Assembly (NCBI RefSeq): GCF_044324785.1
Contig: NZ_CP172127.1
Source of the DNA: Escherichia coli
Lineage (GTDB): Bacteria; Pseudomonadota; Gammaproteobacteria; Enterobacterales; Enterobacteriaceae
DNA: 64,000 nt
Reading direction: 5' to 3' (one strand)
This document shows, piece after piece, positions 1 through 64,000 of this stretch (position 1 is its first letter; each line of letters opens with the position of its first letter). The notes under the pieces are model-generated. The model was not told where the DNA came from and ran no database searches. It saw only the letters and a list, made by a program, of their open reading frames with translations. Made by a program: the position numbers and the translations under genes.

Positions 1-900
1 GGGCTGATTGTGCCGCTGATTAGCGCGGCAATTGCCTATTCTATTGCCGATCGTCCCGGATTTGCCCCAGGCCTGATTGTCGGCTTTCTCTGCGGGCAAA
101 TCCATACCGGATTTATTGGCGGTATGTTGGGTGGTTTCCTGGTGGGCTACACCATTTTGCTACTTAAACGCTATATCCGCCTGCCGCAGTCGATGCAAGG
201 ACTCATGCCAATCATGGTGTTGCCGGTATTAAGCACCATTATCGGTGGGCTGTTAATGATGACGCTGATTGGTAAACCCATCGCCTGGTTACAAGAAGCA
301 CTGATTCATTTGCTCGAGTCGATGCAGGGCGGATCGCGCTTCCTGATGGGGGCCATACTTGGCGCGATGGCAACCTTCGATTTCGGTGGTCCGGTCAACA
401 AAACCATGTCGCTGTTTTCCGATGGCTTGCTGGTCAGTGGCGTCTACGGACCAGAAGCCGTGAAATTTGTCGGCTCAATCATCCCTCCGTTTGGCATCAC
501 ACTTTCGTTCTTACTGACACGCCATAAATACACCCGTGCGGAGCGCGAGGCGCTGAAAGCCGCGTTTCCGATGGGGATCTGCATGATCACTGAAGGAGTC
601 ATTCCTATCGCCGCGCGTGACCTGCTGCGAGTAGTGGGATCTTGTGTGGTGGCATCGGCGGTCGCGGGCGGCTTAATCATGGTGTGGGGCGTGGAGAGTC
701 CGGTTCCGCATGGCGGCATGTTTGTTGTGCCTCTGTTCACCCATCCTCTGCTGTTTTGCCTGGCGCTGGGTATAGGCACGGTGATTTGTGGCGTGATGCT
801 TTCACTCTGGAAGAAACCGGTAACGGAACGCGACGAAGAGTTTGACGAACTGAGCGATCAAAAGCTGAAAGATGAAGAGATCACTTTCACCCTCGAATAA
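1..900 (+). CDS. PTS fructose-family EIIC permease component, 5'-truncated at window edge (frz-like operon)
   Basis: Frame open from nt 1 and in frame with listed ORF 10..900; hydrophobic multi-TM translation with Gly-rich EIIC-like segment GFIGGMLGGFLVGY; followed by co-oriented aldolase and kinase genes. Confidence 0.65.
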   Translation, partial: GLIVPLISAAIAYSIADRPGFAPGLIVGFLCGQIHTGFIGGMLGGFLVGYTILLLKRYIRLPQSMQGLMPIMVLPVLSTIIGGLLMMTLIGKPIAWLQEALIHLLESMQGGSRFLMGAILGAMATFDFGGPVNKTMSLFSDGLLVSGVYGPEAVKFVGSIIPPFGITLSFLLTRHKYTRAEREALKAAFPMGICMITEGVIPIAARDLLRVVGSCVVASAVAGGLIMVWGVESPVPHGGMFVVPLFTHPLLFCLALGIGTVICGVMLSLWKKPVTERDEEFDELSDQKLKDEEITFTLE

Positions 901-911
901 CCGGAGGCCCT

Positions 912-1763
912 ATGTTTGCCGATATGAAAAGTATGGTGATGAAAGCCTGGCATGAACATTACGCCTTGCTGGCGATCAACTGTATGAATCTGGAAAGTGC
1001 TCACGCAGCTATCCGCGTGGCGGAGAAGAATCGCGCTCCGATCATTCTCAATCTCTATCAGGGGCATCTGGCGCATTTTCCTGCACCCGTCGCGGCGGCA
1101 GTGGTTAAAACGCTCGCGGAATCTGCCTCAGTACCGGTCACTCTGGCGCTTGATCATGGCAAAAATCCGGACTGTATTCGTCAGGCGTTTCGTGCTGGTT
1201 TCAGCGGATTAATGATTGATGCTTCTGCTTTTCCCCTGGAGGAAAACGTGCGCCAGACCAGGGCGGTGGTGGAACTCGCCGCCAGCGCGCAGCTCTGCGT
1301 GGAAGGCGAACTGGGCCATCTGGCAGATGCGCCGCGTTACGACCAGGCCGCCAATGCAGACCTGATGACGCAACCCACTGATGTGGAACCGTTTATCGCG
1401 CAGACAGGCATTGATCTACTGGCCGTCTCGGTAGGCACGGCGCACGGCATGTACGCGCCTGGTGTTGTACCTGCTATTGATTTTCAGCGTCTGGCGGAGA
1501 TTTTCCACTGCTCGAGCGTGCCTCTGGCATTACATGGCGGTAGCGGTACGCCGTTCGATCAGCTCCAGCTCTGTACGACGCTGGGGGTAGCAAAAATCAA
1601 CGTGGGGGCGGCCATTTTTGAACGGGGGAAATCCGCGCTCCTGCATACCCTCTGTCACGATATATCCATTGAACTGGTGGACGCGCTGAAAGCTATGGAA
1701 CTGGCCTTCGAAGAAGCGATTACACCGTATTTACAGGCGAGCGGCTCTATAGGCAAAGCCTGA
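912..1763 (+). CDS. class II ketose-bisphosphate aldolase family protein (fructose/tagatose-bisphosphate aldolase-like)
   Basis: 283-aa ORF; GGAGG 7 nt upstream of ATG; class II aldolase-like segments (LDHG, EGELG, HGGSG). Confidence 0.7.
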   Translation: MFADMKSMVMKAWHEHYALLAINCMNLESAHAAIRVAEKNRAPIILNLYQGHLAHFPAPVAAAVVKTLAESASVPVTLALDHGKNPDCIRQAFRAGFSGLMIDASAFPLEENVRQTRAVVELAASAQLCVEGELGHLADAPRYDQAANADLMTQPTDVEPFIAQTGIDLLAVSVGTAHGMYAPGVVPAIDFQRLAEIFHCSSVPLALHGGSGTPFDQLQLCTTLGVAKINVGAAIFERGKSALLHTLCHDISIELVDALKAMELAFEEAITPYLQASGSIGKA

Positions 1764-1843
1764 TTCATTTTCTGTCATGGCCTTTATGCCAGTGCAATAA
1801 CGCACCGGCAGGGCGGACTACACGCTGAAACTGGAGATTTAAC

Positions 1844-2704
1844 ATGTTAGTTTCGATGAAAGAATTACTGCAACCTACCCGCCAGCACGGCTTTGCCATT
1901 GGCGCATTTAATGTGGCGGATAACTGTTTCCTTCGCGCAGTCGTGGATGAAGCAGAAGCGACAAATACTCCGGCGATTATTGCCATCCATCCCAGCGAAC
2001 ATGATTTTGTGGGCGATGCCTTTTTCGCTCACGTTCGCGAAATTACCCAGCGTAGTCCGGTCCCGTTTGTACTGCACCTCGATCATGGTGCCTCTGTAGA
2101 GCATGTTTTGCGTGCGATTCGCTGCGGATTTACCTCAGTAATGATCGACGGTTCGCTGCTGCCGTATGAAGAAAACGTGGCGCTGACCGCAGAAGTGGTT
2201 CACCTCGCTCACGCGGTTGGAGTGTCGGTTGAGGGTGAACTGGGAACCATCGGACAAACAGGAACGTCGGTAGAAGGTGGTGTTTCACAAGTGACCTACA
2301 CAGATCCGGCGCAGGCCGCCGATTTTATTGCTCGTACAGGTGCCGACACACTGGCTGTGGCGATTGGTACAGCGCATGGCATCTATCCAAAAGGGATGCA
2401 GCCGAAGCTGCAAATGGACATTTTGCGCGACATTGCCGGACGTATTGATATTCCGCTGGTGCTACACGGTGGTTCGGCAAACCCGGACGCGGAGATTGCT
2501 GAATCAGTTACGCTCGGCGTCGGCAAAATCAATATCTCCAGTGATATGAAATACGCCTATTTCCAGAAAGTGCGTGAAATTCTCGCTAAAGAGAGCTGGT
2601 GGGACCCGAACGTCATCTATCCGGATGCGATTAACGCGGCGCGGGAAGTCATTCGCCACAAAATGAAACTGTTCGGTTCGCTCGGTAAAGCATCACTGTA
2701 CTAA
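1844..2704 (+). CDS. class II ketose-bisphosphate aldolase family protein (second paralog)
   Basis: 286-aa ORF with LHLDHG, VEGELG, LHGGS segments typical of class II FBP/tagatose-BP aldolases. Confidence 0.7.
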   Translation: MLVSMKELLQPTRQHGFAIGAFNVADNCFLRAVVDEAEATNTPAIIAIHPSEHDFVGDAFFAHVREITQRSPVPFVLHLDHGASVEHVLRAIRCGFTSVMIDGSLLPYEENVALTAEVVHLAHAVGVSVEGELGTIGQTGTSVEGGVSQVTYTDPAQAADFIARTGADTLAVAIGTAHGIYPKGMQPKLQMDILRDIAGRIDIPLVLHGGSANPDAEIAESVTLGVGKINISSDMKYAYFQKVREILAKESWWDPNVIYPDAINAAREVIRHKMKLFGSLGKASLY

Positions 2705-2751
2705 GCCAGAAGGGCGGGGTGACCCGCCTTTTACGCAACAAGGAACGAGAT

Positions 2752-3684
2752 ATGCACTATCTGGGGTTGGATATTGGTGGGACCAAAATCGCCGCCGTCG
2801 TCATGGATGCGCATGGCTGGGAGATTCGCCGTTACCGCTGCCCGACGCAAAAGTCGACATATCAACAATTTGTCTCATGCGTTGTGGCGCTTATCGAGCA
2901 GATTAGGCGGGACGTTCAACGACCGATGCTGACAGGGATCGCCTTACCCGGCAGTATCTCGCCACTCACTGGCCTGATTAAAAACGCGAATATTCAGGTG
3001 ATTAACGGTCATGCGTTACAGGCTGATTTGCAGCAATTGCTTGGGCAACCGGTGGTGATAGCCAATGATGGTAACTGTTTCGCGCTATCAGAAGCTTGCG
3101 ACGGTGCCGGGCAAGATTATGACGTAGTATTTGGTATTACGCTTGGTACAGGCTGCGGCGGTGGCATTGCCATCAAGCAACGACCGTTTATAGGGGCCTG
3201 GGGAAATGCTGCCGAATGCGGTCATATCACGTTGCCAGGCTATATGGAGCAGGAAGATGGTCCATCAGTCAGTTGCTATTGCGGCAAACACAACTGCGTG
3301 GAGTCGTTTGTTTCCGGCAGCGGTTTTAGTGAACGCTATCAACAGATGACTGGTAACTTGCTCACTCCTGCGGCGATTGTCACCCTGGCACAACGTGGTG
3401 ATGCTTGTGCCATGCAGCAGGTGGCACGTTTTCGCCAACAGCTTGCCCGCACGCTGGCAACCATCGTTAACGTTGTTGACCCTGGCGTGATTGTGATCGG
3501 CGGCGGGCTTTCGAATGTGGAACTGCTTATCACCGATCTGAACGCAGAAGTCGCTCCACTGGTTTTCACCGATCAATTCACCACTCCCATTGTAAAAGCA
3601 CAGCACGGCGACAGTAGCGGAATGCGTGGCGCTGCCTGGCTTGCTATGCGCAACGGAGAAGCCAATGAAACGCTCACAAATTAA
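2752..3684 (+). CDS. ROK-family sugar kinase
   Basis: N-terminal LGLDIGGTKIA ATP-binding motif and Cys/His-rich ROK signature region (CYCGKHNCVE); start set at ATG 2752, preceded by AAGGA. Confidence 0.7.
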   Translation: MHYLGLDIGGTKIAAVVMDAHGWEIRRYRCPTQKSTYQQFVSCVVALIEQIRRDVQRPMLTGIALPGSISPLTGLIKNANIQVINGHALQADLQQLLGQPVVIANDGNCFALSEACDGAGQDYDVVFGITLGTGCGGGIAIKQRPFIGAWGNAAECGHITLPGYMEQEDGPSVSCYCGKHNCVESFVSGSGFSERYQQMTGNLLTPAAIVTLAQRGDACAMQQVARFRQQLARTLATIVNVVDPGVIVIGGGLSNVELLITDLNAEVAPLVFTDQFTTPIVKAQHGDSSGMRGAAWLAMRNGEANETLTN

Positions 3685-4345
3685 TTATGTTATTGATAAA
3701 GCACATGCCATTGCGCAGACCTTCCGCGTTTGTTTGCCAGAGTTCGCCTATTTTACGGTGGATGACTGGCTGCAGCGGGAACGGGATAACTGGCAAGAAG
3801 TGGTCGACTTACAGCTCGGTTGGGATATCACCGATTTTGGTCGTGGTGATTTCAACCAAACGGGACTAACACTGCTAACGATGCGCAACGGCGCGCTGGG
3901 GTCGGCGGCATATCCAAAACCGTATGCTGAGAAAATGTTGCAGATCCAACAAGATCAGCAGACTCCCTGGCATTTTCACATCCACAAAATGGAAGATATC
4001 CTCAATCGGGGCGGTGGAGACTTATGCATGCAGTTGGCCTGGGCCAACGAAGCCAATCTCTGTGATGATCAACGAGTCATTACCGTGAGTGTTGATGGTC
4101 AGCGGCGTACCATGAAACCTGGTGAAACGCTGGTGCTAAAGCCGGGACAGGGCATTTGCCTGCCGCCGCGTCTGTATCATCGCTTCTGGGCGGAAAAAGC
4201 GTTTGTTCTCGGCTGGGAAATCTCGATGGTAAATGATGACCAACACGATAATTATTTTCTTGAGCCGGGAGGACGTTTTCCGGCGATAGAAGAAGATGAA
4301 CCGGTGAAATGGTTATTGTGCAGTGAGTATGGAATTTTGCGCTAA
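3665..4345 (+). CDS. cupin-superfamily sugar isomerase-like protein (D-lyxose/mannose isomerase-like)
   Basis: 226-aa frame starting MKRSQINYV; ATG overlaps ROK kinase stop (translational coupling); His-rich cupin-like core (WHFHIHK); last gene of operon. Confidence 0.5.
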   Translation: MKRSQINYVIDKAHAIAQTFRVCLPEFAYFTVDDWLQRERDNWQEVVDLQLGWDITDFGRGDFNQTGLTLLTMRNGALGSAAYPKPYAEKMLQIQQDQQTPWHFHIHKMEDILNRGGGDLCMQLAWANEANLCDDQRVITVSVDGQRRTMKPGETLVLKPGQGICLPPRLYHRFWAEKAFVLGWEISMVNDDQHDNYFLEPGGRFPAIEEDEPVKWLLCSEYGILR

Positions 4346-4354
4346 TAACGGGGA

Positions 4355-4388
4355 ACGCTAGCGCTGATATCCGCTAGCGTCCTTATTT
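4355..4388. terminator. rho-independent terminator-like hairpin between convergent cupin gene and yicH
   Basis: 9-bp stem ACGCTAGCG/CGCTAGCGT with 8-nt loop followed by T-rich tract. Confidence 0.45.
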
Positions 4389-6098
4389 TTACTGCACCGG
4401 CTCCGTCGACGTAACTTCACCACTGGAAACTACGCCCGCATTCATGGTTTGAGTCACTTGCTGCTTTGCGGCGTTCACGGCATGGAGTTGCCCGCTAACC
4501 GTAGGTTTCAGCGGGATATTGGCCTGAATATCGCCGCTGGCGGTAAGCTGAATATTGCCGTCGCCAGTCAACGGTAATTCAGGCCATCCCCACTGTTGCA
4601 AAATATTCACCGGCACACCGCGTCCATTCAGGCTGATATGGGTCTGACGTTGTGGCGTTTGTGAAACACTGGCGGTGGCTTCCAGAATGCCTTTTTCAGT
4701 AAATGCACTCAGTTCGCTGATATTCACCGTGCTGCTGTTGGCGGTTAGCGCCAGCGATGGGCGACGAATATCAACACGATTAAACGTCGCGGCGGCGGCA
4801 TTCAGATTCGCCGAGCCACTCCAGACGCCCCATTTATGATCGGTAACCAGCGTCAGATTGGCACCGTAACCATCGAGCGCGGTGAGCTGCCACGGGAAGT
4901 CAGGGTCGATATCAATGATCAGATTGCGGCTGGCGCTAAATCTCTTCAGTTGCAGGCTGTTTAACCAACCGGGTGTCGTTTCCATCCACAACTGTTGCCA
5001 GTTTTTTGGCAAGGTATATTCCAGTCCGGCAATTGCCGCATCATCAAGGATCAACGTTTTCCCGTTGCGCAGCCAGTTCCCGGACGTTCTGACCATGCCC
5101 CCTTCCCAGCGGCTGGTGAACTGGCGCAGCGCTACGCCCTGCGGGGAAAATTCCGCGTTTATAATCGGGTCAAATAAATGCAGCGAACCATAAATGAACT
5201 CGCTGGCGTTCATCGACAGTTTGCCTTCCTGTGTCTGCCAGTCATCTTTACTGAAGGTCATGTTGCGCAAGCTGAGATCGAGGTCGGTCACCGCCCAGTC
5301 CGGACCTTGCAAACGAGCATCGATGACTTCCAGGCGACCAATCTGCAACGACGGGACAGAGCGTAATGGCGCAAAGAAGTCGGTTAGCGATTTTTCGCTT
5401 TGTAGACGGATATCCGCCAGCCGCAGATTTTCCACTTGCCAGCTGCCGTCAGCGTTACGCTGCGCGTTTCCGGTTAATGTCCCGCGGGCGATGTCGGCAC
5501 CCAGGTTAGTCAGCGTAACGCGATCGTTATCAATACTGCCTTCAATCAGTACATTGGTGGCAGGAACATCATTGAGCGAAAGCGATCCGGCACTAAACTG
5601 AATCTGCGCCTTCGTACCCAGCACTTTACCGGCTTCAGGTGACCACGGAACCACGCCGCCATTTACTCGCTGCGCGCTTAGTTTCCATTCGCTATTCGGG
5701 CTATTAAACGCCATATCACGCAGTTGCAGACGATCGGCTTTGAACGGTAGCGGCGCGGTCTGGTCGGTGAGATTCAGCGTCCCGTTTTCCAGCAGGATGG
5801 TATCGACATGGCGTGGTTCGGTCAGTTGCCGACTGCTTAGCGCAATGTCGACACTTTTTGCCACCAGGGTCGCGGGCTGGCCATCACGACCAAACGTGAC
5901 GTTCTCCAGCACGATATGAGATGGCGCGGAAAAACGGTGATCCATCGCCCCGAAAGCCAGATGATAGTCGCTATTCTCGGAAACCCATGCGCTGATATGT
6001 TCTGCTCCCCAGCGGGTTTGCAGAAGAAAATAGAGGCCAGCGATCACCACTAACAGAGCGATGAGAATGTAGAGAAGCAGCTTCCCAATAAATTTCAT
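4389..6098 (-). CDS. yicH: AsmA-family outer-membrane biogenesis protein YicH
   Basis: 569-aa translation from MKFIGKLLLYILIALLVV with N-terminal signal anchor; position next to xanP as in E. coli. Confidence 0.85.
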   Translation of the reverse strand: MKFIGKLLLYILIALLVVIAGLYFLLQTRWGAEHISAWVSENSDYHLAFGAMDHRFSAPSHIVLENVTFGRDGQPATLVAKSVDIALSSRQLTEPRHVDTILLENGTLNLTDQTAPLPFKADRLQLRDMAFNSPNSEWKLSAQRVNGGVVPWSPEAGKVLGTKAQIQFSAGSLSLNDVPATNVLIEGSIDNDRVTLTNLGADIARGTLTGNAQRNADGSWQVENLRLADIRLQSEKSLTDFFAPLRSVPSLQIGRLEVIDARLQGPDWAVTDLDLSLRNMTFSKDDWQTQEGKLSMNASEFIYGSLHLFDPIINAEFSPQGVALRQFTSRWEGGMVRTSGNWLRNGKTLILDDAAIAGLEYTLPKNWQQLWMETTPGWLNSLQLKRFSASRNLIIDIDPDFPWQLTALDGYGANLTLVTDHKWGVWSGSANLNAAAATFNRVDIRRPSLALTANSSTVNISELSAFTEKGILEATASVSQTPQRQTHISLNGRGVPVNILQQWGWPELPLTGDGNIQLTASGDIQANIPLKPTVSGQLHAVNAAKQQVTQTMNAGVVSSGEVTSTEPVQ

Positions 6099-6218
6099 GG
6101 TCTTCCATCCCGTGAAATGCACATAAGGGAGTTATGCACGATTTACGCGCAATCCTCAAGGCGGGAATGGTGAAAGAGGTGAGACTGCGGCGGTAATTAT
6201 CTTACCGCCGCCAGTGAA

Positions 6219-7610
6219 TTACTGTTTTTCTGGTGGGAAAATCAGATTCAGCACGATGGCAGTAATACCGCCCGCGGCGATCCCGGAGGAGAGCAGGTTT
6301 TTCAGCCATTCAGGGGCAAACTGCAAAATCAGCGGCTGCTGAGAAACGCCCAGACCGACCGCTAGCGACAGCGCGATAATCAGAATCGCCCGACGGTTCA
6401 GCGGCTCACGAGAAACGATACGCACACCGGAGGCGGCGATGGTGCCAAACATTACAAGCGTTGCGCCGCCCAGAACCGGTTCTGGAATGTGTTGTACAAA
6501 ACCGCTCACTGCCGGGAACAGACCCAGCACGATCAACATCAGCGCGACGACAAAACCGACATAGCGGCTGGCAACACCGGTCAACTGGATCACACCGTTG
6601 TTCTGCCCGAAGCAGGAGTTCGGGAAAGTGTTAAACACCGCCGAAACAAACGAGTTCAGGCCGTTTGCCAGCACGCCGCCTTTCAGGCGTTTCATGTACA
6701 GCGGACCGGACACTGGCTGTTCGGAAACGTCAGAGGTCGCCGTGATATCGCCAATGGTTTCCAGCGAAGTGATCATAAAGACCAGCATCAGCGGCAGCAG
6801 CAGACTCCATTCAATGCCAAGACCGTAATAGAGCGGCGTTGGCACCATAATCAGTTCTTGCGTCATCGGTTCGTTGCTTTCTGGCAACATGCCCATAAAC
6901 CACGCCAGCGCATATCCGGCCGCCATCGCAATCACCAGTGAGGCCACGCGCAAATATGGGTTACGCTGACGGTTAAGCAGGATAATTAAGGCTAAGACCA
7001 CGCCCGCCAGCAGCAGATTTTTCGGTGCGCCGAAGGTGTTATCGCTCATGGCTGCGTAACCGCCGCCAATGGACGTTAACCCAACCTGAATTAGCGACAG
7101 GCCGATAATCATCACCACAACGCCAGAAACTAGCGGCGTAATAATGCGGCGCGCCAGATGCAGAACGCGGGAGATCACCATCTCAGTGCAACTTGCCAGC
7201 ATCAACGTGCCGAACAAAGCCGCCATCATGGTAGGAACATCAGCACCACCGGTCTTCAGCGCTGTGCCGCCCATAATCAGCGGGGCAACAAAGTTGAAGC
7301 TGGTGCCCTGAATAGACAACAGCCCGGAGCCAACCGGACCCCAGGCCTTAATTTGAATAATCGATGCCACACCGGAGGCAAACAGCGACATACTAATAAT
7401 GTGTTGCGTGTCTTGTGCCGGTAAACCCAGCGCCTGGCAGATTAATAGCGCTGGCGTGATCACCGCAACGAACATCGCCAGCAAATGCTGACAGGCGGCA
7501 AACAGGGTTTGAGGAAGCGGCGGACGATCTTCAAGACGGTAAATCAGTTCGCTGTTTTGAGTCTGCGCAACCGGTTGCGCATTTTCTGACTCGAGGGTGG
7601 AAACAGACAT
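6219..7610 (-). CDS. xanP: xanthine permease XanP (NCS2 family)
   Basis: 463-aa multi-TM translation [34 protein letters not shown] recognised as XanP. Confidence 0.9.
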
Positions 7611-7889
7611 CGAAAACAATCCCGTGGTAGCAAAGCGGGCATTTTAGCTGACCGAAAGAGAAAAGCAAACGTTTGCCACATCCTCATCTAAATATTTAAA
7701 TGAGATAAATGTACTTTTTTATATAACTTTTAGTTGTTTTCTGCTTAAAATCCATGCCATTTTTCTATTTTCAGCTAAGAATTCGAACCAGGAAAGCATG
7801 ACTCGATACTCGTCATATTTCGCCTTACTGCAAATGCGCGATGAAGTATGACGAGTATGAAAGAGTGATGCGGACACAAAGGAGTAACT

Positions 7890-9095
7890 ATGTTTCATCT
7901 CGATACTTTAGCAACGCTTGTTGCCGCAACGCTGACGTTGCTGCTCGGGCGCAAGTTGGTCCATTCCGTCTCCTTTTTGAAGAAATACACCATACCGGAA
8001 CCTGTTGCGGGTGGTTTATTAGTGGCGCTGGCGCTACTGGTACTGAAAAAAAGCATGGGCTGGGAAGTCAACTTTGATATGTCCCTGCGCGATCCGTTAA
8101 TGCTGGCTTTCTTCGCCACCATTGGTTTGAACGCCAACCTTGCCAGTCTGCGTGCCGGTGGGCGTGTGGTTGGCATCTTCTTGATTGTGGTTGTTGGTCT
8201 GTTGGTGATGCAAAATGCCATTGGCATTGGTATGGCTAGCCTGTTAGGGCTTGATCCGCTGATGGGGCTGTTGGCCGGTTCTATTACGCTTTCCGGCGGT
8301 CACGGTACGGGCGCTGCGTGGAGTAAATTGTTCATTGAACGCTATGGCTTCACCAATGCGACGGAAGTGGCGATGGCCTGTGCGACGTTTGGTCTGGTGC
8401 TGGGCGGCTTGATTGGCGGTCCGGTAGCGCGCTATCTGGTGAAACACTCCACCACGCCGAACGGTATTCCGGATGACCAGGAAGTCCCGACGGCGTTCGA
8501 AAAGCCGGATGTGGGCCGCATGATCACCTCGCTGGTGCTGATTGAAACTATCGCGCTGATTGCTATCTGCCTGACGGTGGGGAAAATTGTTGCGCAACTT
8601 TTGGCTGGCACTGCTTTTGAACTGCCGACCTTCGTCTGTGTACTGTTTGTTGGCGTGATTCTGAGCAACGGTCTGTCAATGATGGGCTTTTACCGCGTCT
8701 TTGAGCGTGCGGTATCCGTGCTGGGTAACGTAAGCCTGTCGTTGTTCCTGGCGATGGCGCTGATGGGGCTGAAACTATGGGAGCTGGCTTCGCTGGCGCT
8801 GCCGATGCTGGCGATTCTGGTGGTACAGACCATCTTCATGGCGTTGTATGCCATCTTCGTTACCTGGCGCATGATGGGCAAAAACTACGATGCGGCGGTG
8901 CTGGCTGCGGGTCATTGTGGTTTTGGCCTCGGTGCAACGCCAACGGCAATCGCCAACATGCAGGCGATCACTGAACGTTTTGGCCCGTCGCACATGGCCT
9001 TCCTGGTAGTGCCGATGGTCGGTGCGTTCTTTATTGATATCGTTAACGCGCTGGTGATTAAGCTGTATTTAATGTTGCCGATTTTTGCGGGCTAA
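7890..9095 (+). CDS. gltS: sodium/glutamate symporter GltS
   Basis: 401-aa translation MFHLDTLATLVAATLTLLLGRKLV recognised as GltS; divergent from xanP. Confidence 0.9.
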   Translation: MFHLDTLATLVAATLTLLLGRKLVHSVSFLKKYTIPEPVAGGLLVALALLVLKKSMGWEVNFDMSLRDPLMLAFFATIGLNANLASLRAGGRVVGIFLIVVVGLLVMQNAIGIGMASLLGLDPLMGLLAGSITLSGGHGTGAAWSKLFIERYGFTNATEVAMACATFGLVLGGLIGGPVARYLVKHSTTPNGIPDDQEVPTAFEKPDVGRMITSLVLIETIALIAICLTVGKIVAQLLAGTAFELPTFVCVLFVGVILSNGLSMMGFYRVFERAVSVLGNVSLSLFLAMALMGLKLWELASLALPMLAILVVQTIFMALYAIFVTWRMMGKNYDAAVLAAGHCGFGLGATPTAIANMQAITERFGPSHMAFLVVPMVGAFFIDIVNALVIKLYLMLPIFAG

Positions 9096-9097
9096 AA

Positions 9098-9964
9098 ATG
9101 AAAAAGCGTCGGAAGGAACCGGAAACGCTACGTGAACACTGTCGCCATATTTTTGGTGATGAGCCGCCAGTGCTCTGTGTATGGGAAACGGAATTTGATT
9201 ACGCAGATGCCGAACTCAAGGCGCTGGCGGCTAAAGAGTGGCAGCAGATCAGCGAATGGGATTTGAGTGCTTACTATGTACTCAATCTCGTTTATAACGA
9301 ACCGATGCAACCAGAGTTGTTTCGCTATCTGTTTCCGCTCTGCCTGGCGCAATGGCATGAAACCGTTTTAGCTGGCGGTTATGGTGATCACTTCGAAGAA
9401 TCATTAATGAAGGCATTGCGTCGGCCCTATCTCTGGCAGGAGATGATGAATGCTTCCCAACGCCAGCAGGTACGGCAATTTTTACTGGAAACCGCGTTGC
9501 AGCGTATGGATAACGAGCGCGGTTTCAATAATGTTCTTTGCTGGCTGGCGGTGTTCAATACTCTGGGCGGGGCCGCGCCATTAATTCGTCCCCTTTGGTC
9601 ACGCTGGTGGGCACTGGATACGCCCGGCAAAGCGGTGTGTGCTATTCAATATGCTGCGCATCTTATTTATCCCATAGAAGCCAATCCGTTATGGTCGCAA
9701 GAATGGTTAGGCTGGGGGCATCCATTAGGCCATAAAGATGGCTGGTCCTCTGAGAATCGCGCTTTTCTTCGCCAGATGTTAACACCTGAAATGATTGTGG
9801 CTGGCGTACAGGCAGCGGCTGAAATTCTGCGTGGTGAACCGGAAGGCACAATGGCGGCGCGAATTGCGCAGGATGCGTATGAGGCAATGGATATCATCAC
9901 TATCCAGATTGAAGATTTACTGCGTGACTTGTCTTGCGATGAGTCAGGTCATGCGTTGGAGTAA
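9098..9964 (+). CDS. hypothetical protein (Trp-rich, soluble), not part of the K-12 gltS-recG junction as I recall it
   Basis: 288-aa ORF starting 3 nt after gltS stop; 3' end overlaps recG 3' end by 16 nt; no recognisable motif. Confidence 0.45.
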   Translation: MKKRRKEPETLREHCRHIFGDEPPVLCVWETEFDYADAELKALAAKEWQQISEWDLSAYYVLNLVYNEPMQPELFRYLFPLCLAQWHETVLAGGYGDHFEESLMKALRRPYLWQEMMNASQRQQVRQFLLETALQRMDNERGFNNVLCWLAVFNTLGGAAPLIRPLWSRWWALDTPGKAVCAIQYAAHLIYPIEANPLWSQEWLGWGHPLGHKDGWSSENRAFLRQMLTPEMIVAGVQAAAEILRGEPEGTMAARIAQDAYEAMDIITIQIEDLLRDLSCDESGHALE

Positions 9965-29893: not shown

Positions 29894-32653
29894 TCATTCT
29901 TCAGATGAGTTATAATCTCCTGGCTGGTAATTGAGTACATAAACGTTTATTTGTCGTCCCTGAATACGTGGTGATTTTCTTTGGTATCCACGACCGCTGT
30001 TTGGTGGGGTTAGCATCCCGGCTTTTTTCAACACTTCAGCAAACTGTTTTGCGTTGAAACCACATGCGATCTCCTTTTCAAATGTGGCCGGGAATGTGTA
30101 GAAAATCATTGGGCTTTCGTCATGTTCTCCACGCTGACGGTATCCGGCTAAATCTTTGATGGGCAAATCTGCCGGGCTGTATGGAAATGGTGCAAAACGG
30201 CTAAGCCCATAGGCATTAAGAAATGCCTCCGTTTGTTCAATAATCTGCTGATGCTCTTTGTTACCTGTGCCGAACTCGCGCAACCATGCGTTATAGCTGT
30301 GCTGTATCGCATCACGGCATGTCTGAGCATCCCAGCCTGTTACAACCTCGCCTAACAACAATGCGGCCTCCAGAATGGCAAATCGCGCGGCTACACGGTG
30401 AACCTGCTCACCATAATCGGATGGGATCAGGCTTCTCCATCTGCTTTCGCAATCACGAACGGTTTTAATAGCCTGTTGCTGGTGGTGTGCCAGCCATTTA
30501 ATCCACTCACGCCCGGACGCGCCGTGGTGATGCTGGTAAGCGTCTTTCAGTGCGTCTGCGTGCTGTTTTCCGTTCTGGTAATCGTGAAAGCGTACTGCTT
30601 TACTCAACGGAATATTCAGCAGTCGCACCAGTTGCCCGGCTTTGGTTTTTCGCCCGGAAGTAGCGATAAATGTTTCTAAATCCATTTCTCCGGTGCTGAT
30701 TGCCACTGTACGCCAGCGTTTTAGATCCCGGTTTCCACCATCTTTAGCGCCTTGCAGTTTCCCTACACCGTTAAATAACGCATAGGCAGACTGTGAAACG
30801 CTGACAGGATCAGCGCCCTGACCAACTTCATCAAGCGGCATTAGTCCGTCATTGTGGGCGGCGGCCTCATTTGCCAGCCCCAGCGCGGTTCCGTACCACG
30901 TCAGCCGCAGTAAATCAGGGTTGCCGTATAAGCTGCTCGCCACGTTTGCCGTGGTGGTCTTACCTGCGCTCGACTGCTCATAGAAATGAATGCCGAACCC
31001 GTCAGCGCCCACCAGCCCAATCAATGGCGCTGCCAGTGCTGCGCCGATCCCGGTCATCATTGAATAGTTACCAAAGGCCAGACGCGCCACGTTATCACGC
31101 CAGCTTTTCGCGCTCCCTGAGACGGTATATCCGGCTGCGGCTGAGCTTCTCCCGCTGAACAGCACAGGATTTTCAGGTGTTCCGATGATTTCCCCATCAG
31201 GCATGATGTACGCTCCGCATTGCCAGCCAGTGGCATGAGCAACACGCCACAATTCACGAGAGCCACTGCGTTGTAGCCAGTCTGCCAGTATTGCTCTGAG
31301 GCTGCTTTTGGTCGTGACATTTACCCCACCAGCTTTAAGTGTGCGCCATCCTTCACGTTCACCAATATCAGCCAGTGGAATGGCAGCGGTTGTCGGCGTT
31401 TCAGAACCAAACGACAGCCAGCGAAGAATGAGATACTGGTCTTTATCGTCTCTGCCAGTACCGATAACGCTTAACGGAGAACATAACCAGCTTTCGTTAT
31501 TGATGATTTCTCCACTCTGGCTGTCAGCTCTCGGAGATACCCAATAAATACCATCCTCGCGGCTTTCTATTCTTGGTTTCAGTGGGTCGGTATCCATAAC
31601 CTTAAAATCGCTTCCCTCAATGGTCTGTGGCTCCTGTTTCACGCCATTACCCTGTGGTTGGTACATTGACTTATTGAACGCTTCTGTGGCGCATTTAATG
31701 CCGTGTTTTTGGTGGTAATCATTCCAGTCTGCTTTGTGATCTGTCGGGGGTAATGCCACCCATCCAGAAACAGATAAAGCTGCTTTTTCTGCTGCTATTC
31801 TCCCCGTGTTTTGTCTTCCTTCGCTGTGGTCGTTATCCGCAGCAATGATGATTTGTGCTGAAGGAAATTTATCCCGCAGTACCTGGGCGACATATAACAG
31901 GTTCCCGGCATCAATCGCAGCCACTGTCAGCGCCTCTGGACGAATTAAATGGGCAGATAATGCCGTTGCCAGACCTTCTGCGATTAAGATGCTCTGTGTT
32001 GTTTCTGGTGCGTTTATGGCGTGATATGCCCCCCGCTTTGCTGAACCTGTCAGGAGTCTTTTTTCACCATGTGAGGTAATAGTCTGTGCTGCTGTTACTG
32101 CGCCGGATTTATCCACCAGCGCCAGCAACAGAGATCCATCGGGCAACACGGGGAATGTAAAATCACCTACCCCTTTCGCAACCAGATAATCAGATTTGCC
32201 GTTTACAGCCTTTCTGCGCATGTCATCAAACTGACGGGAAAACGTATCCCGTCTTTGTTGTTCGTCCTTCTCTGCCCTTTTCAGGCGCTCCTGTTCGCGT
32301 CGCTGGCGCTCGGTTTCCAGTTGTTCCCGTTTCTGGCTGGTGGCTTCTGGTGTTTCCGTTGTCCGGTAATCAATACCCAGAACATCAGCGGCAAGAAGCG
32401 CCGCCTCTGTTGTGTCGCAGTTATTTACGCGTTTAATTAAATCCAGCCCATCACCAGCGCCGCACTGATTACAGATGAAGCTACCGCGCCCGTTGTCATC
32501 GAACCGGAATCGATCTTTGCCCCCACATGCAGGGCAGGGAGCATGACGGCGCGGAGAGTCAGGGACATTTATGTTCAGGCAGCCCAGCACATGAGGCCAG
32601 TTGTTTTCAGACGCACTGATAACCTGACGGATAAGATCAATGTTTCGCATCAC
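29894..32653 (-). CDS. P4 alpha-like primase/helicase replication protein (zinc-ribbon, Toprim and P-loop NTPase domains)
   Basis: 919-aa ORF; N-terminal CPACGG...CNQCG zinc ribbon; Toprim-like AADNDHSEGRQNTG; Walker A SSAGKTTT in C-terminal half. Confidence 0.8.
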   Translation of the reverse strand: MMRNIDLIRQVISASENNWPHVLGCLNINVPDSPRRHAPCPACGGKDRFRFDDNGRGSFICNQCGAGDGLDLIKRVNNCDTTEAALLAADVLGIDYRTTETPEATSQKREQLETERQRREQERLKRAEKDEQQRRDTFSRQFDDMRRKAVNGKSDYLVAKGVGDFTFPVLPDGSLLLALVDKSGAVTAAQTITSHGEKRLLTGSAKRGAYHAINAPETTQSILIAEGLATALSAHLIRPEALTVAAIDAGNLLYVAQVLRDKFPSAQIIIAADNDHSEGRQNTGRIAAEKAALSVSGWVALPPTDHKADWNDYHQKHGIKCATEAFNKSMYQPQGNGVKQEPQTIEGSDFKVMDTDPLKPRIESREDGIYWVSPRADSQSGEIINNESWLCSPLSVIGTGRDDKDQYLILRWLSFGSETPTTAAIPLADIGEREGWRTLKAGGVNVTTKSSLRAILADWLQRSGSRELWRVAHATGWQCGAYIMPDGEIIGTPENPVLFSGRSSAAAGYTVSGSAKSWRDNVARLAFGNYSMMTGIGAALAAPLIGLVGADGFGIHFYEQSSAGKTTTANVASSLYGNPDLLRLTWYGTALGLANEAAAHNDGLMPLDEVGQGADPVSVSQSAYALFNGVGKLQGAKDGGNRDLKRWRTVAISTGEMDLETFIATSGRKTKAGQLVRLLNIPLSKAVRFHDYQNGKQHADALKDAYQHHHGASGREWIKWLAHHQQQAIKTVRDCESRWRSLIPSDYGEQVHRVAARFAILEAALLLGEVVTGWDAQTCRDAIQHSYNAWLREFGTGNKEHQQIIEQTEAFLNAYGLSRFAPFPYSPADLPIKDLAGYRQRGEHDESPMIFYTFPATFEKEIACGFNAKQFAEVLKKAGMLTPPNSGRGYQRKSPRIQGRQINVYVLNYQPGDYNSSEE

Positions 32654-33008
32654 CGTACCCCACGTGGTCTATAGCGTTTGCGATATGGCTAACCAGCATC
32701 TGCCACTTGGTTATTCCGTAATCAGTCAGCATGCCATCATTGTTTAGCCACATATCAAATTCAGCGGTTGTCGCAAGTTTCCACTTATCGCCGTGGACAG
32801 TCCTCATTGCTGGGTACATGAATGCGCAAATCAGATCACAAACATCTGACGGCTTCAGAGATGTAGTAATGGTGCGTCCCTCTGGCGTCTGAATTGCCAT
32901 TTTCTCTTCACCAGTAGAATGAAGGTTATGAATCCACACAGCACCAGCAATCTTTGCCACCTGCTCTCCGATTGCGGAGCTAAGCGCCATTTCTGCATTT
33001 TCACGCAT
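32637..33008 (-). CDS. hypothetical protein (P4-like early operon)
   Basis: 123-aa ORF; stop overlaps primase start. Confidence 0.4.
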   Translation of the reverse strand: MRENAEMALSSAIGEQVAKIAGAVWIHNLHSTGEEKMAIQTPEGRTITTSLKPSDVCDLICAFMYPAMRTVHGDKWKLATTAEFDMWLNNDGMLTDYGITKWQMLVSHIANAIDHVGYGDAKH

Positions 33009-33342
33009 GAGAACCTCCCGCTACAGTTGCGCCCATGTCATTAACCATGCTTTGCCATATCTCACGCCCGACGTCAGTCAATCCGTCCTTAGTGACGCAA
33101 CGTTCAAGAAGCTCGATCCCCACGGTTTCCCACTGCGGGTAGAACACTTTCATGGCTGCCAGTGTGTAGCTATCGATCAGGCTGCGAACGCCTTTTACTC
33201 CATTGACGATTTCCACACGGACGGCCTCGCCGTCCGCATCAACCATGAAATAGTCCCCGCCGCTGGTGGAGGTAATGTGGTTATACAGTGCCGACGCATA
33301 CTTATTTGCCAGCGCATTCAGTCGGAAATTTTTAGTAATCAT
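33001..33342 (-). CDS. hypothetical protein (P4-like early operon)
   Basis: 113-aa ORF overlapping downstream gene start by 8 nt. Confidence 0.4.
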   Translation of the reverse strand: MITKNFRLNALANKYASALYNHITSTSGGDYFMVDADGEAVRVEIVNGVKGVRSLIDSYTLAAMKVFYPQWETVGIELLERCVTKDGLTDVGREIWQSMVNDMGATVAGGSHA

Positions 33343-33352
33343 GGCTCCATCC

Positions 33353-33955
33353 TCAGTGCGTCACTGGTTCCGCTGGCATGCCGTTTTCATTCAGTTCAGC
33401 TATAAAGCTGTTGTGAAGTTCAGCAAGCGTTTCACGCCCAAATGGAGTCAGTGCTCCTTGTTCCACATCCATCATGGCTCTGTAGAAAATGATGGCGCGT
33501 TCTGTGCCAGACTCGATGCCAAAACGTTCTATCATCGCGCCCTCAATGTTGTTTGCCATAGCGAGGCGCTCTGCTACTGGATACAGCGGCATGGCGACGA
33601 TGCCGTTGGAATAAACAGCCACTTCGGAAGGATTGCCAGTATCATCAATGATGCTGACAGTGCCGTTTTCCTCTCTCATTTCCAGCATGAATACTGTTGC
33701 GATCAGCCATCTCCACATAATGACGTTATGCTGTGATGTGTAATCGAAATATCCCTGGTTGCCGCCATCGGCAATAGCGAGATGTATTGACATACCTTCA
33801 TCTGGTTTATCGTCATAATCCCCGGCATCCAGACGATTTACGGCATCAATATATGAGATGGCCTCAACGCGTTCTGTCATGCCATCGTTGCTGCGGTACA
33901 TGATGTTTACGCCGTCAGGCGTTGCTTCTGCATGGAAAGTTAAGAAATTATTCAT
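33353..33955 (-). CDS. hypothetical protein (P4-like early operon)
   Basis: ~200-aa frame from MNNFLTFHAEATPDG; listed ORF is N-terminally over-extended into upstream gene. Confidence 0.4.
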   Translation of the reverse strand: MNNFLTFHAEATPDGVNIMYRSNDGMTERVEAISYIDAVNRLDAGDYDDKPDEGMSIHLAIADGGNQGYFDYTSQHNVIMWRWLIATVFMLEMREENGTVSIIDDTGNPSEVAVYSNGIVAMPLYPVAERLAMANNIEGAMIERFGIESGTERAIIFYRAMMDVEQGALTPFGRETLAELHNSFIAELNENGMPAEPVTH

Positions 33956-34169
33956 GTTTCGCTTCGCCTGAATGATTCTGTAACTCATATTTGCCCAACA
34001 ATTCGTCCGCTTCCTGAATAGCTTCTGGTACGCCATTGAGCAGTGACATAACCGCGCCAATCATTAACTTGTCTCTGTTGCTGGGGCTGGCCCCTTCAAG
34101 CCAGAACCCTAAAACAGTCTGAACCTGTTCGATGCGACATTGCGCTTCAATGAGCTGGATGTTGGTCAT
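33948..34169 (-). CDS. hypothetical small protein
   Basis: 73-aa ORF with ATGA start/stop overlap to upstream gene. Confidence 0.35.
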   Translation of the reverse strand: MTNIQLIEAQCRIEQVQTVLGFWLEGASPSNRDKLMIGAVMSLLNGVPEAIQEADELLGKYELQNHSGEAKHE

Positions 34170-34429
34170 TTCGCACTCTCCACATCGATTAAACCGATAT
34201 CTATCAGGGAGGTAACTTTTTGTAGCCAGCTATTGATTACTGTCGCCTGTTCCCCTCCCACCGAGGGAACAATCTCATTCATCACATGAACCAGACCTGT
34301 GCGCGCTCTGGTAAGCCGTTCAGTCGCGCAATCTGCGGGAGTGAATGTGTCTGGATATGGCTCTTCACGCCCCAGCAATGATTCAATTTCCAGCTCACAC
34401 GGATGACGATAAATTAAGTTGATATTCAT
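34166..34429 (-). CDS. hypothetical small protein
   Basis: 87-aa ORF with ATGA start/stop overlap. Confidence 0.35.
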   Translation of the reverse strand: MNINLIYRHPCELEIESLLGREEPYPDTFTPADCATERLTRARTGLVHVMNEIVPSVGGEQATVINSWLQKVTSLIDIGLIDVESAK

Positions 34430-34620
34430 TTTTCACCCCCAAGAATTACCAGCTCGGCACGGGCATCGTTAACCAAAGATGAGCACGCTTTAATCGCATC
34501 CACGACATCAGCAGCGTCCATTTCTTCAGCCGAAAGACTGACAGCAACCAGGACAGCCGCTGCTTGCTCGATTAATTGAAGTGCGGACGTAAGGCGAGGG
34601 GTATTAATTGAGTTATTCAT
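34426..34620 (-). CDS. hypothetical small protein
   Basis: 64-aa frame from MNNSINTPRLTSAL; start overlaps upstream gene stop. Confidence 0.3.
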   Translation of the reverse strand: MNNSINTPRLTSALQLIEQAAAVLVAVSLSAEEMDAADVVDAIKACSSLVNDARAELVILGGEK

Positions 34621-34828
34621 TGGTTGCCCCCGTTTTTCCTGGCATTTCGCCACCTTCCAGCAGGAAATGAACGTCACGAACGGCGAGATCCAATATCGCG
34701 AGTAACGCCTTCAGTCTTTCGTCTCGTGAGGGAGAGTTGCTCACCAGAATGTCGTTAATCACTTCTGTCAGTGTGATGATCTGGCTTGTGCGTTCGAGGG
34801 GATCCATATGCACATCGTAGGTTTTAAT
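34613..34828 (-). CDS. hypothetical small protein
   Basis: 71-aa frame MIKTYDVHMDPLERTSQ...; its ATG overlaps the stop of the 34824-35042 ORF (ATGA). Confidence 0.35.
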   Translation of the reverse strand: MKTYDVHMDPLERTSQIITLTEVINDILVSNSPSRDERLKALLAILDLAVRDVHFLLEGGEMPGKTGATNE

Positions 34829-35042
34829 CATGAGCCACCTCCATGCGGATACGACCAGCAAAAAAGCAGACGTGATCGCGCACCAGAGAACGGCGAGCAT
34901 CGCGTTCAGACTCGGCAGCAATATGATGAATTTTGGCGGTAATTGTCGGGCAATCGCGGCGAACTGCGGCGATAATCCAGATAAATTGCGGTTTTTGGGT
35001 AGGGGTAGTAGCCAGCATGTGGCAGCCTCCATTCGATAGCAT
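34824..35042 (-). CDS. hypothetical small protein (first gene of the overlapping early operon; alternative to the 355-aa read-through frame)
   Basis: 72-aa ORF with balanced charged composition; translationally coupled to downstream gene. Confidence 0.3.
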   Translation of the reverse strand: MLSNGGCHMLATTPTQKPQFIWIIAAVRRDCPTITAKIHHIAAESERDARRSLVRDHVCFFAGRIRMEVAHD

Positions 35043-35848
35043 GTAACGCTACCACCGGAAACGCCAATTTCGCTGGTGGTAGCCCAGACAGGGTTGGCGT
35101 AACCGGCTCGAATGGATACCGGCGCTTCCGAAGAAGCCCCTGCCTGAGCCACCATTGATTGACAAAGGCGCTGGATTATACACCAACGCCCAAAAAATGG
35201 GTGAGTCAGACCTACGACATAAAAAAAGACGCTCGGCGCGTCATATGTCGCCATTCGATTTACCAGGACGCCAATCCCGGCACCCGTTTTATGAGGTGCC
35301 TTATAACCATAAACCGTGTTGCCGCATAACGGCAAGCTCTTTTTTATGGACTCCGAAAACTCGCTATTGGAAGCACCAGATGCACAGTACATCGCGCTCA
35401 TTTCGTTAACGTCACGCACGTGGACGAATGTTTTTGTGGAGTCACTACACGAGCGGAAGACATCATCTACGACCAGAAATTTTCTGGCGCAGCCGCTGAC
35501 CTTCTCAACGCTAACACCATCGACCGTAATTTCTGACATAGTTAAGGCATCCGCTCCCACCACCAGAAAATGATAAACTTTGCTTGTATCTGCTGTATTA
35601 ATGCCAGACTTTGCTGTCATATTGCTGGATTTTGGCGACATACCTGCCAGTGAAAATGTCTTCTTCTGGACGGTTAGCATTTGTTAACCTCCGCGAACTC
35701 CTTCATGAAACGTGCCAGCGGTTGTACGCATGGCGATTGATACCCGTCGCGATAAAACGTCACTCGGTTGTGAGACACGCTTTCGACAGTAACGAGTGCT
35801 CCGTGGGCATCTTTGTAGCGTTTTTGAGGTTGTGGTGTTCCTGTCGGC

Positions 35849-36682
35849 TTAAACATGGACCGCCTCCAGACGCTTGGCGAGCCAGCGTTGCGACAGGCGG
35901 GTGAGTTCTCCTTTGCGCTGCTCATATTCCATGCCCATATCAATTAACGTGATATTGGTGCTTTCGAGATATGAGAGGTGCTCAAGCTGTTCTGCGTTCA
36001 TATGGTCGCGAGGTTCGCCAGAATAGCCATTTATCCGCGCCCACTGCTTAGCAGTTAGCCCACCAAGAACGATACGAGAAATCATATTGCTCTCGTTTGT
36101 GTAGTGGTGTTGCTGCGTCGTTTTCCCCTGCTCGGCACGGGCCATATTCAGCGCATCGCACATTGGCTTAAAGTTGTTTGCGGCACTAATACGGGCTTTT
36201 AGCTGGCGACGATAGCGGGCGGCGATTTCAGGCACGCTACGCTGTAATTCTTCCTCGCACTGGATGAAATAACGACGGATAGCGCGACCCTGATCATTGC
36301 GTTCGATCATTGCCAGTTCTTTCGCCATTCCGACACTTAACAGATAGTCTTTGCCGGGTCTGCCAGACTGCTTAATCTTGCTGTAAGCCGCGCCATTCGG
36401 GCTTTTCCCCAAATTTGGGGAAATTGTTTTATGGACTGAGTAATCGTGCCCAATGGTGAAGTCATATTCAGAGATGCGATCAGTGATCCATGTAGAGAAG
36501 TCTTTTCCCACGCCCAACGCTTTGTGTAACGCTTTTGCGCTAACAATATTGGTTTCACGCCCACCGATATGACCAGGAATAACCGGGACAATTGCGGCAA
36601 ATTCATTACCGTTAATTGTGCCCAGAGAGGCGTTCAGATGAGGGGCGGCCTCAGAAATTAATCTGCTTTTTTCGATGTTCAT
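35849..36682 (-). CDS. phage antirepressor-like protein (AntA/KilA-type domains)
   Basis: 277-aa ORF; N-terminal half resembles phage antirepressor N-domain as I recall it; basic helical C-terminal half. Confidence 0.4.
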   Translation of the reverse strand: MNIEKSRLISEAAPHLNASLGTINGNEFAAIVPVIPGHIGGRETNIVSAKALHKALGVGKDFSTWITDRISEYDFTIGHDYSVHKTISPNLGKSPNGAAYSKIKQSGRPGKDYLLSVGMAKELAMIERNDQGRAIRRYFIQCEEELQRSVPEIAARYRRQLKARISAANNFKPMCDALNMARAEQGKTTQQHHYTNESNMISRIVLGGLTAKQWARINGYSGEPRDHMNAEQLEHLSYLESTNITLIDMGMEYEQRKGELTRLSQRWLAKRLEAVHV

Positions 36683-36694
36683 TTTCAGTCTCCG

Positions 36695-37126
36695 TTAGGC
36701 GGCGTTAAACGCGTCCGGGTAGAGTTTCAGAATGTCGGCAATTTCCTGCTGAGAAAGTCCGTTGTGATCATTTATGTTCGCAAGATGGTTAACATGAGTG
36801 ATCACTTTCAGAACATCACCACGGCAGGAGAAACGGTAGCGGAGGTGTGTTCCGATACCATCAGGATTCTTTTCGTCGATACGCTCCAGAATGATTCCAA
36901 GCTGGCGTTCTAACTCTGTTGCATAGTTACGACCAGAAGACAGACGGCAGTAGCGAAGAATGTCATTTTCTGTCCATCCCTCTATACCAGTACGCAGCAT
37001 ATAGACTCTGGCACGATGTTTTTTCGGTGTGCGCTTTGGTGCTTGAAGGGATTTTTTCAGGGGCGTAACATCAGACACGCGAATATCTGAATTAGCCGCC
37101 TGTAATGGGCGGTTTTTCTTTTCCAT
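36695..37126 (-). CDS. hypothetical protein
   Basis: 143-aa ORF; start overlaps alpA-like stop by 1 nt. Confidence 0.4.
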   Translation of the reverse strand: MEKKNRPLQAANSDIRVSDVTPLKKSLQAPKRTPKKHRARVYMLRTGIEGWTENDILRYCRLSSGRNYATELERQLGIILERIDEKNPDGIGTHLRYRFSCRGDVLKVITHVNHLANINDHNGLSQQEIADILKLYPDAFNAA

Positions 37127-37329
37127 CAGGCCACCTTCCCGCGGCGTTCTGCCAGCCAGTTGTGAATCTCAACCGCATCAAACGCAGTTATTTTTTCTCC
37201 CAGCTTTACTGGACGTGGTAGTGAACCGTTTCTTACTTTACGGTCGATGGTGGATACACTAACGCCCAGCAATTCAGCCAGGCGAAAGCGTCTGATATAG
37301 CCTTTTGTAGGGATAGTGTCGATGTTCAT
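37126..37329 (-). CDS. alpA: AlpA-family phage transcriptional regulator/excisionase-like protein
   Basis: 67-aa protein with HTH LAELLGVSVSTIDRKVRNGSLPRPVKLG typical of AlpA/Xis-like proteins; near the integrase. Confidence 0.75.
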   Translation of the reverse strand: MNIDTIPTKGYIRRFRLAELLGVSVSTIDRKVRNGSLPRPVKLGEKITAFDAVEIHNWLAERRGKVA

Positions 37330-37435
37330 GATTCCCGTAACCTCTTAGCGATAGTTGTTGCTTCGTTACGAGAAATCTAGCTGTATAGATATACAATGAA
37401 AAGGTACTGTAATTTTGCAGTACCTCTATAGTAAG

Positions 37436-38386
37436 TTAACTATCCACTTTGCCATTTGCCGCAGATCGTAGATGTTTAAGAATTACATCTTCATTAGTTA
37501 TCATAAGTGGTGGAACTTCGTCTAAATGACGAACAAGACAGTCACGCCACTTCTCAGGGCTTATTTCTTTCCTTTCTCCCCTGCATTCATTTGGATACTT
37601 ACTAAGTATATAAATTGCAGATTTTAATAGTTTCTCCCTATTGACTGCGTACCGTTCGGCACGTTTATTAACTTTTAGCGTATTTATATCATTGGATAAC
37701 TTGTTTGCGGATGGTTTGTGCATGGGTCTGTCATAAATATATTTTCCTCCATTTATAAGAAGATTGTATTCATAGTCAGTTATATACATTTTGTTTCGGC
37801 TTATTTCATACCAGCCGTCAATATAAAAAGCTCCGATTTCATAATTATTCGATTTGCTAAACTCGTCACATCTCGGAGGTATCAGTTCGCATACAGAGAT
37901 CTCCCAATCATCCCATTCTGATAGCTCCCGCTCATCGTTATCTATGAACGCAGGCGGAATTGCTAATAGACCGCTCCATCTTTCGATATCTCTTTCATCC
38001 TTCCCAACATTGTATCGCTCTATAACTGAGAAATGTTCTGATTTGTATGAAAACCTCATAAAATACATATAGTTATCGCTATTTTTATAATCAAGTGATG
38101 ATAAGCCATATGATTCGAGATTATCTGCCTTATTGCTCAGATCAAGGAGATAATTCTCATGTGCTGCTTTTGTATCTATATGAAAAATACTATCTGTTTC
38201 AACTTTAAGTAATTCTGGCTCGGCATCTTCATTTTTTGGGTAATGGTAAAACAATTCAATAGGTGGAATTTTTATACATATTTCTAAAACCCCAATTGCT
38301 GCATAGTGTATTAAATCGGATACTTCACATCCGGCCAGTTTGGCTGCTTTATCCAAAGAATAATATTTATGCGCAGGTAATTTCAT
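37436..38386 (-). CDS. hypothetical protein in an AT-rich segment, int-proximal cargo; possible N-terminal HTH
   Basis: 316-aa ORF with Lys/Tyr/Asn/Glu-rich composition; N-terminus YSLDKAAKLAGCEVSDLIHYAAIG resembles an excisionase-type HTH; no catalytic motif recognised. Confidence 0.5.
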   Translation of the reverse strand: MKLPAHKYYSLDKAAKLAGCEVSDLIHYAAIGVLEICIKIPPIELFYHYPKNEDAEPELLKVETDSIFHIDTKAAHENYLLDLSNKADNLESYGLSSLDYKNSDNYMYFMRFSYKSEHFSVIERYNVGKDERDIERWSGLLAIPPAFIDNDERELSEWDDWEISVCELIPPRCDEFSKSNNYEIGAFYIDGWYEISRNKMYITDYEYNLLINGGKYIYDRPMHKPSANKLSNDINTLKVNKRAERYAVNREKLLKSAIYILSKYPNECRGERKEISPEKWRDCLVRHLDEVPPLMITNEDVILKHLRSAANGKVDS

Positions 38387-38404
38387 TATGAATCTTTCCT
38401 CTCA

Positions 38405-39658
38405 TCATGCTCTGATTGGCGTTACGTTGTAGTCTTTTCCGCTTTCCAGTGCCACCAGCAGATCTGCCCACTGTGCTAGTGCTGCTTTACGCTCATCAAA
38501 ATACTGATGACGGTTATAAATCCCCTCTACGCCCTTAATGCGATGATTGAGGCATCGTTCCGCCACGACAGGATCAACACCCAATGCTGCTAAATGAGTA
38601 CGTGCGGTGCGTCGGAAGTCGTGAATCGTGAAATTAGGCACATCCGGAATTTCGGCGCGAACCTTAGCCAGTGCTACGGGTAAAGTGCTTTCCTGAATAT
38701 GTGGGATCATTCTGTTTTGCATCTTCCTGGCCGGAAGCACCCATGCGCTATTACATGAAAAGGTGTGTAGCTCTCTCAACCATTCAACGGCTGGGGAAGG
38801 TAGAGGTATATCAATAGGGTCTCCGTTTTTGCTGCGTTCTTCCGGCAAATGCCATACCGCACCATCTAAATCAAACTCTTCCCATCGTGCGGCGCATAAC
38901 TCCATCTTACGAACGCATAGTGCCAGCAATAGTTTAAATGTCAGTTCGTTTTGGCGGCTGAATCCTTTTGCGGTGCGCATAGCCTCGAATAGTCTGATAA
39001 GCTCATCGCGAGTTAGCCAACGGTCGCGGGAAACCTCTTTACCACCAGCATCAGATACTTCAAACGCTGAACAAGGGTTTATCTCCAGAGCGTGGCGTTT
39101 TATCCCATAGTCAAAGATACGGCGTGTCCAGCGCAATACATCTGTTGCTATCGTTGGTGCTCCTCGGTCAACGATACCTTTCAACATGTCGTCAATGTGG
39201 CGTGGCTTAACGTCCTCTACCTTCATATGCCCAATGCAGGGGTTAATATCCTTATCAATTCTCCGGCGAAGGATATCGGGATGTTTCCATCTCGGAAGTA
39301 TCTGGCGCTCGAAGTATTCGGAGGCCAGATCTGAAACACGCATGGCGTTTTTCTCAGCCTCCATTTTTGCCAGTGCTTCAGCTTTTCGTTCCTGTTTCTC
39401 TGCTGCTACGTCATAGCCAAGAGCAACTCTGGCTGACAGCTCTTTTGCTGTTTCTCTGGCTTTTGATAGTGACAGTTCGGAGTAAGAGCCTATAACCATA
39501 GCCCGCTGCTTTCCTGCGAGCTTATAGCGGAATCGCCAGAACGGGACTGTGTAGTTTTTGGGGTAGCAAATATAAAGGCCGTTGCCGTCTGCCTTGCCAT
39601 CAAATCTGTCTCCCGCCTTTATCCATGCGCGGATCTGCATATCTGTGAGTTTTGGCAT
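38405..39658 (-). CDS. int: P4-type tyrosine integrase
   Basis: 417-aa translation from MPKLTDMQIRAWIKAGDRFDGKADGNGLY; C-terminal catalytic region with HDFRRTARTHL and Tyr near the C-terminus; listed ORF start over-extended. Confidence 0.85.
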   Translation of the reverse strand: MPKLTDMQIRAWIKAGDRFDGKADGNGLYICYPKNYTVPFWRFRYKLAGKQRAMVIGSYSELSLSKARETAKELSARVALGYDVAAEKQERKAEALAKMEAEKNAMRVSDLASEYFERQILPRWKHPDILRRRIDKDINPCIGHMKVEDVKPRHIDDMLKGIVDRGAPTIATDVLRWTRRIFDYGIKRHALEINPCSAFEVSDAGGKEVSRDRWLTRDELIRLFEAMRTAKGFSRQNELTFKLLLALCVRKMELCAARWEEFDLDGAVWHLPEERSKNGDPIDIPLPSPAVEWLRELHTFSCNSAWVLPARKMQNRMIPHIQESTLPVALAKVRAEIPDVPNFTIHDFRRTARTHLAALGVDPVVAERCLNHRIKGVEGIYNRHQYFDERKAALAQWADLLVALESGKDYNVTPIRA

Positions 39659-39715
39659 TGCGAATACCTGAATATCGAATATGGGTGTGTACATAAAGCA
39701 ATGTACATGAAAGTC

Positions 39716-64000: not shown

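What the first reader, a model, noticed from the sequence alone, without database searches (positions are those of the whole stretch)
1..4345. 3' end of an frz-like accessory sugar-metabolism operon next to yicH
A PTS fructose-family EIIC, two class II ketose-bisphosphate aldolases, a ROK kinase and a cupin isomerase are co-oriented and partly translationally coupled. This gene content matches the frz operon described in extraintestinal pathogenic E. coli and is absent from K-12, which hints at the strain background. The substrate remains undefined.
Basis: partly seen in the sequence, partly recalled or inferred. Interest (0 to 1): 0.35.

Follow-up and report, generated by a model that had tools for sequence, protein, structure and literature searches.

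The report
Known frz sugar operon, distal half
Window 1-4345 holds the last five genes of the frz sugar-uptake and breakdown operon of E. coli, first described in 2009 and sitting at its usual place beside yicH, so it is a known feature whose sugar substrate is still unidentified.

Summary
Window 1-4345 (+) carries, in order:
- the 3' 900 nt of a fructose-family PTS EIIC gene, cut by the window edge
- two class II aldolase genes
- a ROK kinase gene
- a D-lyxose-isomerase-family cupin gene
- a hairpin terminator 4 nt from the convergent yicH stop codon

The segment is 99.5-99.6% identical to the eight-gene unit between yicI and yicH in UTI89 and D8: PRD regulator, EIIA, EIIB, EIIC, aldolase, aldolase, ROK, isomerase. 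That unit is the published frz operon. K-12 has only 52 bp at this site. The segment occurs in 1605 of 5426 complete E. coli genomes.

What I can add:
- The same operon lies at the same yicI/yicH site in Citrobacter and Klebsiella, and next to yicH/xanP in Phytobacter and one Kosakonia. It looks like an old enterobacterial operon, not an ExPEC invention.
- The ROK gene is absent in six Citrobacter loci.
- A paralogous isomerase-aldolase pair sits in an ABC-transporter/PfkB-kinase cluster.
- The frz allele here is closer to common E. coli alleles (99.6%) than the flanking backbone is to any complete E. coli genome (98.3-99.1%), and the closest backbone (strain N3) has an empty site. This suggests import by recombination, so frz says little about strain background.

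The substrate remains unknown. Verdict: already known, low interest.

The parts
1..900 (+). 3' 900 nt (codons 65-363 plus stop) of the frz PTS EIIC gene, fructose family; the 5' 192 nt lie outside the window
   Evidence: TIGR01427 at 256 bits against cut-off 157.55. 99.9% nt identity to the D8 EIIC gene, which is 1092 nt in full. No aa differences from D8 or UTI89.
912..1763 (+). Class II (metal-dependent) aldolase 1, 283 aa; the more divergent of the two
   Evidence: PF01116 at 252 bits. Below every NCBIfam equivalog cut-off. 33% identical to aldolase 2 and keeps the LDHG, EGELG, GTAHG and LHGGS motifs. GGAGG lies 5 nt upstream and the spacer after the EIIC stop is 11 nt.
1844..2704 (+). Class II ketose-(bis)phosphate aldolase 2, 286 aa
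   Evidence: PF01116 at 304 bits. NF006042 (PRK08185 subfamily, no assigned function) at 525 bits against cut-off 405. 89-100% aa identity across genera.
2752..3684 (+). ROK-family sugar kinase, 310 aa, without an N-terminal DNA-binding domain
   Evidence: PF00480 at 249 bits. Nearest NCBIfam model is fructokinase NF007108 at 318 bits, below its cut-off of 443. The CYCGKHNCVE cysteine motif is in the translation. It is the least conserved gene (67-79% aa outside Escherichia) and is absent from six Citrobacter loci.
3665..4345 (+). D-lyxose/D-mannose-isomerase-family cupin, 226 aa; overlaps the ROK gene by 20 nt
   Evidence: PF07385 at 291 bits. NF051472 at 272 bits, below its cut-off of 350. 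50% identical to Z5688 (PDB 3KMH/3MPB), with H103, H105, E110 and H172 invariant.
4355..4390 (.). Hairpin (9-bp stem, 6 G-C pairs) plus T-run between the convergent cupin gene and yicH; likely the 3' end of the operon. frz-specific DNA ends at about 4384
   Evidence: Top terminator-like site in 1-6300. Homology to the empty-site genomes N3 and K-12 starts at window 4385, 4 nt before the yicH stop codon.
4389..6098 (-). yicH (AsmA-family protein): conserved flank and right-hand boundary marker, not part of the operon
   Evidence: PF05170 AsmA. Annotated yicH in D8, K-12, N3 and UTI89. Mismatch density against D8 rises about six-fold from here on.

Best explanation
**What it is.** This is the promoter-distal five-eighths of the frz operon. 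frz is a self-contained unit of about 7.2 kb inserted between the convergent genes yicI and yicH. Its full gene order is PRD/Mga-type activator, EIIA, EIIB, EIIC, aldolase 1, aldolase 2, ROK kinase, Lyx-isomerase-family cupin. The first three genes lie just outside the window.

**Shown.** Identity, position, intactness, distribution and conservation of the operon as a unit.

**Inferred mechanism.** The operon is an inducible PTS-dependent catabolic route for a hexose (or close derivative) that has not been identified.
- The regulator's PRD domains are presumably phosphorylated by HPr and the Frz EIIB, coupling transcription to substrate availability.
- EIIABC imports the sugar and phosphorylates it.
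- The cupin interconverts an aldose and a ketose form.
- The two Zn-type aldolases cleave the resulting ketose phosphate to DHAP plus a C3 aldehyde or aldehyde phosphate.
- The ROK kinase captures unphosphorylated sugar and is dispensable in some genera.

**Two sub-routes fit the gene set. My rough weights are given in brackets.**
- (a) Aldose is converted to aldose-6-P by the PTS. The cupin isomerises this to ketose-6-P, a housekeeping Pfk makes the 1,6-bisphosphate, and the aldolases cleave it (about 0.4).
- (b) Ketose is converted to ketose-1-P by the PTS, as FruA does with fructose, and the aldolases cleave it directly. This would explain why frz encodes no second kinase of the PfkB/FruK type. 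The isomerase and ROK kinase would then form a side branch for free sugar (about 0.35).

The published phenotypes come from the literature, not from this work: fitness in late stationary phase under oxygen restriction, a bias of the type 1 fimbrial switch towards ON, and adhesion and invasion.
For: - **Identity.** 99.5-99.6% nt identity over the whole 4345 nt to UTI89, D8 and ST131 strains, with identical annotation. PMC12928451 equates the yicH..yicI region with frz.
- **Domains.**. The regulator has HTH_11, Mga and PRD domains plus a PTS_IIB-like domain.
- **Single unit.** Short spacers or overlap between genes, no excess of promoter-like sites, and one strong terminator at the end. Reviews state that it is transcribed as one operon.
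- **Purifying selection and unit conservation.** The same eight genes in the same order occur in Citrobacter, Klebsiella, Phytobacter, Kosakonia and Izhakiella. EIIC is 90-97% identical at the aa level against about 82% at the nt level.
- **Enzymes look competent.** Both aldolases keep the metal and catalytic motifs. The cupin keeps the four metal ligands of Z5688. The ROK protein has the Cys motif and no HTH.
- **Functional link between isomerase and aldolase.** The paralogous Z5688-type isomerase is also immediately followed by a class II aldolase in most enterobacterial loci. In the one locus annotated (L020) the pair lies between ABC-transporter genes and a PfkB kinase gene.
- **This aldolase family includes monophosphate users.** YdjI (PDB 6OFU) is among the closest solved relatives. 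Its ketose-1-phosphate specificity is from my own knowledge of the literature.
Against: - No substrate is known, and reviews still list the function as unclear.
- Characterised Lyx-isomerase-family enzymes act on free sugars, not sugar phosphates. That fits poorly with PTS uptake in sub-route (a).
- Six Citrobacter loci lack the ROK kinase, so the kinase cannot be a core step.
- Neither aldolase reaches an NCBIfam equivalog cut-off for FBP or TBP aldolase, so specificity cannot be read from sequence.
- The regulator and the EIIA and EIIB genes are not in the window; their presence in this genome is inferred from near-identical genomes.
- The primary 2009 paper could not be read here.
Confidence: 0.9

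Rival explanations
1. Frz acts mainly as a sensory or regulatory PTS. Its phosphorylation state reports nutrient status and feeds into the fim switch and stress fitness, and carbon flux through the enzymes is minor.
For: The reported phenotypes are regulatory: the fimS ON/OFF bias and late-stationary-phase survival. No growth substrate is reported in the reviews read.
Against: Four cytoplasmic enzymes with intact catalytic motifs are co-transcribed and conserved with the transporter across at least six genera. That is hard to explain for a pure sensor. The regulatory phenotypes could be secondary to metabolism.
Confidence: 0.2
2. The operon is a D-lyxose/D-mannose utilisation system equivalent to the one containing Z5688 in E. 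coli O157:H7.
For: The cupin is 50% identical to Z5688 D-lyxose isomerase and the metal ligands are conserved. The ROK kinase is nearest to the manno/fructokinase model NF007108.
Against: The cupin scores 272 bits against the equivalog cut-off of 350. frz-type (75-96%) and Z5688-type (45-50%) proteins form two separate identity classes, and several Citrobacter genomes and Kosakonia sacchari SP1 carry both. The Z5688-type cluster uses an ABC transporter and a PfkB kinase instead of a PTS and a ROK kinase. A pentose is an unlikely substrate for a fructose-family PTS (own knowledge).
Confidence: 0.12
3. The region is an ExPEC-specific, horizontally acquired virulence or fitness islet, and so marks this genome as a B2-type ExPEC.
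For: The literature reports association with ExPEC and with virulence classes. Hits include ST131, UTI89 and avian isolates.
Against: The segment is present in 1605 of 5426 complete genomes from many sources. The same operon sits at the same yicI/yicH site in Citrobacter and Klebsiella, with divergence similar to that of the flanks: 73-82% nt for frz against 77-84% for the flanks versus Citrobacter. There is no integrase, IS element or direct repeat at the junction. The backbone of this window is at best 98.3-99.1% identical to any complete E. coli genome and differs 2.3% from the UTI89-like strain D8.
Confidence: 0.1
4. The genes are a decaying remnant with no current function.
For: The substrate is unknown. 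The ROK gene has been lost in some genera.
Against: All five ORFs are full length, with 0-3 aa changes per gene against D8 and UTI89. aa conservation exceeds nt conservation across genera. Deletion phenotypes have been published.
Confidence: 0.02

Closest known systems
frz operon of avian ExPEC strain BEN2908 (Rouquet et al. 2009, as cited in PMC12928451, PMC8777976 and PMC6727828)
   Same: Same chromosomal site (yicI/yicH), same size (about 7.28 kb), same gene content and order. The window is 99.5% identical to UTI89, one of the strains PMC12928451 compared and lists as carrying the region complete.
   Different: Only the last five genes are in the window. The allele sits on a backbone that is not close to B2 ExPEC. 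BEN2908 itself was not compared directly.
Z5688 (D-lyxose isomerase, PDB 3KMH/3MPB) cluster of E. coli O157:H7 and related Enterobacteriaceae
   Same: A Lyx_isomer cupin sits next to a class II aldolase and a sugar kinase, downstream of a transporter. The metal ligands are conserved.
   Different: Only 45-50% aa identity for the isomerase and 41-48% for the aldolase. It has an ABC transporter and a PfkB kinase instead of PTS EIIABC and a ROK kinase, one aldolase instead of two, and a different chromosomal site. Some genomes carry both clusters.
gat/aga (GatY, KbaY/AgaY) tagatose-1,6-bisphosphate pathways of E. coli
   Same: PTS uptake followed by a class II aldolase of the same Pfam family. 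AgaY (1GVF) and KbaY (8Q57) are among the nearest solved structures.
   Different: The frz aldolases score far below the GatY and KbaY models. There is no GatZ/KbaZ partner and no tagatose-6-P kinase. The PTS is of the fructose family, not the galactitol or mannose family. The pathway details for gat/aga are from my own knowledge.
D-tagatose cluster of E. coli Nissle 1917 / B2 phylogroup (PMC9720028)
   Same: An accessory, B2-enriched rare-sugar cluster ending in a ketose-bisphosphate aldolase.
   Different: It has an ABC transporter, a tagatose kinase and an aldose 1-epimerase. It has no PTS, no cupin isomerase and no ROK kinase, and it is a different locus.
PRD-activator-controlled fructose-family PTS operons (B. 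subtilis manR-manP-manA; E. coli K-12 cryptic frv/frw/fry systems)
   Same: A fructose-family EII is combined with an HTH-Mga-PRD-EIIB-like activator and a sugar-phosphate isomerase logic. This comparison rests on my own knowledge.
   Different: No sequence-level orthology was tested here. Those systems have no aldolase pair.

Membership tests
frz operon (E. coli, yicI-yicH locus) | Located between yicI and yicH | tested here: met
   yicH lies convergently 44 nt after the cupin stop codon. The yicI side is off-window, but it is present in every near-identical genome examined: D8, UTI89 and Escherichia sp. L003.
frz operon (E. coli, yicI-yicH locus) | Gene set: Mga/PRD activator, fructose-family EIIA, EIIB and EIIC, two class II aldolases, ROK kinase, cupin | tested here: met
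   The five distal genes were confirmed in the window. The three proximal genes lie outside the window and were seen only in D8, UTI89 and the other loci.
frz operon (E. coli, yicI-yicH locus) | Near-identity to the sequence in strains reported to carry frz | tested here: met
   22 mismatches in 4345 nt against UTI89. PMC12928451 lists the frz region (GR27) as complete in the ExPEC/AIEC strains it compared, which include UTI89.
frz operon (E. coli, yicI-yicH locus) | Absent from K-12 | tested here: met
   MG1655 has a 52-bp yicH-yicI spacer and no similarity to window 1-4345 in that 18-kb locus. Genome-wide absence is taken from PMC12928451.
frz operon (E. coli, yicI-yicH locus) | Fitness, type 1 fimbriae and invasion phenotypes | not testable with these tools
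   Literature only.
PTS fructose-family EIIC (TIGR01427) | Score at or above the curated cut-off | tested here: met
   256 bits against 157.55, even though the protein is truncated.
Class II FBP/TBP aldolase equivalogs (FbaA-like, GatY, KbaY) | Score at or above an equivalog cut-off | tested here: not met
   Both proteins fall below all FBP and TBP aldolase equivalog cut-offs. Aldolase 2 passes only the uncharacterised subfamily NF006042 and the broad TIGR00167 ketose-bisphosphate aldolase subfamily. Both belong to Pfam PF01116.
Class II aldolase (PF01116) | Metal-ligand and catalytic motifs (D-H in LDHG, E in EGELG, H in GTAHG, H in LHGGS) | tested here: met
   All four motifs are present in both proteins. 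The mapping of these motifs to the AgaY zinc ligands is from memory.
ROK sugar kinase | ROK domain with the cysteine-rich Zn motif and without an N-terminal HTH | tested here: met
   PF00480 covers residues 3-299 of 310 and no DNA-binding domain is found. CYCGKHNCVE is present. The protein is below the fructokinase (Mak) equivalog cut-off, 318 against 443, so the substrate is not assigned.
D-lyxose/D-mannose isomerase equivalog (NF051472, Z5688-like) | Score at or above the equivalog cut-off | tested here: not met
   272 bits against a cut-off of 350 and 50% identity to Z5688. It is a family member (PF07385, 291 bits) but a distinct paralogue, and both types coexist in some genomes.
D-lyxose/D-mannose isomerase equivalog (NF051472, Z5688-like) | Conserved metal-binding His/His/Glu/His | tested here: met
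   H103, H105, E110 and H172 are invariant in the pairwise alignment. Their role as ligands is from memory of the 3KMH paper.

The most novel reading that the evidence does not exclude
frz is not an ExPEC acquisition. It is an ancestral enterobacterial operon at the yicI/yicH site that persists in Escherichia as a presence/absence polymorphism. In this genome it was recently re-imported by homologous recombination from mainstream E. coli onto a divergent Escherichia backbone whose nearest sequenced relative (strain N3) has the empty site. Mechanistically, its aldolases may cleave a ketose 1-phosphate made directly by the PTS, which would explain why the operon has no second kinase.
Probability: 0.3. 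Interest if true: 0.35.

Novelty: already known. Interest (0 to 1): 0.15.

Why it matters
The operon is a published fitness determinant of extraintestinal pathogenic E. coli whose substrate has not been identified since 2009. Finding that sugar would link a host or dietary nutrient to fimbrial switching and invasion. This window adds no new component.

The comparative results do sharpen the question:
- The conserved core is regulator, EIIABC, two aldolases and the isomerase; the ROK kinase is optional.
- The isomerase-aldolase pairing recurs in a paralogous ABC-type cluster.
- The operon is old and shared with Citrobacter, Klebsiella and Kosakonia.

Substrate hunts can therefore use those genera, and frz presence should not be read as a pathotype marker.

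Tried and rejected
- **Primary paper.** The 2009 frz paper could not be retrieved by DOI or by a guessed PMC id. Its content is cited only through later papers.
- **Substrate in the literature.** Searches for a later substrate assignment found none. The only Z5688 mention retrieved was a transcriptome table entry.
- **Same as the Nissle D-tagatose cluster?** Rejected: different transporter and enzymes.
- **Mobile-element insertion?** Rejected at the visible junction. There are no repeats, IS elements or integrase, and the frz-specific DNA ends cleanly 4 nt from the yicH stop codon.
- **Is the extra DNA between frz and yicH in Klebsiella part of frz?** Rejected. It is an opposite-strand RpiR / GH4 / PTS-EIICB unit.
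- **Closest solved structures.** They gave family-level matches only, and no frz protein has a solved structure.
- **Side island.** A PADLOC scan of the 19-40 kb island found nothing meaningful. Pfam shows it is phage-derived.
- **Not done.** I did not run structure prediction or the large protein-database searches, because they could not identify the substrate.
Full report
**1. What is in the sequence**

Six-frame ORF listing and family scans show five co-oriented + strand genes in window 1-4345.
- **EIIC (1-900).** A PTS EIIC of the fructose family: TIGR01427, 256 bits against a cut-off of 157.55. It is cut by the window edge. The ORF tool's GTG start at position 10 is an artefact. The complete gene is 1092 nt in strains D8 and UTI89, so the window holds its last 299 codons.
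- **Aldolase 1 (912-1763).** PF01116, 252 bits.
- **Aldolase 2 (1844-2704).** PF01116, 304 bits. It also passes the uncharacterised NCBIfam subfamily NF006042, 525 bits against 405.
- **ROK kinase (2752-3684).** PF00480, 249 bits, with no DNA-binding domain. Its nearest model is the Mak-type fructokinase, but it scores below that cut-off.
- **Cupin (3665-4345).** PF07385 Lyx_isomer, 291 bits.

Gene spacing is as follows:

| Junction | Spacing |
|---|---|
| EIIC to aldolase 1 | 11-nt spacer with GGAGG |
| Aldolase 1 to aldolase 2 | 80 nt |
| Aldolase 2 to ROK | 47 nt |
| ROK to cupin | 20-nt overlap |

'Partly translationally coupled' is therefore fair only for the last junction and perhaps the first.

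The best terminator-like hairpin in 1-6300 lies at 4355-4380, followed by a T-run. That T-run extends into the stop codon of the convergent yicH gene (4389-6098, - strand). Promoter-like sites are not enriched: 2 were found against 4.8 expected.

**2. Identity with the published frz operon**

Megablast against 5426 complete E. coli genomes finds the whole 4345-nt segment in 1605 genomes, 1455 of them at 99% identity or better, and the best at 99.6%.

In strain D8 and in the uropathogenic reference strain UTI89 the segment is the distal part of an eight-gene unit between yicI and yicH:
- a 'BglG-family' regulator, which Pfam resolves as HTH_11 + Mga + two PRD stretches + a PTS_IIB-like domain
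- EIIA, EIIB and EIIC
- two aldolases
- a ROK kinase
- the isomerase

The BEN2908 genome paper (PMC12928451) describes the yicH..yicI region of 7283 bp as the frz operon. It lists it as complete in the ExPEC/AIEC strains it compared, which include UTI89, and does not find it in K-12. The D8 yicI-yicH gap is 7281 bp.

The window differs from UTI89 at 22 of 4345 positions. Each gene has 0-3 amino-acid changes and no gene is disrupted. K-12 MG1655 has yicH and yicI only 52 bp apart.

Later papers summarise the known biology. The genes are transcribed as one operon. The operon promotes survival in late stationary phase under oxygen restriction, favours the ON orientation of the type 1 fimbrial switch, and aids adhesion and invasion. 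It is associated with ExPEC. A 2021 review still lists its function as not clearly known. I could not read the primary 2009 paper.

**3. The insertion site**

Empty sites (K-12 and N3) carry a G+C-rich hairpin between the two convergent genes. In occupied genomes a diverged copy of that hairpin remains next to yicI, followed by about 290 bp of regulatory DNA and the regulator gene.

At the other end frz brings its own hairpin (window 4355-4380). Homology with empty-site genomes resumes at window 4385, 4 nt before the yicH stop codon. There is no direct repeat, IS element or integrase at the junction visible in the window.

**4.

I scanned one genome per species (100,044 species) with an alignment of the frz cupin and Z5688. 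It returned 80 loci, which fall into two identity classes. A tblastn of all frz and flanking proteins against these loci gave the following.

*frz-type loci (75-96% aa identity, 15 loci).* All 15 carry the same operon in the same order.

| Genomes | Context |
|---|---|
| Escherichia sp. MOD1-EC7003, eight Citrobacter, two Klebsiella (michiganensis, grimontii) | Between yicI and yicH |
| Phytobacter, Kosakonia sp. S29 | yicH/xanP downstream; no yicI hit upstream |
| Kosakonia sacchari, K. arachidis | Different neighbourhood; in K. sacchari: srl PTS, mltB, znu, recA |
| Izhakiella | Flanking genes not identified |

- Six Citrobacter loci lack the ROK gene cleanly: aldolase 2 ends about 50 bp before the cupin gene. 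Izhakiella has no full-length ROK gene.
- Divergence from Citrobacter is similar for frz (73-82% nt) and for the flanks (77-84% nt).
- Amino-acid identity is much higher than nucleotide identity. For EIIC it is 96% aa against 82% nt, which indicates purifying selection.

*Z5688-type loci (40-51% aa identity).* The closest are enterobacterial (45-50%). Most of those have a class II aldolase (41-48% identical to aldolase 2) immediately downstream of the isomerase. In the one locus I annotated, the cluster is ABC ATPase, permease, periplasmic binding protein, isomerase, aldolase, PfkB kinase.

The isomerase-aldolase pairing is a recurrent module.

**5. The allele here against its backbone**

Mismatches against D8 number 17 in 1-4345 and 110 in 4346-9095. 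The jump falls at about 4320-4470, which is the frz/yicH boundary (Fisher p = 2e-16).

| Window segment | Best identity to any complete E. coli genome |
|---|---|
| frz, 1-4345 | 99.6%; 1455 genomes at 99% or better |
| yicH-gltS | 98.3%; none at 99% or better |
| recG-spoT | 98.4% (strain N3 only; next best 97.4%) |
| slmA-waaA | 99.1% |

Strain N3 is the closest backbone over yicH-ligB, and it has an empty yicI-yicH site.

frz is not intrinsically slower-evolving than its flanks. In Escherichia sp. MOD1-EC7003 frz is 92-95% identical to the window and the yicH, xanP and gltS flanks are 95-96%.

The simplest reading is that this frz allele was exchanged recently with mainstream E. coli by homologous recombination. 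The host lineage is poorly represented among complete genomes. This is an inference, because the left junction is off-window and no trees were built. It does mean that frz is a weak guide to strain background.

**6. How it probably works**

*Shown.* The gene set, its intactness, its conservation as a unit, and conserved catalytic motifs:
- LDHG, EGELG, GTAHG and LHGGS in both aldolases
- H103, H105, E110 and H172 in the cupin, aligned with Z5688, PDB 3KMH
- the Cys motif in the ROK protein

*Inferred.* A PRD-activator-controlled PTS imports and phosphorylates an unidentified hexose. An aldose-ketose isomerisation follows, and class II aldolases cleave the product to triose units.

The operon encodes no FruK/PfkB-type kinase. 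That leaves two routes:
- (a) The PTS makes aldose-6-P, the cupin isomerises it to ketose-6-P, and a housekeeping phosphofructokinase makes the bisphosphate substrate.
- (b) The PTS makes ketose-1-P, as FruA does with fructose, and the aldolases cleave it directly.

Route (b) is plausible because YdjI, a close solved relative of both aldolases, uses a ketose 1-phosphate (the specificity is from my own knowledge). It is also plausible because the paralogous cluster has only one kinase ahead of its aldolase.

The ROK kinase is accessory. It is the least conserved gene and is lost in Citrobacter.

A mainly sensory role remains possible (about 0.2), given the regulatory phenotypes. It is hard to square with four conserved enzymes.

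**7. Verdict**

This is the known frz operon, or rather its distal five genes, at its known locus. Novelty: already known. Interest is low (0.15).

The modest additions are:
- conservation of the operon across genera at the same site
- the optional ROK gene
- the recurrent isomerase-aldolase module
- evidence that this allele is a recombinational import on a divergent backbone

Noticed in passing
window 4389-18724 and 43560-50100: The chromosomal backbone is unusually distant from all 5426 complete E. coli genomes. Best identities are 98.3%, 98.4% (strain N3 only; next best 97.4%) and 99.1%. recG is only 94-96% identical to D8 and K-12. The source is probably a rarely sequenced Escherichia lineage.
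   Followed up: partly
window 9096-9958 (ORF 9098-9964, +): A 288-aa ORF with no Pfam hit lies between gltS and recG and overlaps the recG 3' end by 16 nt. It is absent from D8, K-12 and UTI89. Strain N3 has it, annotated as a hypothetical protein.
   Followed up: partly
window 19175-39846: About 20.7 kb of extra DNA relative to UTI89, inserted at the 3' end of yicC and flanked by an imperfect repeat of about 20 bp (TTATTCGAT..GGATCTG). It carries a tyrosine integrase (38405-39742), a P4-type primase (29894-32653), Ash and AntA proteins, C4 antisense RNA and isrK (35072-35299), P22-like ejection proteins (26578-28676; the adjacent 701-aa ORF at 24473-26578 has no Pfam hit), an IS transposase (21642-22547) and a Peptidase_M78 protein. 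It looks like a phage-derived integrative element. The adjacent dinD is truncated.
   Followed up: partly
window 42262-43559 (ORF 42546-43517, +): A 1.3-kb insertion between pyrE and slmA encodes a 323-aa reverse transcriptase (RVT_1). From memory, position and size match retron Ec107, described as inserted between pyrE and ttk (slmA). I did not look for msr/msd.
   Followed up: no
window 50436-50474 and 53494-58817: A JUMPstart element lies upstream of the waa (LPS core) genes. The central waa region has no megablast match to UTI89, which suggests a different core oligosaccharide type.
   Followed up: no
L005, L006, L008, L009, L010, L016 (Citrobacter), about 9950-10000; L014 (Izhakiella): The frz operon in these genomes lacks the ROK kinase gene. 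Aldolase 2 is followed within about 50 bp by the cupin gene. Citrobacter sp. FP75 (L007) keeps the ROK gene.
   Followed up: partly
L015 and L017 (Klebsiella michiganensis / grimontii), about 10700-14800: A separate RpiR-regulator / GH4 6-phospho-glycosidase / PTS EIICB unit sits between frz and yicH, with the GH4 and EIICB genes on the opposite strand.
   Followed up: partly
hit H30, NZ_JBUBJV010000003.1 62762-64459: The only match classed as 'plasmid' covers just query positions 1-1698, on a 122-kb record of a chicken isolate. It is possibly a chromosomal contig mislabelled as a plasmid, or a rearrangement.
   Followed up: no

What the first reader, a model, noticed from the sequence alone, without database searches (positions are those of the whole stretch)
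7803..7860. 11-bp inverted repeat in the xanP-gltS divergent intergenic region
ATACTCGTCAT (7806-7816) and ATGACGAGTAT (7848-7858) are perfect inverted repeats with a 31-nt spacer, ending ~30 nt upstream of the gltS start. This could be a leader hairpin or a regulator binding site.
Basis: seen in the sequence. Interest (0 to 1): 0.2.

Follow-up and report, generated by a model that had tools for sequence, protein, structure and literature searches.

The report
Escherichia-only hairpin in gltS leader
The inverted repeat is real and forms the core of a long RNA stem-loop in the untranslated leader of the E. coli glutamate-transporter gene gltS; it is a 53-base addition found only in the genus Escherichia, kept base-paired by selection, with no sign that it is a switch, so it is a modest, fairly ordinary finding.

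Summary
The repeat is at the stated place and is slightly better than described. It is 12 bp perfect (7806-7817 / 7847-7858, 29-nt spacer), extends to 17 pairs with G.U, and has 8 further outer pairs. Together these form a 76-nt hairpin (7796-7871; -32 to -35 kcal/mol, z = -4.9).

It lies in the xanP-gltS spacer of E. coli. It is downstream of a -10/-35 block conserved in about 70 enterobacterial species, so it is inferred (not shown) to be in the gltS 5' UTR.

Only Escherichia has it. Leaders elsewhere are 50-54 nt shorter, and removing exactly 7806-7858 restores colinearity with the closest Citrobacter leaders, which carry a short hairpin there.

Across Escherichia the stems are conserved (10/50 variable columns) and the loop is not (16/19; p = 1.5e-6). 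Wobble pairs favour the gltS-sense RNA.

Deleting the unit in silico leaves ribosome-site accessibility unchanged. Breaking one arm lowers it slightly.

It has no Rfam match, is not a terminator, is single-copy and has no conserved uORF. CsrA and RNase III datasets give no support.

Most likely it is a self-contained leader stem-loop, possibly affecting mRNA stability. A DNA operator and a functionless relic remain possible.

E. coli carries two haplotypes about 20% apart here. Low interest.

The parts
7806..7817 (+). Left arm, perfect 12-mer ATACTCGTCATA
7847..7858 (+). Right arm, perfect 12-mer TATGACGAGTAT
   Evidence: Invariant in 6 of 7 independently retrieved Escherichia lineages; E. whittamii has A7857G, which gives a U.G pair.
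7806..7858 (+). The 53-nt self-complementary unit: a 17-pair core stem (7806-7822 with 7842-7858) and a 19-nt loop (7823-7841). It is the Escherichia-specific extra sequence.
   Evidence: Fold. Leader length difference of 50-54 nt. The best 53-nt deletion against Citrobacter NCU1 and Awk 4 starts at 7806-7810. Absent from 75 non-Escherichia loci.
7796..7871 (+). Whole leader hairpin. Its outer stem is GCAU 7796-7799 with AUGC 7868-7871, and ACUC 7801-7804 with GAGU 7863-7866. The outer stem corresponds to a short hairpin at the same place in Citrobacter sp. NCU1 and Awk 4.
   Evidence: After in-silico removal of 7806-7858 the outer stem closes on a 5-nt loop. The Citrobacter NCU1 hairpin is (L012).
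7746..7751 (+). Inferred -10 hexamer TAAAAT of the gltS promoter. The -35-position block ATAACT is at 7723-7728 (17-bp spacer). The inferred start is near 7758, giving a leader of about 132 nt.
   Evidence: Conserved in position in about 70 species: 88-98 nt before the ATG outside Escherichia, 143-145 nt in Escherichia. This is inference only. The consensus promoter scan called nothing here.
7789..7795 (+). CAGGAAA, a GGA motif conserved in nearly all genera, immediately 5' of the hairpin base
7879..7892 (+). Shine-Dalgarno AAGGAG (7879-7884) and the gltS start codon (7890-7892). Both lie outside the hairpin, starting 8 nt 3' of its base.
7712..7834 (.). Segment in which the two E. coli haplotypes differ at 24 of 123 positions. 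It covers the promoter spacer, the 5' leader, the left arm and the loop.

Best explanation
The repeat is the core of a 76-nt stem-loop of about 25 base pairs in the 5' untranslated leader of the gltS mRNA.

Origin: other Enterobacteriaceae have a short hairpin between a conserved GGA motif and the Shine-Dalgarno sequence. In the ancestor of Escherichia, a 53-nt self-complementary sequence (7806-7858) was added at the tip of that hairpin.

How it works: because the addition pairs with itself, it stacks on the old stem. The base of the hairpin, the GGA motif and the ribosome-binding site therefore keep the same arrangement as before. Selection then keeps the two arms complementary, because a freed arm can mispair with the rest of the leader. 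The loop drifts.

The helix is not a switch on the ribosome-binding site. If it has an active role, it is most likely on mRNA lifetime, either as an obstacle to 5'-end-dependent RNase E or as an entry site for a double-strand RNase.

Shown here: the repeat itself, the fold, its restriction to the genus, the 53-nt length difference, the contrast in conservation between stem and loop, and the strand bias.

Inferred: that it is transcribed, that it arose as one insertion, and every functional statement.
For: - Fold: -35 kcal/mol, z = -4.9. The same architecture appears in all 10 Escherichia variants, at -26.6 to -36.9 kcal/mol.
- Transcription (inferred): a -10 hexamer with a conserved block 17 bp upstream sits 88-98 nt before the ATG in non-Escherichia species and 143-145 nt before it in Escherichia.
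- Distribution: both arms are present only in the 5 Escherichia loci out of 80.
- Insertion: deleting 53 nt starting at 7806-7810 gives the best alignment to the closest outgroup leaders. The remaining outer stem matches a hairpin in Citrobacter NCU1.
- Constraint: 10 of 50 stem columns vary against 16 of 19 loop columns, Fisher p = 1.5e-6. Mean pairwise divergence is 5-12% in the stems, 41% in the loop and 24.7% at fourfold-degenerate sites of xanP and gltS (all-pairs means).
- Strand: non-Watson-Crick pair states are 6 G.U and 5 mismatches on the + strand, against 1 G.U and 10 mismatches on the - strand. The + strand RNA is 5-11 kcal/mol more stable in 8 of 10 variants.
- Ribosome-binding site: the predicted opening energy is 4.52 kcal/mol with the unit and 4.51 without it. 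Thirty shuffles of the left arm give 5.66 +/- 0.44.
- Retention: present in 5423 of 5426 complete E. coli genomes, one copy in all but one.
Against: - No experimental transcription start could be retrieved. The consensus promoter scan finds no sigma-70 site here.
- No pair shows a compensatory double change, because the 7 lineages are too close for covariation.
- The haplotype carried by about 77% of E. coli genomes has two stem mismatches (C.A at 7810/7854, G.G at 7818/7846) and no strand bias in stability.
- Conserved arms with a free spacer would also fit two DNA half-sites.
- The predicted effect of the intact unit on translation initiation is nil, so an active function is conjecture.
- gltS shows no CsrA CLIP peak and no csrA-dependent change. 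It is absent from the RNase III supplement that could be searched.
Confidence: 0.58

Rival explanations
1. Functionless relic. A palindromic insertion or template-switch product landed in a tolerant spot, the tip of a hairpin. It persists because it does no harm. Its arms stay alike through quasipalindrome correction during replication rather than through selection on RNA.
For: - Removing the unit changes nothing in the predicted leader fold or in ribosome-site accessibility.
- The majority E. coli haplotype tolerates two mismatches.
- Perfect inverted repeats are reported to be over-represented and conserved in Proteobacteria, and template switching is proposed to create and repair them (PMC5941160; PMC8794818).
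Against: - The stems change 2-5 times more slowly than fourfold-degenerate sites, while the loop changes at least as fast.
- The arm sequences themselves are conserved, not just their complementarity. No pair shows the simultaneous double change that arm-to-arm correction would produce.
- No E. coli genome has lost the unit: 5423 of 5426 carry it.
- No donor sequence for a template switch was found.
Confidence: 0.2
2. DNA-level operator. The two 12-mers are half-sites for a multimeric regulator that bridges about four helical turns, for example tetrameric PdeL or a LysR-type tetramer such as PtrR/YneJ. Binding between promoter and start codon would repress or tune gltS.
For: - ChIP-seq for PdeL and ChIP-exo for PtrR each report a site in the gltS/xanP spacer of K-12 (PMC8669472; PMC9068703).
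- PdeL acts as a tetramer.
- Arms are conserved, the spacer sequence is free, and the spacer length is nearly constant at 28-29 nt.
Against: - The published PtrR motif TTCACnAATnGAGAA does not resemble the arms, and the authors found no motif similarity at this site.
- The PdeL motif is given only in figures and peak coordinates were not retrievable.
- The spacer holds better operator-like palindromes, at 7683-7704 and 7665-7676.
- A 29-bp gap between half-sites is atypical.
- Substitutions in the arms are mostly ones that keep G.U pairing in the sense RNA, which has no meaning for duplex DNA.
- Pairing continues beyond the arms into an outer stem.
Confidence: 0.12
3. Active RNA-decay element. 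The helix of about 25 bp is a cleavage site for RNase III or another double-strand-specific factor, and that cleavage sets gltS mRNA lifetime in Escherichia.
For: - The helix reaches the two-turn length that RNase III needs (established knowledge of RNase III substrates).
- The stems are under constraint.
- The helix lies in the inferred leader without touching the ribosome-binding site.
Against: - gltS is absent from the supplementary tables of one RNase III cleavage study. The other study's tables are not held.
- The helix is interrupted by an internal loop and bulges. In the K-12 type it also has two mismatches.
- There is no direct evidence of any kind.
Confidence: 0.08
4. Chance repeat with no significance.
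For: About 0.3 perfect 12-bp inverted repeats are expected per 64 kb.
Against: - Extended pairing gives z = -4.9.
- The repeat is conserved across species whose neutral sites differ by about 25%.
- The loop has diverged while the stems have not.
Confidence: 0.02

Closest known systems
Stable 5'-UTR stem-loops that affect mRNA lifetime (such as the ompA 5' hairpin, or structures that hinder RNase E scanning)
   Same: A stable helix in the leader, upstream of and not overlapping the ribosome-binding site. Its stems are under purifying selection.
   Different: With the inferred start near 7758, the hairpin begins about 38 nt from the 5' end rather than at it. No half-life data exist for this element, and it is genus-specific.
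Conserved perfect short inverted repeats and quasipalindromes shaped by template switching (Lavi et al. 2018, PMC5941160; Monttinen and Loytynoja 2022, PMC8794818)
   Same: An intergenic perfect inverted repeat with conserved arms. Perfect and imperfect versions coexist as alleles. A multi-nucleotide cluster of changes lies next to an arm (7822-7828).
   Different: No donor template was identified. The spacer is not inverted between alleles (my comparison of the sequences). No simultaneous two-arm changes were seen.
RNase III-processed leader helices (rnc and pnp leaders)
   Same: The helix is about two turns long and lies in a 5' UTR.
   Different: No cleavage evidence was found. The helix is interrupted.
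Dispersed palindromic elements (REP/BIME, ERIC, MITEs)
   Same: A short self-complementary insertion in a transcribed intergenic region.
   Different: It is single-copy in 5423 E. coli genomes. In metagenomes it occurs only in the gltS leader. No target-site duplication is visible.
Translational repression hairpins and RNA thermometers
   Same: A hairpin close to the start of a transporter gene.
   Different: The Shine-Dalgarno and AUG are outside the helix, and predicted accessibility is the same with or without the unit.

Membership tests
Any curated Rfam family | A covariance-model match at or near the family's gathering score | tested here: not met
   The best overlap is a plant miRNA model at 16 bits against a gathering score of 245 (E = 1.2). 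Nothing credible was found in 7000-8600.
Intrinsic terminator or attenuator | A G+C-rich stem followed directly by a run of U | tested here: not met
   One search reports no terminator-like site at the repeat. The sequence 3' of the stem is GAAAGAGUG on the + strand, and there is no U run on the - strand.
Dispersed repeat (REP/BIME, ERIC, MITE) | Many copies per genome in different contexts | tested here: not met
   median one place per genome, at most two, in 5423 genomes at blastn sensitivity; of 35 metagenome contigs carrying both 10-mers, only the 4 gltS leaders share the spacing, loop or flanks.
Leader-peptide (uORF) control | An upstream ORF conserved in presence, frame and peptide | tested here: not met
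   The 17-codon uORF (ATG 7798 to TGA 7851) is lost in the K-12 type (ATA), frameshifted in E. albertii, truncated in E1V33 and L114, and fused to another frame in L008.
SD-sequestering hairpin or RNA thermometer | The Shine-Dalgarno or start codon is paired within the regulatory helix | tested here: not met
   The helix ends at 7871 and the SD is at 7879-7884. Opening energy is 4.52 against 4.51 kcal/mol with and without the unit.
CsrA-controlled leader | GGA motifs, one at the SD, together with CsrA binding or a csrA-dependent expression change | tested here: not met
   GGA motifs are present (7791-7793 and 7881-7883). However, the integrated CLIP, ribosome-profiling and RNA-seq table of PMC5694010 lists gltS as No/No/No/No and NS.
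RNase III substrate | About 20 bp or more of double-stranded RNA | tested here: met
   25 pairs in two stacked helices, interrupted by one internal loop and two single-base bulges.
RNase III substrate | rnc-dependent cleavage in vivo | tested here: inconclusive
   gltS is not in the supplements of PMC5371410. The supplements of PMC6212723 are not held. gltS is weakly expressed in the conditions, so absence is weak evidence.
Dimeric transcription-factor operator | Two conserved half-sites a few bp apart, plus evidence of binding at that position | tested here: inconclusive
   The half-sites are conserved but 29 bp apart. PdeL and PtrR ChIP peaks are assigned only to the whole spacer. The PtrR motif does not match.
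5'-terminal stabiliser hairpin (ompA type) | The stem-loop lies within a few nt of the 5' end of the transcript | not testable with these tools
   This needs the transcription start. With the start inferred (about 7758), the hairpin begins about 38 nt downstream, which would not meet the feature.
Template-switch-generated inverted repeat | One arm is a reverse-complement copy of pre-existing neighbouring sequence, created in one event | tested here: inconclusive
   The extra 53 nt map onto the repeat unit. However, both arms are absent from the outgroups and no donor was found. The placement of the indel is ambiguous by a few nt.

The most novel reading that the evidence does not exclude
The hairpin is a genus-specific cis-regulatory RNA that sets gltS mRNA fate through a double-strand RNase or an unknown binding partner. 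The two deeply diverged promoter and leader haplotypes in E. coli (perfect stem in about 23% of genomes, mismatched stem in about 77%) would then be maintained regulatory alleles that give lineages different glutamate-uptake capacity.
Probability: 0.1. Interest if true: 0.5.

Novelty: new member of a known kind. Interest (0 to 1): 0.22.

Why it matters
GltS is the sodium/glutamate symporter of E. coli, and little about its control could be found in the searchable literature.

The work here gives a concrete map of its leader: an inferred promoter, a conserved GGA motif, a hairpin and the ribosome-binding site. It shows that Escherichia carries an extra 53-nt helix there.

It also offers a clean natural example of how a leader hairpin can grow by an insertion at its tip, and then be held together by selection while its loop drifts.

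If the two haplotypes differ in gltS expression, that would be a simple and testable case of regulatory polymorphism within E. coli.

None of this changes current understanding, and no regulatory role is demonstrated.

Tried and rejected
- **Rfam scan of 7000-8600 at E <= 10:** nothing credible.
- **Terminator and promoter consensus scan:** no terminator at the repeat and no consensus promoter.
- **Dispersed repeat or mobile element:** rejected.
- **Conserved leader peptide:** rejected.
- **CsrA control**, suggested by the conserved GGA motif next to the SD: no support in PMC5694010.
- **RNase III:** gltS is not in the one dataset I could search. The other is not held.
- **PtrR motif:** does not match. 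PtrR peak coordinates are not in the held supplements.
- **PdeL motif:** available only in figures.
- **Transcription start data:** not obtainable from five sources.
- **Covariation:** no double changes in Escherichia. Only weak covariation in the short hairpin of other genera: 3 of 5 pairs show one double change each.
- **Spacer inversion between the two alleles:** not seen when the sequences are compared.
- **An error of mine:** I attached the wrong names to the alignment rows. Only the all-pairs means from that call are used, and repeats the analysis with correct labels.
- **A reading I withdrew:** after I took the window haplotype to be ancestral. One search shows that the outgroups share more states with the K-12 type at the sites that can be polarised, so I withdraw that claim.
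- **Ungapped sliding-deletion test:** uninformative because of small indels upstream (first part).

Full report
**Observation.** ATACTCGTCAT (7806-7816) and ATGACGAGTAT (7848-7858) are present and exactly complementary. The perfect repeat is one base longer on the inside: 12 bp, 7806-7817 with 7847-7858, with a 29-nt spacer. It extends to 16-17 positions if T.G is allowed. It is the only perfect 12-bp inverted repeat with a spacer of 60 nt or less in the window, but about 0.3 are expected by chance. The bare repeat is therefore only mildly unusual. The full structure is not. As RNA, the + strand of 7795-7895 folds at -35 kcal/mol against -20.5 +/- 3.0 for shuffles (z = -4.9, none of 200 as stable).

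**Context.** The window is E. coli. Identical sequence in RefSeq genomes is annotated with xanP on the minus strand (6219-7610) and gltS on the plus strand (7890-9095). The repeat ends 31 nt before the gltS ATG.

**Anatomy.** The predicted hairpin spans 7796-7871 and has three parts:
- an outer stem: GCAU with AUGC, and ACUC with GAGU;
- a 17-pair core (7806-7822 with 7842-7858);
- a 19-nt loop.

The Shine-Dalgarno AAGGAG (7879-7884) and the AUG are outside the helix.

**Is it transcribed?** I found no experimental start site, and the consensus scan calls no promoter. Comparative evidence is strong, however. In about 70 species a -10 hexamer (TAAAAT, TACACT or TACAAT), with a conserved block exactly 17 bp upstream, lies 88-98 nt before the gltS ATG. 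In every Escherichia it lies 143-145 nt before the ATG. In the window the -10 is at 7746-7751, which implies a start near 7758 and a leader of about 132 nt containing the repeat. This is inference.

**Distribution and origin.**
- Of 80 gltS loci from as many species, only the five Escherichia loci have the two arms.
- The Escherichia leader is 50-54 nt longer than the others, and the repeat unit 7806-7858 is 53 nt.
- Against the two outgroup leaders that align well (Citrobacter sp. NCU1 and Awk 4), the best 53-nt deletion starts at 7806-7810.
- What is left, GCAUGACUCG|GAAAGAGUGAUGC, closes into a small hairpin, like the one predicted at the same place in Citrobacter NCU1.
- Most other genera also have a short G+C-rich hairpin 8-12 nt 5' of the SD, though with weak covariation.

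The simplest reading is that a self-complementary 53-nt sequence was added at the tip of an older leader hairpin in the Escherichia ancestor. Other indel placements cannot be excluded.

The element is single-copy: one place per genome in 5423 of 5426 complete E. coli genomes, with a second weak place in one. In a metagenome scan for both arms, only the four gltS leaders share its spacing and flanks. It is therefore not a dispersed repeat.

**Constraint.** Seven independently retrieved Escherichia lineages were compared.
- 96% of stem cells are paired, but no pair has a double change.
- Variable columns: 10 of 50 in the stems against 16 of 19 in the loop (Fisher p = 1.5e-6).
- Mean pairwise divergence is 5.0% in the right arm, 12.3% in the left arm, 5.4% in the outer stem and 41% in the loop. 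Fourfold-degenerate sites of xanP and gltS stand at 24.7% (means only; the per-pair labels in that call are wrong).
- Non-Watson-Crick states are 6 G.U and 5 mismatches when read on the + strand, but 1 G.U and 10 mismatches on the - strand.
- The + strand RNA is 5-11 kcal/mol more stable in 8 of 10 variants.

The arms are under purifying selection, and the pattern leans towards pairing in the gltS-sense RNA.

**Mechanism.** Removing 7806-7858 in silico leaves the rest of the fold and the ribosome-site opening energy unchanged (4.52 against 4.51 kcal/mol). Shuffling the left arm raises it to 5.66 +/- 0.44. The intact unit is thus a self-contained module, and breaking it is predicted to be mildly harmful. 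That alone could explain why the arms are conserved. An added role in mRNA decay is possible but unsupported.

**Rivals.**
- No Rfam family matches.
- There is no terminator.
- There is no conserved uORF.
- The CsrA idea, raised by the conserved CAGGAAA motif beside the SD, is not supported by the CLIP and profiling table of PMC5694010.
- RNase III data give nothing.
- PdeL and PtrR ChIP peaks fall somewhere in this 279-bp spacer. The PtrR motif does not match and the PdeL motif was not retrievable. A DNA operator with half-sites 29 bp apart remains possible but unsupported.
- A harmless relic kept uniform by template switching (PMC5941160, PMC8794818) fits the nil predicted effect. It fits poorly with the slow stems and the absence of paired changes.

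**Haplotypes.** E. coli has two versions of 7712-7834 that differ at 24 of 123 positions. By comparison, xanP differs by 1.5% and gltS by 3.0%, 7611-7711 is identical, and 7835-7889 has one difference.
- About 23% of complete genomes carry the window type, with the perfect stem.
- About 77% carry the K-12 type, with C.A and G.G mismatches. That type gains two extra pairs at 7822/7842 and 7823/7841, and its loop is largely replaced.
- The K-12 type is shared with Escherichia sp. MOD1-EC7003. The window type resembles E. whittamii and E. albertii.
- The Citrobacter and Salmonella outgroups share more states with the K-12 type at the sites that can be polarised.

Which hairpin version is older is therefore unresolved.

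**Verdict.** The best reading is a lineage-specific structural stem-loop in the gltS leader. That is a new member of a very familiar kind, with no demonstrated regulatory role. Interest is low. The deep promoter and leader dimorphism is the more curious by-product.

Noticed in passing
window 7712-7834: E. coli has two deeply diverged haplotypes of the gltS promoter spacer, 5' leader, left arm and loop. They differ at 24 of 123 nt, while the flanking genes differ by 1.5-3%. They occur in about 23% and 77% of complete genomes. The K-12 type is shared with Escherichia sp. MOD1-EC7003 and is closer to the Citrobacter and Salmonella outgroups at polarisable sites. The window type resembles E. albertii and E. 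whittamii. This could be old introgression or a long-lived polymorphism; it is unexplained.
   Followed up: partly
window 9098-9964 (+): A 288-codon ORF starts 2 nt after the gltS stop and overlaps the end of recG. RefSeq annotates it as a hypothetical protein. It has no Pfam match. The segment of about 850 bp is present in 1917 of 5426 E. coli genomes and absent from others, including L001 and the K-12 type.
   Followed up: partly
window 7665-7676: A perfect palindrome GCAAACGTTTGC lies 55 nt upstream of the xanP start. From my own knowledge it resembles the PurR box core, which would fit a xanthine permease. It is nearly invariant across Escherichia, Citrobacter and Salmonella.
   Followed up: partly
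window 7683-7704: A 22-bp near-palindrome, CTCATCTAAATATTTAAATGAG, has a core TAATATTTAAA that is conserved in Citrobacter and Salmonella. It is a better operator candidate than the repeat for the PdeL and PtrR ChIP signals reported in this spacer.
   Followed up: no
L003 3298-4506 (about window 7884): Strain BH212 has an IS4-like (ISVsa5 family) element inserted at the gltS ribosome-binding site, and its gltS is annotated as frameshifted.
   Followed up: no
L021, L036, L037, L064 and others, about 60-80 nt upstream of gltS: Many non-Escherichia leaders carry a second small hairpin with a conserved CTCATGA(N)GAG core between the -10 and the GGA motif. In Yokenella and Trabulsiella the 5' end of the leader reads GGCTCCT, which is complementary to the SD region AGGAGC. 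Neither feature is present in E. coli.
   Followed up: no
L084/L093/L103, L086/L090/L101, L105 (metagenome contigs): Unrelated environmental contigs found by the arm search carry several nearby copies of ACTCGTCA/TGACGAGT in both orientations. These look like iteron or operator arrays of unknown elements, with no link to gltS.
   Followed up: no
window 29779-29859: Two nested perfect 11-bp inverted repeats: GTTGGTTCAGT with ACTGAACCAAC, and GTTGGTTCAAT with ATTGAACCAAC. They turned up in the window-wide repeat count. Others are at 5452-5521 and 62898-62923.
   Followed up: no

Follow-up and report, generated by a model that had tools for sequence, protein, structure and literature searches.

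Does the 288-amino-acid open reading frame (ORF) between gltS and recG of this Escherichia coli encode a functional protein, how old is its position next to recG, and what might its product do? We analysed the ORF and its surroundings in the window, that is, the whole stretch of 64,000 nucleotides of DNA. The junction comprises the following features (window coordinates):

7890..9095, plus strand: gltS, sodium/glutamate symporter, 401 aa, upstream of the ORF (from the ORF list and the annotation in relatives)
9093..9100, plus strand: stop-start junction of gltS and the ORF, TAA-AA-ATG (read from the sequence)
9096..9952, unstranded: allele-specific segment at the gltS/recG junction (blastn against K-12 and comparison of allele sequences)
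9098..9964, plus strand: the ORF, homologue of Ybl159/ECs_4528, ATG start, 288 aa
9949..9964, unstranded: tail-to-tail coding overlap of the ORF and recG, 16 nt (read from the sequence)
9949..12030, minus strand: recG, convergent with and downstream of the ORF, 693 aa as annotated, 2,082-nt CDS (MKGRLL...ERYSNA)

The ORF as a gene

An ORF of 288 aa that abuts gltS and overlaps recG by 16 nt had been described in the initial annotation, and it is present as described. The gltS stop codon occupies positions 9093-9095 and is followed by two spacer bases, with the ATG of the ORF at +3. At this locus, gltS is annotated in strain N3, C43(DE3), Sakai and E24377A. On the other side, recG is the final gene of the rpoZ-spoT-trmH-recG cluster; its stop codon is TGA in the window versus TAA in alleles without the ORF. 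In Intestinirhabdus (L017), the ORF homologue and recG overlap in a like manner. The left end of the window holds an intact sugar-utilisation cluster, which is distinct from yicI.

The ORF had been called 'unplaced' in the initial annotation. However, it is an already annotated hypothetical gene, which some 35% of the complete E. coli genomes carry. In every genome examined, RefSeq lists it as a CDS with the label 'hypothetical protein', and it is known as ECs_4528 in O157:H7 Sakai, WP_000747329.1 in C43(DE3) and WP_000747328.1 in E24377A, while UniRef names its product 'Ybl159'. Because the locus tags at the ORF are out of numerical order in C43(DE3) and E24377A, we infer that the gene was missed earlier and added on re-annotation in these two strains. 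A literature search for papers mentioning ECs4528, ybl159 or the likely EDL933 tags found none.

To describe the selection acting on the ORF, we used dN/dS ratios (Nei-Gojobori). Comparison with the common E. coli allele gave a ratio of 0.13, and that of C43 with Salmonella gave 0.06, versus 0.02-0.04 for the flanking gltS and recG. Compared with Salmonella, the ORF product evolved roughly five times as fast as the proteins of the neighbouring genes (71% identity to the orthologue, versus 93% for GltS and RecG). The GC content at third codon positions (GC3) was 0.50 in the ORF and 0.62-0.65 in the flanking genes. Judged by these values, the ORF appears to be a fast-evolving gene under purifying selection with weak codon bias, and because the codon bias is weak, its expression may be low. 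The high tryptophan content pointed out in the initial annotation was borne out as well: 13 of the 288 residues are Trp (4.5%), about three times the content of roughly 1.5% that is typical of E. coli proteins. No Rfam family matched within the ORF.

Fast protein evolution and weak codon bias would also be expected of a decaying or non-functional ORF, or of an annotation artefact. Truncated variants of the product in the protein collection and the gene's omission from earlier annotations, as reflected in the locus tags, fit this explanation too. However, the dN/dS values of 0.06-0.13, the intact reading frame in all 29 of the 29 full-length genomes sampled, and a family that is conserved across phyla and has a confident fold all argue against decay, which we consider hardly credible. 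Since the ORF is a RefSeq CDS with low dN/dS and 482 family representatives, it is a genuine gene and not a chance ORF.

How the gene might be expressed was assessed from the sequence. Scanning of positions 7500-10400 detected no promoter-like sites. Nor did it detect a terminator-like site downstream of the gltS stop codon; the closest hairpin of this kind is located at 9009-9025, within the gltS coding sequence. The spacing between gltS and the homologue is 2 nt in E. coli and 1 nt in Salmonella, and the two genes overlap by 1 nt in a metagenomic Enterobacteriaceae genome (L009). In species with another upstream gene, the homologue is preceded by its own GGGAGG Shine-Dalgarno sequence. The stop-start spacing, together with the separate Shine-Dalgarno sequence elsewhere, supports translation of the homologues and their coupling where gltS is the neighbour. 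Thus, gltS and the ORF are probably co-transcribed, and the spacing makes it probable that translation of the ORF is coupled to that of gltS.

Alleles of the gltS/recG junction

The initial annotation had proposed that gltS and recG are adjacent in K-12 and that the ORF marks a strain-variable segment of about 0.86 kb. Both proposals hold. In K-12 MG1655, the two genes are neighbours with a 168-bp spacer that lacks the ORF, and in a megablast search the ORF segment was found in 1,917 of 5,426 complete E. coli genomes, so that the gene is not shared by all E. coli. Blastn homology between the window and K-12 ends at position 9095, the last base of the gltS stop codon, and restarts at 9953, and blastn detected no remnant of the ORF in the K-12 spacer. 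Wherever it occurs, the segment is chromosomal, lies beside recG and is present in one copy per genome; four genomes contain a second, partial match.

A third junction allele of 33 bp was found in strains HCM-27C-1 and UPEC132 (L037 and L058). It consists of one GC-rich hairpin followed by a T-run and looks like a bidirectional terminator. The K-12 spacer corresponds to this hairpin region plus an insertion of about 135 bp (GCCTGATACGCTTCGCTTATCAAGCCTGCG...), which we take, by eye, to be REP-like. The complete genomes are distributed over the junction alleles as follows:

ORF allele, 853 bp: 1,917 genomes
K-12-type allele, 168 bp: 1,873 genomes at a coverage of at least 80%
remaining junctions, including the 33-bp form: about 1,636 genomes, by subtraction

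As in REP/BIME-type intergenic spacers, a hairpin with a REP-like insertion thus occupies in K-12 the site of the ORF allele. Unlike the latter, the K-12 allele is non-coding, and the two have no sequence in common. In the ORF allele, the gltS-ORF and spoT-trmH-recG units converge with no terminator-like hairpin between them; each of the other alleles is essentially such a hairpin.

Comparison with individual strains revealed a mosaic pattern of identity. The window and UPEC132 share 99-100% identity at positions 1-4500 and around 14500-15500, but only 93-95% across recG. Over gltS and the ORF, strain N3 is 99-100% identical to the window, and no E. coli genome with at least 99% identity to the recG of the window was found. 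Given this pattern, the ORF appears to lie within a recombinant patch of about 8-13 kb, in a UPEC-like background that would normally carry the 33-bp allele. Homologous recombination is the probable route by which the ORF allele spreads within E. coli.

The absence of the ORF from K-12, the precise breakpoints at two stop codons and the deviating GC3 could also indicate a genomic islet or mobile insertion that was recently acquired between gltS and recG. However, the features of a genomic island were not found: there is no integrase or transposase at the segment, the window contains no tRNA that could be its target, and terminal or direct repeats are absent, with just short chance repeats at the boundaries. 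Its composition is not atypical either, since its GC content of 50.5% is typical of E. coli overall. Furthermore, dS of the ORF within E. coli is 0.10, the same as for gltS.

The position next to recG is moreover filled in several genera of the Enterobacteriaceae. We found homologues adjacent to, and convergent with, the recG 3' end in Salmonella enterica (L003), in the above-mentioned metagenomic genome L009 (49% identical), in two Superficieibacter species (L004, L016), in Intestinirhabdus alba (L017) and in Enterobacter sp. kpr-6 (L018), although the gene upstream of the homologue is not gltS in some of these loci. In a neighbour-joining tree, the recG-adjacent enterobacterial homologues form a single clade, and the protein tree resembles the relationships of the species. 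The reference genomes of both E. coli and S. enterica lack the ORF. Because syntenic homologues sit beside recG in several genera, the gene would be an old resident of this site and not a recent insertion, which we consider very improbable. The simplest reading is ancestral residence beside recG, after which many lineages, K-12 among them, lost or replaced the gene. That is, the gltS/recG junction points to an old presence/absence polymorphism combined with homologous recombination, while recent insertion and non-functionality are largely excluded.

Protein family and predicted fold

In agreement with the initial annotation, in which no motif had been recognised, searches with the ORF product were negative. 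Pfam and NCBIfam gave no match for the product, and neither PADLOC, with its models of known anti-phage defence systems, nor PHROGs matched it or five diverse members of its family. A Pfam scan of 50 diverse members at E<=1 revealed no recurrent family, and a sequence-profile search of the PDB returned a chance match alone (E=0.17). As a candidate homologue we tried DUF6714, which occurs as a neighbour in L012 and L020 and has 'F.YYLP' in common with the family. It was rejected, since hhalign gave a probability of 4% over 22 columns; one of the 50 members showed a weak DUF6714 match (E=0.069).

Searched with a profile, 1.84 billion cluster representatives yielded 482 family members at E<=0.001, nearly all of them single-domain proteins of about 300 aa. 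They occur in a few Enterobacteriaceae, Leminorella, Cupriavidus, a Zoogloeaceae MAG and Sulfurovum, and further in Kuenenia, many Planctomycetota and Armatimonadota. The conserved motifs W-E-x-x-F-D, LQP(E/D)LFxYLFPxCL, WxxWW...PG.A and ENP...W..EN are kept across phyla, and the conserved positions include D34, Y60, Q71, W86, W149, W170, Y185, W216 and N220. Two additional elements, a Gly-rich loop (GGGGPxL) found in most members and an (H)GD(S/A)EFH motif found in many, are altered in the enterobacterial clade.

Structure prediction, suggested as a check in the initial annotation, yielded a confident all-helical model. The AlphaFold2 model, based on an alignment of 25 sequences, reached a pLDDT of 90 and a pTM of 0.88 and contains 15 helices. 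The ORF product is accordingly modelled as an acidic all-helical solenoid, and acidity is a property of the entire family (median pI 4.9, net charge -5 to -22). Foldseek found no structure match at E<=0.001. Fold matches to alpha-solenoids of the HEAT/ARM/CID type (Rtt103 CID, importin-beta-like, MIF4G, PUF) stayed at the generic helical-repeat level with 6-12% identity, and the product matches no Pfam repeat family.

Solenoids are typically binding architectures. Because the family has no family-wide catalytic residues and no enzyme fold match, and is predicted to form a solenoid, we expect the product to bind a protein or a damaged RNA end as its partner rather than to catalyse a reaction. 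Its acidic charge argues against direct RNA binding.

Gene neighbourhoods and possible function

In Planctomycetota, the homologue was linked to Hen1, RlaP or Pnkp at nine loci (L023, L025, L027, L029, L041, L043, L047, L054 and L055), with varying gene order. The domains of these RNA-repair neighbours were confirmed with Pfam. These loci and two further ones are arranged as follows (X, homologue of the ORF):

L027, genome locus: Hen1 - X - Pnkp
L025, genome locus: RlaP - X - Pnkp, stops overlapping starts
L029, genome locus: RlaP - RlaP - X
L023, genome locus: X - RlaP - RlaP - ADP-ribosylglycohydrolase
L041, metagenome locus: Hen1 - X - Pnkp
L043, metagenome locus: X - RlaP - R2K ATP-grasp - RlaP - Pnkp
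L047, metagenome locus: X - Pnkp
L054 and L055, metagenome loci: fragments of the Hen1/RlaP/Pnkp set with X
L050, metagenome locus: Macro+NADAR protein overlapping X
L039: Schlafen/AlbA_2 gene convergent with X

Among the eight loci of the Planctomycetota clade that were judged adequately sequenced on both sides, four showed the RNA-repair link, and the operon-linked members are scattered over the whole clade (neighbour-joining tree). Remnants of RlaP and Pnkp adjoin X in L027 and L029, which suggests Hen1-X-RlaP-RlaP-Pnkp as the ancestral arrangement.

Pnkp/Hen1 is an established repair system for RNA cleaved by ribotoxins (PMC3675462, PMC4411300). For RlaP, a late-2025 preprint was the first to report an activity, namely the extension of damaged RNA 3' ends by one or two nucleotides (PMC12776372). 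Archease and RlaP were themselves first tied to RNA ligases via operon linkage (PMC3973293, PMC12776372). Like such RNA-repair accessories (Archease with RtcB, the N-terminal domain of Hen1 with Pnkp, RlaP), the planctomycete homologues reside in repair operons with overlapping stops and starts. However, Archease, Hen1 and RlaP share neither sequence nor fold similarity with the ORF family, and the E. coli ORF lies outside any such operon.

Outside Planctomycetota, no RNA-repair neighbours were found at the proteobacterial loci or beside five distant members. The proteobacterial homologue stands alone: it is located between gapA and an aldose epimerase gene in Leminorella, adjoins transposases and a type IIG restriction enzyme in Sulfurovum, and lies 3' of a retropepsin-like protease in the Zoogloeaceae MAG. 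In L012 and in Cupriavidus (L020), it belongs to a run of small unknown genes with transposase-like genes nearby. The five distant members, picked solely for sitting on the longest contigs, stand alone among assorted small accessory genes. Overall, neighbours outside the Planctomycetota clade are mostly miscellaneous (GNAT, DinB, glyoxalase, MarR, Band_7, gapA/aldose epimerase). Pnkp, Hen1 and RlaP were likewise not found at the E. coli locus, where gltS lies upstream and the convergent recG downstream of the ORF. E. coli has RtcBA (RtcB/RtcA) but is not known to have Pnkp/Hen1.

An orphan immunity protein had been considered in the initial annotation. The ORF product would then be an immunity or antitoxin-like protein that neutralises a basic nuclease or ribotoxin (colicins, CDI, Rhs), and the polymorphism would be kept as the protein is useful only where the toxin circulates. 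The acidic and helical nature of the family, the presence/absence differences between strains and the small-gene runs near transposase-like genes in L012 and L020 are consistent with such a role; in addition, the planctomycete homologues sit with anti-ribotoxin systems, where an inhibitor is also plausible. Colicin E5/D immunity proteins and barstar-like inhibitors are likewise acidic, cytoplasmic and strain-variable and have no enzymatic motif. However, the ORF product is much larger than these proteins, and its 288 aa exceed the size of most immunity proteins. No toxin gene adjoins the homologue in E. coli or at any locus inspected: immunity arrays and toxin genes were found neither at the E. 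coli and Salmonella loci nor at the other enterobacterial ones, and L012 and L020 contain no identifiable toxin. The gene is present in a single copy in the window, with no paralogue among the loci examined, and its synteny is stable over several genera of Enterobacteriaceae, which contrasts with cassette-like mobility. None of Pfam, NCBIfam, PADLOC and PHROGs returned a match to a known immunity family, and sequence and fold searches of the PDB gave nothing specific. With no toxin, immunity array or mobile-element marks nearby, the idea found no positive support, and we regard it as unlikely.

The miscellaneous contexts outside one clade would also suit a function unrelated to RNA, for example as a scaffold, a small-molecule binder or a new type of enzyme. 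The conserved polar residues D34, Q71, N196 and N220, together with many Trp and Tyr residues, might form a ligand pocket, and the HGDSEFH motif of some clades might bind a metal. The linkage seen in Planctomycetota would then be a lineage-specific recruitment with no bearing on E. coli. We judge such a function to be about as unlikely as the immunity role.

The explanation that we favour overall, albeit tentatively, is an old junction-allele gene encoding a binding protein of an RNA-damage-linked family. Those of its parts that do not concern function are almost certainly correct; the analysis establishes that the gene is real, conserved and variably present, and likewise the allele structure of the locus, the acidic charge and fold class of the product, and the operon linkage in one clade of relatives. 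In this model, the ORF is a genuine, presumably translated accessory gene that has long resided at the recG 3' end in Enterobacteriaceae. The E. coli junction has at least three alleles: the ORF allele, a bare hairpin and a hairpin with a REP-type insertion. These alleles would be swapped between lineages through homologous recombination of their flanks. The gene would probably share a transcript with gltS, its translation being coupled to that of gltS. The product is predicted to be a cytoplasmic, acidic (pI about 5), Trp-rich helical solenoid with no recognisable catalytic motif.

With regard to function, we would guess, with little confidence, at a binding or adaptor protein that is tied to RNA-damage responses and is not itself a catalyst. 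Ancestrally, the family would have assisted RNA-damage repair as an accessory. The planctomycete homologue is part of Hen1-X-RlaP-(R2K ATP-grasp)-RlaP-Pnkp operons and is also found next to ADP-ribose-removing enzymes. The stand-alone E. coli form, with its modified Gly-rich loop and HGDSEFH-like motif, would be derived; it may have a different partner or may act alone in the tolerance of RNA-targeting toxins. The weak step is to assign such a role to the E. coli protein as well, because the enterobacterial clade of E. coli is only 33-37% identical to the operon-linked proteins, has no such neighbours and has lost or changed two of their motifs; over this distance, linkage within a single clade is a poor guide. 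An RNA-damage-related role in E. coli is thus conceivable but doubtful.

A more far-reaching version of this model is distinctly unlikely. Here, the Ybl159/ECs_4528 family would be an RNA-damage component that works as a helical adaptor or inhibitor with Pnkp/Hen1/RlaP in Planctomycetota, and the E. coli form would guard tRNA and translation against ribotoxins such as colicins E5/D, anticodon nucleases and RNases delivered by phages or competitors. Balancing selection would keep the three-allele gltS|recG polymorphism with its unusually diverged flanks.

What is already known of the gene is its sequence, which is present in databases as a hypothetical protein. Within the literature searched, four points appear to be new: how the family is delimited, which fold class it has, that the junction exists in three alleles, and that relatives share operons with Hen1/RlaP/Pnkp. 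About one third of the sequenced E. coli carry the gene, among them O157:H7, the BL21 derivative C43(DE3) and ETEC E24377A. It is still just 'hypothetical', belongs to no domain family and is not mentioned in the literature searched, and it was overlooked largely because K-12 lacks it. Within the core genome, the locus offers a clean natural case of a long-standing presence/absence polymorphism, with three alleles of which one is protein-coding. Should the function be unrelated to RNA, the finding would be a well-described conserved hypothetical gene. The operon link to Hen1, RlaP and Pnkp, in turn, provides a family of about 480 sequence clusters with a concrete hypothesis that can be tested. 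The family is a candidate new accessory of RNA-repair systems and may supply a missing part of these systems, whose accessory factors remain under study.

Strain-variable and diverged sequence around the ORF

The ORF, a Ybl159/ECs_4528 homologue encoded between gltS and the convergent recG, is accompanied by a second strain-variable segment at the left end of the same window:

1-4345: accessory sugar-utilisation cluster, comprising a PTS fructose IIC protein, two class II aldolases, a ROK protein and a D-lyxose/D-mannose isomerase

Only 1,605 of the 5,426 E. coli genomes carry this cluster. UPEC132 has it between yicI and yicH, 3' of genes for a BglG antiterminator and PTS IIA/IIB components.

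The region comprising gltS, the ORF, recG and trmH (approximately 8000-13000) formed a mosaic patch of unusually high divergence. When the window was aligned with UPEC132, recG was 93-95% identical, while the flanks on either side matched at 99-100%. No complete E. coli genome contained a recG with at least 99% identity to that of the window, the closest being strain N3 (98.0%). Sequence comparison thus suggests linkage of the patch to the gltS-recG junction alleles, either as a haplotype of old origin or as a segment acquired by introgression.

Two features lie antisense to genes in the window:

10956-11210, plus strand: Rfam match to Ysr141 (Yersinia sRNA 141) over the full model length
12435-14075, plus strand: 546-aa ORF, antisense to spoT (12732-14840, minus strand)

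The Ysr141 match scored 146 bits (E=4.9e-41), short of the model's gathering score (196). Because it falls opposite the coding strand, inside recG, the match may reflect nothing but conserved recG sequence in the seed of the model. As for the 546-aa ORF, it most likely represents a shadow ORF created by the reading frame of spoT.

Genes next to homologues at other loci

Relatives of the ORF protein at other loci had the following neighbours:

L004 (Superficieibacter electus), 5080-5463, minus strand: extra 127-aa ORF between the homologue and recG
L011 (Zoogloeaceae MAG), 1869-2357: retropepsin-like aspartic protease (Asp_protease_2/gag-asp_proteas), directly 5' of the homologue with a 4-nt overlap
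L031, 298-732: similar retropepsin-like gene; a distant homologue lies about 5 kb away
L043 (Planctomycetota-clade metagenome), 7945-8736: R2K-clade ATP-grasp gene between two RlaP genes

The 127-aa ORF overlaps the 3' end of its neighbouring homologue and had no match in Pfam. The presence of a retropepsin-like gene near homologues in both L011 and L031 may be a coincidence. In L043, the genes form the array homologue-RlaP-R2K-RlaP-Pnkp, a combination for which we found no description in the accessible literature.

A protein cluster shared with GltS

At 90% identity, the ORF protein falls into a cluster of 9,280 members that includes GltS sequences and has a 401-aa GltS as its representative. 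This cluster is chimeric, and its two parts were presumably joined through gltS-ORF gene models that are fused or mis-called. It masked the full-length E. coli cluster in the first homology search.

Terminator-like hairpins at the gltS-recG junction

Compared with window positions 9096-9952, the ORF-less alleles (L037, which has the 33-bp hairpin, and L002) consist of a hairpin resembling a terminator, positioned where gltS and recG converge. In contrast, scanning the ORF allele revealed no terminator-like site between the convergent gltS-ORF and recG units, the minus strand included. Since no such site separates them, gltS-ORF and spoT-operon transcripts may undergo convergent read-through in ORF-carrying strains.

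Follow-up and report, generated by a model that had tools for sequence, protein, structure and literature searches.

A probable P4-like immunity and early-replication control module in an EcCIMP1-like PICI of Escherichia coli, with a 355-codon open frame running across its RNA genes

The window analysed here is a stretch of 64,000 nucleotides from Escherichia coli (contig NZ_CP172127.1, assembly GCF_044324785.1). All genes from an AlpA-like gene (37329) to a primase gene (29894) lie on its minus strand (Table 1), with successive stop/start overlaps of 1, -12, 8, 7, 8, 4, 4, 8, -10, 8, and 17 nt. ATGA occurs within most of these junctions (e.g., ATGATTAA, ATGAATAA, AAATGAATA, and AAATGACC). Between an RNA module and the 919-aa primase are eight overlapping small genes of 64, 72, 64, 87, 73, 200, 113, and 123 aa, the last six of which (orf64 to orf123) are also annotated by PGAP in relatives. 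The original prediction of eight minus-strand ORFs overlapping start to stop upstream of the primase, forming a tightly coupled, P4-like early operon, is borne out: the ORFs are present with mostly ATGA junctions, and the operon ends in the primase, as does that of P4.

Table 1. Positions of genes, RNAs, and control elements in the window
Feature	Position	Strand	Basis
AlpA-like HTH	37126-37329	-	Name from PGAP annotation of relatives
hyp143	36695-37126	-	Name from PGAP annotation of relatives
AntA/AntB antirepressor	35849-36682	-	Name from PGAP annotation of relatives
DUF4222	35674-35856	-	Pfam
Upstream part of same operon (AlpA-like to DUF4222)	35674-37329	-	Overlaps with neighbours
355-codon read-through frame, positional analogue of P4 eta	34613-35680	-	ORF; PGAP 'ash family protein'
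Small-terminase fragment, P22 gp3 type	35426-35535	+	Antisense inside 355-codon frame
Putative constitutive promoter, P4 PLE counterpart	35306-35335	-	Motif at same position in 26 clusters
isrK/SeqA-type leader RNA	35222-35299	-	Rfam RF01394, 67.1 bits (gathering score 50)
Spacer hairpin, leader to C4	35167-35191	-	GGGCGTTGG / TGTATAAT / CCAGCGCC, read from sequence
C4/CI-type antisense RNA	35072-35159	-	Rfam RF01695, 79.5 bits (gathering score 45)
Downstream C4 target	35026-35067	-	TTGGCGT 35061-35067; seqC UCGAAUGGA 35028-35036
Icd-like, 64 aa	34824-35018	-	NCBIfam NF033153
orf72	34613-34831	-	Junction; codon-position pattern
orf64	34426-34620	-	Junctions
orf87	34166-34429	-	Junctions
orf73	33948-34169	-	Junctions; PHROG match of unknown function
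orf200	33353-33955	-	Junctions; PHROG match of unknown function
orf113	33001-33342	-	Junctions; PHROG match of unknown function
orf123	32637-33008	-	Junctions
Primase/helicase (TOPRIM + DUF927), final operon gene	29894-32653	-	ORF; PGAP names in near-identical loci

At the operon head, the predicted 355-codon open frame is present as described, running from an ATG at 35680 to a TAA at 34613 and overlapping the first two small genes. Its ATG and the DUF4222 stop share a 7-nt overlap, and at the other end its TAA and the orf64 ATG share one of 8 nt. Antisense to it lies a fragment of a small-terminase gene (terS), 85-92% identical to terS nt 268-374 of P22-like phages and also found in EcCIMP1, a phage-inducible chromosomal island (PICI) of E. 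coli that the P22-like phage Kapi1 mobilises. The homology begins where P22 has its annotated 22-bp pac site (35426-35447, GAATGTTTTTGTGGAGTCACTA); 15 of the 22 bases agree with P22 and 16 with Bas106.

Within the frame, Rfam identifies an isrK leader and a C4 RNA, both of which also score above gathering threshold in P4 and SfV. The leader consists of two hairpins, then C4 target sites (TTGGCGT at 35268-35274 and seqA, TCGAATGG, at 35251-35258), then an intrinsic terminator, represented by a terminator-like site with a stem at 35228-35242 and a U-run; its structure is 95% paired, with double changes at 9 pairs among 18 sequences. The C4 RNA carries a specificity loop, seqB (UAUCCAUUCGAG, 35107-35118), a second pairing site (ACGCCAA, 35094-35100), and at its 5' end an invariant in-frame AUG (35153-35155; A5, T6, and G7 invariant). 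In 28 diverse sequences, 100% of the cells in its structure are paired and double changes occur at 13 pairs. Just downstream, seqC overlaps the Icd Shine-Dalgarno sequence GGAGG (35026-35030). A P4-like RNA immunity region had been suggested at 35050-35200, along with a search for a structure resembling the P4 CI RNA; the C4 match supplies that structure, the same isrK/C4 pair is found in P4, and blastn aligns the homologous DNA of the window to the P4 'cI/ash' region.

Upstream of the leader is a putative promoter with -35 TTGCCG (35330-35335), an 18-nt spacer, and -10 TATGGT (35306-35311), from which transcription would start at G 35299. The motif cTTGCn-18-TAnnnT stands at the equivalent position in 26 clusters of related loci, including P4 (TTGCCT-18-TATAGT). 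The window's site matches 8 of 12 consensus positions and fell below the threshold of a consensus promoter scan, which did not report it. Of the features proposed earlier for 35050-35200, the stem-loops are real (the C4 RNA and the spacer hairpin), but the TATAAT hexamer (35175-35180) is probably not a classical promoter; it lacks a -35 element or TG extension and forms the loop of the hairpin, whose stems co-vary. In the EcCIMP1 allele the stems differ (GATGCGG/CCGCGTC) and the TATAAT loop is unchanged, and hairpins of differing sequence occupy the same place in the spacer in other families. The better-fitting promoter would be the one further upstream, at 35335-35306.

The relationship between the C4 RNA and its targets was traced in 104 unique loci, collected by a C4-core DNA pattern and comprising 21 loop types. 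An 8-mer complement of the loop lies at a fixed +35 past C4, over the Shine-Dalgarno sequence of the next gene, in 103 of the 104 loci, and a loop complement is found in the leader in 91; foreign loop types match the targets in just 0.2-0.5% of cases. The second pairing site co-varies with its targets on each side, in the leader and downstream, in 92 of 93 loci. One natural allele (L131) differs from the window in essentially nothing but coordinated changes of the loop, seqA, and seqC. The C4 loop is complementary both to the leader and to the site over the Icd ribosome-binding site, and this matching goes far beyond chance, as do the covariation supporting both RNA structures and the depletion of stop triplets in the long frame.

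The nested 72-aa ORF (34824-35042) that the original prediction considered more protein-like is a real gene, encoding an Icd/Kil-like protein (NF033153, E = 3.7e-20) homologous to P4 Kil (positions 1781-1978 of our P4 locus, L002). Its likely start is the second ATG, at 35018, with GGAGG 8 nt upstream, giving 64 aa; the alternative ATG upstream, at 35042, gives the 72 aa. Out of frame with the 355-codon ORF, icd would be the first gene that the RNA controls. The ATG of the following gene, orf72, overlaps the icd stop (ATGATTAA), and orf72 itself is in frame with the 355-codon ORF, forming its C-terminal part. Searches of Pfam, NCBIfam, and PHROG profiles gave no family match for orf72, whose substitution pattern looks like that of a coding sequence (variable sites 2/1/6 by codon position; synonymous/nonsynonymous changes 5/4).

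The long frame is also kept open in relatives. Among 26 sequence clusters of loci sampled by the C4 DNA motif only, without reference to ORFs, the interval from the 5' end of the leader to the downstream ATG contains 2 stop triplets in the long frame and 60 and 106 in the others; the clusters are phylogenetically dependent, the other two frames serve as an internal control that shares this dependence, and p-values are nominal. The frame is open in 24 of the 26 clusters. Stops are likewise depleted in the unconserved spacer (0/15/9 across the three frames) and in a 75-nt stretch preceding the leader (4/41/32). Spacer lengths fall into seven classes, all 0 mod 3; only the two clusters whose frame is broken depart from this. 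In 99 of 110 loci the long ORF and the gene downstream share a reading frame. An ATGA overlap between the first ATG and the stop of an upstream ORF is seen in many clusters (12 of 26 as scored); the P4 class was scored at an earlier ATG, and the P4 sequence ATGATGATG gives the same overlap. The full 1068 nt are open in all seven compared alleles and, separately, in EcCIMP1. The reading that we prefer is that the frame has been selected to stay open, not for a conserved protein.

The original prediction leaned instead toward a chance frame or annotation artefact that is never translated, so that function would be limited to the RNAs, Icd, and the small genes. Such an artefact would fit the lack of a codon signature over most of the frame, its overlap with isrK, C4, a promoter, and the out-of-frame icd gene, the terS fragment antisense inside it, and its occasional truncation to a pseudogene by PGAP. 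It is difficult to reconcile with stop counts of 2 versus 60 and 106, with stop depletion in segments that are not conserved, with indels in multiples of three, or with coupling to neighbours at both ends. The equivalent frame of P4 is reportedly functional as eta. That of Salmonella Gifsy-1, orf45, is translated, as followed experimentally with an SPA tag, and is required for the downstream antirepressor (PMC4825925). We regard an untranslated artefact as improbable.

An eta-kil fusion whose ancestral in-frame layout was lost through a 2-nt change at the icd start, so that the frame runs on through icd into orf72 fortuitously and matters only as far as seqC, seems equally unlikely to us. In its favour, the P4-eta-like phrog_6928 (202 positions) matches in two pieces, the long frame with profile positions 31-149 and Icd with 138-194, the icd ATG stands at +105 from the C4 motif in the window versus +106 in the 99 of 110 relatives that are in frame, and the icd +1 frame is open by chance in half of those relatives. 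That +1 frame is nevertheless open in nine of nine distinct out-of-frame icd genes (a weak argument, given related loci and a 50% background), the long frame of the window terminates right at the next gene's start, the seven alleles and EcCIMP1 retain its full length, and Gifsy-1, which also has separate frames, works by coupling (PMC4825925). Decay of a fusion differs from the preferred reading, a frame selected for openness, only in how far downstream translation matters.

As to protein content, Pfam Ash (PF10554, E = 3e-30) matches codons 124-232 only (nt ~34985-35311), a segment that maps exactly onto isrK through C4 in both the window and P4 eta; what is annotated as an 'Ash family protein' corresponds to the two RNA genes in conceptual translation. 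Codon periodicity is absent over isrK, C4, and the post-C4 stretch, in contrast to the gene downstream of seqC, which has a third-position excess in its own frame. Within the island family, the 97 variable sites of the module region are distributed 36/31/30 by codon position, with synonymous/nonsynonymous changes of 7/90. For the first 106 codons, other families offer no homolog; second-position changes are mildly underrepresented there (17/8/19), so that some constraint at the protein level may act on them. The original prediction had named full-length homologs with synonymous-site conservation as the mark of a genuine protein; what we found is homology confined to codons about 106-233, without codon periodicity.

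A genuine Ash regulatory protein merely overlapped by RNA motifs would account for the Pfam match, for PHROG matches labelled transcriptional repressor or regulator, for the conservation and annotation of the ORF in hundreds of E. coli genomes, and for an open frame with a second-position deficit in its N-terminal third; it is the least probable of the alternatives, as the family match covers only the isrK and C4 stretch, the amino-acid changes there track stem covariation and loop/target switching, and the flanks of the ORF are unrelated between families. The 'repressor' label itself goes back to the annotation of the P4 'cI/ash' ORF. P4 immunity was reportedly later shown to be RNA. The literature credits the Ash domain with no known function (PMC8951638). 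The suggestion that 35050-35200 is an RNA region rather than coding is correct in its first half; a noncoding region is contradicted by a frame open in 24 of 26 clusters and coupled at both ends. Substitutions follow no codon pattern, and the frame appears to be kept open without conservation of its protein sequence; an RNA region and a coding frame do not exclude each other here.

A close parallel is the immunity region of satellite phage P4 (PLE, seqA, CI RNA/seqB, seqC, and kil, overlapped by the eta ORF), which has the same bipartite complementarity (an upstream site and a downstream site over the ribosome-binding site of the first gene), a Kil/Icd homolog as first controlled gene, the primase at the operon end, and a long ORF spanning the entire module from a start placed on the stop codon of the gene before it. 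In P4, ATGATGATG (L002 1379-1387) overlaps the orf88 stop, and the ORF of 197-199 aa ends as the 65-aa Kil, which we take to be the published eta/kil arrangement. The window differs in loop specificity (CCAUUCGA versus CCUGUGAA), in a shorter leader-to-C4 spacer (62 versus 107 nt), in its upstream genes (AntA/B and DUF4222 versus orf88), and in an N-terminal 106 codons unrelated to P4, with the terS fragment on the other strand. Its 355-codon ORF does not share the frame of icd and continues into the next gene, and it fails the strict P4 'eta ends as kil' layout. Psu, delta, and Sid families were not found in Pfam scans of the operon and ten other island ORFs, and none of the P4 downstream genes epsilon, orf151, and cnr was recognised with Pfam or PHROG.

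In the immI region of P1 and P7 (C4 RNA, icd, ant), an antisense RNA processed from the operon's own transcript blocks the icd ribosome-binding site and with it downstream expression. It is the type member of the Rfam C4 family, and the first gene belongs to the Icd family, but an antirepressor is controlled rather than a primase operon; P1-like phages matched the isrK part of our query, and P1 lay otherwise outside the loci examined. Gifsy-1 isrK-orf45-anrP has an IsrK leader with a terminator, followed by a processed ~80-nt RNA (STnc1160, orf45') complementary to IsrK; its orf45, of 45 codons, lies over that RNA, is conserved in nucleotide but not amino-acid sequence, and is AUGA-coupled downstream. 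By our own count, the orf45 start presumably corresponds to the invariant AUG at the 5' end of C4. Gifsy-1 differs in its downstream gene, the antirepressor AnrP instead of Icd and replication genes, and in an emphasis on trans-activation by short IsrK. IsrK is the homolog of P4 SeqA, and STnc1160/orf45' the counterpart of CI RNA (Hershko-Shalev et al. 2016, PMC4825925).

EcCIMP1 matches the island of the window in gene order (int, AlpA, hyp, AntA/B, DUF4222, 'ash', Icd-like, small genes, then primase, DUF2824, gp7-like, ejection proteins, PerC), with 90% nucleotide identity over the 1068-nt frame, intact there too. It carries a different allele of the immunity module, and its integration site is in the tRNA-Thr/proA-yagU region, versus yicC-dinD in the window. 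The searched part of its description reports this order and an alpA promoter induced by helper or mitomycin, and mentions the Ash family protein simply among the conserved genes, with no RNA module or pac site (ISME J 2025, PMC11773190).

With a probability of about 0.72 for the explanation as a whole, we read the region as the module that controls immunity and early replication in an EcCIMP1-like PICI, P4-like in build and of an already known kind. By homology to P4, P1, and Gifsy-1, in the quiescent state the weak constitutive promoter would start an RNA at about 35299, and most transcripts would end at the intrinsic terminator of the 78-nt leader. Read-through RNA would be processed to the ~88-nt C4/CI RNA, whose loop and second patch would pair with the leader sites and with those just 3' of C4, over the ribosome-binding site of Icd; Icd would remain untranslated, the untranslated RNA would be terminated, and the replication genes down to the primase would be off. 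On induction, transcription would come from the upstream AlpA-controlled operon, and ribosomes finishing DUF4222 would restart at the AUG at 35680, translate the 355-codon frame across promoter, leader terminator, C4, targets, and icd (in its +1 frame), and, through the stop/start overlap, pass to orf64 and the genes beyond it as far as the primase. Translation of eta in P4 reportedly makes the transcript insensitive to the RNA immunity. Continuous translation may likewise make the induced transcript of this island insensitive to its own RNA immunity.

The RNA-based immunity region that the original prediction had proposed by analogy with P4 is present in the window. Rfam identifies an isrK/SeqA-type leader and a C4 antisense RNA, a pair that it also finds in P4 and in phage SfV; IsrK has been equated with P4 SeqA, and C4 with P4 CI RNA (PMC3632133; PMC4825925). 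In a blastn comparison with P4 records, the region matched exactly at the ORF labelled 'put. ash gene (aa 1-137)' or 'cI gene product'. The leader ends in a hairpin resembling an intrinsic terminator (35242-35228) with a T-run, and the C4 element folds as its class does: a long helix closes it, and two hairpins lie inside. Its helices are 100% paired, and 13 pairs show double (compensatory) changes in 28 diverse sequences; the isrK helices are 95% paired, nine pairs showing double changes.

Features of the island and its surroundings, in window positions
Feature	Position	Strand	Remarks
C4 antisense RNA	35072-35159	minus	RF01695, 79.5 bits (gathering score 45)
isrK/SeqA-type leader	35222-35299	minus	RF01394, 67.1 bits (gathering score 50)
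Spacer hairpin	35167-35191	minus	between isrK terminator and C4
terS fragment	35426-35535	plus	antisense in head of 355-codon frame
pac-equivalent 22-mer	35426-35447	plus	start of terS fragment
DUF2824 (gp14-like)	28670-29131	minus	P22-like ejection cassette (24473-29131), just beyond primase
gp7	27999-28676	minus	P22-like ejection cassette
Inj_translocase/gp20-like	26578-27999	minus	P22-like ejection cassette
gp16-like, 701-aa ORF	24473-26578	minus	P22-like ejection cassette
IS3-type transposase ORF	21642-22547	minus	rve, rve_3, and HTH_21 domains; island cargo region
ImmA/IrrE peptidase gene	21072-21560		adjoins IS3-type transposase ORF
JUMPstart (ops-containing) RNA element	50436-50474	plus	Rfam, 55 bits

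Relatives were collected by scanning viral contigs for exact matches to a C4 core pattern, blind to ORFs, which yielded 120 loci (104 unique) with 21 loop sequences. In the window, the C4 loop (seqB, 35107-35118) is complementary both to seqA in the leader (35251-35258) and to seqC (35028-35036), which overlaps the Shine-Dalgarno sequence (35026-35030) of icd, the next gene. An 8-mer complement of the locus's own loop is found at a fixed +35 past C4, over the Shine-Dalgarno sequence of the following gene, in 103/104 loci and in the leader in 91/104; loops of foreign type, used as a control, match in 0.2-0.5%. C4 has a second patch of complementarity at 35094-35100, whose partners are 35061-35067 and, in the leader, the loop of hairpin 2 (35268-35274); this pairing exists in four co-varying versions, each side being kept in 92/93 loci.

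The E. coli allele L131 (ET120), whose loop is of the UUCAGAG type, differs from the window almost solely by coordinated changes in the loop, seqA, and seqC and is, on this comparison, a natural specificity switch. In the loci L129, L130, and L132 (the last being EcCIMP1), the entire immunity module corresponding to 35020-35300 is replaced at constant length in islands that are otherwise near-identical; modules have evidently been swapped between islands. In some lambdoid-type contigs (L035, with cores at 7714 and 8580; L118; L121), either a pair of C4 cores some 870 nt apart is present or the downstream antirepressor ORF contains another C4-like stretch; these may be tandem immunity modules.

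A candidate PLE-like promoter precedes the leader at 35335-35306. Its TTGCnn-18-TAnnnT motif occurs at the right distance in 26 clusters and agrees with only 8/12 consensus positions; a consensus promoter scan reported neither this promoter nor one at the TATAAT hexamer, and its sole match, 35508-35479, is no more than shuffled sequences yield. The earlier suggestion that TATAAT itself marks a promoter was rejected as the main reading: the hexamer has neither a -35 element at 16-18 nt nor a TG extension, lies in a hairpin loop, and is conserved only inside the window sub-family. Neither Rfam model includes the hairpin, which stands in the spacer separating the isrK terminator from C4. A hairpin recurs at the same place in L077, L043, L060, L045, L106, and others, with stems that are wholly different by family and pairing that is kept; in the window sub-family its loop is a conserved UAUAAU.

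The tightly coupled early operon described previously was recovered in the junction table, in which all genes from the AlpA-like gene (37329) to the 919-aa primase gene (29894) lie on the minus strand with stop/start overlaps of, in order, 1, -12, 8, 7, 8, 4, 4, 8, -10, 8, and 17 nt. Eight small genes separate the RNA region from the primase: an Icd-like gene, orf72, orf64, orf87, orf73, orf200, orf113, and orf123 (the orf genes being named by length in aa). Seven of the eight have no match in Pfam or NCBIfam, and in PHROGs the small genes match only families of unknown function. In seven island alleles orf72 looks coding, with variable sites distributed 2/1/6 by codon position and a ratio of synonymous to nonsynonymous changes of 5/4.

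An ORF listing confirmed the frame of 355 codons on the minus strand (34613-35680) and, nested in it but read in a different frame, the 72-aa ORF (34824-35042). The judgement that the nested ORF resembles a protein-coding gene stands, since the ORF after seqC belongs to the Icd/Kil family (NF033153, 71.7 bits against a cut-off of 25) and can be aligned to P4 Kil. Its length probably needs correction: because GGAGG stands 8 nt ahead of the second icd ATG (35018) and relatives begin at the equivalent position, a product of 64 aa is likelier than one of 72. In 99/110 relatives the long ORF and the gene downstream of C4 share a frame, whether that gene encodes Kil/Icd, a Rha/Ant antirepressor, or a 77-aa protein. 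The icd ATG of the window, at +105, is out of frame; the window belongs to a minority of 10 loci in which a small indel has shifted icd. The P4-eta-like profile phrog_6928 is accordingly divided between the two frames in the window. The long ORF here does not end as an in-frame Kil/Icd in the manner of P4 eta and kil; orf72 is nested in it instead, and the long frame merges with orf72. The frame is open through icd in 9/9 distinct out-of-frame genes versus 17/34 controls, a difference that is suggestive at most.

The original prediction had set an RNA region against coding. The RNA region was confirmed; the view of the long frame as a non-coding accident was not. In 97% of unique loci the counterpart frame has no stop over a stretch that starts 180 nt or more ahead of the C4 motif and extends past C4, compared with 0-10% for the other two frames. 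Counted on 26 clusters formed at 90% identity, stop triplets between the 5' end of the leader and the downstream ATG number two in the long frame versus 60 and 106 in the others, and the depletion holds in every sub-segment, among them the spacer, where conservation is poor (0/15/9), and the 75 nt preceding the leader (4/41/32). The leader-to-C4 spacing is divisible by three at each of the lengths 60, 87, 99, 105, 135, 138, and 144 nt; the exceptions, 56 and 98, belong to precisely the two clusters in which the frame is broken. Both ends of the frame are coupled: its ATG (35680), 345 nt upstream of the -35 element, overlaps the stop of the DUF4222 gene, and its stop overlaps the start of orf64. 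The opening ATG of the frame sits on the stop of an upstream ORF in 12/26 clusters, as scored by ATGA overlap. All seven island alleles, the window included, hold exactly 1068 nt open; a neutral simulation of the N-terminal third is powerless, because the probability of at least one stop by chance is only 0.57. All 28 diverse sequences compared have an AUG at the 5' end of C4 (35153-35155, minus strand), in the long frame. By our count it corresponds to the first start codon of Gifsy-1 orf45, and by analogy with orf45 it may provide a second, internal ribosome entry point.

Selection for an open frame is distinct here from selection on a protein. The original prediction had named full-length homologs with synonymous-site conservation as the evidence that would count against it; the homology found is partial and without codon periodicity. 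Similarity to other families is confined to ORF nt ~319-857, from the promoter through icd. In column entropy, isrK, C4, and the post-C4 stretch are free of codon periodicity, while the gene downstream of seqC has the usual third-position excess in its own frame. Across the module, the seven island alleles differ at 97 sites, divided 36/31/30 by codon position, with a synonymous to nonsynonymous ratio of 7/90. The long frame nevertheless matches Pfam PF10554 (Phage_ASH) at residues 124-232 (nt 34985-35311; 105.3 bits against a cut-off of 26), a stretch that coincides with isrK through C4. In P4 the match covers eta residues 22-146, from isrK through the start of kil. Conservation of Ash thus bears no sign of selection on protein sequence, and since the match lies over RNA genes free of codon constraint, the Ash 'family' is on this evidence a conceptual translation of those genes. 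'Ash family protein' then names the translated product of two small-RNA genes. Its carriers are P4-like satellites, EcCIMP1-type phage-inducible chromosomal islands (PICIs), and many lambdoid and P22-like phages, where it is often an N-terminal extension of Rha/Ant antirepressors. In Stx-phage regulators PF10554 has been listed as a domain whose function is unknown (PMC8951638), and it served as the 'epsilon' profile in a census of P4-like satellites (PMC8628076). P4 epsilon (1971-2258 of the P4 record, L002) is PF25738, not PF10554, which falls in 1379-1978 of that record. PHROG and RefSeq label the Ash ORF a transcriptional repressor; the PHROG labels derive from the old P4 cI/ash ORF.

The long frame has a counterpart in P4, where ATGATGATG (L002 1379-1387) overlaps the stop of orf88 and opens a frame of 197-199 codons ending as the 65-aa Kil; in both elements a long ORF starts ahead of the leader promoter and runs across the immunity region. 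The nested layout of P4 eta and kil was reportedly described by Forti et al. 1999, with translation of eta confined to transcripts that start at the upstream promoter PLL; this translation reportedly prevents Rho-dependent termination, so that PLL transcripts are insensitive to immunity. We infer the corresponding promoter, RNA processing, termination, and override in the island. In the quiescent state, the PLE-like promoter would give the IsrK leader and then, by read-through, C4, which would cover the icd ribosome-binding site and keep icd and downstream expression off. On induction, transcripts of the AlpA operon would be translated along the 355-codon frame, the ribosomes continuing as far as the primase. 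Selection for the open frame lends indirect support to the idea that translation of the long ORF blocks termination and leaves upstream-promoter transcripts insensitive to immunity. Gifsy-1 offers a parallel in orf45, a translated frame over a C4 homolog, which is needed by coupling for the downstream gene and is conserved in its nucleotides but not in its amino acids (PMC4825925). In the window, the long frame, Icd, and the RNAs are each probably genuine and are used on different transcripts, and the locus is an ordinary case of a known regulatory kind, now explained.

In near-identical E. coli genomes the element occupies a site flanked by yicC and dinD. It shares with EcCIMP1 the order int, alpA, antA/B, DUF4222, ash, icd, primase, DUF2824, gp7, ejection proteins, with 90% identity over the 355-codon ORF. 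EcCIMP1 is a PICI mobilised by the P22-like phage Kapi1, helper-dependent excision and transfer having been shown for EcCIMP1 itself (PMC11773190). No psu, delta, or sid was found by Pfam in this operon and ten other island ORFs (Sid having no Pfam model), nor among the PGAP names of a near-identical island; the Pfam scans of island ORFs instead gave P22 gp7, Inj_translocase, DUF2824, IrrE, and an IS integrase. A tRNA search of the whole window found none, and an attachment site in a tRNA gene is therefore absent here. By gene order and content the element is a PICI with a P4-like control module and probably not a P4-like satellite in the strict sense. Helper-type injection proteins carried by a satellite are unusual. 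Elsewhere in the window, the JUMPstart element stands directly ahead of a low-GC stretch (53-58 kb; GC 0.32-0.38) and is presumably the leader of a polysaccharide/LPS operon unrelated to the island.

The head of the long frame contains, in antisense, a fragment of about 110 bp that is 85-92% identical to nt ~268-374 of small-terminase genes of the P22 gp3 type. The homology starts at the annotated 22-bp P22 pac site, with 15-16/22 bases identical, and the fragment is conserved in EcCIMP1-type islands, including EcCIMP1. The Kapi1 genome has no homolog of it, the Kapi1 TerS being of another type, and an exact search for the 22-mer in viral contigs returned island copies only and no phage. The codons adjoining the 22-mer in island alleles read either AEDIIY or AEQVIY, as they do among different phages, which suggests exchange with phage terS genes. 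The piece may be the packaging signal of the island and a predictor of its helper range; if so, efficient helpers would be P22-like phages with that TerS type, not Kapi1.

Taken jointly, the two readings go beyond published knowledge and are tentative, with a chance of about one in three: that Ash is the footprint of the IsrK-C4 switch and not a protein domain, the frame being held open by selection only for ribosomes to run over it and override the switch, and that the terS piece, captured in the EcCIMP1 family and lying opposite the unconserved head of the frame, is the packaging signal of the island. The useful yield comprises two annotation corrections, concerning the Ash domain and PF10554 as an 'epsilon' marker, and the pac lead, a testable one on the packaging mechanism, which the EcCIMP1 study leaves open (PMC11773190). 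For islands of the EcCIMP1 type, recognition of the RNA switch supplies a concrete model of regulation, with about 20 immunity types that can be predicted.

What the first reader, a model, noticed from the sequence alone, without database searches (positions are those of the whole stretch)
37436..38386. AT-rich 316-aa ORF of unknown function between int and alpA (int-proximal cargo slot)
The gene's composition is sharply more AT-rich than the flanking integrase and alpA, indicating separate acquisition. It occupies the integrase-proximal variable position where satellites and prophages often carry defence or fitness cargo. The N-terminus resembles an excisionase-type HTH, and the rest is rich in Asp/Glu/Tyr/Asn with no motif I recognise.
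Basis: partly seen in the sequence, partly recalled or inferred. Interest (0 to 1): 0.6.

Follow-up and report, generated by a model that had tools for sequence, protein, structure and literature searches.

The report
Integrase-coupled satellite gene of unknown function
The AT-rich 316-aa gene is real and intact, and belongs to a widespread uncharacterised family that sits directly after the integrase in helper-phage-dependent islands, so it more likely helps control the island's excision switch than being random cargo, though its function is unproven.

Summary
The ORF (37436-38386, minus strand, 316 aa) and its low GC (0.33-0.37 vs ~0.49) are confirmed. It lies in a ~17 kb EcCIMP1-like phage satellite next to yicC. 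It starts 18 nt after the int stop codon and is followed by a hairpin, so it looks like an int-ORF operon.

No Pfam, PHROG, NCBIfam, PADLOC, PDB or phage-genome match exists. It does belong to a large unnamed family (118 clusters at 50% identity; 175 AlphaFold-DB matches).

The predicted architecture has three parts:
- an Xis/AlpA-like winged helix;
- a fast-evolving acidic domain with no PDB fold match;
- a basic C-terminal helical domain under strong purifying selection.

In all 23 related loci fetched, the family gene directly follows int, beside integrases only 25-99% identical. In fis-type islands 11 members overlap int by 4 nt, the "iolg" arrangement reported as essential for excision in Vibrio PICMI satellites.

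A ~1.15 kb cassette carrying the ORF was recently exchanged between diverged islands (98% vs 82-85% identity).

Best reading (0.42): an int-coupled nucleic-acid-binding factor of the int/alpA switch. Main rival (0.30): anti-phage cargo.

The parts
37436..38386 (-). Slot gene: 316-aa ORF (WP_000775207.1-type), a member of an unnamed family confined mainly to Enterobacterales
38252..38386 (-). Residues 1-45: N-terminal winged helix (beta-alpha-alpha-beta), Xis/MerR/AlpA-like by fold, roughly neutral charge (pI 6.7)
37727..38251 (-). Residues 46-220: fast-evolving acidic alpha/beta domain (pI 4.5, net charge -18) with no PDB fold match. Only G139 (GLW) and I202 (DLxIT) are nearly invariant
37667..37726 (-). 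Residues 221-240: low-confidence, probably flexible linker
   Evidence: pLDDT 51-53
37439..37666 (-). Residues 241-316: conserved basic helical domain (pI 9.3; signature ERxAxNRE..L..AI..L..YP.EC.G..K..S..KW...H..E.PPL), generic winged-helix/FF/SWIRM-like
38387..38404 (-). 18-nt int-to-ORF spacer containing a Shine-Dalgarno (GAGAGGAAAG); no room for a promoter, which implies co-transcription with int
   Evidence: the Rfam int-alpA RNA present here in relatives is absent
38405..39742 (-). Tyrosine integrase inserted next to yicC (longest ORF; RefSeq annotates the equivalent of 38405-39658)
37400..37427 (-). Hairpin / inverted repeat just after the ORF stop (10-bp stem, -13.6 kcal/mol, z=-3.3, then UUUUCAUU): a terminator and/or protein-binding palindrome. 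Relatives have GGTACAGT-N5-6-ACTGTACC
37334..37372 (-). Inverted repeat CTCGTAAC...GTTACGGG enclosing the alpA Shine-Dalgarno; conserved with alpA, not with the slot gene
37126..37329 (-). alpA-like HTH regulator/excisionase (67 aa)
37300..38445 (.). Recombination cassette: a block 95-100% identical to strain XJ5.2, flanked by DNA only 67-90% identical

Best explanation
The ORF is a functional gene of the satellite's own control module, not passive cargo. It is made together with the integrase while the island is dormant. It belongs, by position and coupling, to the class of 'integrase-overlapping / integrase-contiguous genes' (iolg/icg) described in Vibrio PICMI satellites, where the one tested member was reported as required for helper-triggered excision.

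Proposed mechanism:
- The conserved basic C-terminal domain binds nucleic acid. The candidate site is the palindrome immediately downstream, just ahead of alpA.
- The fast-evolving acidic middle domain sets specificity, probably by contacting a helper-phage or competing-element protein.
- The protein thereby licenses or gates the Int/AlpA excision-induction switch.

Shown: the gene is intact; its family, domain layout, selection pattern, synteny, coupling to int and cassette exchange. Inferred: nucleic-acid binding, the binding target, any role in excision or alpA control, and the partner of the variable domain.
For: Synteny: in 23 of 23 related loci the order is int -> family gene, co-oriented and usually followed by alpA, with integrases from 99% down to 25% identity at yicC, tRNA, prophage-late-gene and other sites.

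Unbiased sample of fis-integrated islands: 33 of 36 int-bearing stretches (not de-duplicated) have one 216-315-aa ORF directly after int. Nineteen of these are family members, and 11 of those overlap int by 4 nt; two more overlapping members were found.

Operon structure: 18-nt gap with a Shine-Dalgarno, and a hairpin after the stop codon.

Architecture typical of a regulator: winged helix, then a variable domain, then a basic helical domain.

Selection: the C-terminal domain has dN 0.15-0.38 with synonymous sites saturated, so the protein is selected, not the DNA.

Control region: palindromes lie between the slot gene and alpA. The palindrome changes with the C-terminal type while AlpA stays identical (L026 vs L027).

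Precedent: delta-iolg abolishes PICMI115 excision and transfer, and int/iolg in trans restores it; iolg/icg genes form 13 unrelated families of unknown function (PMC10803314). How helpers switch on alpA is stated as unknown in PMC6092414 and PMC10803314.
Against: The PICMI evidence is one element. iolg alone was not used for complementation, and iolg overlaps the int stop codon, so an effect through int is not excluded.

The same slot holds at least two unrelated families, and alleles swap between otherwise identical islands with identical AlpA. That pattern is also what a defence hotspot looks like.

The N-terminal winged helix is not basic (family median pI 6.1), which is unusual for a DNA-binding Xis. 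The palindrome is degenerate in some loci with a canonical C-terminus (L005, L011). Its association with the C-terminal type could simply reflect physical linkage.

Some Gram-negative PICIs appear to lack a slot gene or carry a different one: EcCIMP1 has a ~67-aa gene there (PMC11773190), and for EcCICFT073 I infer from the paper's ORF numbering that int and alpA are adjacent.
Confidence: 0.42

Rival explanations
1. Anti-phage defence or superinfection-exclusion cargo. This would be a single-gene immune system expressed from the int promoter in the dormant island. The variable acidic domain would sense a phage component and the conserved C-terminal domain would act as the effector or signalling module.
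For: PICIs are reported to carry immune systems at their 5' or 3' ends (PMC11364771, citing Fillol-Salom 2022). Allelic replacement occurs in otherwise near-identical islands, and the ORF was recently exchanged as a cassette. The middle domain is hypervariable. The composition is AT-rich. The related island EcCIMP1 gives helper superinfection immunity with no recognised defence system (PMC11773190).
Against: There is no PADLOC hit even at E<=0.1 and no recognisable enzymatic, toxin or membrane effector. The slot always holds one gene of similar size, rather than the mixed single- and multi-gene systems typical of defence hotspots. Translational overlap with int is frequent. The EcCIMP1 slot gene is unrelated to this family. 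The Fillol-Salom 2022 systems could not be compared because the paper is not held.
Confidence: 0.3
2. Master repressor of the satellite, analogous to SaPI Stl. The protein would sit on the palindrome ahead of alpA and keep it off until a helper-phage protein binds the variable domain and releases it.
For: The gene would be expressed in the dormant state with int. It has HTH-like domains at both ends. A palindrome lies immediately upstream of alpA. Its allelic diversity resembles lambdoid immunity regions and Stl diversity. No sigma-70-like promoter was found ahead of alpA. A global repressor in Gram-negative PICIs is described as unclear (PMC6092414).
Against: The island already has a P4-type RNA immunity system: C4 RNA at 35072-35159 and isrK at 35222-35299. 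In PICMI115, loss of iolg abolishes excision rather than making it constitutive (PMC10803314). The gene is co-directional with alpA, unlike stl/rpr. The AlpA promoter in EcCICFT073 is activator-dependent rather than repressed (PMC6092414).
Confidence: 0.12
3. Recombination cofactor in the strict sense. This would be an Xis-like architectural protein that binds att arms with Int and AlpA to form the excisive intasome.
For: The N-terminus has an Xis-like winged helix. Relatives show translational coupling or overlap with int. The authors of PMC10803314 propose an Int-IOLG-AlpA excision complex.
Against: The family is decoupled from integrase and att type. The same C-terminal domain occurs beside integrases 25-30% identical. 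Conversely, 99%-identical integrases with the same att site carry alleles whose N-terminal regions are only 16-32% identical, or an unrelated protein. The nearby palindrome is about 2.3 kb from the att core.
Confidence: 0.1
4. Non-functional remnant or conserved pseudogene.
For: There is no annotation, no known domain, a low GC content, and dN/dS of only 0.44 against the closest diverged allele (18 differences, so low statistical power).
Against: The frame is intact in 40 E. coli genomes. There are 61 clusters at 90% identity and 118 at 50% identity, mostly of similar length (260-380 aa). The AF2 model is confident (pLDDT 89.4). The C-terminus is under strong purifying selection.
Confidence: 0.02

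Closest known systems
iolg / icg genes of Vibrio PICMI satellites (PMC10803314)
   Same: The gene lies between int and alpA on the same strand and is contiguous with int (18 nt here); 11 relatives in fis-type islands overlap int by 4 nt. It has unknown function, very high sequence diversity, and would be expressed with int in the dormant element.
   Different: Homology to any of the 13 PICMI families is untested. The host is Enterobacterales rather than Vibrionaceae. The element is ~17 kb with P22-type late genes and a P4-type CI RNA, not a 6-kb minimalist island. No genetic data exist for this family.
EcCIMP1, an E. coli PICI mobilised by the P22-like phage Kapi1 (PMC11773190)
   Same: The island plan is the same: int, slot gene, alpA, antirepressor, primase, P22-type DNA-transfer/ejection proteins, and PerC (in the SA186 copy of the island).
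   Different: EcCIMP1 integrates at tRNA-Thr using a different integrase. Its slot gene (EcCIMP1_002) is a ~67-aa protein mis-annotated as UvrB and is unrelated to this family.
SaPI Stl / PICI Rpr master repressors
   Same: They are int-proximal HTH proteins with highly diverse alleles, thought to recognise helper-phage proteins.
   Different: Stl is transcribed divergently from the operon it represses and has a Cro/CI-type HTH. Here the gene is co-directional with alpA, has an Xis-like winged helix, and its most conserved part is the C-terminal domain.
AlpA / Xis / Vis / TorI excisionase-type winged-helix proteins (Pfam Phage_AlpA, HTH_17)
   Same: Residues 8-39 have the same beta-alpha-alpha-beta topology, with a weak alignment to the HTH of the neighbouring AlpA.
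   Different: There is no Pfam hit. The protein is five times longer, the winged helix is not basic, and there are two additional domains.
PICI 5'-end immune systems (Fillol-Salom et al. 2022, as cited in PMC11364771)
   Same: They occupy the same general position in Gram-negative PICIs and are expressed from the dormant island.
   Different: There is no sequence match to PADLOC models. A comparison with the FS_* systems was not possible, and no effector domain is recognisable.

Membership tests
iolg/icg class (PICMI) | Gene located between int and alpA, on the same strand | tested here: met
iolg/icg class (PICMI) | Overlaps int (1, 4 or 13 nt) or is contiguous with it | tested here: met
   18-nt gap in the window; 11 family members overlap int by 4 nt in fis-type islands, plus 2 more
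iolg/icg class (PICMI) | Sequence homology to one of the 13 described families | not testable with these tools
   The supplement lists locus tags only. No Vibrionaceae loci were recovered
iolg/icg class (PICMI) | Required for helper-induced excision | not testable with these tools
   Needs genetics
Gram-negative PICI / EcCIMP1-like satellite (the element) | int, alpA and primase co-oriented; ~10-20 kb; no full set of phage structural and lysis genes | tested here: met
Gram-negative PICI / EcCIMP1-like satellite (the element) | Induced and packaged by a helper phage | not testable with these tools
   Shown only for EcCIMP1 (PMC11773190)
AlpA/excisionase family (Pfam PF05930 / PF12728, TIGR01764) | Significant match to the family profile | tested here: not met
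   No Pfam hit at E<=10; no NCBIfam hit; 0 of 146 family members hit
AlpA/excisionase family (Pfam PF05930 / PF12728, TIGR01764) | Winged-helix fold of the Xis/MerR type | tested here: inconclusive
Known anti-phage defence systems (PADLOC v2) | Match to a defence-protein model | tested here: not met
Fillol-Salom 2022 PICI immune systems (FS_* in DefenseFinder) | Match to those proteins | not testable with these tools
   The paper and the models are not available
Stl/Rpr-type master repressor | Divergent transcription from the repressed operon; Cro/CI-type HTH | tested here: not met
   The gene is co-directional with alpA, and its fold is Xis-like, not Cro/CI-like
Rfam int-alpA RNA (RF02996) | Covariance-model match between int and the next gene | tested here: not met
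   Absent from the window even at E<=10; present in 6 of 9 related loci scanned

The most novel reading that the evidence does not exclude
This family, and the unrelated families sharing its slot, would be the missing helper-phage sensors of AlpA-type satellites. The protein would be made with Int in the dormant island. It would detect a helper protein through its hypervariable acidic domain and then switch on alpA through its conserved basic domain and the adjacent palindrome. That would make it an activating counterpart of the SaPI Stl repressor. Cassette swapping of the gene would then reprogram which helper phage an island can exploit.
Probability: 0.18. Interest if true: 0.85.

Novelty: new variant of a known kind. 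Interest (0 to 1): 0.58.

Why it matters
How helper phages switch on Gram-negative PICIs has been stated as an open question since 2018 (PMC6092414) and again in 2024 (PMC10803314). This work defines a large protein family that nobody has named and gives it clear anatomy. It occupies the one position next to the alpA switch, is co-expressed with the integrase, and carries a swappable, fast-evolving domain. That gives a concrete candidate, plus a candidate DNA site, for simple genetic and binding tests. If it turns out to be a defence gene instead, it would be a new single-gene system common in Enterobacterales. Either way, the finding also shows that the Rfam 'int-alpA RNA' motif sits upstream of this gene rather than of alpA.

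Tried and rejected
**Sequence-based annotation.**
- Pfam, PHROGs, NCBIfam and PADLOC gave no hit for the ORF.
- None of 146 family members hit Pfam. Only phrog_7144 and phrog_13283, both of unknown function, matched some relatives.
- PDB sequence searches, single sequence and profile, found nothing meaningful.
- tblastn against 50,697 phage genomes found no match.

**Structure-based annotation.**
- Foldseek against AFDB50 returned only 'Uncharacterized protein' entries.

**Searches that fell short.**
- The search for related loci with the broad alignment failed. With the narrower alignment it gave only 4 genome loci.
- The profile search with the C-terminal domain, meant to find fusions to known domains, returned only fragments.
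- Two att-pattern scans aimed at Vibrio PICMI loci returned only Enterobacterales fis-type islands.

**Literature.**
- The Fillol-Salom 2022 Cell paper is not held.
- A search for FS_* system names returned unrelated papers.
- The protein accession appears in no paper.

**Ideas rejected.**
- 'PM1773 family protein' is not the slot gene; it is the gene after alpA.
- C-terminal conservation is not due to a DNA cis element, because synonymous sites are saturated.
- The other slot families are not remote homologues of this family (hhalign probability <4%).
- No att direct repeat of 14 nt or longer was found for the island.

Full report
**1. Observation**

The ORF is real: 37436..38386 on the minus strand, ATG start, 316 aa. 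Its GC content is 0.325-0.370 in 400-nt windows, against about 0.49 on both sides. Upstream on the same strand is a tyrosine integrase (phrog_1, E=4e-64). Downstream is a 67-aa AlpA/excisionase-type HTH protein. The window is E. coli. The genes belong to a ~17 kb island between yicG and yicC, and the identical island in strain SA186 is annotated as follows:
- int;
- hypothetical protein (this ORF, WP_000775207.1);
- HTH regulator;
- hypothetical protein (its allele in strain E1316 is annotated 'PM1773 family protein');
- AntA/AntB antirepressor, DUF4222, Ash;
- a TOPRIM/DUF927 primase;
- a 'phage DNA ejection protein';
- PerC.

The late region encodes P22-type ejection and head-morphogenesis proteins. 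This is the plan of EcCIMP1, an E. coli PICI mobilised by the P22-like phage Kapi1 (PMC11773190). The EcCIMP1 slot gene is a different, ~67-aa protein.

**2. What the protein is**

It matches nothing in Pfam, PHROGs, NCBIfam or PADLOC. It also has no meaningful match to PDB sequences or to 50,697 phage genomes.

It is not an orphan, though:
- 61 clusters at 90% identity match it.
- 118 clusters at 50% identity match it.
- 175 AlphaFold-DB clusters match its model at E<=0.001. All are 'Uncharacterized protein', from Enterobacterales, Aeromonas, Grimontia and Oceanimonas. One sequence relative is from Chromobacterium.
- None of 146 members hits Pfam.

BLAST shows a mosaic pattern. Many proteins of the same length share only residues ~194-314, or 240-314, at 50-82% identity. 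Others share only the first ~45 residues.

The AlphaFold2 model is confident (pLDDT 89.4, pTM 0.72) and shows four segments:

| Residues | Feature | Evidence |
|---|---|---|
| 8-39 | beta-alpha-alpha-beta winged helix | |
| ~60-215 | alpha/beta domain | |
| 221-240 | low-confidence linker | |
| 241-311 | helical domain | |

hhalign lines up the N-terminal segment with the HTH of the island's own AlpA (38 columns, P=0.0017). The probability is only 15%, so I call it Xis/AlpA-like by fold and do not file it as a family member.

Charge is consistent across the family: C-terminal domain median pI 9.25, middle domain 4.47, N-terminal domain 6.06.

**3. Selection**

In a 28-sequence alignment the C-terminal 75 residues hold 17 invariant positions: R250 E251 L253 A257 I258 L261 Y264 P265 C268 R269 G270 K273 S276 W280 E290 R307 N311. 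In pairwise comparisons that domain has dN 0.15-0.38 while synonymous sites are saturated. Conservation therefore acts on the protein, not on an embedded DNA element.

The middle domain is at 11-16% amino-acid identity in most comparisons. Two nearly invariant positions remain, G139 (in a GLW motif) and I202 (in DLxIT). AFDB alignments also span the full length. I read this as one fold evolving very fast, not unrelated inserts.

**4. Context across elements**

In all 23 related loci fetched the order is int -> family gene, co-oriented, and usually followed by alpA. The neighbouring integrases are 99%, 84-90%, 63% or only 25-30% identical to the window's. The elements include capsid-forming PICIs, primase/DUF927 islands and an island embedded in prophage late genes. 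The last type is explained by PMC10111431.

Every family gene is AT-rich: 0.33-0.42 GC in all 27 loci measured. In 25 of them int is 0.45-0.52; in L005 and L006 int is also about 0.40.

A sample not selected for the family came from scanning viral contigs for the fis-end attachment repeat. It gave 36 int-bearing stretches, which were not de-duplicated:
- 33 have a single 216-315-aa ORF directly after int.
- 19 of those are family members (profile E from 1e-54 to 1e-18).
- 11 of the 19 overlap int by 4 nt and one by 1 nt.
- Two more overlapping members appeared. One has an N-terminus close to ours but a different C-terminal type, so the end modules shuffle independently.

The slot genes that are not family members fall into a 216-aa family (phrog_30524) and a ~270-290-aa family. 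Neither is detectably related to ours (hhalign probability <4%).

In E. coli, 336 of 5426 complete genomes carry DNA matching this int-ORF-alpA segment. In most listed records where both int and alpA match, the int-to-alpA span is 2.6-2.7 kb. Four slot alleles were seen in otherwise near-identical islands: 316, 321 and 281 aa (family members, E=6e-72 and 5e-43 for the latter two), and 216 aa (not a member; it overlaps int by 4 nt).

**5. Cassette exchange**

Against strain XJ5.2 the ORF is 98.1% identical (dS 0.035). Its 18-nt upstream spacer is identical and its 106-nt downstream spacer differs at two positions. In contrast, int is 82% identical (dS 1.25) and alpA 85% (dS 0.94). A sliding window puts the high-identity block at about 37300-38445.

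This is direct evidence that the gene moves as a ~1.15 kb unit between diverged islands.

**6. Expression signals**

The ORF starts 18 nt after the int stop codon and has its own Shine-Dalgarno. After its stop codon lies a 10-bp hairpin (-13.6 kcal/mol, z=-3.3) followed by UUUUCAUU. No sigma-70-like promoter was found on the gene strand anywhere from int to alpA.

In relatives the hairpin is GGTACAGT-N5-6-ACTGTACC. It shows compensatory changes (GGTAC/GTACC <-> GGCAC/GTGCC), but usually lacks a U-run. L026 and L027 have identical AlpA and an identical alpA leader, yet differ in both the C-terminal domain type and this palindrome. Family members with other C-terminal types are followed by doubled short palindromes instead, such as CTGGAAnnTTCCAG x2 or GTGATATCAC x2.

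I therefore treat the region as a probable protein-binding control region as well as a terminator. This is inference only.

A second inverted repeat (37334-37372) encloses the alpA Shine-Dalgarno and travels with alpA.

**7. Literature bearing on function**

- In Gram-negative PICIs, AlpA activates the island cycle. Helper phages induce alpA by an unknown route, and whether a repressor exists is 'unclear' (PMC6092414).
- PICIs are reported to carry immune systems at their 5' or 3' ends (PMC11364771). The primary paper (Fillol-Salom 2022) was not available.
- In PICMI115 that gene is needed for excision and transfer. The authors propose constitutive Int + IOLG together with phage-induced AlpA (PMC10803314).
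- Caveat: complementation used int/iolg together, and iolg overlaps the int stop codon, so an effect through int is not excluded.

**8. Interpretation**

Several features argue that the slot holds a working part of the satellite's control module, not free cargo:
- the slot is almost always filled by one gene of similar size;
- that gene is often translationally coupled to int;
- the protein has HTH-like domains at both ends;
- its conserved domain is basic and under strong purifying selection;
- it sits next to the alpA control region.

I commit to this reading at 0.42: an int-coupled nucleic-acid-binding factor that gates the Int/AlpA switch, with the acidic domain setting specificity.

A strict att-binding cofactor is less likely (0.10), because the family is decoupled from integrase and att type in both directions.

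A master repressor is less likely (0.12). The island already carries a P4-type RNA immunity system, with C4 at 35072-35159 and isrK at 35222-35299. Also, loss of iolg in PICMI115 abolishes excision rather than triggering it.

Defence cargo stays a serious rival (0.30). Allele swapping, cassette exchange, a hypervariable domain and low GC are also what a defence gene would show, and I could not test the Fillol-Salom systems.

A pseudogene is effectively excluded.

**9. Novelty**

The positional class (iolg/icg) was described in 2024 with unknown mechanism. This family, its three-part anatomy, its conserved C-terminal domain, its spread across Enterobacterales satellites and its cassette behaviour are not described in any paper I could find. 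I rate it a new variant of a known kind, of moderate to high interest.

Noticed in passing
window 35072-35159(-) and 35222-35299(-): Rfam C4 antisense RNA (79.5 bits) and isrK (67.1 bits) lie inside the Ash-like ORF region. This is a P4-type CI/seqA RNA immunity system in an island with P22-type late genes. The same pair is present in L005, L009 and L016.
   Followed up: partly
L002 7914-7979, L007 7915-7980, L009 4163-4226, L011 9322-9386, L014 1276-1341, L016 1252-1317: The Rfam 'int-alpA RNA' motif (RF02996) sits in the ~90-nt gap between int and the slot gene. It is an outer stem enclosing two hairpins, then a U-run, then the slot gene's Shine-Dalgarno. So it is upstream of this gene family, not of alpA. 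It is absent from the window, where the gap is 18 nt.
   Followed up: partly
window 42546-43517(+): A 323-aa reverse-transcriptase ORF (YCDD motif) lies between pyrE and slmA. It is absent in strain SA186 and is annotated 'reverse transcriptase family protein' at the same place in strain 500010. It is possibly a retron; the ncRNA and effector were not examined.
   Followed up: no
window 24473-29131(-): Four late genes resemble P22-type ejection/DNA-transfer proteins (701, 473 and 225 aa) and a head-morphogenesis protein (153 aa). This suggests a P22-like helper, as for EcCIMP1 and Kapi1.
   Followed up: partly
window 37334-37372(-): An inverted repeat, CTCGTAAC...GTTACGGG, encloses the alpA Shine-Dalgarno and is conserved across most loci. 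It could sequester the ribosome-binding site or be a protein-binding site.
   Followed up: no
window 20691-21560(-) and 21642-22915(-): A 162-aa ImmA/IrrE-type metalloprotease-like ORF (PADLOC capP, E=5e-25; RmrA-like) lies next to a 125-aa ORF. Adjacent to them are IS transposase ORFs (301 and 136 aa), at or beyond the far end of the island.
   Followed up: no
window 23840-24454(+): A 204-aa ORF on the opposite strand has a weak match to a SieA-like superinfection-exclusion family (phrog_7745, E=4e-4).
   Followed up: no
L005 / L006 (Enterobacter): Here the int-slot-gene island follows terminase, portal and Mu-F-like genes, which makes it a helper-embedded PICI as in PMC10111431. It lacks a recognisable alpA next to the slot gene (Bro-N instead) and ends near an RVT_1 reverse transcriptase.
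   Followed up: no
L025, L028 (E. coli yicC islands); L036, L067, L080, L116 (fis islands): An unrelated 216-aa protein (WP_001059729.1; phrog_30524, unknown function) occupies the same slot and overlaps int by 1-4 nt. In L028 an IS66 element is inserted right after it.
   Followed up: partly
window 36695-37126(-): The 143-aa gene after alpA has no PHROG or NCBIfam hit here, but its allele is annotated 'PM1773 family protein' in some RefSeq genomes. It is conserved (58-83% identity) in many related islands.
   Followed up: no
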